64,000 nucleotides of DNA from an uncultured Thermoplasmatales archaeon (GCA_964541025.1 CAZIOW010000001.1:1242-65241), one strand, 5' to 3'. Shown: positions 1 to 64,000, counted from the first letter of the stretch. Notes: generated from the letters alone by a model not told the origin. A program made the numbers and translations.

Positions 1-14
1 CCAATCTTGCGCTT

Positions 15-863
15 TTGGGGAGGGATAATGGTAGGTGGTTTATGTATTCAAACGGATTTATGAAAGCTGAAATGGATTCGATAGGAGAAAAACCAAAGGA
101 AAATGAACAAGAGATATCTAGAAATAATGGAGATTACAGAGGAATGATCGAATATTATCCACCAGCACAGCTTGATGATGTCCTTAGTAAAATATCTTCA
201 TTCGCTGGAACATTGATACAGCACGAGGTGATACTCAAACAGGAAGGATTCATAATATTCATTGAAGCGATTGGCAAATCACTTCCCACTGTACTTGGTT
301 TAATAGATGGATTGAAAGAAAGTTATAGCATAAATGTGAATGTTAAAGCAGAAACCGGTTATAATAAAATCCCCCAGTGTATTGAATTTTTAAAGGAAAA
401 TGGGGATTACAATGACCTAGAATTAATTAAAACTGTCTGGAAAATGAGACGTGTTGAGTTAAGGAATGATGTCGCCGGAGTCTTTCAAAATAGAGGAATA
501 TTTAGACCCAAATATTTCGATAGTGTTTCGGCAAATCTAATAGGAAATATCATTGGAGAAAAGATAAAAGGGAATTCTGATTATAAAATATATGACGACA
601 ATAACAATGAGAAAAAGGTAGAATTTGAAGTATCCTCTTATTGGTTTGGAGATTTCTTCAGAAATGTGATAAAAACGTATATGGGCTCATTTTATTACTG
701 GTCATTTAGCGATGGAAAAGGAAAGCTAGAAAATTATTTTATAATAAATGGAAAGATGAAAAATGAATTCCTATCAGGATTACTTTCTCACTGGAAAGAA
801 CCAAGGAGAATGAAACATCATAATTCTATAGAATACATAAAAAAATTGAATAAAATTTTATAA
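15..863 (+). CDS. hypothetical protein, no recognisable domain (possibly 5'-truncated by window edge)
   Basis: 282-codon ORF. TTG at 15, in-frame ATG at codons 10, 16 and 20. The frame has no stop back to nt 3, so the start may lie outside the window. No motif I can name. Confidence 0.5.
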   Translation: MGRDNGRWFMYSNGFMKAEMDSIGEKPKENEQEISRNNGDYRGMIEYYPPAQLDDVLSKISSFAGTLIQHEVILKQEGFIIFIEAIGKSLPTVLGLIDGLKESYSINVNVKAETGYNKIPQCIEFLKENGDYNDLELIKTVWKMRRVELRNDVAGVFQNRGIFRPKYFDSVSANLIGNIIGEKIKGNSDYKIYDDNNNEKKVEFEVSSYWFGDFFRNVIKTYMGSFYYWSFSDGKGKLENYFIINGKMKNEFLSGLLSHWKEPRRMKHHNSIEYIKKLNKIL

Positions 864-866
864 TGC

Positions 867-1148
867 TCAGAAGAAGCCTTTTTTCTTTGTGTAGAAGTTA
901 TTTGCTTCGAATGCATTTATCTCCCAGGTTGGTCCCAGAGACCCTGCCACTTGCATCAGATGATCAAGTGAATCAACGTTCCAAACACAGACTGCGTGGT
1001 TCTTCCCCTTGGCAAGATCTATTGACTGTAGCTCCAGTCCCTGAGGAAGTTTTTTCGCTTTCGCCATATCAGTTACTTTTTTTGCAAAGTCCATAACCTG
1101 GTTAGCCTGATCATCCTTCCAAGTATGAATTACTACTACTGTTGTCAT
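867..1148 (-). CDS. small hypothetical protein (93 aa)
   Basis: ATG-started ORF, co-directional and closely spaced with the DUF1641 and SQR-like genes. Its stop lies 3 nt from the stop of the convergent 15..863 ORF. The + strand ORF 863..1096 is its antisense shadow. Confidence 0.55.
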   Translation of the reverse strand: MTTVVVIHTWKDDQANQVMDFAKKVTDMAKAKKLPQGLELQSIDLAKGKNHAVCVWNVDSLDHLMQVAGSLGPTWEINAFEANNFYTKKKGFF

Positions 1149-1205
1149 AGGTAAATATCAATAATAGATATAAAAACTTTAATAAAAAAAATTTTTAATA
1201 TAAAT

Positions 1206-1694
1206 TTATTTTTGCGTTTTCTTGCTGTTTTCCATCATGCAACCTGATAATTCCTTCGCCATCGAAAGCAGGGCACTCATCTCAGGACTCCTAACAGTAT
1301 TCATTAGTTCCATAAGTCCCATCTTCTTCTTTCTTCTTGATGAAACGCTCATGACTTCCTCTGCTTTTGGGGCGCAAGATGCAACAGCTTCTAGCAAAGG
1401 AACCAATTTATCTATCTCCACTTTATCAAGCAATGATAGTAGTTTCTCGATATCTCCTTTCTTCATCATCTTGGTTAGTGGTTCCAGAACTCTGATTGCC
1501 ATTGTTATCATATCGAATATTTCCATCTTGGTGGCATAATTGAAAATATTATCGAATTCCTCGGCAAATCCATCCAGCATTCCTATAATGCCACTTTCCT
1601 GAAGTTTTTCTACTGTATTCAGGGTCGGCTCAAGTGCATCGAGTTTACTCTCTATTTTGTTCAACTTTTCGTAGACTTCATCTAGAGTTGCCAT
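1206..1694 (-). CDS. DUF1641-like protein
   Basis: 162-aa helical protein lying 2 nt downstream of the FAD oxidoreductase. The C-terminal GLMELMNTVRSPEMSALLSMAKEL segment resembles the DUF1641 family, which typically accompanies SQR-type flavoproteins. Confidence 0.7.
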   Translation of the reverse strand: MATLDEVYEKLNKIESKLDALEPTLNTVEKLQESGIIGMLDGFAEEFDNIFNYATKMEIFDMITMAIRVLEPLTKMMKKGDIEKLLSLLDKVEIDKLVPLLEAVASCAPKAEEVMSVSSRRKKKMGLMELMNTVRSPEMSALLSMAKELSGCMMENSKKTQK

Positions 1695-1696
1695 AT

Positions 1697-2872
1697 TTAC
1701 ACCCTCCCTCTCAGTATGGTAGCATAATAATACTTCTCATAGACAGAATGGAGCATTTTGTAAATTCTTCCTCTTCCCATCACACTGCAATCATTGAAAG
1801 CATAGTTTGGATCCTTGAGTTTTTTACCGAAATCACAGTAAGCTACCCAACCGTATGATCCTCCCTCCATAGCGCACATTGCTACCGGATTGAATGGAAG
1901 TGTTAAATAACTTCCTATGACATCATCAGCAATGAATGTCGCAACTGTATCTGCTTCAAAGTGCGTGAATGCTCCTGCCATACCCATTCCAAGTGTTGGA
2001 GAAATTACATCACCAATAGAATAGATATCATCATATTTAGAGTTCCTGAAATTCTTGTAGTTAGCATCAGCCCATCCCACCTTTGATTTGAGGTCATCAT
2101 TGCTTGTTACAAAATCTGGTGCAGTTTGAATTGGGGAAACTATTGCCAGATCATATTTTATACTTTCATTGTTCTGGCCTACAAGTTCATGTTTCACGGG
2201 ATCTGCATATACCGGCAAAAATTTGTAGTGGCCATTTATCTTCATATCATTCATCCAATTCCCTAGCGGATCTGCAATATTCGGTCCGAACATCTCAAAC
2301 TGTCTGCCCATTGGATGTGCAACTGTTATATCAACATCATTCCTTATACCCTTATTTGTGAAGTATTCGTGAAGAAGCATTGACATTTCCCACGGAACCG
2401 GGGGACATTTGTAAATTGGACTTGCAACTGAAATAACTATCTTCCCTTTCTTGAATTTGGAAAGTGCTGATCTTAATCTCAACGAAGATTGCATATCCCA
2501 GAAGTGATATGTATCCTCATGTCCCTTGAACTTGGAATCATTTAGCTGAACACCCGGGGAAAGCACAAGAATATCATATTTATATTGCCCGTTATTCGTA
2601 TAAACAGTTCTGTTAGCTGCATCAACCTTTGTAACCTCGGCCTTGATCGGTTTTACATTCTCTCTTGCCATAGGTGTAAAATCTTTGGAGACCTGTTCTT
2701 CAGTTCTGTTTCCTAAAGCTACATAGGTAAATGAAGGCTGAAATTCAACTTTTCCAAGTTTATCCAAAACAGTAATGTTTACCTGATCTTTCGGTAACAT
2801 TCTGGCAAGGCGCCCGGCCATGAGCCCCCCGCCGGCGTTTCCTCCAACTATAACTATATTCTTAGAGGTCAT
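1697..2872 (-). CDS. FAD-dependent pyridine nucleotide-disulfide oxidoreductase, sulfide:quinone oxidoreductase-like
   Basis: N-terminal Rossmann motif NIVIVGGNAGG. KCPPVPWE and AMCAMEGG cysteine motifs, as in SQR. DUF1641 partner downstream. The track start at 2887 is TTG. I prefer ATG 2872 (MTSKNIVIVGG); ATG 2881 is also possible. Confidence 0.8.
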   Translation of the reverse strand: MTSKNIVIVGGNAGGGLMAGRLARMLPKDQVNITVLDKLGKVEFQPSFTYVALGNRTEEQVSKDFTPMARENVKPIKAEVTKVDAANRTVYTNNGQYKYDILVLSPGVQLNDSKFKGHEDTYHFWDMQSSLRLRSALSKFKKGKIVISVASPIYKCPPVPWEMSMLLHEYFTNKGIRNDVDITVAHPMGRQFEMFGPNIADPLGNWMNDMKINGHYKFLPVYADPVKHELVGQNNESIKYDLAIVSPIQTAPDFVTSNDDLKSKVGWADANYKNFRNSKYDDIYSIGDVISPTLGMGMAGAFTHFEADTVATFIADDVIGSYLTLPFNPVAMCAMEGGSYGWVAYCDFGKKLKDPNYAFNDCSVMGRGRIYKMLHSVYEKYYYATILRGRV

Positions 2873-2993
2873 ATATCTCATTCTCAAATTTCAAATAAAT
2901 ATTAATAGATTCACAACTATAAGATATGCTAAATTTTTTTTACTCATGATAAAAGATAGAATATAGTTATGAGCAGAATTTCACTTCCTATCT

Positions 2994-3740
2994 ATGGAGA
3001 AAATACTTGACAACAGAATAGTGGTTATAACAGGAGGGTCAAGCGGTATAGGATTAGCCACGGTGAAGAAGATCAAGGAAAACGGTGGAATTCCAATTAT
3101 ATTAGATTTGGAAAGTCCAAAGTCTCCAGAAGATAATAAATTTGAATTCATCGAGACAGATGTTTCAAATGAGGATGGAGTTAAGAATGCCTTCCGAAAA
3201 ATAGAGGAAAAATTTGGTTTCACTTACGGATTGGTTAATAATGCTGCTATTTCCCCAAAACCGTCTACGTCGGAAAATATATACGATGAAATACTCAGGA
3301 AAACTTTTTCAGTAAATGTATTTGGAGCATTTTATTGCAACAAGTATGCAATTACGCATATGCTAAAACTTGGCAAGGGATCTGTGGTAAACATATCATC
3401 TGTGATCGGGAAAGTAGGTTCCAAAAACACCTCCATCTATGCAGCCAGTAAATCTGCACTAATCGGAATGACAAAATCTGACGCAATAACATATTCATTA
3501 AAAAACATAAGATTTAATGTTATACTTCCAGGCTATGTCAATACCCCGCTCATTGAGAATAATGCAAAAAATTCTGGAAATATCGAATCATATTATGAGA
3601 ATCTAAAATCTCTTCATCCAATGGGAAGAATAGCCACGCCAGATGAAATAGCGGAGACGATAGTTTTTCTTTTATCGGATAGGTCATCCTTCATTACAGG
3701 GAGTGAAATAATTATTGATGGAGGATATACATCCATTTAA
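2994..3740 (+). CDS. short-chain dehydrogenase/reductase (SDR) family oxidoreductase
   Basis: TGGSSGIG cofactor motif, NNAA, and the catalytic YAASK (YxxxK). Length 248 aa. Confidence 0.9.
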   Translation: MEKILDNRIVVITGGSSGIGLATVKKIKENGGIPIILDLESPKSPEDNKFEFIETDVSNEDGVKNAFRKIEEKFGFTYGLVNNAAISPKPSTSENIYDEILRKTFSVNVFGAFYCNKYAITHMLKLGKGSVVNISSVIGKVGSKNTSIYAASKSALIGMTKSDAITYSLKNIRFNVILPGYVNTPLIENNAKNSGNIESYYENLKSLHPMGRIATPDEIAETIVFLLSDRSSFITGSEIIIDGGYTSI

Positions 3741-3853
3741 AGAAAGATATGAATTAAAGGATGGGCATAGTAAATATAGTGTGGTTATAGTACATACTTG
3801 AAAGTTAAAAAAGGACACGTAAAATAGATATTGTAATTTAATATCTAAAGAAG

Positions 3854-4603
3854 ATGCGGGACTTGAATATTCTCATTGAGCAGCGCAACTCAATAAAAGG
3901 ACCCGATATTAATAAAAAAACCATAGAGGCAGTCCTGACAAAGGAATTTGATATAGCTGTGTTTCCCGAGCTATTTTATTCCGGTTATGTTTGGCGTGAT
4001 TATATAAGATTACTTGATATTAGTCAAGAATTCATTGACAGCATAAAGGACGATTTAGGAAAAAGAATGCTTATTTTTGGAGCGCCTAAATACGAGGGAT
4101 TCCTCAGAAATTCTGCAGTAATAATACATGAAAAAAGTGTCTCTTACTATCATAAGATGCACCTCCCGACTTTTGGTCCATTTGAAGAGGAAAGGTTCTT
4201 TAAAAAAGGTGCAAATCCACTGGTGATTAATTTTAAAAATTTAAAGGTGAACGTAGAGATATGTTATGACCTATTTTTTGATGATCCAATTGTTCCAGGT
4301 TCTGATTTAATCATAAATATTTCTGCATCCCCATTCACCTCAAGACCACATTTTGAAAAAGTTTTTCCTTCTGTTGCGATAAAAAACCAGGCCTATTTAG
4401 TATATGTGAATACGGCAGGATTGCAGAGAAATCTCGTTTTCTGGGGCGGAAGCAGGATAATTGACCCAGATGGAATGGAAGTAAAAAAACTGAGCTATAT
4501 TAAGGAAGAAAGTTCTGCTATCACAATTGATGTAGAAAAAATAGGAACTGCTCGTTTGAAGAGACCAATACTTAAAGAGGTACAAGATGAACCTGAAAGA
4601 TAG
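3854..4603 (+). CDS. carbon-nitrogen hydrolase (nitrilase superfamily), resembles the glutaminase domain of Gln-dependent NAD+ synthetase
   Basis: E-K-C triad candidates: FPELF, HKMHLPTFGPFEEERFF (compare K-x-HLPNY-x-F-x-E-x-R-x-F of the NadE glutaminase domain) and EICYD. Confidence 0.8.
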   Translation: MRDLNILIEQRNSIKGPDINKKTIEAVLTKEFDIAVFPELFYSGYVWRDYIRLLDISQEFIDSIKDDLGKRMLIFGAPKYEGFLRNSAVIIHEKSVSYYHKMHLPTFGPFEEERFFKKGANPLVINFKNLKVNVEICYDLFFDDPIVPGSDLIINISASPFTSRPHFEKVFPSVAIKNQAYLVYVNTAGLQRNLVFWGGSRIIDPDGMEVKKLSYIKEESSAITIDVEKIGTARLKRPILKEVQDEPER

Positions 4604-6140
4604 AATATTCCTTGCTAAAATACTGAATACTGAACTGAAATACCAGTACCTCAAGAATACTCCAAGATTCCAGAAGAATGATAAATTCTCAATGGAGATA
4701 GCAAGGAAATTCCTCATCAACAACGTGAGATCATCTATCTTTATTAACACATTTTTCTATGGAATCATTTCAATGATGTTCGGGCTTGCGATGATCAGGG
4801 AGAGAAGCCTTATTTCAACTGGAAGTTTCACATTGTTCATCCTTCTTCTAATACTATCTGTGATGAATGATTCTCAATTTTATCGTGGCCTCTGGGACAT
4901 GAAATTACTCTCTCCATTAACCTCTCTTCCAATAAAGGTGGAAAGGACTGTTGTCCCGCTTGCCCTGTTTATGTATAATGAGAGTTATCTTCCATTTGTG
5001 ACAATTCCCGCAGGAATTATTATCTCATTATTTCTTAAGAATCCTATTCCTATAATACTTTACACACTGTTTTCAGTTCTGTTTCTTTACATTGGAAGAA
5101 CAATTTCCCTTATTCTGGGCGTTTCATTCACCAAGACAAATACCAACAAGAGAAGTAAAAGACTGTATCTTGGACAAATCTTCCAGGTACTTATTTTTGT
5201 TATATTCATTTTTGCCATACAACTTTCAACAGATCCACAGTTCATGGGCGCAATCCATGTCCCGCAGTATGCCTTCCTTTTTATTCCTCTGACATACTCA
5301 AACATTACCACCCTTAACTACTATCCTTATGCATCATTTGGAGTAATGTTCTCTTTAATATATCTCTTATATACATACCTGCAGAAGAAAAATTTCACTG
5401 AGAATATAGATATATATAACGCTATCAAAAGCAGGGAGAGTTACAAGAAGATGAGGACAAGACGCCCAATGATATCGTGGGTCCTGAAGGACTTTAAAAT
5501 AATATTGAGAAGGAGAGGTTCAATAATGATACTGGTCATTCCCATCACTTTCATCATACCGATGGTGATGAGCATAGGCACGGTAAGTGCAGGCACATCC
5601 CAGTATGAATTTTCCTTTCCTTATCTTTCATCAATATTCCTTGTGGATTTTATTCTGCTTATAGGCCTTGAAGGGAAATCTGCATGGCATCTATCTGCAC
5701 TGCCAATATCAAGAAGGGATTTTTTCCTTTCAAAATTGCTTTTGATATCTATTGTTGGAATGTTCTATTATGCAATAATAATTGTAGTTATGGCATTTTA
5801 CAACAGATCGTCGCTTAGTTTCATGGCTATAAATTTCCCATATTTCATGGTAATATTGCTAACAGTTCTGATGGCGGGAGGTGCCTACATAATCTCAGCC
5901 ATACCCAAGGAAGTGTATACACTTTCACAGGAAGGTATTGGGGGGAGGTGGGTTCTGCTGAAGACGTTTGCCATTTCGCTACCGCTAATAATCATAAATG
6001 CAATAATATTCGGATTCTCAGGCCGTTTCTTTGAGAATATTCCCTCAGTACTCAGTGGATACCCTATGACCCTCCTCTTTGATATTGTAGTATCAGCATT
6101 ATTCCTTCGGATATTCCTTAAGAAAGGAGATTACTTTTGA
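4587..6140 (+). CDS. polytopic integral membrane protein, function unknown
   Basis: 517 aa with many hydrophobic segments, arranged as two halves split by a basic loop (about aa 266-311, KKMRTRRP...ILRRRGS). ATG 4587 is preceded by GAGGT. It overlaps the CN-hydrolase gene by 17 nt. Confidence 0.75.
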   Translation: MNLKDRIFLAKILNTELKYQYLKNTPRFQKNDKFSMEIARKFLINNVRSSIFINTFFYGIISMMFGLAMIRERSLISTGSFTLFILLLILSVMNDSQFYRGLWDMKLLSPLTSLPIKVERTVVPLALFMYNESYLPFVTIPAGIIISLFLKNPIPIILYTLFSVLFLYIGRTISLILGVSFTKTNTNKRSKRLYLGQIFQVLIFVIFIFAIQLSTDPQFMGAIHVPQYAFLFIPLTYSNITTLNYYPYASFGVMFSLIYLLYTYLQKKNFTENIDIYNAIKSRESYKKMRTRRPMISWVLKDFKIILRRRGSIMILVIPITFIIPMVMSIGTVSAGTSQYEFSFPYLSSIFLVDFILLIGLEGKSAWHLSALPISRRDFFLSKLLLISIVGMFYYAIIIVVMAFYNRSSLSFMAINFPYFMVILLTVLMAGGAYIISAIPKEVYTLSQEGIGGRWVLLKTFAISLPLIIINAIIFGFSGRFFENIPSVLSGYPMTLLFDIVVSALFLRIFLKKGDYF

Positions 6141-6174
6141 AATAAATTTAATAACAGAACAGCATATTTGAACA

Positions 6175-7164
6175 ATGAACAATGTTGTCAAGGTAGATCC
6201 TTTGAATCCAGATAGGGATGTAATCGAAAGGGCAGCCAAAATAATTAAAAATGGTGGACTTGTGGCATTTCCAACAGAAACTGTATATGGTCTCGGTGCA
6301 AACGCAAAAAGCGATGAAGCAAGCAGCAGAATTTATATTGCTAAGGGAAGGCCCTCAGACAATCCATTGATTGTTCATATCTCTTCTTTTGAACAGCTTT
6401 ACGATGTATCTAATAAGGTACCTGATATGATTGCAGAAAAACTGCAGACTATCTGGCCAGGGCCATTAACAGTTGTTCTTCCCAAGGGAAATATAGGTAA
6501 TGTTGCAACCGGTGGCTTAGATACGGTAGCGGTGAGGATGCCAGCACATAAGGTTCCTCTGGAATTGATAAGTAAAAGTGGTCTTCCTATTGCTGCTCCG
6601 AGTGCAAATAAATCAGGGAAACCAAGTCCTGTATTCGCTTCAGAAGTAAAAGAGGATCTTGATGATAGAGTTGAAATGATAATTGATGGAGGTCCAGCTT
6701 TCTTTGGGGTGGAATCAACGGTAATTATGTTGAAAGGAGATGAGATCATAATATTGAGACCAGGGGCATTTTCATCAGAAGATATCGGAAAAATTTTTGG
6801 AATGAAGGTTATAGTATCATCTAACCTTGAAGGAGCTCCAAGGGCACCTGGTATGAAGTATAGACATTATGCCCCATCCAAGAAAATGTTTCTGGCTGAT
6901 TCCTCTGAATCCATAAAGGAGAAATGCGTGGAAGGAGGAAACTTTGTAGTACTATGTAGTTATGAATTATCAAAGGAGATAAACTGTCCTACAATAGTGC
7001 TGGGTTCCCATGGTGATCTTTACGAAGTAGCTCGCAACCTGTTTCCATCATTCAGGAAACTTGACAGGAGTGCATATGAATATGGAATAATAGAACCATT
7101 TGAAGAGAAAGGAATCGGACTAGCTATAATGAACAGAATAAAAAAAGCCGCCGAGGGAAAATAG
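6175..7164 (+). CDS. sua5: L-threonylcarbamoyladenylate synthase (Sua5/YwlC type, with C-terminal Sua5 domain)
   Basis: PTETVYGLGANA, KGRPSDNPLIVHI and SAPSAN motifs. At 329 aa it is the long Sua5 form. Confidence 0.9.
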   Translation: MNNVVKVDPLNPDRDVIERAAKIIKNGGLVAFPTETVYGLGANAKSDEASSRIYIAKGRPSDNPLIVHISSFEQLYDVSNKVPDMIAEKLQTIWPGPLTVVLPKGNIGNVATGGLDTVAVRMPAHKVPLELISKSGLPIAAPSANKSGKPSPVFASEVKEDLDDRVEMIIDGGPAFFGVESTVIMLKGDEIIILRPGAFSSEDIGKIFGMKVIVSSNLEGAPRAPGMKYRHYAPSKKMFLADSSESIKEKCVEGGNFVVLCSYELSKEINCPTIVLGSHGDLYEVARNLFPSFRKLDRSAYEYGIIEPFEEKGIGLAIMNRIKKAAEGK

Positions 7165-7167
7165 AAA

Positions 7168-7740
7168 TTATGAATTTATTATGTCCATATCCTCCGCGTC
7201 AAATTTACCGTCAAGGAATCCTTTCTTCTTGAGCTGTGAGATTATAGTATTCACACTCTCCTCTATTGAGAGTTTATCTGTGTCGATAACTATATCAGGA
7301 TTCAACGGTTCTTCATATGTGTCCTGAAGTCCCGTCAGATTTTTTATTTCACCCGCAAGTGCCTTTTTGTAAAGACCTTTAGTATCTCTTTTAATCAGGA
7401 CATCGAGTGGGCATCTCACGTATATTTCTACGAAATTATCTATCTCTTCCCTCGCCTTTTCTCTAATCTCTCTGTAAGGAGAAATCAGTGGGACAAGTGT
7501 AATTACCCCATTTCTTGAAAGTAATTTTGCTACATACATCACTCTCTCATTGTGCTTCTCCCTATCTTCCTTGGAGAATCCGAGGTCCCTTGATAGCCCT
7601 TTTCTTATCTCGTCCCCATCAAGAATTTCAACATTATACCCCTTTTTCTTCATGAGTTCATTAAGATGAGTTGCCAGTGTAGTTTTTCCTGAACCTGAAA
7701 GGCCTGTAAACCAGAGAACAAATCCCCTATCATTTGACAT
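7168..7740 (-). CDS. cysC: adenylylsulfate (APS) kinase
   Basis: P-loop GLSGSGKTT, LDGDEIRKGLSRDLGFSKEDR, and LTGLQDTYEEP. It overlaps the upstream gene by 11 nt. Confidence 0.88.
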   Translation of the reverse strand: MSNDRGFVLWFTGLSGSGKTTLATHLNELMKKKGYNVEILDGDEIRKGLSRDLGFSKEDREKHNERVMYVAKLLSRNGVITLVPLISPYREIREKAREEIDNFVEIYVRCPLDVLIKRDTKGLYKKALAGEIKNLTGLQDTYEEPLNPDIVIDTDKLSIEESVNTIISQLKKKGFLDGKFDAEDMDIINS

Positions 7741-9118
7741 ACTCTATCCCCTCCATCGGTTCACCTTTGATTCCATATTTTTTCCTGACATTGTAAAGTT
7801 CAAGAATTGTTGGAGCTACCCTGTATATAGTTGAATCAATCTTCTTTCCTATCTTCTTATTCTTTCTGTAAATTATGTATATCCCATTATAATCGTGGAC
7901 GGCATCGTCCGGTCCTGTATCATTCTCCAGAAGGTAATCTGTGTCATATCCAAGAGTTCCAGCGGCTCTCCAATTAAGGTCGTCAAGGTAGACAAAAAGA
8001 TCTGACCTATCTCCATTGACAACTTCGTACTTCTCTTCAGGCTCAAAGACTATGGTTTTCCACTCCTCCCCATTAGGTCCTCTTATATTTTTCAGTTTTT
8101 CCTTTAAAACTGCGATTTCTTCCTTGACCTTTGATGGTTCTATTATTCCCTGGGCTTCTCTCCCTTTGATGTTCAGAAATATTCTTGCATAGTAACCTCC
8201 CCAGGCCCATGCCTTAGTGTTAGACCAGTCTACATCAACCTCATCCAGAGAAGATCCCTGCGCAACTTTTTCATTCTTGAGTTTAAGGTAGCCTTCCTTT
8301 ATAAGCCATTGATTTATTGCAAACGCTCCTTTCATTCCCTTTGCGCCATGGTCTGAAACTATCATCATCACTGTTTCGTCATCCATCATCTCCATTAATT
8401 TCCCTATGTGATGATCAACCATTTCGAAGTATGAAATGAATTTATTCCTCATAACATCGTTTTTCTCATAAAGATGGTGATTCTCATCTATATATCTCCA
8501 GAATGCGTGATGCAATCTGTCAATACCTATTTCCACCATAAAGAAGAAGTCCCAAGGCTTTTCTTGCAAAAGTTTTTCCACTAGCTTAAACCTGGTATCA
8601 CTCATCTGATATATCTCATTGATTATTTTCTCCTTCTCTGGTTTCCTGAATTTCACGTCGAACTGATAATCAGGAAAATCCCGTAGAATTTCATTTTTCA
8701 ATCCTGGAGGATACGTGAATTCCTTATCCTTATCCGGTGTCATGAAATCGGAGATCATGATACCGGGAATCGGTTTAGGAGGGTAAGTTGGAGGAACAGC
8801 AACAACTATGCTTCTGTTGTTTCTTTTACCCAGGATATCCCAAACAGTATCAAATTTTATATCCTTTGAAGATGGGATTTTGATCTGGGTGTATGAATTT
8901 CCCACACGGGACCTGAAACCATAAAGTCCAATTTCCCCTGGCGATCTGCCAGTGGCCATGACCATCCAAGCAGGGATAGTTATGGGTGGATCAGTACTTC
9001 TCAGCATTCCATATATTCCGTCTTCTGTCATCTTAGTTATATTCGGCAGGTGCTCCTTCAATTTATCGAACATCAGAGCTGGCGCTGCACAATCAAGGCC
9101 AACGACCATTACCTTCAT
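7730..9118 (-). CDS. alkaline-phosphatase superfamily protein, type I phosphodiesterase/nucleotide pyrophosphatase (NPP)-like
   Basis: N-terminal metal-binding Asp (VVGLDCAAP). LRSTDPPITIPAWMVMATGRSPGEIGLYG matches the NPP nucleophile-Thr region. VSDHGAKGM matches the DHG metal motif. Confidence 0.8.
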   Translation of the reverse strand: MKVMVVGLDCAAPALMFDKLKEHLPNITKMTEDGIYGMLRSTDPPITIPAWMVMATGRSPGEIGLYGFRSRVGNSYTQIKIPSSKDIKFDTVWDILGKRNNRSIVVAVPPTYPPKPIPGIMISDFMTPDKDKEFTYPPGLKNEILRDFPDYQFDVKFRKPEKEKIINEIYQMSDTRFKLVEKLLQEKPWDFFFMVEIGIDRLHHAFWRYIDENHHLYEKNDVMRNKFISYFEMVDHHIGKLMEMMDDETVMMIVSDHGAKGMKGAFAINQWLIKEGYLKLKNEKVAQGSSLDEVDVDWSNTKAWAWGGYYARIFLNIKGREAQGIIEPSKVKEEIAVLKEKLKNIRGPNGEEWKTIVFEPEEKYEVVNGDRSDLFVYLDDLNWRAAGTLGYDTDYLLENDTGPDDAVHDYNGIYIIYRKNKKIGKKIDSTIYRVAPTILELYNVRKKYGIKGEPMEGIEYVK

Positions 9119-9127
9119 TTCAATCCC

Positions 9128-9346
9128 TCAGTCAAGATATCCGAGTGACTTCAGTCTTTCCTTTACCTTTTTCTCGTCTTCTTCAGTAAATGCCTCGCTG
9201 TCATTGGAATGCGCGAGAATTTCTCGAAGTACAAATGTAACATAGTCACTCACTGACGTGAAGCCGGTATCCTTGATTTTCTGCTGTATTTTCTCAAAAA
9301 GTGGTGTCGGAATGGACACTGTTGTATATTTCTTATCCTCTGCCAT
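9128..9346 (-). CDS. ribbon-helix-helix (CopG-family) DNA-binding protein
   Basis: 72 aa. The TVSIPTPLFEKIQQKI...SVSDYVTFVLREIL pattern fits strand-helix-helix. It lies 9 nt upstream of the NPP-like gene. Confidence 0.75.
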   Translation of the reverse strand: MAEDKKYTTVSIPTPLFEKIQQKIKDTGFTSVSDYVTFVLREILAHSNDSEAFTEEDEKKVKERLKSLGYLD

Positions 9347-9485
9347 ATTTGTATAATGAAAATAATTACTTATAATTTATTATAATTAAATGTAATTAAG
9401 ATGTATATTCGCTGAAATGTTAATGTAATTAGAGAATAAGAAAATATTTGACTTCCATGAATAATGCGATGACATGGAATAACTA

Positions 9486-9493
9486 TTTATAGA
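9486..9493 (+). promoter_or_regulatory. putative TATA box for alba
   Basis: TTTATAGA lies 23-30 nt upstream of the GTG start at 9516. This fits a leaderless or short-leader archaeal transcript. Confidence 0.35.
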
Positions 9494-9515
9494 AATTGAT
9501 TATCTCACAACGCTG

Positions 9516-9806
9516 GTGATAAACGTGGCAGATAACAACACTATTTTCATCGGGAAAAAACCGACAGAAAACTATGTTTTCAGCACTATAATGCTCTTTA
9601 CAAATGGAGCAAGTGAAGTATCAATAAAGGCAAGGGGAATGGCTATAAAGAGGGCAGTAGACGTTGCTGAAATAGTAAAGAGCAGAATGGAATCAATGAT
9701 GAAAACCCCAATAAAATATGGGGACATTAAAATAAGCACAGAAAAGGTTCAGAGAGAGGATGGAGAAAGCAACGTTTCTTCAATTGAAATTGTGCTGAAG
9801 AAGTAG
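9516..9806 (+). CDS. albA: DNA/RNA-binding protein Alba
   Basis: NTIFIGKKPTENYV...ISIKARGMAIKRAVDVAEIVKSR is a typical Alba signature. GTG start. Confidence 0.9.
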   Translation: MINVADNNTIFIGKKPTENYVFSTIMLFTNGASEVSIKARGMAIKRAVDVAEIVKSRMESMMKTPIKYGDIKISTEKVQREDGESNVSSIEIVLKK

Positions 9807-9832
9807 ATGGTGCAACCATCTACAAATTTTTT
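9805..9832 (+). terminator. hairpin plus oligo-T after alba
   Basis: Perfect 7-bp stem AGATGGT(gca)ACCATCT at 9805-9821, overlapping the TAG stop and followed by a T6 run at 9827-9832. Oligo-T tracts are the known archaeal termination signal. Confidence 0.5.
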
Positions 9833-9857
9833 AAATTCATTATCTTTTAACATAGAG

Positions 9858-9889
9858 ATTTATTATCCCCAGATAATTATCTTCCGGGG
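9858..9889 (+). promoter_or_regulatory. putative tgtA promoter region with palindrome
   Basis: ATTTATTA (9858-9865) lies 33 nt before ATG 9898. It is followed by CCCC-AGATAATTATCT-tcc-GGGG (9867-9889), whose 12-bp core is a perfect palindrome. Confidence 0.3.
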
Positions 9890-9897
9890 AAAGGCAA

Positions 9898-11688
9898 ATG
9901 TTTCAATTATCACACAGGGATGGTTTAGCAAGGATTGGAGAAATTACTATAGGCAAAAGAAAATTGAAAACACCCACAATACTTCCAGTTATACACCCAT
10001 TCAAACCAGAACCCTGGTTATCAGAAATTAAAAAGTTAAAAATCGAAGGTATAATAACAAATTCCTACATACTCAAAAAAGGCAATTACAGGGCTGATAT
10101 AAATCTACACGATTATCTGAATTATGATGGAATAATAATGACAGACTCTGGAACATTCCAGGAGCATATGTATGGAGATATACAGGCAAGCAACAGGGAA
10201 ATGATAGAATTCCAGAGCGGAATTGGTTCTGATATCATCACTATAAGAGATGTGTTTTCTGAGATTGATCACAGCAGGGATGAAGTTAAGATGGGTATGG
10301 AAACCACCTACCAAAGGGGGAAAGAGGCAAGTGAAATTTCTAACGGCTACCTTGCACTTCCAGTTCAGGGCGGGCTGTTTCCTGATTTGAGAGTGAGAAG
10401 TGCAGAACTCATGCAATCAATTGGCGGGGAGTATTATCCTATAGGTGGTATTGTCCCCCTAATGGAGAGGTATAGATATTCAGATGTGATAGAGATTATT
10501 TTAAATTCAAAAATAGGTCTGAAAAGTGCATCAGTGATTCATGCATTTGGAGCTGGCCACCCAATGTTCTTTCCTTTACTATTCCTGGCAGGGGTTGATG
10601 TAGTTGACTCGTCAGCATACATCAAATATGCAAGAGAGGATAGAATCATAGTAGATACTGGTACAATTGAGCTTAAAGAAATTGCAGAGGAACTCCCACC
10701 TTCGCCTTACTTCGACGATATATCGCTCAAAGAGTTAATACAGATGAAGGAAGATGAACGGAGGGATACAATAGCCAAACATAATTTATACCTCACAGTT
10801 AAGGAAATTTCAAAGATAAGGGAGGAAATAAGGCAGGAAAATCTTTGGAACTATGTAGAATACAGATCAAGATCACATCCCTTGCTCCTTGAGGCGTACA
10901 GGAAATTATTATCATTTTACGATTTTCTTGAAAAATATGAATCAAGATCAAAAAAATCACCAGTATTCTACACAGGACCAGAAACTTTCGACAGGCCGCT
11001 GATTAGAAGGTTTGTTGAAAAGGAATCCATTGTTGGGAATTTCACAGAGGAAATAAGGAAACCGTATTCATATTTCCTAGATGAACCGGTGGAAGCGGTA
11101 AAAACTCCATTTGGTAATATCTCACTATATATGGATGAGACATATCCCGTGGCCCAGTCTCTGTTCCCAGGGGAATATTATGAGAAAGATTTTGATATAG
11201 CTAAATTCAACAGACCAGAATGGGATAGATACCTTAAAATGAAAGTAAATCATATTTTCAAGTATCAGTTCGGGAAAGGACTGTTTGAAATCATACCAAT
11301 GGAAAGAATAGAATTGCTCAGAAGCAAGAACACAGGTAAAATAAGGAATGTTATTCTGGATAGCAATATTCTTTTATCAATGAGAGCATCCGACGGATTA
11401 TTTAGTATTAACCTGAACAGCTCAAGACTGATACACGATAATTTTCCATATCCAAAGCACAGGATTATAGTAGACAGTGAAGTCATAGATTTCATCAGGG
11501 AAGGAAAAAATGTGTTCAGCAAATTCATCTGCGATGCAGATGAAGGATTACGCCCTGGTGACGAGGTGATAATTGTGGATGAAGATGATGACCTGATAGC
11601 CTATGGGAGGACCCTGTTGAACAGAAAGGAAATGACTGAATTCAAACAGGGAATGGCAGTAAAGAACAGGATAAAGAGCAAGGAATGA
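9898..11688 (+). CDS. tgtA: archaeosine tRNA-guanine transglycosylase (ArcTGT) with C-terminal PUA domain
   Basis: N-terminus MFQLSHRDGLARIGEI. Catalytic MTDSGTFQ, HAFGAGHP and VDSSAY motifs. C-terminal GDEVIIVDEDDDLIAYGRT matches PUA. The CxCxxC zinc motif is replaced by PPSPYFD. Confidence 0.9.
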   Translation: MFQLSHRDGLARIGEITIGKRKLKTPTILPVIHPFKPEPWLSEIKKLKIEGIITNSYILKKGNYRADINLHDYLNYDGIIMTDSGTFQEHMYGDIQASNREMIEFQSGIGSDIITIRDVFSEIDHSRDEVKMGMETTYQRGKEASEISNGYLALPVQGGLFPDLRVRSAELMQSIGGEYYPIGGIVPLMERYRYSDVIEIILNSKIGLKSASVIHAFGAGHPMFFPLLFLAGVDVVDSSAYIKYAREDRIIVDTGTIELKEIAEELPPSPYFDDISLKELIQMKEDERRDTIAKHNLYLTVKEISKIREEIRQENLWNYVEYRSRSHPLLLEAYRKLLSFYDFLEKYESRSKKSPVFYTGPETFDRPLIRRFVEKESIVGNFTEEIRKPYSYFLDEPVEAVKTPFGNISLYMDETYPVAQSLFPGEYYEKDFDIAKFNRPEWDRYLKMKVNHIFKYQFGKGLFEIIPMERIELLRSKNTGKIRNVILDSNILLSMRASDGLFSINLNSSRLIHDNFPYPKHRIIVDSEVIDFIREGKNVFSKFICDADEGLRPGDEVIIVDEDDDLIAYGRTLLNRKEMTEFKQGMAVKNRIKSKE

Positions 11689-11726
11689 ATTAGAAATTTA
11701 TTAATCAGTATAAATTATCAGAGAGC

Positions 11727-12491
11727 GTGGAAATCAGAAGAGTAAAATCTATTGATGAATACAAGAGAGTAGAGGATATGCAGAGGGAAATATGGGGAAT
11801 GGAGGGAGAATATCCAGTCCCAGTGACCATTCTTGTCGCAATAAATAACAATGGAGGTTTGGTGGAAATAGCGTTGGATGGTGAGAAAGCGGTCGGATTC
11901 AGCCTAGCATTCCCTGGAAGAAAGGATGATTACAAATATCTTTATTCTCACATGGCCGGCGTAATTGAGGATTACAGGAATTCCAATATAGGATACGAAA
12001 TAAAGATGCATCAGTTCAAGGTTGCAAGGGAACTCGGTTATAATGAAGTCAGATGGACTTTTGATCCCCTGAAGGTCAGGAATTCATATTTCAATACCCA
12101 TAAACTGAAAGCATTCGCTTATGATTACAAGCTAAATTATTATGGTCACATGGACAGCAGGGAGAACAGGGGTGTAGAATCAGACAGGATAGAGGCTCAT
12201 AAATTTCTTGACAGGATTCCCGTGAGCAACAATCAATTCACCGTATTGGGAAAAATTAAGGAAGGAAATAGACCTTATGACTATTTATCAGAACCGAGTG
12301 ACGATTTTGTTGGTCTTGAGGTACCTGAAGAAATACCAAGGGATGACTTAAAAATACTTCGAAAATGGAGGGAAAAGACGAGGGAAGCATTTATGAAATT
12401 AGAGGAAAAGAAATATGTCATGGTGGACGTGAAGAGAGAAAGCCCATCTGCATATCTTATATTTGCAAAAAGAGAAAAATCAGGATTGTAA
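11727..12491 (+). CDS. GNAT-fold protein of the uncharacterised predicted-acetyltransferase family
   Basis: WTFDPLKVRNSYFNTHKLKA and NYYGHMDSRENRGVESDR match the conserved core I recall for that family. GTG start. Confidence 0.65.
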   Translation: MEIRRVKSIDEYKRVEDMQREIWGMEGEYPVPVTILVAINNNGGLVEIALDGEKAVGFSLAFPGRKDDYKYLYSHMAGVIEDYRNSNIGYEIKMHQFKVARELGYNEVRWTFDPLKVRNSYFNTHKLKAFAYDYKLNYYGHMDSRENRGVESDRIEAHKFLDRIPVSNNQFTVLGKIKEGNRPYDYLSEPSDDFVGLEVPEEIPRDDLKILRKWREKTREAFMKLEEKKYVMVDVKRESPSAYLIFAKREKSGL

Positions 12492-12493
12492 AA

Positions 12494-12727
12494 TTACATT
12501 GTGAAGTCTTCTGCTTCCGGCTCTTTTCTCTTTTTTGGCATCTTCTTGTTTTTCCAGTATGTTGTCACATAACCTGCAACAAGATTCCTGAGCTTCTTGG
12601 ACGCATCAGGAAGGACCTTATCTATAACCTCCTTGTTATGATTGAAATCTTTATCTAAATAAAGCTCATATTTCTCGTAAACTGTCCTGGCAACTGTCTT
12701 AACCAATGTTGGCCTAATGGCTCCCAT
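12494..12727 (-). CDS. rps17e: 30S ribosomal protein S17e
   Basis: MGAIRPTLVKTVARTVYEKY N-terminus. 77 aa, basic. Confidence 0.9.
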   Translation of the reverse strand: MGAIRPTLVKTVARTVYEKYELYLDKDFNHNKEVIDKVLPDASKKLRNLVAGYVTTYWKNKKMPKKRKEPEAEDFTM

Positions 12728-12760
12728 ACCATCGGTATAAATATTAACTAATTAAATATT

Positions 12761-13822
12761 TCACTGATTTTCTGAAAATTCACCATTGCCCTTCAAAACT
12801 ATGAACAGGGCATTGTAAAGTGGCAATGAGTAATTTCCTTCCTTAAATTCACTGTAATCCCCCATCAGCTCTAGCTTTGTACTTTTGGTGATCTTTACTT
12901 GTGCAGTTACCTCCCTAAATTCATCAGGTACTGCCTCTATCAGAGGATCGAAACTTTCTATTCTATCAGGATCAATGTACAACACCCTTAATCCAGATTT
13001 CCCGTGGAGACTGTTTGGTGTCCTTATCAGTCTGTGAATGTCAATAGTGACGGGTTCGTCTATTAGGGCAGCAAATTCCTTCTTCGTTCTCTTGCTCGCC
13101 TCCTTTTGCAATATTTCAGTGAGTCTTGAGTCCTTCTTTGACCGGATCCCCTGCAAATCATTGCCAGTTTCCTTTCCAATTTTATCTTTCCATTTTTTAT
13201 CAGAGTCAATTATTTCCTTCATTTGCTTGAGTTTCTGCTCAACCCTGATGCTCCATTTATTCTTTGGGTTAAGTGGAAATTCTCCAGAGATGCACCTCCC
13301 TGTAATGTAATCAACTATCTCCCTCCTCTCCTGACTCTCTATATCATTGAATATATTGTATACGTGGACATGATAACCTCTGCTGCCAGAGAATACAACT
13401 TCCATATTATTCCAATTCAGATCAAAATCGTCCCTCAACAGAATTATAAGTTTCTTCAGCTCCTTTTTGACCTCTCCGAGCATCACGGAATAGCTCATCT
13501 TTTCAGCGCCTTCAATGTGATCACCGTCAATATCGAATATAAGGTCTGCACCTTTCCATTTTTTTGAATCCATATCTTCTGAAGGGCTCTCATAGTATGC
13601 ACTAGAATAATAGAAATGCTGGGGAATGTTTTCATTTATGAATGACATCATTTTCCCTGGACTGCTGAATGAGGTGTGACGCGTCATACCTGCCTTATCG
13701 AAAAATGAAAATGCTATTTCTCTCATTTCCAGTTTCCTGATTCCAAAAATTTCAGGGTTTTTTATATTGGAATAATAAAGATGAAAAAATTCCTTAGCTT
13801 TTGTTATAGAAAGATCATTCAT
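12761..13822 (-). CDS. priS: DNA primase small (catalytic) subunit PriS
   Basis: ADLIFDIDGDH (motif I), FSGSRGYHVHV (motif II) and RTPNSLHGKSG. Only one Cys in the whole protein. Confidence 0.9.
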   Translation of the reverse strand: MNDLSITKAKEFFHLYYSNIKNPEIFGIRKLEMREIAFSFFDKAGMTRHTSFSSPGKMMSFINENIPQHFYYSSAYYESPSEDMDSKKWKGADLIFDIDGDHIEGAEKMSYSVMLGEVKKELKKLIILLRDDFDLNWNNMEVVFSGSRGYHVHVYNIFNDIESQERREIVDYITGRCISGEFPLNPKNKWSIRVEQKLKQMKEIIDSDKKWKDKIGKETGNDLQGIRSKKDSRLTEILQKEASKRTKKEFAALIDEPVTIDIHRLIRTPNSLHGKSGLRVLYIDPDRIESFDPLIEAVPDEFREVTAQVKITKSTKLELMGDYSEFKEGNYSLPLYNALFIVLKGNGEFSENQ

Positions 13823-14366
13823 CTTTTTTCCTGTTGAAGACGAAATACAGGATTATTACTGACGCTATCACTCCCCCGGCAAATATGAATCCGTAGGTTG
13901 ACCTGGTTGTGGGTATTGAAAAGCTTCCAGGAGTAGAATTATAAAATCCGGGGAGAGCCCCTGCATTCAATTTTTCCTGATTTGTATAACCATCTCCAGT
14001 TGCATCAAGATTAGCTATCTGCTTGAAAGCGAGTGTTGCATTGAATATGGTAAAATTTCCAATCGTTTCCATAGCCTCTATAAATTCGGCTCCATAAGGA
14101 TTGAGGCCTGTAAGCGAATAGTCAAACAGAAGATATTGCTTCAATGGACTGTTCTTCCAGTTATACGTTGAGAAGTTTGTACTGTAAATTATAGGATAAA
14201 CTACATTTAGCCATTGAGTATCCGTAATTGTAATATTGTAACCGGTAAAAGTGTGGTAACTTATTGTTGGATACACTACAGTGCTCTGTGCATGAGCTCC
14301 AGTGTTAACATAACTCATGGAAAGCATTAGAATCAACATTGCTACTATCAGGTATTTCCAATTCAC
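13815..14366 (-). CDS. secreted/surface protein with signal peptide and C-terminal TM anchor
   Basis: N-terminal hydrophobic signal (LIVAMLILMLSMSYVNTGAHA). Several N-x-S/T sequons. C-terminal GFIFAGGVIASVIILYFVF followed by NRKKDE. It overlaps the priS start by 8 nt. Confidence 0.65.
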   Translation of the reverse strand: MNWKYLIVAMLILMLSMSYVNTGAHAQSTVVYPTISYHTFTGYNITITDTQWLNVVYPIIYSTNFSTYNWKNSPLKQYLLFDYSLTGLNPYGAEFIEAMETIGNFTIFNATLAFKQIANLDATGDGYTNQEKLNAGALPGFYNSTPGSFSIPTTRSTYGFIFAGGVIASVIILYFVFNRKKDE

Positions 14367-14389
14367 GGGGGTGGATAAGATTAAGAGTT

Positions 14390-15196
14390 TTAAAATTTTT
14401 CCTTCATATGTTCAACCGCTGATAGGAAAAACCTGTAACCCATCCCTTCCCCATTTCCGTTCCTTGTCCAGTCGGATTCAGTAATCTTATAAAATACCCT
14501 TTCAGGGTGAGGCATGAGTCCGAGTACATTTCCCATTTCGTTGCACAGCCCTGCTATATTCATAGTAGAGCCATTGGGATTCCAAGGATATCCCGACTCC
14601 TTTCCATTGCTGTCAACGTAGCTCAGTGCATTCATTTTTCTCCTCATTATTTCATTCAGGATTCTCTCGTCTCTGGTAATGAATCTTCCCTCCATATGGG
14701 CAATCGGAAGTTTAAGTATTTCTCCTTCCTGGAATTTTTTCAGGAAAATGCATTTATTATTGTTCACCTTCACATATACTGTTCTTGCCTCAAATCTATT
14801 GGATATATTCTGTGCCAGAGCTGCCTCTGTTTCCCATTTTCCTTCAATATTCGGGAGGAGGCCAAGCTCTATTAGGACCTGGAATCCATTGCAAGGTCCC
14901 ATTATTAGCCTTCCATCATTGACGAAATTCTCTAAATCCTTTGAAAGTTTTGCCTTAATTCTGGCGGCCATTATTGCTCCTGCCCTTATATAATCGCCTG
15001 CCGAGAATCCGCCAGGAAGGAATATGAGATCATAATCTCCTATTTTTTTTATTGAATTTTCAAATTTCTTTATGTGTACAATTTCTGCATTTGCACCAGC
15101 ATGGGTTAAGGAAAGGTAAGCCTCCATCTCATTGTTCGTCCCCTCCATCGTCAATACTGCTGCCTTAGGATTTTTCAAGAGTATCCCTCCTTCCAT
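14390..15196 (-). CDS. purQ: phosphoribosylformylglycinamidine synthase, glutaminase subunit PurQ
   Basis: LPGGFSAGDY, the GPCNGFQ catalytic Cys motif and MPHPER. Confidence 0.9.
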   Translation of the reverse strand: MEGGILLKNPKAAVLTMEGTNNEMEAYLSLTHAGANAEIVHIKKFENSIKKIGDYDLIFLPGGFSAGDYIRAGAIMAARIKAKLSKDLENFVNDGRLIMGPCNGFQVLIELGLLPNIEGKWETEAALAQNISNRFEARTVYVKVNNNKCIFLKKFQEGEILKLPIAHMEGRFITRDERILNEIMRRKMNALSYVDSNGKESGYPWNPNGSTMNIAGLCNEMGNVLGLMPHPERVFYKITESDWTRNGNGEGMGYRFFLSAVEHMKEKF

Positions 15197-17433
15197 TTCT
15201 TTCTTATTTTATAAGGCTCAATTCTGAAAAGTTTCTCCTCACCATTCACACCTGTGAATAGTTCAGAGGTATATCCTAAAAGGAATATATCATCACCGAA
15301 TATTTCCTTCATTCTTTCTTCACTACCTTTGCTTCCCTCCAGAACAAACCTTGATTGTGTCTCTGAGAAAAGGAATGTATCGCTTCTCATTCCAAAGGCA
15401 GATAAATCGATGTCCACTCCTATTCCGGAACCAATTGTCATCTCGGCAAGAGCAACAGCCAAGCCACCGTCAGATATATCGTGAGAAGAAAGGATGAGGC
15501 CATCATTCCAGGCCTTATGGAATTTTGCTATTCTTGTTTTAAGTGTTAGGGGGTCAGAATTTGGCACATTACTATCACGGAATTTTCTGATTCTGGAATA
15601 AAGGGTACCCCCCATCTCCGGATAGGGGAATCCTATCATATACACAGGATTTTCCAAGCCTTTAAAATCAGGAGTAAGTGCTCTTTCTAAGTTGTCAATT
15701 TTTCCAACAGCAAGGATTGTTGGAAGAGTGGGGATTCTACTCTTCCCAGTCTGGTTGTAGAATGATACATTGCCTGATACATAAGGTATTTCAAGGGAGG
15801 ATGCTGAATCCCTTAATCCAGAAAGCATGGAAATGAATTCCCCCATTACCTCGGGTATCTCTGGATTACCCGCATTCAGGCAGTCTGAAAATGCAATAGG
15901 CGTTGCACCTGAAGATACAATATTCCTGACTGCCTCATCAACTGCAGCCTTTGCACCTCTGAATGGGTCTATTTTAGAATAGAAAGGATTTGATCCATGG
16001 GATATTGCAATTCCCTCCTTCCTGTCCCACGATGGTCTTATGATCGAGGCATCAGTAGGTCCTTCGAAGCCGACATTCCCAGAAAAAGGTCCAACGACCG
16101 TGCTTCCTCTTACTGTATGGTCATACTGTCTTACAGCAAACTCCCTTGTTCTAACATTAACATTTCCAACCATTTTAAGAATTATAGTCCCGATATTATT
16201 TGGGTAACTGGGAAGAAAACTTTCCCTTGAATGTTTAACGGCTCTGTAAGATCTCTGATAAAGAGGAGAAGACGTCAGGAATTCAAGGTCCATATCAAGT
16301 ACCTTCTGACCTTCATAATATATTTTAAGATCCTTTCCAAGCCTGCTCTCACCTATTATTTCTGCGGTGATATCCCATGAATTTAAAACTTCCATTACCT
16401 TGTTCACATTTATTTCCTCTACAGCAAGCATCATCCTCTCCTGGCTTTCTGAAATCCATATTTCCCAGGGTTTCATATCGGATTCTTTGAGAGGTACTTT
16501 GTCAAGATAGATGTCCCCTCCCATACCTCCACTCAAAAGCATCTCCCCTATAACGCTGCTGAGGCCACCTCCCCCAAGGTCCTTGAGAGCATATAAAAGC
16601 TTCCTTTCATTTGCTTCAAGTACAGCATGAATAAGCGGTTCCTTGATAATGGGATTTCCAAGCTGGACGGTAGTGGAATCTTCTCCCCCTTTTTCAAGAG
16701 TCTTTGATGCCATATTGACTCCGTGTATTCCATCCCTCCCTGTTTTTCCCCCTGCGATAATAAGTTTCAATCCCGGCTTGTCAACAGATGCTTTCATCAC
16801 ATTGCTTTTTTTAACTACCCCTACGCATCCAACATTAACTAGGACATTTGGAACAAAATCTCCGGAATAAAAAATACCCCCCGAGACCGTGGGTATTCCA
16901 ACCCTGTTCCCGTAATCCCTTATAACAGATATTACACCACTTTCTATGAACTTCGGGGATGGAAAGCCTTTCTTGTTCCTATCCCCAAAGTAGAGCACAT
17001 CTGTGACAGCGACTGGCTGTCCGCCCATGCTAAGGACATCTCTCAGTATTCCCCCAACTCCGGTCGCAGCCCCCCCATATGGTTCTATAGCTGACGGGTG
17101 ATTATGACTCTCCATTTTCAGAGCTATCGCCAGATCATCTGTGAAATCAACAAGACCCGCATCTCCCTGTGATAATATCTTATTCGGTGCTATTCCAAAA
17201 ATGAATTTTTTTAGAAAAATCTTGGAGCTTTTGTATCCACAGTGCTCACTCCAGGCCTGTCCTAGAGCTTGCAATTCAACATCTGTTGGATTTCTATTTA
17301 GGAAGGAAAAGTAGCTCTTTATCCTCAACATTTCTTCAGCTGAAAGCCCAAGGTTATAATTTTTTGATATTCTATCCAGTTCTTTTTTTCCAGAATTTAA
17401 AATATCGATTATTTCAAAAAATTCAGAATTCAT
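15175..17433 (-). CDS. purL: phosphoribosylformylglycinamidine synthase subunit PurL
   Basis: WSEHCGYKSS, MESHNHPS and GGAATGVGGILRD. The track start is 17454. I prefer ATG 17433 because AGGTGGAG lies 5 nt upstream. Confidence 0.9.
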   Translation of the reverse strand: MNSEFFEIIDILNSGKKELDRISKNYNLGLSAEEMLRIKSYFSFLNRNPTDVELQALGQAWSEHCGYKSSKIFLKKFIFGIAPNKILSQGDAGLVDFTDDLAIALKMESHNHPSAIEPYGGAATGVGGILRDVLSMGGQPVAVTDVLYFGDRNKKGFPSPKFIESGVISVIRDYGNRVGIPTVSGGIFYSGDFVPNVLVNVGCVGVVKKSNVMKASVDKPGLKLIIAGGKTGRDGIHGVNMASKTLEKGGEDSTTVQLGNPIIKEPLIHAVLEANERKLLYALKDLGGGGLSSVIGEMLLSGGMGGDIYLDKVPLKESDMKPWEIWISESQERMMLAVEEINVNKVMEVLNSWDITAEIIGESRLGKDLKIYYEGQKVLDMDLEFLTSSPLYQRSYRAVKHSRESFLPSYPNNIGTIILKMVGNVNVRTREFAVRQYDHTVRGSTVVGPFSGNVGFEGPTDASIIRPSWDRKEGIAISHGSNPFYSKIDPFRGAKAAVDEAVRNIVSSGATPIAFSDCLNAGNPEIPEVMGEFISMLSGLRDSASSLEIPYVSGNVSFYNQTGKSRIPTLPTILAVGKIDNLERALTPDFKGLENPVYMIGFPYPEMGGTLYSRIRKFRDSNVPNSDPLTLKTRIAKFHKAWNDGLILSSHDISDGGLAVALAEMTIGSGIGVDIDLSAFGMRSDTFLFSETQSRFVLEGSKGSEERMKEIFGDDIFLLGYTSELFTGVNGEEKLFRIEPYKIRKKWKEGYS

Positions 17434-17659
17434 CAAGCTCCACCTTGCAATCATTTATCACAGGGTTGGCAAGCAGCTTAGAACAGAACTCTTTCCCATC
17501 CTGAAGAGTTGCATTTTCCATTTCGATATAATATATTTTTCCGGTTCTCACATTCCCTATACTTTCATAACCAAGCAATTTTAAAGCCTTAATTACTGAC
17601 TGTCCTTCAGCATCCTCAACACTTTTCTTTAGAGTAACAGTAATTTTAAGAAGAGGCAT
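17423..17659 (-). CDS. purS: phosphoribosylformylglycinamidine synthase subunit PurS
   Basis: 78 aa. The VTLKKSVEDAEGQSVIKALKLLGY pattern. Lies immediately upstream of purL. Confidence 0.85.
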   Translation of the reverse strand: MPLLKITVTLKKSVEDAEGQSVIKALKLLGYESIGNVRTGKIYYIEMENATLQDGKEFCSKLLANPVINDCKVELDEF

Positions 17660-17785
17660 GATGGTTAATCAACTGTAAGTAAATAATCTTTTGAATTATA
17701 AGAAAATAAGAGTTTAATTTGAAGGGAATCGCGGCTCCTAATGATTTTATTAACAAATAAGAGAAAACAGGCATCTTAGGTCTTT

Positions 17786-19762
17786 TCAGCTGTATTTGAC
17801 AACCATGTCTCTGAATATATCAGAAACGTCTTCGCACTTATCAGTTACTATCTCCATGTATTCATAAAGTTCCTTGTATTTTATTATTTCAATTGGATTC
17901 TCATAATTAAAAACTTGCGCAAGCGAGTGTGCCAACAAATCATCAGCATCATTCTCAAGCTCGTTTATCTTAACACATTCTTTTATAATTGAATCAAAAT
18001 CCCCCTCATCGAAATCTCCAAAGTATTTAAGGGCCTTATTGACCTCTTCAACCGAAGCCAATATAACGTCTGCAAAGCGTATCATTTCATCAGTTCTTTG
18101 TACTTTAAAAAGAACAATCCTCTTCGAAACCGCATTTATGAAATCGAGTATATCGTCATACTTCGTAGCTAACATACCAACATCTACCGATTCAAGCGGC
18201 TTATTCATATAATTTACTCTCGTGTATATCTTATGCACTATGGAATCAGCTTCATGTTCAATTTCCTTTATTTTTTGAGCCCTCTGTTCAAGATTATCAT
18301 ATTTTTCTACCATTTCCTTCAATTCCTTTGCAGCTTCCATTATTTTTGTACTTAATTCATCTAGAAACTTCGAGAATTCAAGGAAGAGCTTCGAAGATTC
18401 CTCCAATGTTAATCCCTTTGCCTCTATCCCGAGAACTAGAGTGAACATGAATCCAAGAAACATCACGGCTGCAATAACAAAGAATGTAAAGCTCCATCCA
18501 TATGCAAAAACAAGTACTGGGAAGAAAAATGTACCAAGAATTGCGCCTATCCTGCTAAATGCAGATGAAGTTCCCTGTGCGGTTGCTCTCAATCTAGTAG
18601 GAAAAATCTCGGTTGGTATCACCCAGGTTGTAACATTTGGCCCAGCATTCTCATAGAGCAGATACATTGCAAGCGCTGCCATCACTATTGCTAGACCATT
18701 ATAGTAATACAGGCCAAGGGCTACAAGCGATATTCCCATTCCTAAAAATCCAATTTCCTGCAGCTTAAGCCTGCCTATTCTCTCAATGATAAAGATTGCG
18801 AAGATGAATCCTATCAATATAAATATATCAAGTATGACCGTCCCAAGAATGGAATTTACCTTATCTATTATTGTAGTACCCCTGAACCCAATATTTTCAA
18901 GTATATATGGAATGGAAATTCCAACACCGTAGACCCCAATATCCATAAAAAACCAGGGGATCCATGCAAACAGGGTTCTTCTTCTGTACTTAGGGCCGAG
19001 AAGCTCTGAGATCTTTCCCTTTCTCTCAGGTTCCACGAGAGATAAATCCTGGGAATAATCTAGTCCATACTTATTCTTTATATCGGTAATTATTTTGTCA
19101 GCTTCTTCCCTCCTGCTATTACTCAAAAGCCACCTTGGCGATTCTGGCATAGTGTGCCTCAACAGGAGGACTATGAAGGCAGGAATTATTCCAGAGGCAA
19201 GCATTAACCTCCAAGATTCAACGCGATAACCAAATATATTGATAAATTCAAATCTTCCAAAACTAAATCCAATGATTGCGGCAAGAATTGAACCTATTCC
19301 CCAGAACATGAAAGTTGTTGTTACCAATTTTCCTCTAGATTTCTTTGGTGAAAACTCAGCAACATAAGTTGAGGAAACAGGGTAATCAGCACCTATTCCA
19401 ATCCCGAGGAAAAATCTAAACACAATTAGTTCGGTTATATTAGTCGCAAATGCTGTTAACAATCCAAAAAACACAAAGAAAACTAGGTCTATTACATACA
19501 GGGCTCTTCTACCTATTTTGTCTGCATAATTTCCAACAATCAGGGCACCAAGAAACATTCCAACTAATGCCGATGAATTCAAAAGACCCATCTGAATGCT
19601 CTTCATAGAAGAATTGGTTGCTAGCCATCCCTGTGATTCTATGAAAATAAGTGCAACAGATATAATGAACAGATCATAGCCATCAAGGAAAACTCCAGCA
19701 GATGATAGTGCAACAACCTTCCTTATAAATCTGTTCTGCCTCCTAGATAGGTCATCCATCAA
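17786..19762 (-). CDS. MFS transporter (sugar-porter/Pho84-like motifs) fused to a C-terminal DUF47 (PhoU-like phosphate-transport-regulator) domain
   Basis: MFS motifs: GNYADKIGRR, MPESPRWL and PTEIFPTRLRATAQG. The last 200 or so aa (nt ~17789-18397) match DUF47/TIGR00153: IKEIEHEADSIVHKI...INELENDADDLL...IKYKELYEYMEIVTDKCEDVSD. Confidence 0.85.
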   Translation of the reverse strand: MMDDLSRRQNRFIRKVVALSSAGVFLDGYDLFIISVALIFIESQGWLATNSSMKSIQMGLLNSSALVGMFLGALIVGNYADKIGRRALYVIDLVFFVFFGLLTAFATNITELIVFRFFLGIGIGADYPVSSTYVAEFSPKKSRGKLVTTTFMFWGIGSILAAIIGFSFGRFEFINIFGYRVESWRLMLASGIIPAFIVLLLRHTMPESPRWLLSNSRREEADKIITDIKNKYGLDYSQDLSLVEPERKGKISELLGPKYRRRTLFAWIPWFFMDIGVYGVGISIPYILENIGFRGTTIIDKVNSILGTVILDIFILIGFIFAIFIIERIGRLKLQEIGFLGMGISLVALGLYYYNGLAIVMAALAMYLLYENAGPNVTTWVIPTEIFPTRLRATAQGTSSAFSRIGAILGTFFFPVLVFAYGWSFTFFVIAAVMFLGFMFTLVLGIEAKGLTLEESSKLFLEFSKFLDELSTKIMEAAKELKEMVEKYDNLEQRAQKIKEIEHEADSIVHKIYTRVNYMNKPLESVDVGMLATKYDDILDFINAVSKRIVLFKVQRTDEMIRFADVILASVEEVNKALKYFGDFDEGDFDSIIKECVKINELENDADDLLAHSLAQVFNYENPIEIIKYKELYEYMEIVTDKCEDVSDIFRDMVVKYS

Positions 19763-19967
19763 TACCTGATATAATGATTATTTAATTATGTTTTCCAACT
19801 TTCGTCAATATTTTCTGATATGAATGTATATTAATTATAAATAATGCAAAAATTCTTAAAATTATTAATGAATGGAAGTACGATTACCTTCCATAGTTAA
19901 TATATGTAATAAGGAAGATGAAACATTATATCTAAGGAGCTATTGTCAAAATATCTAAATAGTTATA

Positions 19968-19983
19968 ATGAATATATATTCAT
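19968..19983. promoter_or_regulatory. 16-bp perfect palindrome upstream of the DUF5320/DUF134 pair
   Basis: ATGAATAT/ATATTCAT lies 19 nt before ATG 20002 and just 5' of the SD GAGGTGA (19991-19997). Because the sequence is AT-only, a chance occurrence is plausible. Confidence 0.3.
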
Positions 19984-20001
19984 AATAAAAGAGGTGAAAA
20001 A

Positions 20002-20310
20002 ATGCCATATGGAGATGGAACAGGTCCTATGGGCTTCGGCCCTAGGGGAGGAAGAAGAGGCGGATACTGTGGTGGCTATCATGTGCCCGGATTTATGAAC
20101 AATACAATTCCAAGAAGGGGAATGGGCTATGGAATAAGAGGACCATACTGGGGGAGATTCTATGGTCCTATTCCTCATTATGAATATGATAGCAATACAG
20201 ACTACAGAGAATTTAATAAGGAAGAACAAAAGAAAATTCTGGAGGCAGAGCTCAAGGACCTTGAGATTGAAAAGGAAAATATAGAAAAAAGGCTTAAAGA
20301 ACTTGAGTGA
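20002..20310 (+). CDS. DUF5320-family protein
   Basis: N-terminus MPYGDGTGPMGFGPRGGRRGG is typical of DUF5320. It has a C-terminal coiled coil and the usual DUF134 neighbour. Confidence 0.75.
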   Translation: MPYGDGTGPMGFGPRGGRRGGYCGGYHVPGFMNNTIPRRGMGYGIRGPYWGRFYGPIPHYEYDSNTDYREFNKEEQKKILEAELKDLEIEKENIEKRLKELE

Positions 20311-20316
20311 CCTGAA

Positions 20317-20790
20317 TTGCCAAGACCAAGAATGATGCGGAGGGTTAGAAGAATGCCCTCCGTTAATTATTTTATGCCAGTCCTAGAAGATGACAGAAAT
20401 CCACCTGAGGTCATTATATCAGTCGATGAGTATGAATCCTTAAGACTAAAGGATCTCATGGGTTTAGAACAGACCGAGGCGGCGGTTATGATGGGTATTT
20501 CTCAGGCAACATTCAACAGACTGCTTACTTCCGCTAGGAAGAAGGTTTCAGAGGCAATCATAAACGGTAAAGCATTAAGGATTGAAGGTGGAAATTACAG
20601 GACATTTGATCAGTTCAGAAATCACCGTCATAATCATCACGGAATAGAAAAAATTATGGCATCTGCCCCTAAAAATTTATGCGTTTGCAAGGAATGCGGT
20701 TATTCATTAGAAAATAGAGAGGAAATAGATTGCAATGAATTGAAATGTCCAGTTTGTGGACACAATATGGAAAAATTAGAAAGAATTTAA
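20317..20790 (+). CDS. DUF134 (UPF0251) predicted DNA-binding protein with C-terminal zinc ribbon
   Basis: A TTG start gives the canonical MPRPR N-terminus. DEYESLRLKDLMGLEQTEAAVMMGISQATFNRLLTSARKKV is a sigma-70 region-4-like HTH. C-terminal CKEC...CPVC. Confidence 0.8.
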   Translation: MPRPRMMRRVRRMPSVNYFMPVLEDDRNPPEVIISVDEYESLRLKDLMGLEQTEAAVMMGISQATFNRLLTSARKKVSEAIINGKALRIEGGNYRTFDQFRNHRHNHHGIEKIMASAPKNLCVCKECGYSLENREEIDCNELKCPVCGHNMEKLERI

Positions 20791-21383
20791 TCGTTGGAGA
20801 TGATTAATTTTCCGTACATACCTTCCTGTGCGTGCCCGGGATATGTGCACAAATACCAAAATTCTCCAGGATTTTGGGCCTTAAATATCACCGTTTCCGA
20901 AGGATATTTATCTCCACCGTTATATGGTTGAAGATAAGGTGTGTTCAGAGTAAAATGTGTCACGTTGTACATCATATTCCCGCCCATAATAATATAAGGG
21001 TAAGGCGGAGGAAAATTGGTTATGGCAAAATTATGCTCCATATCATCCATATTAACTATTATGAATCTTATAGAAATCCCTGATTTTATAATGAGAGTAG
21101 GATTCACAAGTTCATCTATGACAAAATATTCCTCTGGTGAAGAATTCATGCTTCCCATAGATGGGGACTGCTCTATCAGAATGACTGAACTGTTGTTTAT
21201 GTAAATGATACCTGAATTAGTCTTTGATAATTCGTCAATATTCTCTGCCTGTATTTCTGATAATGTTTGTTTGCTTATACCTGAGGCATCATTAAAATTA
21301 TCAGCATATAAGAATGAAAGCGAAACTAAAATAAATACTATCAAAATAGATAAAATTAAAAGGAACATATTGTAAATCCTCAT
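20787..21383 (-). CDS. membrane-anchored type-1 (blue) copper protein, rusticyanin/sulfocyanin-like cupredoxin
   Basis: N-terminal TM segment. Copper-ligand candidates are His117 (MEHNF) and Cys179-x4-His184-x4-Met189 in WYLCTYPGHAQEGMYGKLII, which is close to the rusticyanin C-terminus CQIPGHAATGMFGKIVV. Confidence 0.8.
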   Translation of the reverse strand: MRIYNMFLLILSILIVFILVSLSFLYADNFNDASGISKQTLSEIQAENIDELSKTNSGIIYINNSSVILIEQSPSMGSMNSSPEEYFVIDELVNPTLIIKSGISIRFIIVNMDDMEHNFAITNFPPPYPYIIMGGNMMYNVTHFTLNTPYLQPYNGGDKYPSETVIFKAQNPGEFWYLCTYPGHAQEGMYGKLIISND

Positions 21384-21387
21384 AATT

Positions 21388-21753
21388 TCACCTTTTCATT
21401 ATCTCTTCTTTCATTTTTTGGTATTGTTCAGAAGTTATCTCACCTTTGGCATATCTAGTATTCAGCACATCCAGCGCACTATCTTTCTCTGTATAATCAT
21501 AGTATGCTCCTGAGTAATGATGAGTAGTGGCTGATATAATCCAGTATATGAAAAGGAAGAATAATACCAGAGGTATTATCATGAATATTCCTCCGAAGAA
21601 CCACATTCCTGGAACCGCTCCCATCATCCCATACCCATATACAGGATATCTGGCAGAAAAAACAATTCCCATTGTGATCGCTGCAATTAGGATCACCATT
21701 ATGATGACAAAGAATATCCAGAAGATATTCACAATACTGTTTCTGTTTTTCAT
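21388..21753 (-). CDS. membrane protein with C-terminal SHOCT domain
   Basis: Two or three TM segments, then ALDVLNTRYAKGEITSEQYQKMKEEI (SHOCT motif). It ends 4 nt upstream of the cupredoxin gene. Confidence 0.75.
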   Translation of the reverse strand: MKNRNSIVNIFWIFFVIIMVILIAAITMGIVFSARYPVYGYGMMGAVPGMWFFGGIFMIIPLVLFFLFIYWIISATTHHYSGAYYDYTEKDSALDVLNTRYAKGEITSEQYQKMKEEIMKR

Positions 21754-21828
21754 ATTTTCACCTAATAACTATTATTGTGAAATGGTTCATAAACTTTGAA
21801 TGAAAAGTGATGCAAAGACTTGAAATGA

Positions 21829-22392
21829 TCATCTTGAAACCCGTTTCAGGATTATCTTATTTGTAGATCCGTGCCTGATTTTTTCCACAATCCCCTTTTT
21901 CTCAAGTCTATCAATTATCCTTGAAATAGTTGCCTTTGAAAGACCGTCTAGCCCTACCAGGTCCTTTTGCAAAAGGGAGCCTCCTGAATCTATGAGCAAA
22001 AGATAAATTCTCTTCTCCCCCTCATCGAGAAATTTAACAATTTCTGCATTGGGATTCATAAGAACGTCCGTCTTGTTCTGGACTTCCATGTGTTTATTAT
22101 TCTTAAGCTCCGCGGATAGTTTTTTAATATTATTATTTATGTATAAAAATGTTAATATTATGACGAGAATAGAAATGAAAATTCCCATGACTAAAAGATC
22201 ATCCGTCGCTGATTTAAAATAGAATATCGAAAGTGCATTAATCTTGTATATTATTGGAATCACTACCAGAAGTATGATAATTAATATTATTGTTGACAGG
22301 GAGACAATGGCTCCAAATATTATATTCAACAGTATAAAATACAATTTATTGTCATTTGTATTATCTATACGGTTTCTCCTATTAAATATCAT
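21829..22392 (-). CDS. membrane-tethered winged-helix (MarR/PadR-like) transcriptional regulator
   Basis: Three N-terminal hydrophobic segments. The C-terminal IYLLLIDSGGSLLQKDLVGLDGLSKATISRIIDRLEKKGIVEK is a wHTH. The track start 22473 is TTG. ATG 22392 fits a TATA-like AATATTTATATT at 22421-22432; ATG 22410 is also possible. Confidence 0.7.
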   Translation of the reverse strand: MIFNRRNRIDNTNDNKLYFILLNIIFGAIVSLSTIILIIILLVVIPIIYKINALSIFYFKSATDDLLVMGIFISILVIILTFLYINNNIKKLSAELKNNKHMEVQNKTDVLMNPNAEIVKFLDEGEKRIYLLLIDSGGSLLQKDLVGLDGLSKATISRIIDRLEKKGIVEKIRHGSTNKIILKRVSR

Positions 22393-22586
22393 ATATCCTT
22401 TGGTGTTCATTGATTTGCAAAATATAAATATTGTCAGGTTAGAAATGAATAAAGTTTGAATTGACTTGAACAAGGGTGAGGTATTAAATTTATCATTTGA
22501 TTATTATATCCCTGCCGTTTTGTGCATAAAATTTTAAATAAAACATTGGAAAAATAATAATAACATGCCTCAATATATTTCCTAAC

Positions 22587-24404
22587 ATGACAAATAAGAC
22601 CAATCCTCTCATCACAAAAATACGAAATTACATAAATTCAACATATATGGGCAAGTGGGCTTTAGTAGGAATTTTAATAGGAATTGTTGCAGGTCTTGGT
22701 GCAACGATATTCTATTTCTCCATCCAATATGTCACAAATTATATGTTAGGGGGAATTACCGGCTTCATACCTCCAAATCCTGCTGGTGATTTACCGGTTA
22801 TAACAAAATTGAATCCAAGATATTTTTTAATTCCATTGTCCACAACGGTTGGTGGTTTGATTGCAGGGTTAATAATATTTTTCTTTGCACCAGAAGCTGA
22901 AGGCCACGGCACGGATGCCGCTATAGATGCATTTCACAATAAGAATGGAATCATAAGGAAGAGGGTGCCTCTTGTCAAAATGGTTGCCTCTGCAATAACG
23001 ATAGGCTCAGGGGGGAGTGCCGGAAGGGAAGGGCCAACAGCACAGATTGCCGCAGGGTTCGGTTCACTAGTCGGGTCTATACTTGGTCTTTCAGCCAAGG
23101 ACAGAAGGATTGCGGTTGCAACAGGAATAGGCGCAGGAATAGGCGCCATATTCAAATCACCTTTCGGGGGAGCGATACTCAGCGCAGAAATTCTGTACAG
23201 TGCAGGGGATATGGAGGTTGAAGCACTTATACCATCATTTATAGCATCCCCCCTTGGTTATGTAATATTTGCTTCATTCACTAATTATGAACCAATATTT
23301 GGCAATTCATTCATATACAGCTTCAATCATCCATTTAATTTGATAATATTCGCCCTTCTTGGACTGGTGGCGGGACTTGTTGGAAAATTTTATACAACAA
23401 CATTTTACTGGGTCAGGGACAGATTTTCCAAGTTAAAAATACCAAAATATACCAAACCTGCGCTCGGTGGGTTCATAATGGGTATAATAGCAATCTTCTT
23501 TCCAGAAGTCACCGGGATGGGTTACGGATACCTGCAATTTCTAATTGATGGAAAATTATCACTCATCCAGAGTCAGTATATCGCAATGCCCCTCGTGCTG
23601 ACAATACTTATGATTATAATGGCTAAAATAATATCAACTTCCTTGACCATAGGATCTGGAGGTAGCGGAGGCGTTTTTGCTCCTTCGTTGGTCATAGGGG
23701 GATTTCTTGGTGCTTTGTTATGGATAATGGTTCATTATGTCTCACCCAATCTACCTCTGGAACTCGCTCCAATGGTGATCATAGGAATGATGGCTTTATT
23801 CGCAGGTGTTGGGAGAGTCCCAATAGCAGTAATACTAATGGTTAGTGAAATGACAGGTTCAATATCAGTCATAATACCATCCATGGTTGCTGTTGTAATT
23901 TCATACTATGTGGTAGGTCCAAAATATACAATATATAAGAGCCAGTTAAGGACCAGGGCAGACTCTCCAGCCCATAGAGGTGAGTACAGTATTCCCTTAC
24001 TTGACAGGATAAAGGTCAGAGAAGCAATGACTACAAATCCGGTAAGTATATCATCATCTGAAAATATTTATGAGGCTTTATCCGTAATAAGCAAGAATGG
24101 GTTCAAGGCTCTTCCAGTGATGAGAGATAATGAATTGATAGGCATAGTCACCAAGAGTGACCTGATGAATGTGCCCATAGAGTCATATAGGATAACTCCA
24201 ATCTCAAAGGTTATGACAAAAAATGTAATCACTACTACCCCTGATGAAAATCTCCACCAGGTTCTCAAAAAAATGTCTCTGAATCAGGTAGGAAGATTGC
24301 CAGTGGTAGATGAGTCAGGCGCTCTTGTAGGTATAATAACCAGAAGCGATCTCTATAGATCATATGAAAAATACTCTGGAGTCCTTGAAAATCTGGAAAA
24401 TTAA
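22587..24404 (+). CDS. ClC-family chloride channel / H+-Cl- antiporter with tandem C-terminal CBS domains
   Basis: GSGGSAGREGP (includes the gating Glu) and GGVFAPS. The C-terminus has two CBS-like repeats (LPVMRDNELIGIVTKSDL and LPVVDESGALVGIITRSDL). Confidence 0.9.
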   Translation: MTNKTNPLITKIRNYINSTYMGKWALVGILIGIVAGLGATIFYFSIQYVTNYMLGGITGFIPPNPAGDLPVITKLNPRYFLIPLSTTVGGLIAGLIIFFFAPEAEGHGTDAAIDAFHNKNGIIRKRVPLVKMVASAITIGSGGSAGREGPTAQIAAGFGSLVGSILGLSAKDRRIAVATGIGAGIGAIFKSPFGGAILSAEILYSAGDMEVEALIPSFIASPLGYVIFASFTNYEPIFGNSFIYSFNHPFNLIIFALLGLVAGLVGKFYTTTFYWVRDRFSKLKIPKYTKPALGGFIMGIIAIFFPEVTGMGYGYLQFLIDGKLSLIQSQYIAMPLVLTILMIIMAKIISTSLTIGSGGSGGVFAPSLVIGGFLGALLWIMVHYVSPNLPLELAPMVIIGMMALFAGVGRVPIAVILMVSEMTGSISVIIPSMVAVVISYYVVGPKYTIYKSQLRTRADSPAHRGEYSIPLLDRIKVREAMTTNPVSISSSENIYEALSVISKNGFKALPVMRDNELIGIVTKSDLMNVPIESYRITPISKVMTKNVITTTPDENLHQVLKKMSLNQVGRLPVVDESGALVGIITRSDLYRSYEKYSGVLENLEN

Positions 24405-24431
24405 TTAATATCAATTTAACTATACTAAACT

Positions 24432-24869
24432 ATGATTGATATAAGTGAGAAGGAGGATACGCAGAGAGTAGCGACAGCATATGGAGAAATTGTACTTAAA
24501 AAAGACACTCTAATAGCCATAGAGGAGAAAACGGTTAAGAAGGGAGATGTTATAGAAGTCTCAAAAATAAGCGGAATAAGCGCTGCAAAATCAACATTTT
24601 TAAATATACCTCATTGTCACCCTATCCCTATAAGTTACGTCGATCCTACGATAGAATTGAAAAAGGACAGAATAGCGGTGAAATGCACAGTCAAGGCTTT
24701 TTACAAGACGGGAGTTGAGATGGAAGCTCTGTCCTGTGCAACCTCAATGCTTTTGACAATATGGGACATGGTAAAATATCTCGAAAAGGACAGCGATGGA
24801 AACTATAGGGACACGAGAATAACAAATATAAAGGTCATAGAGAAATGGAAGGGAAAAAATGGTGCATAA
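24432..24869 (+). CDS. moaC: cyclic pyranopterin monophosphate synthase MoaC
   Basis: IDISEKEDTQRVATA N-terminus, IPHCHPIPI and GVEMEAL motifs. Confidence 0.9.
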   Translation: MIDISEKEDTQRVATAYGEIVLKKDTLIAIEEKTVKKGDVIEVSKISGISAAKSTFLNIPHCHPIPISYVDPTIELKKDRIAVKCTVKAFYKTGVEMEALSCATSMLLTIWDMVKYLEKDSDGNYRDTRITNIKVIEKWKGKNGA

Positions 24870-25332
24870 AGACGAAAGAAGATACGACCTTAGTATACTT
24901 ATAATCACAGTATCATCAACAAGAACTATTGAGAATGATGAAACTGGAAAGAAACTGGAAAATTTCTTTGAAAAGGAGGGATACAAAGTTTCAAGAAGAA
25001 TCTGTGTTGACAGTCAGTCGGAAATACTCAAATCAATTTTATGTAACTATGATAACGATGTATTCATCTTAAATGGGGGAACAGGTGCCAGCAGATTGGA
25101 TTTAACTGTTCAGACAATTGAGAAGATAGCTGAAAAGGAGATCAGGGGATTTGGTGAAATGTTCAGGGCCAGGTCAGGTGGGATTCTACCATACATTTCA
25201 AACGCATCTCTCTTCATAAGGGAAAGGAAACAAATATTCTGCATTCCAGGGTCGCCAGAGGCCGCAGAACTAGCCTATGAAATTGTGTCTGGTATGATGA
25301 ATCATCTGTACACTGAGCTTAATAAAGAATGA
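24859..25332 (+). CDS. moaB: molybdenum cofactor biosynthesis protein MoaB/Mog family
   Basis: ILNGGTGASRLDLT and PGSPEAA motifs. Overlaps moaC by 11 nt. Confidence 0.85.
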   Translation: MVHKDERRYDLSILIITVSSTRTIENDETGKKLENFFEKEGYKVSRRICVDSQSEILKSILCNYDNDVFILNGGTGASRLDLTVQTIEKIAEKEIRGFGEMFRARSGGILPYISNASLFIRERKQIFCIPGSPEAAELAYEIVSGMMNHLYTELNKE

Positions 25333-25339
25333 TAGAAAA

Positions 25340-27232
25340 TCAAACCAATCTCTCTCCAATATCTTCCTCTATTATATAGCCAGGAAAATTATTTTTAATT
25401 TCCTTAGTCTTTTTGAGGTTTTCAATGAATATTCTCCCCTGCTCTGAATCGTAAAAATTCTTAGACATCAAAATATCGTAATTCTCATCCCTGACTTTGT
25501 GAAATCTGAGATTCAATACTGATGCATAATACTTTATTGATATTCCAGCGTCAGCCCTTCCCTGTTTGACAGCCCTTGAAACAGCTCCATGACTCTTTGC
25601 CTCCCAGAAATACCCCCTGATTTTCTCTTTCTGAAAGTTATCTCCGAGTTCTTCTTTCATTAGATCATCTATCAGAACCCTTGTGCCAGAACCCCTATTT
25701 CTGTTTACGAAAAGAAGGTTTCCATCAACTATTTCTCTGAAGGAATTTATACCTTCTAAAGAAACGAACCCCTGTTCCCTGGAGAATCCTCTCACAAGAA
25801 CGGACTTCTTTCTCATAGCATCGTCCATCACAAATTTATTGTATGCCCCGTCCTTCATAAGATGTATTCCCCCCAAGTCAGATTCTCCAATCCTCATTGC
25901 TTCCACAGCTCCCAGAGAACCTGCATTTATTATAGCTGGCTGTGAGAATGTGTTGAACAGGACCCTTTCCAGAAGAGGGTCATTGCTTCCTATGCAAAGG
26001 ACATCCTTTTCCCTTTTCTTAAGAGGGAAGAAATCTACTTCTTCATTTTCATCATAGAAATTCTTGTCCTTTGATAGTATAATTATACCGTCTGAATAAG
26101 CCATCCGGCTTATTGATCCGGAATCCCCGAAAATCGGGTACACCCTGTTATTCCTGCTGATTATTCCAGGCAATAAATGATCCTTCCCTTTCTCACCATT
26201 TATCCTGAAAGGTATCCTCATTTTCTGCACACTGGAATTTTTTACACCATAAGCCTCTGCAATTCCTGGGATAACTATATAATTGAGCACTGCTGCCGAA
26301 GAGAGGGGGAAACCGGGCATTCCTATGAATAATGATCCATTAACTCTAGCTAGGAATGTAGGCTTCCCGGGCTTTATGGAAATTCCATGGAATAGCATCT
26401 CCCCATTCAAAGAATCAACAACCTCATATAGCATATCGTGGAAACCAGCGGAGGTCGAACCAGATGACATTAAGACATCATATTTCCTGACAAGTGATTC
26501 CACAGTTTTAATCGCAAGGTCCTTATCATCCTTAACTACACCTATGAATTCTGCATCCACCAGCCCAGTGTTATTAAGGGCAGAAATAAAATACGGTGAA
26601 TTAATATCATAGATCTCCCCATCATTCAAAGGTTCACCCGCTTCCCTTATTTCATTTCCGCTTGAGAATATGGCCATTCTTATCTTTCTATACACCTCTA
26701 CATCATATCTTCCAGCAGCTGAAAGCAGCGCTACCATCTCAGGATCAACAATGGTTCCGGGATGCGCAAGAACCTCTCCGAACGAGAAATCAGATCCCGC
26801 ATGAGAGATGTTTTCACCAGGGGAAACAGACCTGTAAAATTTTACCAGATCGCCCTCCCTGGATGTATTTTCAATCATCGCAACTGAATCTGCTCCTCTA
26901 GGCAATACGGCTCCAGTAGGTATGTACAATGCTTCACCAGGAAATATTTCAGTATCACTGCTTTTTCCAATCTCTATTTCCCCTTTGAGTTTAAGAGTGA
27001 CAGGGTTGTCTTCTTCGGCACCTTCAAGAGAACGGTGTATGACAGCATACCCATCAACCTCCGATCTATCAAATGGAGGTATATCTATTTCAGAGGCTAT
27101 CTCTTCTGAAATAACCTGATTAAGGGCATATTTTAGTGGTACTCTGACAGAGGTAATTCTTTCACGTAAAAGTGAGGATAGTATGTATCTAGCGTCTTCG
27201 GCTGTAACAAGCCTGTGGAAAATTTTTGTCAT
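25340..27232 (-). CDS. moeA: molybdopterin molybdotransferase MoeA fused to a C-terminal periplasmic-binding-protein-like domain
   Basis: MoeA N-terminal, MoCF and C-terminal regions (PPFDRSEVDGYAV, SSGSTSAG, IKPGKPT), plus about 230 extra C-terminal residues. This is the known archaeal MoeA-PBP architecture. Confidence 0.85.
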   Translation of the reverse strand: MTKIFHRLVTAEDARYILSSLLRERITSVRVPLKYALNQVISEEIASEIDIPPFDRSEVDGYAVIHRSLEGAEEDNPVTLKLKGEIEIGKSSDTEIFPGEALYIPTGAVLPRGADSVAMIENTSREGDLVKFYRSVSPGENISHAGSDFSFGEVLAHPGTIVDPEMVALLSAAGRYDVEVYRKIRMAIFSSGNEIREAGEPLNDGEIYDINSPYFISALNNTGLVDAEFIGVVKDDKDLAIKTVESLVRKYDVLMSSGSTSAGFHDMLYEVVDSLNGEMLFHGISIKPGKPTFLARVNGSLFIGMPGFPLSSAAVLNYIVIPGIAEAYGVKNSSVQKMRIPFRINGEKGKDHLLPGIISRNNRVYPIFGDSGSISRMAYSDGIIILSKDKNFYDENEEVDFFPLKKREKDVLCIGSNDPLLERVLFNTFSQPAIINAGSLGAVEAMRIGESDLGGIHLMKDGAYNKFVMDDAMRKKSVLVRGFSREQGFVSLEGINSFREIVDGNLLFVNRNRGSGTRVLIDDLMKEELGDNFQKEKIRGYFWEAKSHGAVSRAVKQGRADAGISIKYYASVLNLRFHKVRDENYDILMSKNFYDSEQGRIFIENLKKTKEIKNNFPGYIIEEDIGERLV

Positions 27233-27233
27233 A

Positions 27234-28463
27234 TCACCACCTCAGAAGCTGCACTCTGACAATATCCCCTTCCTGATAACCCTCAGTGTTCTCATCTATT
27301 TCCAGGATACCATCAGCATCTATGATGGAATAAATAACTCCGGAACCTGTGACTCTTACAGGAATGACTGTTGGCGGATCATGACTCATATCAATTTTAA
27401 CCCTAACAAAGCTTCTGAATCCCAGCGTGTTGACAATGGATCTATAAAGTTTTCCTTCCAGGTAATTTTTTCTTGTCATTTGAATTCCCGTCCAATGGGA
27501 AACTGTGGGCAACAAAATATTTTCAGCAGCTATAAGAGCAGCAACCGGAAGTCCTGAAAAAACGAATATTGGTTTTCCTCTGTAAATATAGAGTCCAGTT
27601 GTTCTTGCGGGTCTTATTCTGATCCCATGGAAAATTTTTATTGCATTTTTTTCAAGAAAATATGTGAGAATGTCTCTGTCACTAGGACCTGTCCCGCCTG
27701 TTAAAATGAGAATGTCATCACTTTCTTGTTCAATTCTTTTCTTGATATCATACTCATCGTCTCCAACAGTTCCAAGACATTCAGCTTCCAGACCATTCCA
27801 TTCAAGATATTTTTTCAGGAAAGGCTGTGTGGAATTAACCACTTTTCCGCTTACAATTTCATCTCCCGTTGAAATAATTCCTATTCTGAAGTCATAAATA
27901 TCAATCTCCTTCATTCCAACTTCAAGAAAAGCAACAAGATGCGGTGGAGTTATCCTCTCCCCCTTTTTTATCAGAGAATATCCACTTTCAATATCTTCAC
28001 CTTTCCTGCTAACATTTTGATATTTTCTAACGGGTACGAATACTTTCACTTCATCTGACATCATTTCTGTATCTTCCATCATGACAACAGAGTCAGTACC
28101 TTCAGGCATTTTTCCGCCTGTGTATATCTTAACTGCCTCCCCCTCTCTAACAATTCCATCAAAATCCCTGTCAGGTGAGGAATCTCCTACTATCCTAAAG
28201 TATGCGGGGTTGGTTTTGGATGATGATATGGTACTTTTTGATGATAATGCATAACCATCGACTGCACTTCTTGAATATTTTGGGAAATCATCCGGCGAAA
28301 GAATTTCGTTGTAGGAGAAGAAACCAACAGAATCCTTAACAGGTATCGATTTCTTCTTTGGGATAAAGGAAAATTTCTGGGCGTTGGTTAGAGCCTCTGA
28401 CAATGAAGAATAACTTTTGAATTCCATGAGCAATGATAACAAATTAGGTTTAAAATTATTCAT
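27234..28463 (-). CDS. moeA: molybdopterin molybdotransferase MoeA (second paralog)
   Basis: SRSAVDGYAL, LTGGTGPSDRD and IRPARTTG motifs. Lies 1 nt from the upstream moeA paralog. Confidence 0.85.
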   Translation of the reverse strand: MNNFKPNLLSLLMEFKSYSSLSEALTNAQKFSFIPKKKSIPVKDSVGFFSYNEILSPDDFPKYSRSAVDGYALSSKSTISSSKTNPAYFRIVGDSSPDRDFDGIVREGEAVKIYTGGKMPEGTDSVVMMEDTEMMSDEVKVFVPVRKYQNVSRKGEDIESGYSLIKKGERITPPHLVAFLEVGMKEIDIYDFRIGIISTGDEIVSGKVVNSTQPFLKKYLEWNGLEAECLGTVGDDEYDIKKRIEQESDDILILTGGTGPSDRDILTYFLEKNAIKIFHGIRIRPARTTGLYIYRGKPIFVFSGLPVAALIAAENILLPTVSHWTGIQMTRKNYLEGKLYRSIVNTLGFRSFVRVKIDMSHDPPTVIPVRVTGSGVIYSIIDADGILEIDENTEGYQEGDIVRVQLLRW

Positions 28464-28509
28464 TCCCCGAAGCTAAAAATCAGTTCAATGATCCTTGAAA
28501 TTAGAAATA

Positions 28510-29400
28510 TCAATAAGGGATCTCTTCAAGAGCTTCATCGAGAATTATTCTCCTTCCGCTCACTTTTCCGTGAAATCTTATGAAAACGTAGTTTCCATCA
28601 ATATTTACTTTTAACAGCTGGAAACCATCGTTTGAGAAAACTTGGTAATCATATCCTTTGTATTCGTCGAATTTTATTCTTTCTTCTGATATTCTGTAAT
28701 ACTTACCATTATGATTTATTATTCTGGTGTAATCAAGAAGGGAAAGAGTCCTGTAATGTACAATTTCATCAAGGGAATGCGTGAACTCTACAATTTTTCC
28801 CTCATCCAGAGTGACAAGAGTTGAGAAACCAAGGTCAAGATCTCTTGGATTATGTGTTACGTATATGTATTCAAATCCATACTTTCTTGAAAGGTCATCG
28901 ATAAGAGATAATGAATTAAGCCTGGAAATTTCATCCTGCATTGAAAAAGGCTCATCCATCAGGATCAGTGAGGGCAACGAAACTAAAGCTCTTGCAACTG
29001 CCACCCTCTGTGCCTCCCCCTGAGAAAGTTCCCACGTTCTCCTTTTAAGCAGTTCTCTTATTCCCAGGGAATCAATCACTTCTTCAGCTATATCCTCATT
29101 TCCTCTACCATACCTTATTGATACTGTGACATTTTTCATTACGTTCATATTCGGAAAAAGATCAAGCTCCTGTGGTATAAGAGCAATGTTCCTCATCTCA
29201 GGCGGAAGTTTTGTGATATCTTCCCCGTTCTTGAGAATAGTTCCATCATGTAACTGCAAGCCAGCTATGCATAGTAAAAGTGTGCTCTTTCCGGAACCAT
29301 TTCTCCCGAAGATGAATGAATTCCTCCCGGTTATTTCAAGGTATGGAATGGATAGTGTAAAATTTCCCCTCTTTGCCCTCATACCCTCAATTCTAAGCAT
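28510..29400 (-). CDS. wtpC: ABC transporter ATP-binding protein (molybdate/tungstate type)
   Basis: Walker A GRNGSGKST, signature LSQGEAQR, Walker B LILMDEP. The Mo/W assignment rests on context. Confidence 0.75.
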   Translation of the reverse strand: MLRIEGMRAKRGNFTLSIPYLEITGRNSFIFGRNGSGKSTLLLCIAGLQLHDGTILKNGEDITKLPPEMRNIALIPQELDLFPNMNVMKNVTVSIRYGRGNEDIAEEVIDSLGIRELLKRRTWELSQGEAQRVAVARALVSLPSLILMDEPFSMQDEISRLNSLSLIDDLSRKYGFEYIYVTHNPRDLDLGFSTLVTLDEGKIVEFTHSLDEIVHYRTLSLLDYTRIINHNGKYYRISEERIKFDEYKGYDYQVFSNDGFQLLKVNIDGNYVFIRFHGKVSGRRIILDEALEEIPY

Positions 29401-30190
29401 ATTCTCCCCTCTCTAGAATTTTCATTACTAGAAGAATTATCACTCCGGTAAGTATCAGGATTGAGCTCGAAGCGACTGCAAGAGGCAAACCAGTTCCTAT
29501 GAACTGCGAGTATATGAAAACGCCGGCAAGATGGATGAAACCAGGAAATATGTAGTATGCCACTATTAGAATTGATCCGACTTCTGATATGCTCCTTGCC
29601 CAGCTGAGGATCATCCCTCTGACAACCGCTTTTTTCATAAGGGGAAGTGAAATTGAAAAATAGCTTTGCCAGGGCTTCATACCAAGTGTCCTTCCCACTG
29701 CTTCAAATTTCATGGTATCTCTCATGTAGCTGACCTGAATTGTTCTTATGGTATAGGTTGAGGAGAGAAAGAATAATGTTACAATCACGGCAAAAAAAGT
29801 ATCATCGAATACATAATTTGGATATAACTCTGAAATAAGGTGGCCAAGGGGCATAGTAGGCTCAAATGTGATGAGCATCATTATGCCGACTACCGTGTGG
29901 GGTATCATTATTGGAAGTTCAATCAGGCTGTCCAGTGCCTTGGCTGTTCTGCTTGTGTTTCTTGATATGAAATATACATATGGAATAGCAAATCCCGCAG
30001 ATAAAAGTGCAACTACAAATGCCAGGCCATATGTGTAGTAAAGGCTGGTCCATATCCCTGTTGAAGAATCTTCAATAATGTAAGAAAAACTTTGGAAAGT
30101 TATTACCCTTACGATGGGAATAAGCAAAAATATAATGTAGACTAGGAAAAAAGGAAGAAAAAGATAATAGAGATATTCGCGTCTCTTCAT
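29393..30190 (-). CDS. wtpB: ABC transporter permease (molybdate/tungstate type)
   Basis: 265 aa, 5-6 TM segments. Overlaps both neighbours (8 nt and 4 nt). Confidence 0.7.
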   Translation of the reverse strand: MKRREYLYYLFLPFFLVYIIFLLIPIVRVITFQSFSYIIEDSSTGIWTSLYYTYGLAFVVALLSAGFAIPYVYFISRNTSRTAKALDSLIELPIMIPHTVVGIMMLITFEPTMPLGHLISELYPNYVFDDTFFAVIVTLFFLSSTYTIRTIQVSYMRDTMKFEAVGRTLGMKPWQSYFSISLPLMKKAVVRGMILSWARSISEVGSILIVAYYIFPGFIHLAGVFIYSQFIGTGLPLAVASSSILILTGVIILLVMKILERGEYA

Positions 30191-31380
30191 ATCTCCTCAT
30201 ACGAGGATGTTGGAATATATGATGGGACTGGTATTGTTATTCCTGAAAGGAATGAAGGTCCCTGCCCATACAGATAAGGTGTTGAAATTGGATCAAATTC
30301 GCTGCTAGAAAGGTAACTCTGACCCAGTGATGTTATTAGATAATATATGAACTGGCTAGCTTCTTGCTGGTTCTTTGTATTGACAAGAATCGTGGCAGAA
30401 TAAAGTATCGGTCCTCCTGGGAAATTTCCTATATTATCGACTGAAGGGCCAGAAGAATTGACCTCTGTGTAGAATTCCACCATCGATCTGTTTACGCTTC
30501 CAAGATTTATCCAGTCTGGAAGCCCATTCCCACCAAGAGAGTTCTTGTAATAATTCAGGCCCTGATTGATTGCCTGAGACTTGTATGTTAGCGCATAATC
30601 GGCAGCACCTGACTGAAGATACCCGTCTAGTCCTATTTCCACTGTAGTCAGCTTTAGATCTCCTACCTTCAGTTTATACTGGAATAGCTGATTATAGAGA
30701 GCCAGGGAATCGTTAACTGGGTAGTTCCCTCCATAGTTGTCCTTTGCCAGCTGTCCGTTAGGACCGAACCACTGGTTCCATGCCTTATTGTAAACCATGA
30801 ACTTTGAGAAATTATTGTTGAATGCATCCCTGACGAATGGATTTGACCAGTTTGTATAGAGAATGCCTGCTAGTTTTACCATCTCTATAGCCTGGAATCC
30901 GCTTGGATCTAGCGAAGCATTTGAGGCTGCCACTATTATGTGTGGTGCACTAATATTTTCAAACCAGAACTGATTGGAAGGTATATTGTAACTTTTGTTT
31001 GTCCATGTTACTGCCATTTCATTTGAGGAGAAGATTACCATCCATTTAGTATAATTTGGCATTAGTATCTGCGGTATTACTCCTGCGGCTGCTGAGATGA
31101 ATATATCATAAGGAGTTCCTGCCGTTACCTCCCTTGCTCCTCCCACTGAACCTGAGAAAGTCATTCCCACCTGAATTCCTGTAAGATTTTCAAAGGTCGG
31201 TTTGAAATTATTTCCAAGGGCATATTTCAGGGAACCTGCTGCGAAGACTGAAAGGGGAGTTGCAGCCTTTGAAGTTTGATGGTTCTGAGTTCCAGCGATT
31301 ATGTATCCTCCTGCAAACCCAATAATCAGGAAAACTATCACCAAAATTACTATTGGCACTATAGATCTTCCTTCCGCCAT
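30187..31380 (-). CDS. wtpA: membrane-anchored substrate-binding protein, WtpA/ModA-like oxyanion binding
   Basis: N-terminal TM anchor. VFAAGSLKYALGNNFKPTFE...SGSVGGAREV...YDIFISAAA resembles WtpA (FHAGSL...GS...D-x-SAD). Many N-x-S/T sequons. Confidence 0.65.
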   Translation of the reverse strand: MAEGRSIVPIVILVIVFLIIGFAGGYIIAGTQNHQTSKAATPLSVFAAGSLKYALGNNFKPTFENLTGIQVGMTFSGSVGGAREVTAGTPYDIFISAAAGVIPQILMPNYTKWMVIFSSNEMAVTWTNKSYNIPSNQFWFENISAPHIIVAASNASLDPSGFQAIEMVKLAGILYTNWSNPFVRDAFNNNFSKFMVYNKAWNQWFGPNGQLAKDNYGGNYPVNDSLALYNQLFQYKLKVGDLKLTTVEIGLDGYLQSGAADYALTYKSQAINQGLNYYKNSLGGNGLPDWINLGSVNRSMVEFYTEVNSSGPSVDNIGNFPGGPILYSATILVNTKNQQEASQFIYYLITSLGQSYLSSSEFDPISTPYLYGQGPSFLSGITIPVPSYIPTSSYEEI

Positions 31381-31430
31381 AACATAGAATATAATAATTA
31401 GAGAAAAAAATTTCCATAAAAATAAAAGGA

Positions 31431-32354
31431 TTATTGATTTCCAATTGTTTTGAGGAGGATTATCTTCTCTGCATGAAGTCTGTTTTCCGCCTCATCAAAA
31501 ATTACGCTGTTCCTTGAATCCGCAACCTCATCAGTCACCTCAAGCCCTCTGTGAGCTGGGAGGCAGTGCATGAAAATGTAATCCTTCTTGGCGTGAGAGA
31601 CAAGCTTCCCATTGATCTGGAATGCCTTGAATTTCTTCTCCTTTTCTTCTCCCTCTTTCTCCTGCCCCATTGAAACCCATACATCTGTGTAGATTACGTC
31701 AGCGTCTTTAGCTGCCTCTACAGGGTCATTGGTAACAGTTATCGTACACTTGTTCTTCTTCGCAATGCTCTTCGCTTTATTGACAAAATCATCCATTGGC
31801 TCAAATCCCTTTGGTGTTGCAACATAGAAATCAATTCCCAGTAAAGCTGCGCTGAGCATGAGGGAGTTGCAAGTATTGTTCCCATCACCTATATAACTCA
31901 TCTTCAGTCCCCTGAATTTTCCTTTGTGTTCGAGCACTGTCATGAAATCAGCGACCATTTGCGTGGGATGTTCAAGATCATCCAGTCCATTGATAACTGA
32001 CACGGTGGAATATTTGGCAAGTTCCTTTACGTTCTTGTTGTCAAAGGCCCTGTAAAGAATTCCATCAACCATCCTTGACAGAACTCTAGCCGTATCCGCT
32101 ACAGTTTCACCTCTACCCATCTGCATATCTCTTGGCGACAGGTAGATTGCGTGACCTCCCAGCTGGGTCATGGCCGTTTCAAAACTCACTCTCGTTCTTG
32201 TAGAAGGTTTCTCGAATATCATTGCAAGCGTTTTCCCAGTCAGGGTATTGTTAATTTCGCCTTTCTTGAATCTCCTTTTGAGCTCTATGCCTTCTCTTAC
32301 AAAGTCTTCAAAATCTTTTTCCATGTCTAGTACGGATACTATGTCCCTCTTCAT
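31431..32354 (-). CDS. argF: ornithine carbamoyltransferase
   Basis: STRTRVSFE, HPTQ, DVWVSMGQE and HCLPAHRG motifs. Confidence 0.9.
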   Translation of the reverse strand: MKRDIVSVLDMEKDFEDFVREGIELKRRFKKGEINNTLTGKTLAMIFEKPSTRTRVSFETAMTQLGGHAIYLSPRDMQMGRGETVADTARVLSRMVDGILYRAFDNKNVKELAKYSTVSVINGLDDLEHPTQMVADFMTVLEHKGKFRGLKMSYIGDGNNTCNSLMLSAALLGIDFYVATPKGFEPMDDFVNKAKSIAKKNKCTITVTNDPVEAAKDADVIYTDVWVSMGQEKEGEEKEKKFKAFQINGKLVSHAKKDYIFMHCLPAHRGLEVTDEVADSRNSVIFDEAENRLHAEKIILLKTIGNQ

Positions 32355-33217
32355 TTCAACACCTCTTTTAACAATGTTGGAACCTCATACGGATATGCTG
32401 CTACCTTTACACCTGCGCCTTCGAGGGCGGCTATCTTAGACTCTGCGGTACCTTTTCCTCTTGTGATTATTGCTCCAGCATGACCCATCCTCTTTCCCTT
32501 GGGAGCGCTTCTTCCTGTTATGTAACTCACGACTGGTTTGTTGAATTTTTCCTTTATGAATTCAGCTGCTTCTTCTTCAGCAGTTCCTCCAATCTCTCCA
32601 ACAAGTACCACAGCTTCAGTTTCAGCATCATTTTTGAATTTCTCAAGAACGTCAATGTAATTCAGGCCAGTTACCGGGTCTCCTCCAAGTCCTATGACAG
32701 TGCTTTCACCGAATCCAGCCCTTGTAACCTGATCTACTATTTCGTATGTCAAAGTTCCGCTTCTTGAAATAACACCAACATTTCCCTTCCTGAAAATCTG
32801 ATTTGGCATTATTCCAAGCTTGCTCTTGAAAGGCGAGGTTATTCCAGGTCCGTTTGGGCCTACGACTGTCTTCCCGTATTTCTTCGCCATATTGACTATT
32901 TTCATTGTATCCTGGTATGGGACTTTTTCAGTAAGAATGTAAATTATGTCAATTCCATTGTAAAGTGCTTCCTTGGCGGCATCAAGAACATATGGGGCTG
33001 GTACTGAGATGAAGGTGGCGTTTGGCTCCTGGGACATGGCATCTGAAAGTGTGTTGAATACCTTCACTCCATGTACTTCAGTTCCTGCCTTTCCTGGAGT
33101 GACTCCTGCAACAACTTTTGAACCGAATTTGATCATCTGTAGTGTATTGAATGAACCCTGATGACCTGTTATCCCCTGAACTACTATTCTTGTATTCTCA
33201 TCAACAAATATACTCAT
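32351..33217 (-). CDS. sucD: succinyl-CoA synthetase alpha subunit
   Basis: VQGITGHQG, SRSGTLTYE, and MGHAGAII with the catalytic His. Confidence 0.92.
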   Translation of the reverse strand: MSIFVDENTRIVVQGITGHQGSFNTLQMIKFGSKVVAGVTPGKAGTEVHGVKVFNTLSDAMSQEPNATFISVPAPYVLDAAKEALYNGIDIIYILTEKVPYQDTMKIVNMAKKYGKTVVGPNGPGITSPFKSKLGIMPNQIFRKGNVGVISRSGTLTYEIVDQVTRAGFGESTVIGLGGDPVTGLNYIDVLEKFKNDAETEAVVLVGEIGGTAEEEAAEFIKEKFNKPVVSYITGRSAPKGKRMGHAGAIITRGKGTAESKIAALEGAGVKVAAYPYEVPTLLKEVLK

Positions 33218-34320
33218 TGTTTATTCACCTCCCTGACAATTTCATTTATAGCCTCCATCATATCTCCATAGGAATGGATCCCATTATCAGATAATATTTT
33301 CCTACCCTCATCTTCATTTACACCTGATAGTCTAACGACTATTGGAACATCTATCCCAACTCTCTTCTTCGCTTCAATTATTCCATTGGCTACCGTATCA
33401 CAGTGTGTAACCCCGCCAAATATGTTTATGAGGATACCCTTTGGCTTCGCAATCTTGAGTATTTCGAAGGCACCTACAACTTTCTCAACATCATCGCTTC
33501 CTCCAAGGTCAAGGAAATTCCTAGGTTTTCCACCTTTAAGGGTTAGGCCGTCGAGCGTTGCCATTGTCAAACCTGCACCATTTGCAATGACTCCAATGTT
33601 ACCCTCAAGTTCAACAAGACTGTAACCCCTTTTATATGCTATTTCCTCAAGCTCAGTTCTTTCAGCAGCATTTTCTGGTATATCCTTGTGTCTGAAAAGA
33701 GAATCAGAATCAATTATTATTTTGGCATCCCCTGCAATTATTGTACCATCCTTGGTTACAACCAGGGGATTGATCTCAACAAGTTCTGCATCATAATCGT
33801 TATAGAGGGATGCCATGCCTGCAAGAATTGCCTGGAATTGTTTAGCTTCAGTGTCCGGAAGCTTAAGCCTGAAGCTGATATCCTTACCTATGAAATTGGA
33901 ATACCCGATAACTGGGTCAATCCAATATTTTACAATCTTATCATCTGGAACATCCTCTATCTCCACGCCCCCAGAAGTTGTTGCCATAATTATTGGCCTT
34001 CTCCTGCTTCTGTCAAGAGTTATTGAAACATAATATTCCTTTGATATGTCCAGCTTCTCTTCTAGATACACGCTATTAACCTTCAATCCTTTGATTGTCA
34101 TTGACATTATTTCTTTTGTCTTATCGAGAAGTTCTTTCTGGTCATTTGCAAATTTTATTCCTCCTGCCTTTCCTCTCCCACCAACAAGAACCTGTGCTTT
34201 AACCACAACAGGGAACTTATCCCATTGTAGATTTGAAGTAGATTCTATATGTTTACCAGCTGGGACTGGTATGCCGTATTTTTTAAAAAGCTCTTTGGCT
34301 TGATACTCATATAGATTCAT
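33214..34320 (-). CDS. sucC: succinyl-CoA synthetase beta subunit
   Basis: MNLYEYQAKELFKKYGIPVP N-terminus and an ATP-grasp region. The track start 34329 is TTG. ATG 34320 has GAGGT 8 nt upstream. Confidence 0.92.
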   Translation of the reverse strand: MNLYEYQAKELFKKYGIPVPAGKHIESTSNLQWDKFPVVVKAQVLVGGRGKAGGIKFANDQKELLDKTKEIMSMTIKGLKVNSVYLEEKLDISKEYYVSITLDRSRRRPIIMATTSGGVEIEDVPDDKIVKYWIDPVIGYSNFIGKDISFRLKLPDTEAKQFQAILAGMASLYNDYDAELVEINPLVVTKDGTIIAGDAKIIIDSDSLFRHKDIPENAAERTELEEIAYKRGYSLVELEGNIGVIANGAGLTMATLDGLTLKGGKPRNFLDLGGSDDVEKVVGAFEILKIAKPKGILINIFGGVTHCDTVANGIIEAKKRVGIDVPIVVRLSGVNEDEGRKILSDNGIHSYGDMMEAINEIVREVNKQ

Positions 34321-34357
34321 TTCTATCAACCTCGTATACAGGATTCTTATAAATTCA

Positions 34358-36706
34358 TTATGATTGCGAATTCCTGATTAACCTCTCATATATATCGAGG
34401 TATTCTTTCCCATTTTTTATTGCTCTCTCCGCCTCCGCTATCTTAATGTTGGAGATGAAGTATTCGACTCTTTCCCTGTTCCCAATGCCCCCCAAAGATA
34501 TGAGGTCTTCAATAAAGAATGAAATGCTACCACTTCCCTTGTATATGTCGTAAACTGCCTCATAATTTTTTATTGTCCAGTCCCATAACACTTTTCTCAA
34601 AGCTGGATTCCTTGTTGCAAACATAAGGGAATATAGCAGATTGCCCCTCAGTTCAGGTCTATCCTTGGCTGAATCAATAAATTTTAAAAATAAATCGGGA
34701 TCATGGGTCATCGTGATGGAAATCATCCTTCTGACCTGTTCCATATCATTCTCCGGATCATAAATTTCATCAATCATTTTTTCAACATTGAACCCTTCAA
34801 TGGATGCAGCAATAAGTATCCCCGTCCTTTCCTCTGCTGGTATGTTCTTATACTCCAAATATTTCCTGTAGATATTCTTCCTGAACTTCTCATCTATTAT
34901 AGGGAGTATGGTGTATATTTTCTCGATTATAACAGATGAATTCTCATCATTGGATTCTTTGAAGAATTCAAGTTTTTGTAGCATGTATCTCCTTGCAAAA
35001 TCCTTAACTTTTATGCTATCCAGTACAAAAATTAGTCTCTGCAAGAGATCGATAATTATATTTACCAAAAGATAATCGTTATCCTCTTTCATATAGTTTA
35101 AGAGATCGATGAAATCCTCTATCTTAATTTTTGAAGCCATCAGGAAAGAAAAGGAATCATCAATAACTCTCGTTTTGAATTCCTGCGTGCTTTCCCGGGA
35201 GAATAGATTTTTAAGAGTTCCAGGAGGGTATAAAACTCTGTAATAGCCTATACCGCTTGGGTTAAGAATCAATTTGGCGTCTTCAGGAAGGAACATCTCT
35301 TTAGACTCCATGAGAATACCTTTTTCCGCTGAATCTCCAAGATAGAATACTGGTATGGACCATAAGAATTCATCCTCGTTATCTAGATAGGAGAACCTGT
35401 GCTGAATTAATTTAATACGCCCATTCACTTCCTTCAATTCAAGGTAAGGGTGGCCTTCCTTCTCAAGCCACGTTTTCATTACCTTGTCAATATTTACTCC
35501 CCCTGATTTTGAAAGTGAATCCCAAAGATCTTCCCCCCGCGCGTTTCCATATGAATGTTCCCTGAGATAATTTATGACACCGGTCCTGAATTTCTCCTCT
35601 CCTATGAAATGCTCTATCATTCTGAGAACCGATGCTCCCTTTCCATAACTGATTGAATCAAATATCTCTGCTATTTCAGCTGGATCCTTCACCGGCACCC
35701 TTATTGGATGCGTATTCAAGAGGCTGTCCTTTTTCATTGATGGAAGGGTACTTTCAACCAGGAATTCTTCCCAGAGGTGCCAGTTACTTTCAATACTGTT
35801 TAAGATCTTGTTTCCAACAAATGTGGCAAAGCTCTCATTGAGCCAGAGATCATCCCACCACTCCATCGTCACAAGATTCCCAAACCACTGATGTGCCATC
35901 TCGTGCGAAAGGGTTTTACCTATCTCCTTTCTGAAGGAGAAACTGACAGAATCATTAAGCAATATAGCAATTTCCCTGAAAGTAATTGCTCCCCAGTTCT
36001 CCATAGCTCCTGCACCAAACTGAGGTATTGCTATTAAATCCATCTTTTCCAGGGGATATTTGATTTCATAATATTCCTCATATTTGTCTATTATTTTTTT
36101 CAACAGATCAAGGGCATATTTCCCCTGTTCTGATTTTCCAGGGGTTGTGATAACTGAAAGTTCCCTGCCATTGTACTTCTCCTTAATCCTTTCAAATTTT
36201 CCTATGCCGATATAAATTAGATACGTAGACATTTTAGGTGTTTCCTTGAATGAGAAGAATGAATGCCCCTTATTTCTCTCCGCGGATTCCGGAAGAGTAT
36301 TTGAAATAACTTCTAGATCGTCATTTACCTCCACCTCAAATTTGAATGAAGCCTTGGCAGAAGGCTTATCTGCGCAAGGGAAAACAGATCTTGCACCATT
36401 TGGTTCCATCTGCGTTGTTATTATGTAACCCCCATCATATGTACTCTTATGTATACCCATCAGTGACTTTTCAGATATCTTGCCATTGAATTTTATATCT
36501 ATTTCCATTGATGAATCTTTTTCAATTATTATTTCATTTCCATTTATGTGGGGTTTATTATCAACAAACCCAGAGATATCAATGATTTCGAGTCCTTCAA
36601 AATTCAGAATTTCTCCTTTGCTGAAATCTCCAATTATTGTTTCATTGCCAGTGTATGTAAGATTTTTAAAATCGACATTTATTCTCACAATGTATTTTTC
36701 TATCAT
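34358..36706 (-). CDS. M1-family zinc aminopeptidase (tricorn-interacting-factor F2/F3-like)
   Basis: GAMEN motif (GAGAMENWG) and HEMAHQWFGNLVTMEWWDDLWLNESFA (HExxH-x18-E). Confidence 0.9.
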   Translation of the reverse strand: MIEKYIVRINVDFKNLTYTGNETIIGDFSKGEILNFEGLEIIDISGFVDNKPHINGNEIIIEKDSSMEIDIKFNGKISEKSLMGIHKSTYDGGYIITTQMEPNGARSVFPCADKPSAKASFKFEVEVNDDLEVISNTLPESAERNKGHSFFSFKETPKMSTYLIYIGIGKFERIKEKYNGRELSVITTPGKSEQGKYALDLLKKIIDKYEEYYEIKYPLEKMDLIAIPQFGAGAMENWGAITFREIAILLNDSVSFSFRKEIGKTLSHEMAHQWFGNLVTMEWWDDLWLNESFATFVGNKILNSIESNWHLWEEFLVESTLPSMKKDSLLNTHPIRVPVKDPAEIAEIFDSISYGKGASVLRMIEHFIGEEKFRTGVINYLREHSYGNARGEDLWDSLSKSGGVNIDKVMKTWLEKEGHPYLELKEVNGRIKLIQHRFSYLDNEDEFLWSIPVFYLGDSAEKGILMESKEMFLPEDAKLILNPSGIGYYRVLYPPGTLKNLFSRESTQEFKTRVIDDSFSFLMASKIKIEDFIDLLNYMKEDNDYLLVNIIIDLLQRLIFVLDSIKVKDFARRYMLQKLEFFKESNDENSSVIIEKIYTILPIIDEKFRKNIYRKYLEYKNIPAEERTGILIAASIEGFNVEKMIDEIYDPENDMEQVRRMISITMTHDPDLFLKFIDSAKDRPELRGNLLYSLMFATRNPALRKVLWDWTIKNYEAVYDIYKGSGSISFFIEDLISLGGIGNRERVEYFISNIKIAEAERAIKNGKEYLDIYERLIRNSQS

Positions 36707-36834
36707 TTTATCAAAACAATAATCAATTCTTAATATTTACAGATTTGTTTATTTACCTGTTAATCAAACTTATCCGAAGAATAACTGAATATTTAAAACA
36801 ATAGATTTTTAAGCTAAATAAATTTATCAAATTC

Positions 36835-37824
36835 ATGAACTATAAATCGTTTGGTAGAACTGGAATTAAGGTGTCTGAATTGATTTTTGGAACATGGTAC
36901 CTCCCCAATAATATCAGAGATGGTAAAAGATATGTTAACAAGGAGGAATCTATAAGGATAATCAAAAAGGCGTACGATCTCGGAATAAATTTCTTTGATA
37001 CAGCTGATGTATATAGAGGTGTTTATGATAGGGATTCGGCATCAATCAGTTTTGAAAATATAGGGCTATCGGAGAAAATATTAGGGGAGGCACTCAAGGG
37101 ATACGACAGGGAAAGCTTCGTTGTATCAACAAAGGTCATGGGAAGAACAGGCCCACTGCAGAATGATATGGGTATTAACAGGAAGCACATCAATTACGCA
37201 ATAAAAAGAAGTCTCGAGAGGCTTCAGATGGATTACGTGGATTTCTACATTCTTCACGCACCCGATAACGTTACAGGGGTAGAAGAGGCAGCCAGAAGCA
37301 TGAACAGGCTGATAGACCAGGGGGTGATCTATCACTATGGTCTTTCCAATTTCAGCTCCCATGAATTCATGAAATTCATAAATCTTGATTATTTAGAATC
37401 CCCTAAATTCATCCAGGATAAATTTAATTTGGTAGAGAGGGAGCAGGAGGATAGGAATGTAAAGGTTGCCGAGGAAAACAGTCTTGCATCAATGATATAC
37501 AGCCCACTTGCACAGGGAATCCTCGCTGGACGTTATTTTTCAACTGATACAGGAGATTCAAGGGCCAATTATGAAAAATTTTTCAAAGGCAATGACCTGC
37601 TGAATAGGAACATCAAGGCACTTGAAGAATTTAGGAATATGAGTATAAACAAGGGAGTGAGCATGGCCCAGCTTTCATTGGCTTGGTTAATGAATAAAGG
37701 TAAATTCATATTCCCTATAATAGGAGCTACAAAGGTGGATCAGCTAGAGGACAATGTAAAGTCAACTGATATTAAAATATCGAGGGATGAAATGGAAACA
37801 ATTGAAAAAATTTTCAAAAAATAA
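36835..37824 (+). CDS. aldo/keto reductase
   Basis: GTWYL, FFDTADVY, ILHAPD and IIGATKVDQLEDN motifs. Confidence 0.88.
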   Translation: MNYKSFGRTGIKVSELIFGTWYLPNNIRDGKRYVNKEESIRIIKKAYDLGINFFDTADVYRGVYDRDSASISFENIGLSEKILGEALKGYDRESFVVSTKVMGRTGPLQNDMGINRKHINYAIKRSLERLQMDYVDFYILHAPDNVTGVEEAARSMNRLIDQGVIYHYGLSNFSSHEFMKFINLDYLESPKFIQDKFNLVEREQEDRNVKVAEENSLASMIYSPLAQGILAGRYFSTDTGDSRANYEKFFKGNDLLNRNIKALEEFRNMSINKGVSMAQLSLAWLMNKGKFIFPIIGATKVDQLEDNVKSTDIKISRDEMETIEKIFKK

Positions 37825-37834
37825 AAAAATTATT

Positions 37835-38803
37835 TTACTTTTTCTTCCTGTAAGCTACTACTCCGAGCGCTGCTATTATGATTATTATTGTTATGAGCAC
37901 TCCTGCGATTATGGACTCGGAATTAAGTCCAAGGAATGAGCTGGTTGAACTGCTTTCAACCACGAGTGTATTTGCCGAATTCACTTTGGCATATCCTGTG
38001 ACTGCGATGGTGGAAGAAGGATCATAATGAATTGAAATAGAATAGTTTCCAGAACTGTTTTCTAAAGTTCCAAACATCTGATTAGTGAAATTCCAGGAAC
38101 TGTTATACCATATATCTCTGCCATAGTTGTATGAGAATATCGTGGTATTGGTGGACGAATTATATTCCCTGTTCCACTGACTCAGGGGTACATTGAAAAC
38201 CTGGAAGTCAAGTGAATGCATATCTTTCACACCGCTAGGAATACCCCAGTTGTGGCCTCCAAAACCATCTCCCATGAACATCTGGTCACCCATATCGTTA
38301 ACATCGATTTCACGGCCATTTATTGTGCTCATCAATTCTCCCTGCACCCTGAAGGCTCTCCAGCTCATATCAATGATATAGTGACCATTGACCTCTTTCA
38401 ATATATTAGTGATGCTCATTTCCAAGGTCAGATTCCTGTAAACCTTCATTGTAGTATTATTTGCGACTGCTTTGTAGCTGTAAAGTATAGTTGCGTTAAC
38501 CACGTGGGGAGTGAATCCACTTGTGCTGTTATTGCTCTCATTCTCTATCGACTGATCAAGAATACCGATGGAACTGGAGGTTATGGTACTAGATCCGTTA
38601 AAGTAAAAATTCTTTCCTGACAGAGCCTGTGATAGCATAGAACCATTTGGGTAGTTTAGAACCATCACATAGTTGCTTGTTGCATTTACATCCGCAACAT
38701 TGGTATGCGTATTGATGGTAGCATTGATCTGTGCCCCGCTCGCGAGAGGCACCATGGCCATTGCCAAGACCAATATGCCTACCATAATAGTTAGCGATCT
38801 CAT
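37835..38803 (-). CDS. surface glycoprotein-like protein (signal peptide, C-terminal TM anchor)
   Basis: Signal peptide MRSLTIMVGILVLAMAMVPLASGA. More than a dozen N-x-S/T sequons. C-terminal IIAGVLITIIIIIAALGVVAY followed by RKKK. Confidence 0.7.
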   Translation of the reverse strand: MRSLTIMVGILVLAMAMVPLASGAQINATINTHTNVADVNATSNYVMVLNYPNGSMLSQALSGKNFYFNGSSTITSSSIGILDQSIENESNNSTSGFTPHVVNATILYSYKAVANNTTMKVYRNLTLEMSITNILKEVNGHYIIDMSWRAFRVQGELMSTINGREIDVNDMGDQMFMGDGFGGHNWGIPSGVKDMHSLDFQVFNVPLSQWNREYNSSTNTTIFSYNYGRDIWYNSSWNFTNQMFGTLENSSGNYSISIHYDPSSTIAVTGYAKVNSANTLVVESSSTSSFLGLNSESIIAGVLITIIIIIAALGVVAYRKKK

Positions 38804-38886
38804 AATTTCCTATCAATGAACTATATAAACTTTTTATGGTACACAAATAGAAAATTAGTACAATTTTCAAAAAAAAGAAAGAAATT

Positions 38887-39828
38887 TTATGGATACTTCT
38901 CTACGGATTTTATCTCCAGTTCCGACTCCTCAAACTCCTGCTCGCTTATCCTTGAAATTGACTTGAAGAATGAATCAAGGGTGTTTTTTTCAAATACCAT
39001 TGAAACTTTTGCCCTGTCACCCTTCAGTTCCATTTCATAACTGAAAGGAAGGTCCAGATCTGATGTTTTATAAGGATCAATGAGTATCCCCTGTTCAGGG
39101 ACTTTAGCGAAAAATATTTTCTTATCGGAATTTGCTTTCTTTATCTTCTTGTAATCCATTGCAACCTCTGCAAGTTTCTTTTCCCATTCTGTACTGTCGC
39201 CCGAGACTTCATAGAAAAGTTCTAGATAACCAGCGATATCCACATACCTTGTTGCTACTTCAGCCTCCAATCCCTTCACCTTCTTCGCAACTTCCAGAGT
39301 AAAGGAATTTTTTGGTATTACATAAAAAACAAGTTTTCTCATTTCAATTGATTTTATATTCTCCTTTAGCCACTCCTCGTTGCTCCTTACAGGGCCCAGG
39401 TAATCAATGCTGAAATAATCTCTCTTGTCTGCATCCTTAAAGATAACACGTTGCAGCTGTGCTGAGAATTCATTGAAATATTTTATCCTCAGAATCACGT
39501 CGCCATCCCTCACAAGGACCGGAATCTCAATGAAGGCACCCTTCACGCTCAGTAGCATATCAATCATTTCACATATGTAACATTCCTCAGATATTCTGAC
39601 TGTCACTCCTGCTTTTCTTTCTGTCATTTCGATTTCCTTTGCCCTTATTGCCTTTCTGAGGTCGTCCATTGACTTCCCTTCACGGAGATATGTTACGGAG
39701 GCCTCAGTATTGTTGCCTCTCTTGTAAAAGTTCAGGAATCCGTTAAATCCATAAACCTTTGAAAAATAGCTGATTGGAGATCTCATATCCTGAAATCTGA
39801 CAATCATTTCACTATCAAATTCAATCAT
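38887..39828 (-). CDS. hypothetical protein (313 aa), no recognisable domain
   Basis: Long ATG-started ORF with normal-looking composition, preceded by a 244-bp AT-rich intergenic region. No motif I can name. Confidence 0.6.
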   Translation of the reverse strand: MIEFDSEMIVRFQDMRSPISYFSKVYGFNGFLNFYKRGNNTEASVTYLREGKSMDDLRKAIRAKEIEMTERKAGVTVRISEECYICEMIDMLLSVKGAFIEIPVLVRDGDVILRIKYFNEFSAQLQRVIFKDADKRDYFSIDYLGPVRSNEEWLKENIKSIEMRKLVFYVIPKNSFTLEVAKKVKGLEAEVATRYVDIAGYLELFYEVSGDSTEWEKKLAEVAMDYKKIKKANSDKKIFFAKVPEQGILIDPYKTSDLDLPFSYEMELKGDRAKVSMVFEKNTLDSFFKSISRISEQEFEESELEIKSVEKYP

Positions 39829-40072
39829 AGCGGATTAATTTTTCTTTAATTAAATATTTTTTCTAATAACATTCTATTCCAATGATAACAAGATTTCTAA
39901 AAAAATTTTTATAAATTACCAGTTTCACCCTTAAATAACTATAAAAATAATAATTTAGAACAAAATTTCTTTTAAATCATTATAATATTATATTTTAATC
40001 CTATCTTCCTAAAAACTATAACTAAATTTATAAACTTTTTTGTATTCACATGTGCGCTCAAGTGAAAACTGA

Positions 40073-40489
40073 ATGACTGTAACTGAAAGCATTGTAGCTG
40101 ATGGACCTATTACCGTGGACCTAATGGCCAGAGCTATCTCTAATGGGATGAGCAGGCAAAGCAAGAGGATGAGTGAACAGGAAGCTTATGAAATTGCCTT
40201 CCATGTTCTGAATTTCTTCGGGTATAGCAGATATGTAATCGATAATATGCTTGAACCTGAAGACAGGGATGCTTTTTACATGCTCGAAGACCTCGGCATT
40301 TTAGATACAGAGAGGGAGGAAACTACTCTCTTTGATGGAAGAGAATGGAGAATTCACTACTGGCTTATAAAACCTGAGAATGTCAGAAGGCTTGCCCAGG
40401 GAGATGGAAGCGAATATGTAAGGGAGGCTCCAACCGAAGGCATGGTTTATGACGAGCTTCCAGATGATTTTTGGAAAGCAAGGGAATGA
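40073..40489 (+). CDS. hypothetical protein (138 aa)
   Basis: ATG-started ORF ending 3 nt before the ABCE1 start, so probably co-transcribed. Acidic, with no recognised motif. Confidence 0.6.
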   Translation: MTVTESIVADGPITVDLMARAISNGMSRQSKRMSEQEAYEIAFHVLNFFGYSRYVIDNMLEPEDRDAFYMLEDLGILDTEREETTLFDGREWRIHYWLIKPENVRRLAQGDGSEYVREAPTEGMVYDELPDDFWKARE

Positions 40490-40492
40490 CAG

Positions 40493-42247
40493 ATGCACAT
40501 TGCCGTTATAGACAATGATAAATGTCATTTTAAAAAGTGCAGGCAGGAGTGCCAATACTACTGTCCTCCAGTAAGAAATGGAACTATGACTGTTGAGTTT
40601 GGAGAAGACGGATATCCTGTTATTCACGAGGATATTTGCCTTGGATGCGGTATATGTGCTCACAGATGTCCCTACCAGGCAATAAAAATAATTGGGCTTC
40701 CAGAAAGACAGGCTGGAAAAGAGGTTCACAGATACGGCGAGAATGGATTCGCCCTGTATGGCATTCCTTCAATGGAAGTTAAGGGTGTCATAGGTATTCT
40801 CGGGCAAAATGGTACAGGGAAAACAACAATACTGAACATATTAACGGGAAATATCATACCGAACTTCGCCAAGGAAAATAAAAGCAAGGAAGAAGTAGTC
40901 AAGAAATACAAAGGTACATATTTAGGTAAGTATCTTGAGGATATTTATTCTGGGAAGAGCAAAATTTCACTAAAGCCACAGTATGTTGACCTCATACCCA
41001 AATATTATTCTGGAACAGTTCAGCAACTGTTGTCACAGTATGGCAATGGTGTTTCAGAAACACTACAGAAACTAGGAATGGAAGGGATAGAAAATCAGGA
41101 TGTAAAGATTCTCTCAGGTGGTGAACTGCAATCAGTGGCCATTGCAGCTGCGCTGCTTAAAGAGGCAGACATATACTTCTTCGATGAACCTTCTTCATAT
41201 CTGGATATTTCTCAGAGGCTGAGAGTCGCGTCCATTATTAGGGATCTGGCCCAGAGAAAGAAGGTGATAATTGTAGAGCATGACCTCGCTATACTTGATT
41301 TCATCACAGATAACATATACCTTACCTACGGTGAATCAAGAGCCTATGGTATCGTCAGCAATGCATATTCAACAAGGCAGGCGATAAACACATATCTGGA
41401 AGGTTTCATAAAACAGGAGAATGTGAAATTCAGGGACTATCAGATAAAGTTCGTCAAGAAGCCCCCGGAGATAGATCAGAGCATCGCCCCATTGATATCA
41501 TGGGGAGAAATGCACAAGGGATTTGAAAAATTTTCACTGAAAGTGAATCCAGGTTCCTTAAGACATGGACAGGTAGTTGGTGTAATCGGGCCAAATGGTA
41601 CTGGAAAATCAACCTTCGTGAAAATTATGGCAGGTGAAATGAAGCCTGATGATTATGAATTCAACATGCTCCTTAAAACATCCTATAAACAACAAAGTCC
41701 CCCATCAGAGTACAATGAAACAGTTCTGGAATTCCTTGAAAGGGAAATAGGTGATAGAGCAGGAGAGAACGATTTCAAGAATGAAATCATGAGACCTCTG
41801 AATCTGGAAACAATAGGGGAAAATCTAGTCTCTGAATTGTCAGGTGGGGACCTGCAAAAGGTTCACATTGCTAAAACACTGGGAAAGCCAGCGGATCTTT
41901 ATGTACTGGATGAACCTTCTGCATATCTTGATTCAGATCAGAGAATGATTGTTGCAAGAATGCTTAAGAGATTTACAGAAAATAACAAGAAAACAGCTCT
42001 TGTAGTGGATCACGATATTTATTTCATTGACTTAATAGCAACCTCTCTGATGGTTTTCAACGGGGAAAGGGGAAAGTGGGGCGAAACATATGGACCTATG
42101 AATATGAAGGATGGAATGAACCTTTTCCTGAAGAATATTAATCTAACATTCAGGAGAGATGAAAACACCCTCCGTCCAAGGATAAACAAGCCTGATTCTA
42201 GAATGGATCTTGAACAGAAAAAAGCAGGAGAATATTATTACTATTGA
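40493..42247 (+). CDS. abce1: ribosome-recycling ATPase ABCE1 (RNase L inhibitor homolog)
   Basis: N-terminal 2x[4Fe-4S] cysteines (CRQECQYYCP, CLGCGICAHRCP). Twin ABC cassettes (GQNGTGKTT/LSGGELQ and GPNGTGKST/LSGGDLQ). Confidence 0.93.
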   Translation: MHIAVIDNDKCHFKKCRQECQYYCPPVRNGTMTVEFGEDGYPVIHEDICLGCGICAHRCPYQAIKIIGLPERQAGKEVHRYGENGFALYGIPSMEVKGVIGILGQNGTGKTTILNILTGNIIPNFAKENKSKEEVVKKYKGTYLGKYLEDIYSGKSKISLKPQYVDLIPKYYSGTVQQLLSQYGNGVSETLQKLGMEGIENQDVKILSGGELQSVAIAAALLKEADIYFFDEPSSYLDISQRLRVASIIRDLAQRKKVIIVEHDLAILDFITDNIYLTYGESRAYGIVSNAYSTRQAINTYLEGFIKQENVKFRDYQIKFVKKPPEIDQSIAPLISWGEMHKGFEKFSLKVNPGSLRHGQVVGVIGPNGTGKSTFVKIMAGEMKPDDYEFNMLLKTSYKQQSPPSEYNETVLEFLEREIGDRAGENDFKNEIMRPLNLETIGENLVSELSGGDLQKVHIAKTLGKPADLYVLDEPSAYLDSDQRMIVARMLKRFTENNKKTALVVDHDIYFIDLIATSLMVFNGERGKWGETYGPMNMKDGMNLFLKNINLTFRRDENTLRPRINKPDSRMDLEQKKAGEYYYY

Positions 42248-42320
42248 GCAAGAGTGTTATGGATTTTTTATTAGAAATATGACCTAAACTTTTATAAATG
42301 ATGATATTTTTTAGATTCGG

Positions 42321-43622
42321 GTGAATTTTTTGACACGAAAAGTTGCCATGGTGGCTGGAGGAGTCACGTATTTTTCAAAAGCAAGGAAGGACAAAACTCA
42401 GGAAGAACTGGTGGCAGAGGCTGCACGAATGGCCCTCTATGATAATGACATAAATCTGGACAAATCTGAAATCGATGGTTCAGTTACTGGATATTTCTCG
42501 GATCATTTTGAGCAGCAGCTTAAGTTTGGAGCAATAATTACGGATTACCTTGGACTGAATCCAAAGAGCCACGTGAGGATAGAAGGGGGAGGGGCAACCG
42601 GCGGTCTTGCAATAAGGGAGGGTTACGCACAGGTAGCTTCCGGATTGCTTGACGTTGTCATGGTCATAGGGTTCGAGAAGATGTCAGAGGTGAATACAGC
42701 CAAGGGAAATGAATTCATAGCTCTTGCATCGGATACAGACTTTGATTTTCCTGTAGGTGGATACTACAGCGGATACTATGCATTGATGGCTAGGAGGCAC
42801 ATGGAAGAATTTGGAACTACAGAGGAGCAGATGGCAATGGTAGCTGTAAAAAACAGAAACAATGCGCAGCACAATAAATTTGCACAGACAAACCCAAAGA
42901 TGAATCCATATGGCATGAAGGATGGGGGTTCCATAAAGGTAGAGGATGTTCTGAAATCACCATACATAGCATATCCCCTGAAAAGACTCGATATATGCCT
43001 GATGAGCGATGGGGCATCCGTGGCAATACTTGCATCAGAGGAAAAGGCGAAGAAGATCACAGATACCCCTGTATGGATTACTGGGAGCGGAGCTGGCTCA
43101 GATGCAATGAGAGCAGGTGACAGGCCAAGAGATAAAAAGAGCCTCCCGTTATTACCGCACGAAAAACCTGAATGGTACAAGAATCTCGATTATCCCGGTG
43201 TTCACTCATTCCGTGCTGGAAGGGAAGCTGCGAGGCAGGCTTACAAGATGGCCGGCATAACAAATCCGCTGAAAGAACTGGATGTTATAGAGTTACATGA
43301 TGCGTACACAAGCAGCGAAATTCAGACTTACGAGGATCTTGGACTTGCCAAGTATGGAGAGGGTGGGAAACTAGTTCAGGAAGGTCAAACACTTGTTGAC
43401 GGAGAAGTTGCTGTTAACCCTTCGGGAGGGCTCATTGGAAACATGCACGCTGTAGGTGCTACCGGAATAATGCAGGCTGTTGAGGTTTTCTGGCAGCTGC
43501 AGGGAGTGGCTGGTAAATTCCATGGATCAGATAAGACCCAAGTCAAGGGAGCAGAAACAGGTCTCATTCATTCCCACGCAGGAACCGGAACTTATGTCAC
43601 TGTATCTGTCCTGAGGAGGTGA
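42321..43622 (+). CDS. thiolase-fold (SCP2/archaeal-thiolase-like) protein lacking both catalytic cysteines
   Basis: Aligns by eye to SCP2-type thiolases: DYLGL...RIEGGGATGG (expected VEnaCaSGG), VIGFEKMS, ELHDAYT (expected HDCF), VNPSGG and NMHAVGATG. The start is ambiguous: GTG 42321, TTG 42330 (GGGTGA lies 5 nt upstream) or ATG 42348. Confidence 0.8.
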   Translation: MNFLTRKVAMVAGGVTYFSKARKDKTQEELVAEAARMALYDNDINLDKSEIDGSVTGYFSDHFEQQLKFGAIITDYLGLNPKSHVRIEGGGATGGLAIREGYAQVASGLLDVVMVIGFEKMSEVNTAKGNEFIALASDTDFDFPVGGYYSGYYALMARRHMEEFGTTEEQMAMVAVKNRNNAQHNKFAQTNPKMNPYGMKDGGSIKVEDVLKSPYIAYPLKRLDICLMSDGASVAILASEEKAKKITDTPVWITGSGAGSDAMRAGDRPRDKKSLPLLPHEKPEWYKNLDYPGVHSFRAGREAARQAYKMAGITNPLKELDVIELHDAYTSSEIQTYEDLGLAKYGEGGKLVQEGQTLVDGEVAVNPSGGLIGNMHAVGATGIMQAVEVFWQLQGVAGKFHGSDKTQVKGAETGLIHSHAGTGTYVTVSVLRR

Positions 43623-43627
43623 AAAAT

Positions 43628-44074
43628 ATGACAGAGGTATTTTCAATAGATCCGCTGATTATAAAGAATGATTATTATATAGAATACAGGCATTCTTATG
43701 GCAAGACAAGCCCATTTTTCACTAATCTTGCAAAGGGCAAGATCATGGCAACACACTGCGAGCATTGCAACAAGACATACCTTCCCCCAAGGAATGACTG
43801 CCCCCAGTGTCTTAGGGAGACAAAATGGGTCGAGATATCAGGCAAGGGGACAATACACACATTCTCAACCATGTACTTTGCAGGAGAAAAATTCCTGAAA
43901 GATGTGCCATTTTACTTAGCATATGTGGAACTTGAAGGGGTGGACACACTATTTCTAACAAGAATAAAGACAAAGAATCCAGAGAAACTTAAAATAGGAA
44001 TGAAAATAAAATTAAAAACAGCAAGGGATCCTGAATGGAGAGCCACTGATGTCTGGGCGGAACCAGACGAATGA
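43628..44074 (+). CDS. DUF35 Zn-ribbon / OB-fold protein
   Basis: CEHCNKTYLPPRNDCPQC zinc ribbon, then an OB-fold region (WVEISGKGTIHTFS...YLAYVELEG). SD GGAGGTGA (43615-43622) lies 5 nt before ATG 43628. The track start 43619 is GTG. Confidence 0.85.
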   Translation: MTEVFSIDPLIIKNDYYIEYRHSYGKTSPFFTNLAKGKIMATHCEHCNKTYLPPRNDCPQCLRETKWVEISGKGTIHTFSTMYFAGEKFLKDVPFYLAYVELEGVDTLFLTRIKTKNPEKLKIGMKIKLKTARDPEWRATDVWAEPDE

Positions 44075-44075
44075 T

Positions 44076-44912
44076 TCAATATTTATAAAATCCCTCCCCA
44101 CTTTTTTTACCTAATTTTCCTGCTTCAACCATTTTTCGCAAAATTGGTGCAGCCCTGTACTTTGGATCCTTGAATGATTCATACAATGTGTCCATTATAT
44201 TGACCACTGTATCCAACCCTATGAGGTCCCCAAGAGTCAAGGGCCCCATTGGAAAATTACCTCCGAATTTCAATGCCTTGTCTATGTCCTCTTTTGATGC
44301 AAGACCCTCTGCATACTCGAAAGCCCCCTCATTAACTAGCATCACTATAATCCTTGTGGTGACAAATCCCGGGGAATCGTTGACCACAACGTATTCTTTC
44401 TTTATTGTTTTCACGTATTCTACGCTCTTCTGTATAGTCTCCTCTGATGTCCTGAGTCCTTTGATGATTTCAACAAGATTCATCAGTGGAACGGGGTTGA
44501 AGAAATGAATTCCAATGAATCTGTCCGCTCTCCTAGTTGCGGCTGCAAGTGATGTTATGCTGATTGAAGACGTGTTTGATGCGAGAATCGCATTTTCCTT
44601 CAAATGAGGTTCCACCTTGGCATATATTTCTCTCTTCATTGCAAGGTTTTCAACTACCGCTTCAATTACTATGGAACATTCCCCGAATTCTCTGTAATCC
44701 TCCGTGAACTTTATCCTTGAAAGGATTGATTCTTTCTTCTCGGTTATTATTTTCTTTTCCGTCAGCTTGTCAATGCTCTTCCCTATTGAATTAACTGCTT
44801 TCTCATAGATGGACCTGCTCACATCTGTTACAATAACTTCATGTCCTGCCACTGCAGATACCTGAGCTATTCCACTTCCCATTATACCCAATCCTATTAC
44901 TCCTATTTTCAT
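44076..44912 (-). CDS. hbd: 3-hydroxybutyryl-CoA / 3-hydroxyacyl-CoA dehydrogenase
   Basis: MKIGVIGLGIMGSGIA Rossmann motif, SNTSS, and the GIHFFNPVPLM and GFVTTR motifs. Confidence 0.9.
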   Translation of the reverse strand: MKIGVIGLGIMGSGIAQVSAVAGHEVIVTDVSRSIYEKAVNSIGKSIDKLTEKKIITEKKESILSRIKFTEDYREFGECSIVIEAVVENLAMKREIYAKVEPHLKENAILASNTSSISITSLAAATRRADRFIGIHFFNPVPLMNLVEIIKGLRTSEETIQKSVEYVKTIKKEYVVVNDSPGFVTTRIIVMLVNEGAFEYAEGLASKEDIDKALKFGGNFPMGPLTLGDLIGLDTVVNIMDTLYESFKDPKYRAAPILRKMVEAGKLGKKSGEGFYKY

Positions 44913-46088
44913 TCATATCACCTCAATGGCTATTGAATAGGCCCCTCCTCCACCGTGACATATTGTTGCCAGGCCTCTGTGGAGAGACATGTCTTCCAGT
45001 GCCCTTAGCAATGTGATTGTTATCCTTGCGCCAGAAGCTCCAAGGGGGTGGCCCATAGCAACTGCGCCGCCCCTGACATTGAATCTGTCCCAGTCAGCAC
45101 CAAGACCCTGCATTACTGCCAATGAAGCAATGGAAAATGCTTCATTATGCTCTACCAGATCAAACTGTTTTATGTTAAGGTCGAGTTTTTCCATCAGTCT
45201 TTTGGAGGAAGGAACGGGAGAATAAGGGAAATCAAATGGGTCCATCGAAGTTGTATCAACTCCAAGAATCCTTGCCCTTTTTTGAAGTCCATATTTTTTG
45301 ACAGCATCCTCGCTTGCTAGAACAACCGCCGCTCCCCCGTCGGAAAGCTGCGAGGAATTTCCTGCAGTGAGTATTCCGTCCTTTGCGAAGGCAGGTTCAA
45401 GTTTGGAAAGCTGTTCCTTTGAGGTTTCCCTTATACCTTCATCGAAATCAAGTCCATCTATTGGAATAATCTCCTTCTTGAACAGCCCTTTCTTAGTGGA
45501 ATCCATAGCCCTTCTGAAGCTTTCAAAAGAGAAATCGTCTGCCATTTCCCTGGTTATACCGTGCTTCCTTGCCCATTCATCCGCTATGGATCCCATATGC
45601 CTGTGATATTTGAAATCCCAGAGACCATCATTTATCATAGCATCCATTACTGGCCTCGAGGGGTTGAGTCTCTTATCCCCCCACCTAAAACTTGAATCCA
45701 GTATGAAGGGGGAATTGCTCATGCTTTCCATTCCACCTGCAATCATCAGATCTCTTTCTCCAAGTTTTATTGATCTGTAAGCATTGGCAATGGAAAGCAT
45801 TCCTGATGCGCAAACCATGTTTACAGTGGAACCTGATGATTCCACAGGAATTCCGGCCAATATTGCCGCCTGTCTTGCAGGATCCTGACCAAGTCCTGCA
45901 CTTATAACATTTCCCATGACTACTTCTTCCACCTTCTCTTTAGGAATACCTGCATCTTCTATAGCCCCCTTGATTGCAAAGGCACCAAGATCAGTTGCGC
46001 TGAATGATTTCAATCCCTTCCCATACTTGCCTATGGGAGTTCTTTTCAAACCTACTATGTAAACATCACTCACGGAAACACCCCTCAT
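44913..46088 (-). CDS. acetyl-CoA C-acetyltransferase (canonical thiolase II)
   Basis: Nucleophile VNMVCASGM, GHPLGASG, and the C-terminal ICHGGGGA base Cys. Its stop abuts the hbd start. Confidence 0.9.
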   Translation of the reverse strand: MRGVSVSDVYIVGLKRTPIGKYGKGLKSFSATDLGAFAIKGAIEDAGIPKEKVEEVVMGNVISAGLGQDPARQAAILAGIPVESSGSTVNMVCASGMLSIANAYRSIKLGERDLMIAGGMESMSNSPFILDSSFRWGDKRLNPSRPVMDAMINDGLWDFKYHRHMGSIADEWARKHGITREMADDFSFESFRRAMDSTKKGLFKKEIIPIDGLDFDEGIRETSKEQLSKLEPAFAKDGILTAGNSSQLSDGGAAVVLASEDAVKKYGLQKRARILGVDTTSMDPFDFPYSPVPSSKRLMEKLDLNIKQFDLVEHNEAFSIASLAVMQGLGADWDRFNVRGGAVAMGHPLGASGARITITLLRALEDMSLHRGLATICHGGGGAYSIAIEVI

Positions 46089-46245
46089 TGCATAATACCT
46101 CAGCTGAAACTACAAAACTTAATCTGGTTCCTAGATCATCATCTGCCAAGGATATCATTACTGTATGTGTTCATAAAATAAAAGCTTTTGAGATATTGCC
46201 CGCTGATATTAGAGAGATTTATTACCCCAGAAATTATTTATTGGT

Positions 46246-48012
46246 ATGAAATTCCTGGAACTCGCCACCGTTCTCGACAGAATAGAGAGTACAACAAAGA
46301 GGCTTGAAATGGTTGACATTATTTCAGAATTTTTGCGGAGAGCAGACGATGAGATAAGGGAAACAGTTTATTTATTGCAGGGAAAGGTAGCTCCTGACTA
46401 CGAGGGAATAGAGCTTGGTGTCGCCGAAAAAATTGCAATAAAGGTCCTGTCCACTATCACAGGGTTGAGTGAAGGGAAAATTGAGGGAGAACTACTGAAG
46501 GTTGGTGATTTAGGAAAAGTTGGAGAGGAACTCCTCAAAAATAAAAAACAATCATCCTTGTTCTACGAAGAGATGACAATAAGCAAGGTCTTCAGGTCAT
46601 TCCTCAAAATGGCAATGGAATCAGGCAATGGTTCTCAGACAAGGAAGATCCAGATTTTGCAGGAACTCCTTCAGAATTCTGAACCTTTGGAGGCCAGATA
46701 CATCACAAGAATTGTGCTGGGAAAAATGAGGATTGGAGTAGCTGATATGACTATAGTTGATGCTATTGCTGTAGCGTTTGGGAAAAAGGGGGATGAAGAT
46801 GAGGTAGAGAGAGCATATAACATACATCCCAATCTTGCTGAGATTGCCCTTATAGCTTATAATGGCGGGATAGAAGCCCTGAGGGCTATAAAGGTAAAAC
46901 CGGGTATACCTGTAAGATCGATGCTTGCAGAGAGACTTCCATCGCTAAAGGAAATACTTGAAAAGATGGAAGGATCATGCGCCTTTGAGTACAAGTACGA
47001 CGGTCTGAGAATACAGGCACACAAAAATGGGAATGACGTGATGCTGTTTTCAAGGAGACTGGAAAATGTAACTTCTCAGTTTCCAGACATTGTTAGGGAA
47101 ATAAGGGAAAATGTATCAGCTGAAAATGCAATACTTGACGGAGAGGCTGTACCATTTAATCTTGATACCGGAGAGATGCTTCCATTCCAGGAAATATCCA
47201 GAAGAAGGGGGAGAAAATTTGACCTGAATGCCACAGCTGAAAGAATTCCAGTGGTTCTTTTCCTCTTTGATATACTCTACTATAATGATGAAAACATGAT
47301 GATCCGACCTTACACTGAAAGGAGAATCAAACTCATAAACAGTATAAATGAATCGGTAAAACTCAGAATAGGAAAGAGCAGGATTCTTTCAGAAGAATCG
47401 GATGCAGAAAAATTCTTCACCGAAGCACTCGAGGCCGGCTGCGAGGGTATCGTTGCCAAGAATATATCAGAAAAGTCCATTTACAGGGCAGGTGCAAGGG
47501 AATTCTTATGGATAAAATACAAGAGGGATTATCAGATGGAAATGGAGGATACAGTGGATCTTGTAGTTGTAGGTGCCTTCGGTGGACAGGGAAGGAGAAG
47601 CGGAGGTTATGGGGCACTCCTAATGGCAGTTTATTCCAAAGAAGACGGGTTATTCAGGACGATATGCAAACTTGGCTCAGGATTCACCGACGACCAGCTT
47701 AATAATCTCCCGAGAATGCTGAGGCCTTACCTGCTGAAGGAGAAGGACAGGAGGGTTGACAGCTTAATACAACCTGATTTCTGGTTCGAGCCTGGCAAGG
47801 TCCTGGAGGTAAAGGGTGCAGAGATAACAATATCCCCCACGCACACGTGCTGCAGGAATATCATAAAAGAAGGTGCTGGACTGGCAATAAGATTCCCAAG
47901 GTTCACGGGCAGGTGGAGGGAAGACAAGAATCCGGAAGAAGCAACTTCAGAAGAGGAGATTATGGAAATGTACCATTCACAGAAGAAAAAGGTCCTCCCA
48001 GACAATCCTTAA
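46246..48012 (+). CDS. lig: ATP-dependent DNA ligase
   Basis: Adenylation motif EYKYDGLRIQ (KxDG), EGIVAK and LWIKYKRDY. Confidence 0.92.
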   Translation: MKFLELATVLDRIESTTKRLEMVDIISEFLRRADDEIRETVYLLQGKVAPDYEGIELGVAEKIAIKVLSTITGLSEGKIEGELLKVGDLGKVGEELLKNKKQSSLFYEEMTISKVFRSFLKMAMESGNGSQTRKIQILQELLQNSEPLEARYITRIVLGKMRIGVADMTIVDAIAVAFGKKGDEDEVERAYNIHPNLAEIALIAYNGGIEALRAIKVKPGIPVRSMLAERLPSLKEILEKMEGSCAFEYKYDGLRIQAHKNGNDVMLFSRRLENVTSQFPDIVREIRENVSAENAILDGEAVPFNLDTGEMLPFQEISRRRGRKFDLNATAERIPVVLFLFDILYYNDENMMIRPYTERRIKLINSINESVKLRIGKSRILSEESDAEKFFTEALEAGCEGIVAKNISEKSIYRAGAREFLWIKYKRDYQMEMEDTVDLVVVGAFGGQGRRSGGYGALLMAVYSKEDGLFRTICKLGSGFTDDQLNNLPRMLRPYLLKEKDRRVDSLIQPDFWFEPGKVLEVKGAEITISPTHTCCRNIIKEGAGLAIRFPRFTGRWREDKNPEEATSEEEIMEMYHSQKKKVLPDNP

Positions 48013-48042
48013 ATTTTTATCTTATCTCTGATTCCCTATGAG

Positions 48043-48945
48043 ATGGTTTCCATTTCAACCAGAGTCGGCAGCAAGAATATTGAGAGCCCTGTAATGTTAG
48101 CAAGCGGAATACTCGATGAAACATCAGGTTCAGTGCTGAGGGCTATAGATTCAGGTGCTGGGATATCTGTTACAAAATCCATAGGAATAAAGGAAAGGAA
48201 TGGATATCCAACCCCCATAATTTCAATCATAAATACGGGAATGCTTAATGCTGTAGGGCTTGCCAATCCCGGTATTGACGCATTTCTGGAAGAGTTCAAA
48301 AATGTGAAAAGGAAGGACAGGATAGCTGTTTCAATATTCGGGAAGGATGAGGAGGAGTTTTCATATCTTGCCAAGAGTGTCCAGGAGGTTGGATTTGGAA
48401 TAGTTGAACTGAATCTTTCATGTCCCCATGTCCAAGGTTTTGGATCTGAGGTGGGCCAGGATCCGGAGCTTGTTGAGAATATAATAAAAGAAATAAGACG
48501 CAAGACCAACCTTCAGATATGGGCCAAGCTGACACCAAACGTAACGGATATCATCGAAATAGCAAAGGCTGCAGAAGAAGCGGATGCATACGTTCTGATT
48601 AACACCCTTAAGGCTATAGGTGTGGACATTTACTCAAGGAATTTCCTTCTCTCAAACAAAATAGGGGGCTATTCTGGGCCTGGAATAAAGCCAGTAGCTC
48701 TTAGGGCTGTTTATGATGTATTCAGGGAAACCCAGAAGGATATAATAGGTGTTGGAGGGATCACAACCTGGTCTGATGCTATTGAATTCCTCCTTGTCGG
48801 TGCAAGGGCAGTCCAGGTTGGGACCGGCTTATACTATGAAGATTATGAGATATTCAGAAAAATCAATGATGGAATAGGAAGATACCTTGAACAGGAGAAA
48901 TTCTCCTCTATCGAAGATATAGCTGGGTTAATGGTGAGAGAATGA
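48043..48945 (+). CDS. pyrD: dihydroorotate dehydrogenase (class 1B) catalytic subunit
   Basis: SGILDE, VELNLSCPHV, GGYSGPGIKP and GVGGI motifs. Confidence 0.9.
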   Translation: MVSISTRVGSKNIESPVMLASGILDETSGSVLRAIDSGAGISVTKSIGIKERNGYPTPIISIINTGMLNAVGLANPGIDAFLEEFKNVKRKDRIAVSIFGKDEEEFSYLAKSVQEVGFGIVELNLSCPHVQGFGSEVGQDPELVENIIKEIRRKTNLQIWAKLTPNVTDIIEIAKAAEEADAYVLINTLKAIGVDIYSRNFLLSNKIGGYSGPGIKPVALRAVYDVFRETQKDIIGVGGITTWSDAIEFLLVGARAVQVGTGLYYEDYEIFRKINDGIGRYLEQEKFSSIEDIAGLMVRE

Positions 48946-49685
48946 ATTTTTCAGAAATTATTGAGGTCAAAAGTACTGGAAAAAATATATTCGTAATTAG
49001 GTTCAAAGGAATTGGAAGGGCCAAGCCCGGCCAGTTTCTTATGATATGGGTCCCTGGAGTAAAGGAAGTACCGATGTCAATTTCCTCAATGGACAATGGT
49101 TATGAAATAACCTTCAAGGTTTACGGAGATGCCACAAGGAAATTATCGGAGATGAAGGCTGGTGAAAGGATATTCTACAGAGGTCCGTATGGAAAACCTT
49201 ATCCTGAACCAGAGGGGAAAATTGCATATGTAGCTGGGGGTACAGGACTGGCATCCCTGAAACCTTTAATAAATAAGTTCGGGGGAGATGTTTACGTTGG
49301 AGCGAGGACAAGGGATGAACTTTTCATGATTGATGAGAGTTTCAATATTGCAACGGATGACGGATCCCTTGGATTTAAGGGAAACATAGTTGATCTATTC
49401 CTCTCTCTTGGAAGAATCTATGATACAATATATGTGTGCGGGCCAGAAATAATGATGAAAAATTTTTATGACAGGGCAGGCAAGAAATATGGAAGAAATA
49501 TCTATTTCTCCCTTGAGAGGTTGATGAAGTGTGGGATTGGTATATGTGACAGTTGCACTATAAATGGATTTCGCGTTTGCAAGGATGGGCCTGTTTTCAG
49601 CTATGATGAAATATCACAAATGGATGAGTTTGGGGTTAAGAGAAGGACAGAGTCAGGAAGAATAGAACTCTTGCTTAAAAGATGA
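48942..49685 (+). CDS. pyrK: dihydroorotate dehydrogenase electron-transfer subunit
   Basis: FAD/NAD-binding fold (YVAGGTGLA). C-terminal 2Fe-2S cysteines (CGIGICDSC...VCKDGPVF). ATGA overlap with pyrD. Confidence 0.88.
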   Translation: MNFSEIIEVKSTGKNIFVIRFKGIGRAKPGQFLMIWVPGVKEVPMSISSMDNGYEITFKVYGDATRKLSEMKAGERIFYRGPYGKPYPEPEGKIAYVAGGTGLASLKPLINKFGGDVYVGARTRDELFMIDESFNIATDDGSLGFKGNIVDLFLSLGRIYDTIYVCGPEIMMKNFYDRAGKKYGRNIYFSLERLMKCGIGICDSCTINGFRVCKDGPVFSYDEISQMDEFGVKRRTESGRIELLLKR

Positions 49686-50353
49686 TCGTTATGGACATTC
49701 TTCAGAATTACGTATACATTTCATTTCTTCTCCTAATACTCCTGCTGTATGCATCGTATGAAGATTTCAGGTCGAGAAAAGTTACAACCCTCACTTTTCT
49801 TATGCTGGATATAATCCTAATGATATATTATCTATTCATCAACTGGTACATTTCGCTACTGATTATTCCTATAATAGGAGAATATTACATCAAGAAATTC
49901 TCAATCATTCCTTATGTAATAATAGCAATTCCACTGCTTTTTGGTGCCAATATGATCATAATTTCCATATCATATTCCATACTTCTGATAAAGATTTTCT
50001 CGTTGGTCATAAGAAACCTTGGGAGGGGTGATATCAAAATACTCCAGACCATTGCTGCAGCATTTCCTATATACCCTCATCTTAAGTTAATATATTCAAT
50101 ACTTCCTCCCGTTATAGTTGTTATGCTCATCGCTTCCCTTATTGGGCTTGGGTCAGGGGTTATGCTGTTCTTAGAAAATAGAAATGAGAAGGATTTCAGA
50201 TGGAAGTTTACCTCAATTCCCCTTTCCAAAGTTAAAGAGGAATATAAATTCTGGATAAAGAATGACAGGGCAGTCTACAAAATACCCTTCGTGACATTCA
50301 TCACATTCTCATATGCCTCAATACTCATCCTTTCATTACTCCGATTGGTCTGA
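49682..50353 (+). CDS. A24-family aspartic (prepilin/preflagellin-type) signal peptidase
   Basis: Polytopic membrane protein with the two Asp motifs YEDFRSRKV and GRGDIKIL (GxGD). ATGA overlap with pyrK. Confidence 0.7.
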   Translation: MIVMDILQNYVYISFLLLILLLYASYEDFRSRKVTTLTFLMLDIILMIYYLFINWYISLLIIPIIGEYYIKKFSIIPYVIIAIPLLFGANMIIISISYSILLIKIFSLVIRNLGRGDIKILQTIAAAFPIYPHLKLIYSILPPVIVVMLIASLIGLGSGVMLFLENRNEKDFRWKFTSIPLSKVKEEYKFWIKNDRAVYKIPFVTFITFSYASILILSLLRLV

Positions 50354-51773
50354 GCCTGGCCACTATATCTGATATACCTGCACATTTAACCGAATTGGCA
50401 ACTTCATCCACATCCTTGTACGCGTAAGGCACCTCTTCCTGTAGAACATATTTTGTAGCGGCCCTAACATATACCCCCTTGCTTTGAAGATCATTCCTAA
50501 CCCATTGGTCTGTGTACTCCCTTACTGCCTTGCTTCTGCTCATGACTCTTCCTGAGCCATGGCACGTTGATCCAAAAGTTTCTTCTAGACTTTTTGGGGT
50601 TCCAACAAGGACATAGGAAGCTGTCCCCATTGTACCTGGTATTATTACAGGATGTCCGGTTTCCCTGTATTTTCCGCGAATTTCCTCTCTCCCAGCCGGG
50701 AAAGCCCTTGTGGCACCCTTCCGGTGAACAACCAGGTCCATTTTCTTTCCATCAACATAGTGCTTTTCAAGCTTTGCTATGTTATGAGCTACATCATAAA
50801 CTATCTCCATTCCAGCATCTTCTGCCTTTTCCCCCGTAACCTTCTCAAAGCTTTCCCTTATCCAGTGAGTGATAATTTCTCTGTTGGAAAATCCAAAGTT
50901 TGCAGCAGCACCCATTGCTCCTATGTAATTCTCAGCTTCCCGGCTGGTGAATGGTGCAGAAGCAAGTTGTTTATCCGGTACCTTAATTCCATACTTGACC
51001 ATTGCTTCTTCCATCACCTCAATGTAGTCTGTAGCAACCTGGTGCCCGAATCCCCTTGAACCTGTATGAACCATAACGGTTACCTGTCCTTCCTTTTCTA
51101 TCCCAAATTTTTTTGCCATAACAGGATCAAGAATCCTGTCAACTACCTGTATTTCCAAGAAATGATTTCCTGCTCCAAGGGAACCAAGTTGGGAGAATCC
51201 CCTTTCTCTGGCCCTTCTTGATACCTTTTCCCTGTTGGCAAATTTTATCTGTCCCTCCTCTTCTATCCTCTCCAGATCCCTGTCCCATCCGTAACCCTGA
51301 CTTACAGCATATTTCACCCCTTCTGAGAGAATGTTTTCAACTTTTTCCCATCCAAGTTTTAATTTACCTTCTCTCCCCACTCCCGATGGAACATTATTGA
51401 AAATAGTATCGACCAGTTCCTTGATTTTAGGTCGAATATCCTTTTCCTCAAAATTTGTCCTTATAAGCCTTACTCCGCAATTGATATCATACCCAACACC
51501 GCCGGGAGAAATAACCCCATTTTCATAATCGAAAGCAGCAACACCCCCTATTGGGAACCCGTAACCAAGGTGTATATCTGGCATAGCAAGAGAGGCCTTA
51601 ATTATTCCTGGGAGAGTGGATACGTTGACAACCTGTTTCAGGGAATCATCATTCCTAATACCTTCAATTATTTCATCATCAGCGTACAAAATTCCAGGAA
51701 CCCTCATTCCTTTCTTTTCATCCTTATCTATTTCCCACTTGCAATTGCCCACTTTCCGCAGACCTATGTCCAT
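50325..51773 (-). CDS. rtcB: RNA-splicing ligase RtcB
   Basis: GYDINCGVR, GAGNHFLE, HTGSRGFGHQ and HGSGR motifs. At 482 aa there is no intein-sized insertion. Confidence 0.93.
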   Translation of the reverse strand: MDIGLRKVGNCKWEIDKDEKKGMRVPGILYADDEIIEGIRNDDSLKQVVNVSTLPGIIKASLAMPDIHLGYGFPIGGVAAFDYENGVISPGGVGYDINCGVRLIRTNFEEKDIRPKIKELVDTIFNNVPSGVGREGKLKLGWEKVENILSEGVKYAVSQGYGWDRDLERIEEEGQIKFANREKVSRRARERGFSQLGSLGAGNHFLEIQVVDRILDPVMAKKFGIEKEGQVTVMVHTGSRGFGHQVATDYIEVMEEAMVKYGIKVPDKQLASAPFTSREAENYIGAMGAAANFGFSNREIITHWIRESFEKVTGEKAEDAGMEIVYDVAHNIAKLEKHYVDGKKMDLVVHRKGATRAFPAGREEIRGKYRETGHPVIIPGTMGTASYVLVGTPKSLEETFGSTCHGSGRVMSRSKAVREYTDQWVRNDLQSKGVYVRAATKYVLQEEVPYAYKDVDEVANSVKCAGISDIVARLRPIGVMKG

Positions 51774-52056
51774 ATTATATCATGCAATCTTAATATAAAA
51801 ATCTGTGATTATTCTTTCATAGTCTCATTTTAAAAGATATATGATCAAAATTTAAAAAATGGTTTCAATAGAACTTGATTTTTCCTTAGTTGGGGAAAGT
51901 GGAAGTAATTATATATTATAAAAAATAGAATAAAAATCATCCTTGTTCTAGATGATCAAAAAAGACCGATCGATGTATTTGATAGGATAATTCTTTAATT
52001 TAAAAAAAAGAAAATATATTCATAATGTTTTTCAACTTGTATTCGCTAACATCATA

Positions 52057-52329
52057 ATGAATATTCCAATATATCAGAAACTGAGAAGGGAAGGTGATTA
52101 CGTCCCCCGCTTTCTGATAAAACTGTGGCAGATACGTATAAAAGAGAAATTTGGACTGGAAGTGGATAGTGATATTGCTGAGGTAATTGTTAAGATAGTT
52201 CACGAGAGAAGCACTTGGAAAACTTCAAGGGCAGAAAAATATATCACGGCTCTCCTAAAATCAAAAGGAGAGAATAAGGAACAGGCAGAGAAGAAGGCCA
52301 AAGATATTGTTAAAACGATCCTTGAATGA
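52057..52329 (+). CDS. small hypothetical protein (90 aa)
   Basis: ATG-started helical, basic ORF with an ATGA overlap onto the following methyltransferase gene. No motif recognised. Confidence 0.55.
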   Translation: MNIPIYQKLRREGDYVPRFLIKLWQIRIKEKFGLEVDSDIAEVIVKIVHERSTWKTSRAEKYITALLKSKGENKEQAEKKAKDIVKTILE

Positions 52330-52925
52330 AGAGAAAAGAGCTGGAATTAAGAATTTCAAAACTTGACGGGAATCCAGAAAAAAAATCCAGTCTGGAACAG
52401 TACTTTACGCCATCAGGTCTGGCATCAGGAATACTCTACAGAGCATTGGCAGAAGGAGACATAGAGGGAAAGACAGTGGCAGATTTTGGAACCGGGAATG
52501 GCATATTTGCAATAGGAGCATACTTGCTTGGAGCAAAGAAGGTTTATGCCATTGACATAGATCCTAAAATGATAGAGCTGTCGAAAAGAAATGCATTGTT
52601 GAATCAAGCAGAAATAGAATTTTTGAATATGGATGTTGCCGATTTCAGCACTAATGTTGATACAGTACTAATGAACCCGCCATTCGGGAGTCAGAAGAGG
52701 GGATCTGATATTCCCTTTATTGAAAAAGCTCTGGTTATCTCTAAAAATTTTTATACGTTATTTAACTACAAAAGTAGTGATTTCTTGAAGAAGTTCATAG
52801 GAGGAAGGGGGGAAATAATGTGGGCTGAAGAAATAAATTTCAGAGTCCCTCATACCTTTGAATTTCACAGGAAGGAAGTAAAGAATATAAAGGCGATTGT
52901 TGCGAAGGTGATGGTATGTCGGTGA
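52326..52925 (+). CDS. SAM-dependent methyltransferase, METTL5-like (putative rRNA N6-adenine MTase family)
   Basis: DFGTGNGIFAIGA SAM-binding motif and the MNPPFG catalytic motif. Confidence 0.8.
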   Translation: MKRKELELRISKLDGNPEKKSSLEQYFTPSGLASGILYRALAEGDIEGKTVADFGTGNGIFAIGAYLLGAKKVYAIDIDPKMIELSKRNALLNQAEIEFLNMDVADFSTNVDTVLMNPPFGSQKRGSDIPFIEKALVISKNFYTLFNYKSSDFLKKFIGGRGEIMWAEEINFRVPHTFEFHRKEVKNIKAIVAKVMVCR

Positions 52926-53485
52926 AATATGTTGCACCTGGGCAGTACCTTGGAACAGAAGAAGAGTTCATTCCGGGGGAAGGAACATACGAAGATAATG
53001 GAAGAATATACTCAAGCTGTGCAGGTACAGTGGAAGTGGATGAAAGGAATTATAAGGTAAGCATTAAAGGGAAAGAGAAATCAATAAATGCAGAAGTAGG
53101 CGACGAAATCATAGGAGTAGTATCGGAAATAAATGAACCTATAGTCGTAGTGATGAGTGAGTATCTGATAAGAAACGGAAAAATATACGAGTACCAAAAC
53201 AGAACTCTCGTTCACGCAAGCCGAATAATGGGGCATTTTCTTGATCAAGCTTCAAGGGCTGTGAAAATAAGAGACGTGGTCAAGGGAAGGGTAGTATCTA
53301 CAAGGGGCAAAATAGATCTTTCTCTGGAAAGGCCAGATGATGGGGTAATATATGCATTCTGTTCCAGATGCAGAAAACCGCTAGAAAAAGTTAATAATGG
53401 TCTTTATTGTAGGTATTGCCAGAGAAATGAAATGAGAAAAATCTCCTCGAAGTATGGAGAATTCCCATTGAAAATGGAAAGGTGA
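52916..53485 (+). CDS. csl4: exosome complex RNA-binding subunit Csl4
   Basis: N-terminus YVAPGQYLGTEEEFIPGEGTY, a central S1-like region, and a C-terminal zinc ribbon (CSRCRKPL...YCRYC). Confidence 0.85.
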   Translation: MSVKYVAPGQYLGTEEEFIPGEGTYEDNGRIYSSCAGTVEVDERNYKVSIKGKEKSINAEVGDEIIGVVSEINEPIVVVMSEYLIRNGKIYEYQNRTLVHASRIMGHFLDQASRAVKIRDVVKGRVVSTRGKIDLSLERPDDGVIYAFCSRCRKPLEKVNNGLYCRYCQRNEMRKISSKYGEFPLKMER

Positions 53486-53489
53486 TGAT

Positions 53490-53636
53490 ATGGATAATAA
53501 AATAAGTGTAGAGAAACTTGATATGGAAGTAAAGCACCTCAGAACCGAGGTGGAAAACATGAAGGTCATACTTCGTGGTCTTCTCCAGGTGGTTATGGAG
53601 AATGATGAAGACGAAGATTATTATGAGTATACGTAG
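53490..53636 (+). CDS. unannotated small ORF (48 aa), predicted helical with acidic/aromatic tail
   Basis: MDNKISVEKLDMEVKHLRTEVENMKVILRGLLQVVMENDEDEDYYEYT. It is below the track length cut-off. GGTGA lies 4 nt upstream. The ORF exactly fills the csl4-Sm gap, and the SD of the Sm gene begins at its stop codon. Confidence 0.5.
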   Translation: MDNKISVEKLDMEVKHLRTEVENMKVILRGLLQVVMENDEDEDYYEYT

Positions 53637-53646
53637 GTGATAAAAA

Positions 53647-53862
53647 ATGGCAGTTCCAATGGCAGTAATGCAAAGTATGTTGCAGAAGAATGTATCCTTA
53701 CTCCTTAAGGACAACACAACTCTCGAAGGAGTACTGGAAAGTTATGATGACTATATGAATATAGTTCTTTCTGGAACAGAGGAAATAACAGAGAATAGTA
53801 AGAGGAAGCTGGGCACAGTAATACTAAGGGGAAACAATGTAGTAAGGATATCCCCAAAATGA
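53647..53862 (+). CDS. Sm-like archaeal protein (LSm/SmAP)
   Basis: Sm1/Sm2 pattern: VSLLLKDNTTLEGVLESYDDYMNIVL...TVILRGNNVVRISP. GGTGA lies 6 nt upstream. Confidence 0.88.
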   Translation: MAVPMAVMQSMLQKNVSLLLKDNTTLEGVLESYDDYMNIVLSGTEEITENSKRKLGTVILRGNNVVRISPK

Positions 53863-53874
53863 AGAATGGTGTGA

Positions 53875-55224
53875 ATGTCAGACAAACCGCAGGAAGTAAA
53901 GGAAGAGAAATCTAGGGACATAGAGGACATAATTAATGAAATTTCTAAGTACATAGGGATAGATATAAATATCAGTGTAGAAGAACAGCTTGAGAAAATT
54001 TTCGAGACCATAATACTCTATAAAAACCTGGAGGAATTTAAATCAGGAGAAATGAACGGAGCTCAGGGTGAAATATCTATAGAAGTTAAGGAAAAACTGC
54101 TCGACCTCAAGGAAAAAATGATGGAAAGGAAAGGTGAAATAAGCCAAGAAACAATTAATAAAATCAAGGAACAGGTAGATAACATTCTTTCTGAAATAGG
54201 GGAAAGGGAAAGATCTATAAAGGCTAAAGAAAGGGACCTAAATGAGAAGGAGAAAAATATAACAGAGATGAAAAGGTCACTTGAACAGGAAAAGAAGAAA
54301 TTGATGGAACTCGCTCAGATGCAGAGAGAGGAGTATCTGAAGGTCCTTGAAGAAGAAACAAAGACAAAGGAGGATGAACTTAAGGGAAAGTTAAGGCTGC
54401 TGGAATTGAAGGAGAAAGAGATCAAGGAAAGGGAGAAAAATATTCTAAAACAGGAGATTGAACTTCTTGAGGAGCAAATTAAATCAGAAATACAGGAAAG
54501 AAAGATTAGAACAGGTATAAGAAAGCTAGACGACCTGCTAAATGGGGGAGTGCCAGTTCCTAGCAATATAATGGTTTATGGGCCTCCATTTGCAGGAAAG
54601 GAAGAAATGCTATACAACATAATGACATCATCAATACAGAGAGGTTTGCCATCAATAATTGTGACCTTCGACCGGACAACTGAGTCATTGCTTCAGGGAA
54701 TGTCTTACTTCTCTCCTGTGGTTAGGGGGTACCTTGATCTTGAGATGTTATATGTTATTGATACATTCACCAAAACCACAAAGGATGTGCAGACAGAATC
54801 ATCATCAATTATATACCTGGAAAATCAGACTGATCTGGAAGGGGTTACAAGGGAACTGAATAGAATTTCAAATGAGCTAATGAAGAAATCCGGCAGTGTT
54901 ATTGTTGCACTTTTCGGATTCTCAACAATACTGAACTTCTTGGATAAAAGTCAGACACTTAAATTCCTCCAAACATTCGCTACAGAAAGGAGAGACCAGA
55001 ACAATGTATCATTCTATATGGTGGAAAAGGGACTGCACGCTGAAAACGAGATTCAGGCAATTGCACACTTCATGGATGGTATACTAGAATTCAAAACAGA
55101 AGGGAACAAGAGTTTCATAAATGTTAAAGGTGTTACCAACGTAATGTCTAGGGATTGGATAGAGGTAGATTTCAATAAAAATTCATTCAATCTCAAATCA
55201 TTCACTCTCTCCAAGATAAGATGA
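53875..55224 (+). CDS. coiled-coil protein with C-terminal KaiC/RecA-like domain (Walker motifs apparently degenerate)
   Basis: Residues ~70-210 are E/K-rich heptad-like. TGIRKLDDLLNGGVPVPSNIMVYGPPFAGKEE resembles the KaiC-domain start, but the GK is followed by E. The Walker B position reads VIVALFGFS, with no Asp. Confidence 0.7.
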   Translation: MSDKPQEVKEEKSRDIEDIINEISKYIGIDINISVEEQLEKIFETIILYKNLEEFKSGEMNGAQGEISIEVKEKLLDLKEKMMERKGEISQETINKIKEQVDNILSEIGERERSIKAKERDLNEKEKNITEMKRSLEQEKKKLMELAQMQREEYLKVLEEETKTKEDELKGKLRLLELKEKEIKEREKNILKQEIELLEEQIKSEIQERKIRTGIRKLDDLLNGGVPVPSNIMVYGPPFAGKEEMLYNIMTSSIQRGLPSIIVTFDRTTESLLQGMSYFSPVVRGYLDLEMLYVIDTFTKTTKDVQTESSSIIYLENQTDLEGVTRELNRISNELMKKSGSVIVALFGFSTILNFLDKSQTLKFLQTFATERRDQNNVSFYMVEKGLHAENEIQAIAHFMDGILEFKTEGNKSFINVKGVTNVMSRDWIEVDFNKNSFNLKSFTLSKIR

Positions 55225-56789
55225 TAGTTCTAGGAATTGAATCAACGGCACATACAGCATCTGTTGGATTGGTGAGCGATGGGAGAATCGTTGGCTTCAA
55301 ATCACATACTTTTAAACCCCAAACCGGTGGAATAAATCCAAGGGAAGCAGCTGAGCATCACAGGGAATACTTCCCCATTCTATTGAATGATCTCATGGAT
55401 TCATATTCCATAAATTTAGGTGAAATAGATAAAGTGGCATTTTCTGTTGGACCCGGGCTTGGACCCTCACTTAAAGTAGGAGCCTCTCTTGCAAGATTCC
55501 TATCTTTGAAATATGGCAAGGTCATAGTACCTGTTAATCATGGGATAGGTCATCTTGAAATAGCTAGAAAATTTTCAGGTTTCCAAAATCCTCTTTTCCT
55601 TTATATCTCTGGAGGAAATACCCAGCTGATATCCAGAGGTAAAGGTAAATATGTAGTGCTTGGAGAAACGATGGACATAGGGGTTGGAAATTTTTTAGAT
55701 AAGATAGCAAGAGACTTGGGCATTCCATTTCCCGGGGCACCAGTGCTGGAAAAAATGGCACTAAATGGTAAGAAAATTTTAGAGTGTCCTTACACTGTAA
55801 AGGGAATGGATGTTTCATATTCAGGTCTGTACACATTCCTAAAGAATAAGATAGGAAAGGAAAGTGATGATGATATAGCATTCAATGCACAGGAATACTC
55901 ATTCACAGCACTCACGGAAATAGTTGAAAGGGGAATGGCCCATTTCGGGTTTGATGAATTTACAATCACTGGAGGGGTAGCACGGAATAGGAGACTGAGA
56001 GATATGCTCGCAAAAATGGCAATTTCAAGATCTTATCAATATTATTTTCCACCTGATGAATATCTTTCAGACAATGGGGCTATGATAGCTCTCGCAGGTT
56101 TTTACAGCAATAAAATCGGAAATACCAGGGAGATGATAAATCAGAGTGACAGGTTAGATAATAGGGACGCTGAATGGATTGGGAGTGCAGAAATAAAGTC
56201 CAAAGAAATGGTTGGCGGGGAGAGCTTCATTTCAAAAGAAGAAATATTCGGTCTCGAATCAATTGTCAAGGAAAGAGTCAAAAGGGAATACAGAATTGGC
56301 GATCTGGATAAAAGGATTAACACTTCAAGAATGAAAAGGGAATTGACAATATTGAATGCGTTGAAGAAAATGGGCATATCAACCCCTTTGATTTATTACG
56401 CTGATTACGATAGATTCAGGATATATATGCAATATATCAAAGGAAGAAAGCTCAGCGCTATTCTGAATGAAGAAAGGGCAAAAGATGTTCTGAAAGATGT
56501 AGGAAAAATGGTAGGAAAGATGCATGAAGGGGGTATTAGTCATGGTGATCTAACCCCGGGAAATATACTTGTAGGAGATTCCTTGTATATAATAGATCCC
56601 TCAATGGGAGAGCTTAATGCTGATCTTGAGAATCTGGGAGTAGATATTCATCTAATGAAGGAATCTTTAAAGAGTCTTGGTTATGATTATCTGTTCCGGT
56701 ATTTTATGCAGGGATACAGTGGATTTAAGGGAAGCAAAGAAATAATGGAAAAGGTTAATGAAATAGAGAAGAGGAGGAGATACGTTTGA
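55221..56789 (+). CDS. kae1-bud32: bifunctional Kae1 (tRNA t6A synthase) - Bud32 (kinase/ATPase) fusion
   Basis: N-terminal half: LGIESTAHT, VNHGIGHLE, GGNTQ and GGVARN. C-terminal half: the HGDLTPGNILV and IIDPS kinase motifs. This is the known archaeal fusion architecture. Confidence 0.9.
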   Translation: MIVLGIESTAHTASVGLVSDGRIVGFKSHTFKPQTGGINPREAAEHHREYFPILLNDLMDSYSINLGEIDKVAFSVGPGLGPSLKVGASLARFLSLKYGKVIVPVNHGIGHLEIARKFSGFQNPLFLYISGGNTQLISRGKGKYVVLGETMDIGVGNFLDKIARDLGIPFPGAPVLEKMALNGKKILECPYTVKGMDVSYSGLYTFLKNKIGKESDDDIAFNAQEYSFTALTEIVERGMAHFGFDEFTITGGVARNRRLRDMLAKMAISRSYQYYFPPDEYLSDNGAMIALAGFYSNKIGNTREMINQSDRLDNRDAEWIGSAEIKSKEMVGGESFISKEEIFGLESIVKERVKREYRIGDLDKRINTSRMKRELTILNALKKMGISTPLIYYADYDRFRIYMQYIKGRKLSAILNEERAKDVLKDVGKMVGKMHEGGISHGDLTPGNILVGDSLYIIDPSMGELNADLENLGVDIHLMKESLKSLGYDYLFRYFMQGYSGFKGSKEIMEKVNEIEKRRRYV

Positions 56790-57334
56790 TGATAGTCACC
56801 TCGAATAAAGGAAAATTCCTAGAGTATAATGAAATATTCAAGGAGAATGGCATAGAACTGATACATTACAACCTTAAATATCCTGAAGAACAGCTGGATT
56901 CACTTGATGAGGTTGCAAGAAGGTCATTATATTATTTAACGGGTATAATAAAGGAGGAATTCTTTATAGACGATTCAGGCTTATTCATTGATTCATTGAA
57001 TGGATTTCCAGGGGTCTATTCTTCATATGTGCAATCAACCATTGGGAATCAAGGTATACTGGGGCTTATGAAGAATAACACTATCAGAAAGGCATCTTTT
57101 AAGACTTCCATAGCATACTATGATGGAGAAATACATATTTTCAATGGTCAAACATCAGGAACAATATCTTTTGAAGAAAAGGGAAAGAACGGGTTTGGCT
57201 ATGACCCAATATTTATACCTGATGGAGAAACCAGGACATATGCTGAGATGACAGTAGCGGAGAAAAACAGGATTTCGCACAGGAATAAGGCCGTTAAACA
57301 GTTGATAGATTTTTTGAAGAAAAAGAAAATATAA
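56789..57334 (+). CDS. rdgB: non-canonical purine NTP pyrophosphatase (HAM1/RdgB, XTP/dITP diphosphatase)
   Basis: TSNKGK, DDSGLFIDSLNGFPGVYS, GFGYDPIF and SHR motifs. ATG 56789 overlaps the kae1-bud32 stop (TGATG). Confidence 0.88.
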   Translation: MIVTSNKGKFLEYNEIFKENGIELIHYNLKYPEEQLDSLDEVARRSLYYLTGIIKEEFFIDDSGLFIDSLNGFPGVYSSYVQSTIGNQGILGLMKNNTIRKASFKTSIAYYDGEIHIFNGQTSGTISFEEKGKNGFGYDPIFIPDGETRTYAEMTVAEKNRISHRNKAVKQLIDFLKKKKI

Positions 57335-57353
57335 GAGAAAAAACTGAGGGTCT

Positions 57354-57734
57354 ATGGAAAAAGGGAAAATCAAGGAATTTAAAATACCTCTGTCTCTCGT
57401 ATTCCTGGCAATATCTTTATTTGCTTCAGCAATAATATCGATATACTGGTTTAGTCTTGCAATTCTTCCTACATCATTCTCATCTTTTATTAATTACACT
57501 GGCAACTGGGTCTATTATATTTTCGCTCTTTCCATAATAGGTGATGGTTATTTCATTTACCTCTTCTTATCAACCCTGAATGCGAGGAGGAAATTTGAAG
57601 AGCTTATGAACACGGACAGCAAATCAAATTTTGTTAAGAATATCAGGGAGCTTGAAATAGAGGCCAGGAAACTGGGACCCTCATTCAAGAAGAGGCTCAA
57701 TGAAAAGAAAGAACAGTTAAGAATAAAATTTTAA
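57354..57734 (+). CDS. small membrane protein (2-3 TM) with basic helical tail
   Basis: 126-aa ORF with hydrophobic segments at ~aa 12-35, 40-60 and 62-85. It is last in the co-directional string. Its stop overlaps the convergent speE stop region. Confidence 0.55.
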   Translation: MEKGKIKEFKIPLSLVFLAISLFASAIISIYWFSLAILPTSFSSFINYTGNWVYYIFALSIIGDGYFIYLFLSTLNARRKFEELMNTDSKSNFVKNIRELEIEARKLGPSFKKRLNEKKEQLRIKF

Positions 57735-58546
57735 ATTTTTTCAACAATTTCTTTCATGAACTGAGGAAGTTTTTGAGAACCTTCGTATATCTCTTTATTC
57801 ATGTATCTTCCTGTAAATTCCCTTTTCATTTTTATCTCCTTATTAGAGGCCATCACATAAGACCACATTCCGGAAGGATAGGTTGGCATGAATGAAACAT
57901 AGGGAACTATGAATTCAAAATACCTTTTCATCCCTTTCACTGCCTTTTTTATGTAGTCAGGATTCATAAATGGAGACCCAGATTGTGTAGCAATTATCCC
58001 TCCATCTTCAAGGCTATCCTTTGCCTTCATGTAGAAAACATCTGAAAACAGGGAAGCAGCAAAGCCTACAGGATCAGTTGAATCAACTAGTATTATATCA
58101 TACTTCTTCTTTCCATCCACAAAATCGAAAGCATCCTGATTATAGACATTCAATCTTTTATCTTTAAAGGAAGAGGAGGTTTGCGGGAGATATTCCTTAG
58201 AAGCATTTATTACATCCTCGTCTATTTCTACAAGGTCTACCTTCTCTACATCATATTTTAGAACTTCCCTAGCAATACCACCATCTCCTCCTCCTATTAT
58301 AAGAACATTTTTTGGTATAGAATGAGACATCATAGCAGGATGCGCAAGCATCTCCTGATACATGAATTCATCTTTATATGTTACCATGAAACAACCATCA
58401 AGAACCATTATTCTCCCGTAAAATTCAGTATCAAAAATATCAATTCTCTGGTATTTCGACTCTTTTGAAAATACGTGTGATTTAATCCTGACACCCAATT
58501 TAACGTCTTCATTTTGTAATTCTGAAAACCAATGCTCGATTTTCAT
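57731..58546 (-). CDS. speE: spermidine synthase / polyamine aminopropyltransferase
   Basis: VLIIGGGDGGIAREVLK, VEIDEDVI and LVDSTDP motifs. Confidence 0.9.
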   Translation of the reverse strand: MKIEHWFSELQNEDVKLGVRIKSHVFSKESKYQRIDIFDTEFYGRIMVLDGCFMVTYKDEFMYQEMLAHPAMMSHSIPKNVLIIGGGDGGIAREVLKYDVEKVDLVEIDEDVINASKEYLPQTSSSFKDKRLNVYNQDAFDFVDGKKKYDIILVDSTDPVGFAASLFSDVFYMKAKDSLEDGGIIATQSGSPFMNPDYIKKAVKGMKRYFEFIVPYVSFMPTYPSGMWSYVMASNKEIKMKREFTGRYMNKEIYEGSQKLPQFMKEIVEKI

Positions 58547-58607
58547 GAATTGAGATTAAAATGTCTCACTTAATACTTTTCGTGAATAAAATTATTTCTT
58601 AAATACA

Positions 58608-58617
58608 TTTATAAAAA
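58608..58617 (+). promoter_or_regulatory. putative TATA box for gdhA
   Basis: TTTATAAAAA lies about 40 nt upstream of ATG 58655. SD GAGGTGA is at 58643-58649. Confidence 0.35.
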
Positions 58618-58654
58618 ATGGATTGATTACGGTACACCCATTGAGGTGAAAAAT

Positions 58655-59905
58655 ATGGCAGAGGAATTGAACCCGTTTAAAATCGCCCAGACACAACTGG
58701 ACGAGGCTGCTAAGATAATGAAACTAGACCCTCAGGCCCTGGCTATACTGAGGGAGCCTATGGAAATTCTCGAAGTCCAGATCCCGGTAAAAATGGATGA
58801 CGGAACAACAAAGGTTTTCAGGGGATTCAGGGTCCATTACAATAATGCGAGGGGACCAATGAAGGGAGGTATAAGGTATCATCCCCAGGAAACCCTAGAT
58901 ACTGTAAAAGCTCTATCTGCTTGGATGACCTGGAAAACCGCCCTGGCAAACATTCCTTATGGAGGTGCCAAGGGAGGAATCATATGCGATCCTGAAAAAC
59001 TGAGCAAGGGTGAACTTGAAAGGCTTTCAAGAGGATACATAAGGGCAATATACAAGTTCATAGGTCCAGATATTGATATCCCGGCACCTGATGTTTTCAC
59101 AACCCCGCAGATAATGGCCTGGATGGTTGATGAATATGAGAAGATCGTCGGTCACAGCGCACCCGGAGTCATAACAGGTAAGCCACTGGAAATAGGAGGA
59201 TCTCTTGGAAGGACAGAGGCTACGGGAAGGGGAGGAATGTTTGTACTGAGGGAAGCAGCAAAGAAAATAAACCTTGATCTTAGCAAGGCAACGATAGCAA
59301 TCCAAGGTCACGGGAACGTTGGTCAGTATTCACATAAGCTCGCCATAGAGATGTTCGGTGCAAAGGTAGTAGCTGTCAGTGATGTTTACGGAGCAATATA
59401 CAACGAGAAGGGAATAGATTATGAAGCATTGATGGCGCACAAGCAGAAGACAGGTACTGTTACGAAATTCCCAGGTGCAAAGAGCATAACCAACGAGGAA
59501 CTTCTTGAGCTGAATGTTGATGTGCTGATACCTGCTGCAGTAGAGAACCAGATAACTGCAAAGAATGCAGATAAGATCAAGGCAAAAATAGTCCTTGAGC
59601 TTGCGAATGGACCTACAACACCTGAGGCCGATGTTATACTTCACAAGAAGGGAATCTTAGGAATTCCTGATTTCCTGTCAAATTCCGGTGGTGTTATTGT
59701 ATCATATTTCGAGTGGGTACAGAATATAAATGGATATTACTGGTCAATTGATGAAGTGAACAGCAGACTTGACAAGAAGATGTCTGAGAGCTTCTGGGAC
59801 ACCATGGAGACTGCAGAGAAGTACAAGACCTATCCAAGGATGGGTGCTTACATTCTGGCGGTTGACAGGGTAGCAAAGGCCATGAAGGCTCGCAGCTGGT
59901 ATTGA
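58655..59905 (+). CDS. gdhA: glutamate dehydrogenase
   Basis: [14 protein letters not shown] and GHGNVG motifs. The track start 58646 is GTG inside the SD. ATG 58655 gives [12 protein letters not shown]. Confidence 0.93.
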
Positions 59906-59910
59906 GAAAA

Positions 59911-59937
59911 TTCATTTTTTCATTTTTTTCATTTTTC
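59911..59937 (+). terminator. oligo-T termination tract after gdhA
   Basis: Three T5-T7 runs within 27 nt (TTCATTTTTTCATTTTTTTCATTTTTC), starting 6 nt after the TGA. Confidence 0.5.
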
Positions 59938-59983
59938 TGAACCCCCTTAAATCTTAAAATACTAGAAATCATGTTATTGCTTT

Positions 59984-60454
59984 ATGTTCAGCTTTAAGGG
60001 TAATCATGTATATCTTCTTGAACTGGAGCATTTCAATACCGTTATTGTAGAAGATTTTATCAATAGCTTTGGGAAGACACTCCTGTTACTTGGAGATGGT
60101 ATTTTTATAGACGCATATTCATTGAAGAAAAAATTCGGTGATACTGTTTACATACAGAGGGTTCTGAACATGTATCAGATGCAGAAGACTGTATTAGAAG
60201 ATATTTACGAGGACAGTTTCTCAATCTTTCTTGTACTTAGGCTTTCAGAAGTGAAGAACTGGAAGGAAGGAATAATCCTGAACATATCTAGGGCAATGGA
60301 AGGTCTGTGTAAATTATCAGGGAAACCAAGCATATTCTATCTTTTGCATGATGAAGAATATGTTCCTCATTCTGTAAAAAATGCCTTCAGGTACAGAATA
60401 TTGGAGGTGCCTGATAAATGGGAAGAAATACCCCAAGTCTCAGAATGGAAATAG
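59984..60454 (+). CDS. hypothetical protein (156 aa), first gene of the PolB-like cassette
   Basis: ATG-started ORF. No recognised motif. It overlaps the next ORF. Confidence 0.55.
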   Translation: MFSFKGNHVYLLELEHFNTVIVEDFINSFGKTLLLLGDGIFIDAYSLKKKFGDTVYIQRVLNMYQMQKTVLEDIYEDSFSIFLVLRLSEVKNWKEGIILNISRAMEGLCKLSGKPSIFYLLHDEEYVPHSVKNAFRYRILEVPDKWEEIPQVSEWK

Positions 60455-60636
60455 ACAGGATTATAGAAGAAATAAGAAAGATGGAAAAGGTTATGAGGAG
60501 GGAAGACGCTGAGCTGCTTGAAGATATAATAAAGAAGGCTAAGATACACACGCCTCAATCCTCATATGCCTCCCTAGATCCGGAATTTTCATTCCTTCTT
60601 TCTGTTTTGATAGAGCTCTCAAGGGAAAGGAAATGA
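60418..60636 (+). CDS. small helical hypothetical protein (72 aa, or 63 aa from ATG 60445)
   Basis: ORF overlapping the upstream gene by 37 nt, or by 10 nt if ATG 60445 is used. It shares an ATGA overlap with the polymerase-like gene. Confidence 0.5.
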   Translation: MGRNTPSLRMEIDRIIEEIRKMEKVMRREDAELLEDIIKKAKIHTPQSSYASLDPEFSFLLSVLIELSRERK

Positions 60637-62618
60637 TAATAGACGCGTGGGGCAGGGATAATATCTACACTATAGATGAAAACAGGCGAATTAAGAAATG
60701 GAAATATTCTCATAATATATATGTTAGTGGTGAATCTCTTTATAAAGTAGTAGATGAGATAGACTCACTCCCTTGGGTTAAATGGTATTATGATACCAAA
60801 GGGGATGCATATTCTAAGAAGAGAGTTCTTGTCATAGATCTGCCACCAAGCAGAATAGAGGAAATGGTATATGCAATAGAGCAGATTGGCAATAACAGGG
60901 ATTATGAAATTTACAACGCAGACATAAACATAATACAGTCATTCATGGTGAAAAATAGATTGAATTTTTTTGATGAGAACAGCGAAGAGATGAACAAGGA
61001 TTTCATTATTCCAGAATTGAATATACTCAGCATAAAATTCATCGATGGGATAAGAGAAATAGAAATTAACGGGGAAATTTTCAATAATCTCGAAGTATCC
61101 ATGGATTATTTCTTCTCTCACCTGGAAGATTCCAACATAATAATATCGGAAAATGGAGACACATATTTCCAGAAATTTTTCACCATAGCAAGGCATTATG
61201 GGTATTCTGCTTACACTGCATTAAGCAGGGAAAGGTCATTCAATTCATACGGCCGGGTACATCACAGGAAAAGTGGTTTCATAATAGGTGGAATACCTCA
61301 CATAGATAAGAGAACATCATTCATGTACAGTGAGGGAGGGCTTGAAGGTGTTGTGACAATTTCACGACTGACAGACCTCCCCTTATTTAACAGCTCTAGG
61401 ATAACACCTGGAACTGCAGTTTCATCATATGAAATAAGAAAGGCTATTTCAAGAGGCATAATGATACCTCTTTACAAAGGCGACCATGAGGAAATGAAAA
61501 GCATTGATCAGTTCATTGAATCAGATAAGGGTGGTCTAATACTGCAGCCAAATCCTGGGGTATATGAAGGTGTCTATGAAATAGACTTCAGTTCAATGTA
61601 CCCGTCAATAATAGTGAATTACAACCTCTCGATGGAAACAATAAATGTCAAATGCAAAAATTTTGAACTGCTTCCATATCTTAATTACAAAATTTGCAAG
61701 GACAAAAAGGGCATACTCTCTGATATACTTTCAGACCTACTTGATCTGAGGCTGTATTACAAGAGCAGAAAGAATGAAGATCAGAGGTTTGCATCGCGTG
61801 ACAAAGTTTTGAAATGGCTTCTTTTAACTTCCTTTGGATATACCGGTTATAAAAATGCCAAGTTTGGAAAAATAGAGGTGCATGAAGCGATTACATCAAT
61901 CGGCAGGAATATTCTTGCACAGAGTTTCCAGATCGCTCAGGAAGAGGGATTTGAGGTCATACATGGCATTGTGGACTCACTCTGGCTCAGAGGAAAAGGA
62001 GATATTAAAAGGGTGATGGAAAGAATTGAGGCTTTCAGTAAATTGAAAATATCACTTGAAGGATACTATAAATGGATAACTTTCCTGCCATCTCGGGAGG
62101 GAGACGGTGCAATAAACAAATATTTTGGGCTTATGAACAATAATGTATTCAAAATTAGAGGCATAGAGATGAGGAGAAGTGATTTTCCTGAGATATGCAA
62201 GAAGATGCAGGAAGAAATACTTGGTTTATATTCAAATGTGAACTCAATCTCAGATTTCCGTTTTATATACAAAGAAGCATTGCAAATTTATGAAAAATAC
62301 AAGGAGAATATTGTAACCGGCAATGTTAGAGATGAGGATATGATGTTATCATTTGTTATGACAAGATTTCCTGAGTATTACTCAGTAAACAGTATAAGGA
62401 AAAAGGCAACTGAGAAGTCTAATGCATCAGTTCCTGGAGATAAGCTTAATTTTTTTGTTAACGATGAAAAGAAAGGACTTATTGAACTGGATTATCTAGA
62501 AGGTAAATATGACAAAAATTTTTATCTAAGAAAGCTGAACCTTGCGTGGGACAGTATATCGTATCCACTGAGATATGCAGGTGTAATATATCAAAAAGTT
62601 ATTGAGGAATATGATTGA
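60633..62618 (+). CDS. family B DNA polymerase paralog, exonuclease motifs absent and polymerase motifs B/C degenerate (PolB2-like)
   Basis: Motif A is retained: EIDFSSMYPSIIVNYN (Asp318, nt 61584-61586). Motif B reads KWLLLTSFGYTG, expected KxxxNSxYG. Motif C reads VIHGIVDSLWL (Asp448, nt 61974-61976), expected YGDTDS. The Exo I position reads KFIDGI, with no DxE. KxY is retained as INKYFG. Length 661 aa. Confidence 0.85.
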   Translation: MIIDAWGRDNIYTIDENRRIKKWKYSHNIYVSGESLYKVVDEIDSLPWVKWYYDTKGDAYSKKRVLVIDLPPSRIEEMVYAIEQIGNNRDYEIYNADINIIQSFMVKNRLNFFDENSEEMNKDFIIPELNILSIKFIDGIREIEINGEIFNNLEVSMDYFFSHLEDSNIIISENGDTYFQKFFTIARHYGYSAYTALSRERSFNSYGRVHHRKSGFIIGGIPHIDKRTSFMYSEGGLEGVVTISRLTDLPLFNSSRITPGTAVSSYEIRKAISRGIMIPLYKGDHEEMKSIDQFIESDKGGLILQPNPGVYEGVYEIDFSSMYPSIIVNYNLSMETINVKCKNFELLPYLNYKICKDKKGILSDILSDLLDLRLYYKSRKNEDQRFASRDKVLKWLLLTSFGYTGYKNAKFGKIEVHEAITSIGRNILAQSFQIAQEEGFEVIHGIVDSLWLRGKGDIKRVMERIEAFSKLKISLEGYYKWITFLPSREGDGAINKYFGLMNNNVFKIRGIEMRRSDFPEICKKMQEEILGLYSNVNSISDFRFIYKEALQIYEKYKENIVTGNVRDEDMMLSFVMTRFPEYYSVNSIRKKATEKSNASVPGDKLNFFVNDEKKGLIELDYLEGKYDKNFYLRKLNLAWDSISYPLRYAGVIYQKVIEEYD

Positions 62619-62898
62619 AATAAAAAATATAACAGTAGAAGGGAAAGTTTACCAGGGTATAAAGGTCGAGATGGATCCAGCTCCTTTGGTAATAATCAAG
62701 GGGGAAAGGGGCTTTTTAATGTGCGGTTACCTGAACATAGAGGCAGCTGATAAATTAGGAGCAGTGGCAGTATCCATATCTGGTGTCAAAACATTCGATG
62801 ACCTGCTAAACAAGGAAGTAGGTAAAATAAGCCAGAAAGCAAGGGATATAGGAATAAGGGAAGGGATGAAGGGTTCTGAGGCACTTAAAATGCTATGA
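62602..62898 (+). CDS. DUF1805 (YunC-like) protein
   Basis: VEGKVYQGIKVEMDPAPLVIIKGERGFLMCGYLNIEAADKLG...GVKTFDDLL...GMKGSEALKML aligns along its whole length with the B. subtilis YunC pattern. It overlaps the polymerase-like gene by 17 nt. Confidence 0.8.
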   Translation: MRNMIEIKNITVEGKVYQGIKVEMDPAPLVIIKGERGFLMCGYLNIEAADKLGAVAVSISGVKTFDDLLNKEVGKISQKARDIGIREGMKGSEALKML

Positions 62899-63321
62899 GT
62901 AAATCTCGTAAACTACCAAGTAAGCACCCTTCTTTTTTTCCATTATTTCATTTTCATCAGATTCTGTAAGAGCAGACCCAATATTTTTCCCTCTCAGATC
63001 CTGTATAATTACTGGGTAATCCTTCCTTATCTGACCGTTAATCCTGGTTATGCCAACTGCATAAAGTTTCGCACCATTTTTAATTCTCTGGACAGCGCCA
63101 TCATCTATAATAACAGAAGGAAAATTATTAGAAAGCATAATCCTCAAAGTTGGAAGCCATTTATCTTGGAACTTCAGCAGCACCGGAACTTTATCGATAT
63201 AAATTATATCTACATCATTCTCTTCCAACTCTACTGTTTTAGCATCAGAGGGAATGCCATATTTGCTTAAAAGATCTATAAACTCCTTGGAATCCCTCTT
63301 TGATAAGAAATGCCTTTTCAT
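62893..63321 (-). CDS. PUA-domain RNA-binding protein (MCT-1/Tma20-like small archaeal form)
   Basis: The C-terminal half, VIIDDGAVQRIKNGAKLYAVGITRINGQIRKDYPVIIQDLRGKNIGSALT, is PUA-like. Confidence 0.7.
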   Translation of the reverse strand: MKRHFLSKRDSKEFIDLLSKYGIPSDAKTVELEENDVDIIYIDKVPVLLKFQDKWLPTLRIMLSNNFPSVIIDDGAVQRIKNGAKLYAVGITRINGQIRKDYPVIIQDLRGKNIGSALTESDENEIMEKKKGAYLVVYEIYS

Positions 63322-63406
63322 AAACTCATAACATTACATTTTTTTAAAACTTTTTGATAATCAATTAAAATGGTCTCTCTCTAAAAATACCATTTCAATC
63401 ATTGAG

Positions 63407-63772
63407 CTAGACCCCTCGACCGATTATTTTTCTTTTGGATTCTTCCAGAAGTTTCAATTTGGCACCAATATCCTTTGAGTTTCTGAGACTGTTTAGAATT
63501 ACTAATTTATTTATCTCCTTGTCCAGCATATTCAACACTAATTTCTTAGTCCATTTAAATGAGCCCTCAAGATAAGGACTCAATGGAACTTTGTTGAATA
63601 ATATCAGATATGGGAGGTTATCTAGATATATGTTGTCCCCTATGTGGATAAACCCTTCTGTATTCAGTGAAAATTCAACCGATGTCATTTTAATTATGAT
63701 GGAGAGATTGTCAAACCTGGAAAGTTTTTTCTTGACATAATTAGAATTATGATTCATGTCAGTTGACAACAT
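63407..63772 (-). CDS. hypothetical protein (121 aa)
   Basis: ATG start preceded by GGTGA. It overlaps the stop of an upstream partial ORF by 14 nt. No motif recognised. Confidence 0.5.
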   Translation of the reverse strand: MLSTDMNHNSNYVKKKLSRFDNLSIIIKMTSVEFSLNTEGFIHIGDNIYLDNLPYLILFNKVPLSPYLEGSFKWTKKLVLNMLDKEINKLVILNSLRNSKDIGAKLKLLEESKRKIIGRGV

Positions 63773-64000
63773 AATTCACCTTCCCACTTCTCTTGAATAA
63801 TAATAGTAATTTAGAAACTAAAAGAGGTAATATATCTAAATCGTTACTAACTGCAGTTTTTCCTCCTCTTTCAATCTTTAAACTCTTAAGCATTATAACT
63901 AAGTACTGCGTAAACAAATGGAATGAGTCCATATAATTTCTAAACTTTAAATTGGCTAACCCTTTATCAATAACACCATACCTTATTCTGAATTTGAGTC
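63759..64000 (-). CDS. 3' end of a hypothetical gene continuing beyond the right window edge
   Basis: Open frame of 79 codons from nt 63998 down to the TGA at 63759-63761 (...KIERGGKTAVSNDLDILPLLVSKLLLLFKRSGKVNYVVN). It is absent from the track because it has no in-window start giving 60 aa or more. Confidence 0.45.
   Translation of the reverse strand, partial: LKFRIRYGVIDKGLANLKFRNYMDSFHLFTQYLVIMLKSLKIERGGKTAVSNDLDILPLLVSKLLLLFKRSGKVNYVVN

Follow-up and report, generated by a model that had tools for sequence, protein, structure and literature searches.

A widespread thiolase-fold protein lacking both catalytic cysteines, encoded with a DUF35 partner in short- and branched-chain acyl-CoA catabolic gene clusters of archaea and bacteria

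A 64,000 nt stretch of DNA from an uncultured Thermoplasmatales archaeon (referred to here as the window) encodes a thiolase-fold protein (THL) in which both catalytic cysteines are replaced, followed directly by a DUF35 protein. The family to which the pair belongs is ancient, broadly distributed and subject to purifying selection, and the pair is found in gene clusters for the catabolism of short- and branched-chain acyl-CoAs. Alignments across the family indicate that the loss of both cysteines is real, ancient and conserved in many archaea and bacteria, so that the pair must have some other job, in short- or branched-chain fatty-acyl-CoA breakdown. Judged from its residues, the THL subunit cannot perform covalent thiolysis, and the reading we tentatively favour is that THL and DUF35 may form a cysteine-independent, histidine-based C-C lyase or aldolase acting on short or branched 3-hydroxyacyl-CoAs. 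The features of the locus are collected in Table 1.

Table 1. Features of the THL/DUF35 locus and its neighbours (positions counted from the first nucleotide of the window).
Feature	Position	Strand	Basis
TATA-like box TTTATAAA, 23 nt 5′ of the THL GTG start	42291..42298	+	read from sequence
THL, Cys-less archaeal/SCP2-type thiolase-fold protein, 433 aa	42321..43622	+	Pfam/NCBIfam matches, PDB alignments, AF2, Foldseek
Catalytic loop 1, E88-G-G-G91-A-T-G-G; Gly91 (42591-42593) for the nucleophilic Cys, Gly90 for Ala	42582..42605	+	alignments
Clade-specific insertion of 23 aa, residues 270-292, RDKKSLPLLPHEKPEWYKNLDYP, after the invariant clade-specific Arg264	43128..43196	+	gapped in >80% of true thiolases
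Catalytic loop 2, H326-D-A328-Y; Ala328 (43302-43304) for the acid/base Cys of HDCF, His326 and Asp327 kept	43296..43307	+	alignments
Catalytic loop 3 (GHP equivalent), N366-P-S-G-G ... H376; MHA in this lineage, His kept	43416..43448	+	alignments
Catalytic loop 4, H417-S418-H419, for H/Q-N-[VIL] of true SCP2/archaeal thiolases	43569..43577	+	alignments
Shine-Dalgarno-like GGAGGTGA over the THL stop TGA (43620-43622)	43615..43622	+	read from sequence
DUF35 partner, 148 aa from ATG; an alternative GTG (43619) overlaps the THL stop	43628..44074	+	Pfam PF12172 and PF01796
3-hydroxybutyryl-CoA dehydrogenase (HBD), convergent with the pair	44076..44912	-	Pfam 3HCDH_N, 3HCDH; NCBIfam PRK05808
Type II acetyl-CoA C-acetyltransferase, catalytic Cys present (VNMVCASG, CHGGGG)	44913..46088	-	Thiolase_N 2.6e-78; TIGR01930 above cutoff

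By its domains and its five-layer alpha-beta-alpha-beta-alpha fold, THL is a member of the thiolase superfamily of the archaeal/SCP2 type. It matches Pfam Thiolase_N (2.5e-17) and Thiolase_C_1 (4.2e-32), its AF2 model scores well (pLDDT 88, pTM 0.92), and Foldseek aligned this model to 7yvy and 6esq with a probability of 1.00 and TM values of 0.88–0.94. The best family match is NCBIfam NF004982 (PRK06365), an equivalog model without an assigned function ('thiolase domain-containing protein'), which covers THL over its full length (residues 4–432) at 608.6 bits, below the curated cutoff of 695 bits. Orthologues about 60% identical to THL pass this cutoff (T. acidophilum, 854 bits; C. pertinax, 731; a Deferrimicrobia-like bacterium, 728), while bathyarchaeial and Asgard members score only ~450 bits. 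Proteins of NF004982 are ~420–430 aa long and show the same motifs; the window protein differs in having GNMHAVG where the family has ACGHPVG, and in an extra 11 aa insertion at residues 193–203. By motifs and synteny it is a divergent member of the NF004982 clade, which is widespread and already catalogued, NF004982 representing its core.

Conserved residues Arg6 and Val8 precede Met10, so the start of THL must be GTG 42321 or TTG 42330. The TATA-like box is probably an archaeal promoter, giving a transcript with a short leader or none. The gene had been thought GC-richer than its surroundings, and its GC content (46.9%) is indeed the highest of the 41 long ORFs (mean 39.6%). A foreign origin was rejected, as GC3, at 43.3%, is unremarkable and the surplus comes from codons rich in Gly and Ala; the Gly + Ala content, 21%, is the same in the neighbouring true thiolase.

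The substitutions in the catalytic loops were located by HMM alignment to solved thiolases. RIEGGGATGG of THL falls on KIEAACASGG of 7yvy and RVEAACASGS of 6esq, and ELHDAYT on EVHDCFA of 6esq, placing Gly against the nucleophilic Cys and Ala in the HDxF motif. An initial annotation of this DNA had reached the same two substitutions by eye, at exactly the codons listed in Table 1, and had recognised VIGFEKMS, the NPSGG motif and the His of NMHAVGATG as retained; all of these are present and conserved. Position 91 is Gly throughout the clade, including 121/121 of the close homologues, and the corresponding residue is Cys in all 37 of the true thiolases compared. Because this Gly is invariant across the clade, THL cannot be a canonical thiolase, which bears out the suspicion voiced in the initial annotation. 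Both cysteines required of a competent thiolase are missing, the nucleophile and the acid/base residue, and both active-site histidines are present (His326 in 120/121 homologues, His376 in all 121). The single Cys of the protein, Cys226, lies at a non-catalytic position, and N366, G369, G370 and H376 are conserved in the clade and in true thiolases alike. The Ala of HDAY alone does not show that activity is lost, because HDAF is found in the P. furiosus thiolase 7yvy and in several other representatives, all of them Cys-bearing; the decisive change is Gly91.

Other parts of the protein are specific to the clade. An insertion of about 40 residues had been described at residues ~262–300; an insertion is present, but its net size is 23 aa, and others lie at 193–203 and 400–405. 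Within the clade, the insertion varies little or not at all at L277, L278, P279, E281, Y286, Y291 and P292. The residues that are both invariant in the clade and specific to it are F59, H62, G90, G91, F132, G147, Y149, R264, P292, P316, A328, S418 and H419. The four catalytic loops are ~100% conserved, compared with a mean column identity of 62%, and are the most conserved parts of THL. The invariant clade-specific residues suggest that the pocket, which is rich in His, has been remodelled and remains under selection. Ser418 may take the position of the CxG Cys of type II thiolases, an equivalence drawn manually, as BLASTP against the type II thiolase of the window was too weak.

Both substitutions are kept in the 120 top homologues and in ~160 fetched loci from two domains of life, along with His326, Asp327, His376 and the H-S-H of loop 4, and the clade spans Thermoplasmata, Bathyarchaeia, Asgard archaea, Deferrimicrobia-like bacteria, Chloroflexi and Firmicutes. 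The pN/pS of THL is ~0.07–0.14 (pN 0.05–0.11, with pS saturated at ~0.8). Literature searches for DUF35 with isobutyryl-CoA mutase, for Cys-less thiolase-like proteins and for Thermoplasma 'sterol carrier protein X-related' proteins found no characterisation of the clade. JGI annotations label its members 'acetyl-CoA acetyltransferase'.

The partner shows the hallmarks of the DUF35 family, a rubredoxin-like CxxC...CxxC Zn ribbon (Cys44, 47, 58 and 61; nt 43757–43810) followed by an OB fold, with Pfam matches to zf-ChsH2 (6.5e-9) and OB_ChsH2_C (4e-15) that are both above cutoffs. In the PDB it is closest to the DUF35 scaffold of the thiolase/HMGCS complex from M. thermolithotrophicus (2.3e-12), and its hits include 6esq_E, 9myr_B, 6ok1_B and 3irb. 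A homologue search with the partner returned close relatives only. The coupling of the two genes through a Shine-Dalgarno sequence over the thiolase-like stop codon, pointed out in the initial annotation, holds: the DUF35 ATG follows 5 nt 3′ of GGAGGTGA. Orthologous DUF35 genes start 5–6 nt past the THL stop, the DUF35 gene is directly 3′ of THL in every one of the ~160 fetched loci with a long enough contig, and natural THL-DUF35 fusions occur (P0126 and P0165). The two genes constitute a translationally coupled operon for a predicted heteromeric enzyme, and the assembly is probably alpha2-beta2, as in every solved thiolase-like/DUF35 complex.

All across the I-plasma-like lineage HBD adjoins the pair, and the type II thiolase is also a conserved neighbour. 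These are the only related neighbours in the window; no ACAD, ECH, mutase or aldehyde:ferredoxin oxidoreductase (AOR) gene was found within its 64 kb. An HMG-CoA synthase gene is neither adjacent in the window, as had been remarked earlier, nor among the recurrent neighbour families of the ~160 loci; this, together with the catabolic context, separates the locus from the mevalonate thiolase/HMGCS/DUF35 unit. Upstream of THL in the window is ABCE1. A link to translation (cf. the DUF35 protein Trf of Sulfolobus) was considered and rejected, the adjacency being treated as coincidence because it is confined to the I-plasma lineage.

Across the relatives, ACADs are the commonest neighbours (29/62 clusters at 90% identity, 9/13 at 75%), and the pair comes directly 3′ of an Icm-type B12 acyl-CoA mutase in about 75 of 160 loci. 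The Phe/Gln of this mutase is the signature of mutases acting on non-carboxylated branched acyl-CoAs. The ACADs and the Icm-type mutase operon are the strongest contextual links of the clade. The bacterial operon has the order ThlII-HBD-ECH-ACAD-ACAD-CobA-IcmA-IcmB-THL-DUF35-ACAD-MeaB-CoA transferase; since it already has all of the ordinary beta-oxidation steps, THL must add a non-standard step. Minimal cassettes consist of an acyl-CoA ligase, ACAD, THL and DUF35 (e.g., C. pertinax and locus L088). ECH is directly 5′ in four loci (L111, L124, L125 and L128), AOR adjoins the pair in Asgard loci (L069–L071), and in a divergent relative (L074) MaoC comes directly after DUF35, with AOR ~4.6 kb downstream. 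In many loci, such as those of T. acidophilum and Chloroflexi, the pair stands alone. In Bathyarchaeia, the Mcm-type (Tyr/Arg) mutase gene is the divergently transcribed one, and the mutase directly upstream is Icm-type. Two narrower roles are weakened by these arrangements. That the pair is an obligatory accessory factor of Icm fits poorly with the many pairs without a mutase nearby, and with the reported absence of a THL/DUF35-like gene from the Icm cluster described for S. lipocalidus, which isomerises isobutyrate (PMC5017805); and a methylmalonyl-CoA decarboxylase coupled to Mcm fits poorly with the Icm-type Phe/Gln of the directly upstream mutase.

The closest solved structures and sequences are the archaeal acetoacetyl-CoA thiolase of the thiolase/HMG-CoA synthase/DUF35 complex (6esq/6et9) and P. 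furiosus PFC_04095 (7yvy), with phmmer values of 3.6e-57 and 9.5e-51 for the 6esq/7yvy group, Foldseek ranks 1–6 and 32–35% identity. THL has in common with them the histidines of HD-x-F and of GHP, the NPSGG motif and the type of its DUF35 partner, but has Gly for the nucleophilic Cys, Ala for the HDCF Cys (also Ala in 7yvy), S-H for the last-loop N-[VI] and the 23 aa insertion. The nucleophilic Cys is also missing from an archaeal thiolase paralogue of S. tokodaii, ST0096 (4yzo; Foldseek rank 5, 30–31% identity), for which no described function was found. It differs from THL in having Ser at the nucleophile position, HDM for HDA and no insertion (373 aa), and falls in a different Cys-less subclade. 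A thiolase-type subunit with a free-standing DUF35 in a two-gene operon, and several such pairs per genome, are also seen with Saci_1121/1120, the KT/DUF35 core of a proposed archaeal fatty-acid synthase complex, but Saci_1121 is an active ketothiolase (bioRxiv 10.1101/2024.07.05.601840) and THL is without catalytic cysteines. KSQ/CLF-type proteins have Gln for the active-site Cys, whereas THL has Gly91 but keeps the His pair.

Ltp2-ChsH2(DUF35) (6ok1) carries out Cys-independent C-C cleavage of a 3-hydroxyacyl-CoA of the steroid side chain, and both Ltp2 and Sal have Gly at the nucleophile position and a DUF35 partner, and act as retro-aldolases after ACAD and hydratase (PMC12329534). THL resembles Ltp2 in its thiolase fold, Gly-type nucleophile loss and predicted DUF35 association, and Ltp2 likewise adjoins acyl-CoA dehydrogenase genes. 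However, THL has His where Ltp2 has the catalytic Tyr294 (YDHF) and Tyr344, its DUF35 is free-standing whereas that of Ltp2 is fused to a MaoC hydratase, and its neighbourhood is one of short-chain acyl-CoA rather than steroid metabolism. The bile-acid aldolase Sal-Shy(DUF35) (9myr) and TbSLP (T. brucei SCP2-thiolase-like, 5ab4-7) are further non-thiolytic thiolase folds with Gly at the nucleophile position, Sal having a DUF35 partner as well. Sal uses Tyr302 as base and Cys304 as acid within a Y-D-C-[YF] motif, with Gly89 at the nucleophile position (PMC12329534); THL departs from Sal and TbSLP in reading H-D-A-[YF] (20–23% identity, Foldseek ranks 34–47). Among the structural matches of THL, Ltp2 ranks 32nd and Sal 39th, at 22–23% identity. 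Membership in the Ltp2 or Sal family was rejected, since the catalytic Tyr is absent and archaeal thiolases are closer by similarity ranking. The connection to Ltp2 drawn in the initial annotation is thus one of analogy, not kinship, the essential and the second Tyr both being His in THL.

An aldolase or lyase acting on an acyl-CoA and a non-catalytic scaffold had both been put forward in the initial annotation, and both are reasonable candidates. In favour of a His-based C-C lyase or aldolase are the conserved and altered catalytic residues, the constant DUF35 partner, the precedent of Sal and Ltp2, and neighbourhoods with ACADs, hydratases, AOR and the Icm-type mutase. Such an enzyme would act by acid-base catalysis on the enolate of a CoA thioester and would form no covalent intermediate with its substrate. 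His326 and His376, which take the two positions of the catalytic tyrosines of Ltp2, would, with Ser418/His419 and possibly His62, Tyr149 and Arg264, deprotonate a beta-hydroxyl and protonate the leaving acyl-CoA enolate. Gly90 and Gly91 would open space and provide backbone NH, as does Gly89 in Sal. A short or branched 3-hydroxyacyl-CoA would be split by a retro-aldol reaction into a carbonyl compound and acetyl-CoA; alternatively, the enzyme could combine hydration and cleavage, starting from the enoyl-CoA that a neighbouring ACAD makes. Tertiary alcohols would fit, 3-hydroxyisovaleryl-CoA among them, because 3-hydroxyacyl-CoA dehydrogenase cannot oxidise them, although the choice of such a natural substrate is speculation. 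Against a C-C lyase, THL has neither the Tyr base of Ltp2 and Sal nor the Cys acid of Sal, which is replaced by Ala, and to our knowledge a His-based mechanism is without precedent in the thiolase fold. His326 and His376 would also be kept by a true thiolase or a decarboxylase, adjacency to AOR and hydratase is limited to a few lineages, many pairs stand alone, and the window offers only HBD and thiolase as related neighbours. The more specific form, which is doubtful, is that THL and DUF35 are an unrecognised Cys-independent C-C lyase working with the Icm-type B12 mutase, either as a 3-hydroxyacyl-CoA aldolase (e.g., 3-hydroxyisovaleryl-CoA to acetone and acetyl-CoA) or as a hydratase-lyase on the ACAD product.

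Rather than catalysing a reaction, a core of two THL and two DUF35 subunits could bind CoA esters and assemble, or channel between, the Icm-type mutase, ACAD and HBD/thiolase. DUF35/thiolase cores are proven scaffolds (bioRxiv 10.1101/2024.07.05.601840; PMC6996347; PMC12960953), with precedents in those for HMG-CoA synthase and the archaeal fatty-acid synthase complex. Such a role would agree with the loss of both cysteines and with the fixed place of the pair between icmB and ACAD/meaB in many operons, which have no obviously missing chemical step. We consider it rather unlikely, as a dead pocket would not be expected to retain near-complete conservation of four catalytic loops or to gain new invariant polar residues (S418, H419, H62, R264 and Y149), and some pairs have no associated genes, or just an ACAD or a ligase, and none is described in the S. 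lipocalidus Icm cluster (PMC5017805).

It is unlikely that the catalytic centre has been relocated, with a Ser418-His419/His417 dyad serving as nucleophile (thioesterase or acyltransferase), or with the protein performing 2-methylacyl-CoA epimerisation or enoyl-CoA isomerisation/hydration for the mutase pathway. Loop 4 does carry an invariant H-S-H where type II thiolases would have their second Cys, the oxyanion-hole residues are kept, and a mutase acting on longer substrates might generate a chiral 2-methyl centre needing epimerisation, by analogy with methylmalonyl-CoA epimerase. We know of no precedent for such a centre in the thiolase fold, however; the idea is purely structural speculation, and the context calls for no thioesterase, CoA transferases or ligases being there already.

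Quite improbable is a decarboxylase of beta-carboxy or vinylogous acyl-CoAs (malonyl-, methylmalonyl-, ethylmalonyl- or glutaconyl-CoA type), in which the His-His pair would act as in condensing enzymes and KSQ/CLF, and Arg264 would bind the carboxylate. His326 and His376 occupy what we take to be the decarboxylation-dyad positions of Cys-His-His condensing enzymes, Arg264 is new and invariant in the clade, an Mcm-type mutase is nearby in Bathyarchaeia, and the ACADs nearby give moderate scores when compared with non-decarboxylating glutaryl-CoA dehydrogenase. Yet the directly linked mutase has Phe/Gln instead of the carboxylate-binding Tyr/Arg, the nucleophile position is Gly and not the Gln of KSQ, and neither carboxylase, epimerase nor biotin protein recurs in the neighbourhoods of the ~160 loci. 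The Cys-less TbSLP is a weak malonyl-CoA decarboxylase, but with a kcat of only 0.005 s-1, and Sal has no such activity (PMC12329534).

The chance that THL is still a thiolase, with CoA attacking the 3-keto group directly and no covalent intermediate being formed, or with a Cys donated by the partner subunit, is very small. Its fold, histidines and CoA-type neighbourhood are thiolase-like, and true archaeal thiolases are its closest structures, but no Cys lies near the catalytic loops, the four cysteines of the DUF35 partner are Zn ligands, and Sal, with the same Gly, is unable to thiolyse (PMC12329534). The window, Bathyarchaeia and the bacterial operons also encode genuine thiolases close to the pair, which would make a second one redundant. 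Strain-specific decay or a sequencing error, which the initial annotation would have read from orthologues with Cys and which has nothing beyond the missing cysteines in its favour, is refuted by the family-wide conservation of the substitutions and by purifying selection on an intact ORF (pN far below pS) with a confident AF2 model.

Cys-less thiolase-fold proteins are routinely annotated as 'acetyl-CoA acetyltransferase', and such labels inflate the beta-oxidation, butyrate and mevalonate capacity predicted in metagenome-based models of Bathyarchaeia, Asgard archaea and Thermoplasmata. Members from thermoacidophiles, either the window THL or its T. acidophilum orthologue, are practical expression targets. 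The reaction of the clade, once found, would be that of a new enzyme, and possibly a pathway step, in short- and branched-chain acyl-CoA metabolism, and would show how often the thiolase fold was repurposed. If a C-C lyase working with an Icm-type mutase is correct, it would allow branched-chain acyl-CoA and amino-acid catabolism without ATP or biotin in anaerobic archaea (Bathyarchaeia, Asgard archaea and Thermoplasmata) and bacteria, and would represent a third, independent conversion of a thiolase fold to an aldolase, with histidines in place of tyrosines.

In phmmer alignments with solved structures, the segment RIEGGGATGG of the Cys-less thiolase-fold protein (THL*) aligns with KIEAACASGG of the P. 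furiosus thiolase (7yvy) and RVEAACASGS of the M. thermolithotrophicus thiolase (6esq), and ELHDAYT aligns with EVHDCFA. This places Gly91 (nt 42591-42593) at the nucleophile position and Ala328 (nt 43302-43304) at the acid/base position, exactly where the initial annotation had located them. The sole cysteine of the protein, Cys226, lies outside the catalytic loops. A single insertion of about 40 residues had also been described, but relative to true thiolases the extra sequence is split into 23 aa (270-292), 11 aa (193-203) and 6 aa (400-405). The 7yvy enzyme (PFC_04095) keeps its nucleophilic Cys yet reads HDAF, without the acid/base Cys of HDCF, as do several other Cys-bearing representatives, so that Ala328 by itself is no proof of lost function; Gly91, going by the alignments, does prove the loss of thiolase function. 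S. tokodaii ST0096 (4yzo) has a Ser at the nucleophile position and an HDM motif in the phmmer alignment and, taken with the HDAF of 7yvy, this indicates that non-canonical catalytic motifs are common among archaeal DUF35-type thiolases. An AlphaFold2 model of THL* (pLDDT 88, pTM 0.92; alignment of 47 sequences) had archaeal thiolases and the Cys-less ST0096 as its top PDB matches (7yvy, 6esq and 4yzo), while the Cys-less aldolases Ltp2 and Sal ranked only 32nd and 39th, at 22-23 % identity.

Gly91 is present in 120/120 of the best database clusters (59-92 % identity to THL*) and a single cluster departs from Ala328; His326, Asp327 and His376 hardly vary. The same pattern is seen in 79 GTDB-representative loci and 80 metagenome loci, covering Thermoplasmata, Bathyarchaeia and Asgard lineages (Jord-, Frey- and Atabeyarchaeia) among archaea, and Deferrimicrobia/'Deltaproteobacteria', Chloroflexi, Peptococcaceae/Desulfitobacteriaceae, Carboxydothermus and Actinomycetota among bacteria. 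When the window THL* gene was compared with orthologues whose proteins are 83-93 % identical, pN came to 0.05-0.11 and pS to about 0.8 (saturated). With Gly and Ala family-wide, orthologues lacking the Cys, and pN far below pS, decay or sequencing error is so improbable that it was rejected. Among NCBIfam models, THL* matches NF004982/PRK06365 ('thiolase domain-containing protein') best; the match spans the full length and, with 608.6 bits, falls slightly below the curated cutoff of 695 bits; orthologues from T. acidophilum, C. pertinax and bacteria score 728-854 bits, above the cutoff, so the clade corresponds to a curated family without an assigned function. Among 150 representatives surveyed at 50 % identity, several independent Cys-less subclades of the DUF35-associated family were found, with Gly, Asp, Ser or other residues replacing the nucleophile. 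Many archaeal-type thiolase homologues without the catalytic motif, probably with other functions, were described by Hoshino and Gaucher (PMC6107057).

A DUF35 gene lies directly 3′ of THL* in every locus with a sufficiently long contig, and natural THL*-DUF35 fusion proteins were found (P0126, 752 aa; P0165, 559 aa). These comparisons show a family in functional use, for which pairing with DUF35 is obligatory. In related complexes, subunits made singly are insoluble. The window DUF35 protein, whose zinc-binding cysteines (Cys44, 47, 58 and 61) are all intact, most resembles the scaffold subunit found in the thiolase/HMGCS complex; Sal and Ltp2, through their DUF35 domains, come next. Two further arrangements were observed. 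In an I-plasma AMDU3 contig from a MAG (L028:10001-11746), the two genes form one continuous ORF, unrelated to P0126 and P0165, which is either a natural fusion or an assembly frameshift or lost stop. In Thermoplasma acidophilum-type contigs (L001/L002, 9754-10218), the 3′ end of DUF35 is overlapped by a NUDIX hydrolase gene, a candidate for co-transcription with it; CoA and acyl-CoA are substrates of some NUDIX enzymes.

Features around the THL*/DUF35 pair (window positions, strand, description)
ORF	37835-38803	-	322 aa
ORF	38887-39828	-	313 aa
ABCE1/RLI	40493-42247	+	ribosome recycling ATPase; directly upstream of THL*
THL* thiolase-fold gene	42321-43622	+	433 aa; Pfam Thiolase_N 2.5e-17, Thiolase_C_1 4.2e-32
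DUF35 gene	ATG 43628 to 44074	+	zf-ChsH2 zinc ribbon + OB fold (Pfam)

The Shine-Dalgarno sequence reported across the THL* stop codon was recovered: GGAGGTGA at 43615-43622 overlaps the TGA, 5 nt ahead of the DUF35 ATG, and orthologous DUF35 genes start at the same spacing of 5-6 nt from the THL* stop. A TATA-like sequence, TTTATAAA, lies 23 nt 5′ of the THL* GTG start, and conservation of R6 and V8 requires translation to start 5′ of Met10. THL* would thus be a leaderless first gene, and DUF35 a second gene driven by the Shine-Dalgarno sequence.

The host is a Thermoplasmata archaeon of an I-plasma-related group, with 99 % identity to MAG KMA_Bin17. Downstream of the DUF35 gene, and convergent with it, are genes for a 3-hydroxybutyryl-CoA dehydrogenase (HBD) and for a true type II thiolase in which both cysteines are present; HBD and thiolase II are the conserved neighbours in the I-plasma lineage. 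No B12-dependent mutase, acyl-CoA dehydrogenase (ACAD), hydratase (ECH) or aldehyde:ferredoxin oxidoreductase (AOR) gene was found within the 64-kb window. Adjacency of ABCE1 is conserved in the I-plasma lineage only and is regarded as coincidental, although a translation-related role has been reported for Trf, a DUF35 protein of Sulfolobus (PMC6996347). The two minus-strand ORFs adjoin each other; the 322-aa product is rich in Asn, Ser and Thr, has a signal-like segment at its N terminus and a membrane anchor at its C terminus, and is probably a glycosylated surface protein.

The impression that the THL* gene is GC-richer than its surroundings was borne out, as it is the highest of 41 long window ORFs (46.9 % vs 39.6 +/- 3.3 %). 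Its GC3 is unremarkable (43.3 %), and Gly+Ala make up 21 % of the encoded residues, just as in the adjacent true thiolase, whose gene is the second GC-richest. The high GC reflects the amino-acid make-up of the protein, and horizontal transfer was rejected as its explanation.

Across loci, the pair is embedded in C4/iso-C4-type acyl-CoA catabolism. After DUF35, the most frequent neighbour is a short-chain ACAD (29/62 clusters at 90 % identity, 9/13 at 75 %). Acyl-CoA ligases are often nearby, as in a sigma-54-controlled cassette of C. pertinax (ligase, ACAD, THL*, DUF35), and ECH is directly 5′ of the pair in four loci (L111, L124, L125 and L128). The large and small subunit genes of a B12-dependent acyl-CoA mutase directly precede the pair in about 31 of the 79 genome loci and 43 of the 80 metagenome loci. 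One bacterial operon recurs, with the gene order ThlII-HBD-ECH-ACAD-ACAD-CobA-mutase L-mutase S-THL*-DUF35-ACAD-MeaB-CoA transferase; in Bathyarchaeia, a true thiolase with its Cys and then another DUF35 gene come after mutase L-mutase S-THL*-DUF35. In methylmalonyl-CoA mutase (Mcm), a Tyr and an Arg bind the carboxylate, and an Asp marks 2-hydroxyisobutyryl-CoA mutase. In the THL*-linked mutase, the Tyr/Arg positions are invariably Phe and Gln and the Asp is missing, which, on the usual meaning of these signatures, makes it Icm-like. A second mutase gene of Bathyarchaeia, divergently transcribed, is Mcm-type. In seven bathyarchaeial loci (L055, L058, L059, L062-L064 and L078), two large-subunit genes, one Mcm-type (RQY...KEYVAR) and one Icm-type (RLF...KEYIAQ), lie back to back about 1-5 kb from THL*; nearby, a single gene for the B12-binding small subunit and a single MeaB gene were detected. 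The Icm cluster of S. lipocalidus, as described, is without a THL*-like gene (PMC5017805), so THL* is no general requirement of the mutase. In Jord-/Freyarchaeia, three Asgard loci (L069-L071) have an AOR gene beside the pair, about 0.8 kb 3′ of DUF35; in a divergent relative (L074), MaoC directly follows DUF35 and AOR (15855-17765) lies about 4.6 kb downstream. AOR adjacency would fit an aldehyde-forming lyase, but occurs in few lineages.

Only two Cys-less thiolase-fold enzymes that depend on DUF35 have been characterised, Sal and Ltp2; in both, Gly takes the place of the nucleophile, and both act downstream of an ACAD and a hydratase and catalyse retro-aldol cleavage of 3-hydroxyacyl-CoA (PMC12329534). 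The two catalytic tyrosines of Ltp2 are at positions equivalent to His326 and His376 of THL*. Since the bacterial operons already hold every standard beta-oxidation enzyme, the step contributed by THL*/DUF35 is most likely a non-standard one and, with the Sal/Ltp2 precedent and the two His positions, this favours a His-based lyase or aldolase. We tentatively propose, with less than even confidence, that the pair may be a cysteine-independent enzyme of this type, whose substrate would be either a 3-hydroxyacyl-CoA, short or branched, or the enoyl-CoA that the ACAD forms. Speculatively, the substrate could be a tertiary alcohol such as 3-hydroxyisovaleryl-CoA, which would be chemically sensible in a branched-chain context.

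Comparison of 27 clade members with 37 Cys-bearing relatives identified residues that are invariant and clade-specific (F59, H62, G90, G91, F132, G147, Y149, R264, P292, P316, A328, S418 and H419) and others common to the clade and true thiolases (E88, H326, D327, N366, G369, G370 and H376). All four catalytic loops are about 100 % conserved in the clade, against a mean column identity of 62 %, and the fourth reads H-S-H-A-G-T-G rather than the H/Q-N-[VIL]-G-G of true thiolases. Loop conservation and clade-specific residues are together the signature of a pocket that appears remodelled and still under selection. A pocket both conserved and remodelled speaks against a pseudoenzyme scaffold, which we consider unlikely. 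Some other chemistry, using the new Ser418-His419 pair, is rather improbable, and a decarboxylase, against which stands the Phe/Gln signature of the linked mutase, is given little weight. Residual thiolase activity is very improbable with Gly91 at the nucleophile position across the family; THL* is not a thiolase, in line with the initial suggestion.

On the Candidatus Atabeyarchaeum chromosome (L080:8144-11781), two Cys-less thiolase-like/DUF35 pairs stand in tandem. Of the two, the first has degenerated further (EAVGATGG, VYDMSTI, HVESGYG for HSHAGTG, and the GHP His absent), which points to a duplication after which more catalytic-loop residues were lost.

The likeness first drawn to Ltp2 holds for the Gly at the nucleophile position and for the DUF35 partner, but not for the remaining catalytic residues or the origin. 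Compared with Ltp2 and Sal, the THL* clade has a different catalytic set, H-D-A-[YF] and H-S-H, and is of independent origin, nearer to archaeal thiolases; its context, unlike that of Ltp2, is non-steroid, short-chain metabolism. Literature searches returned no paper tying the clade to an Icm-type mutase. That a thiolase fold can do without its Cys and work with DUF35 is already known, and the THL* family is catalogued, so that THL*/DUF35 is no surprise in principle; it is a good, testable lead for enzyme discovery.
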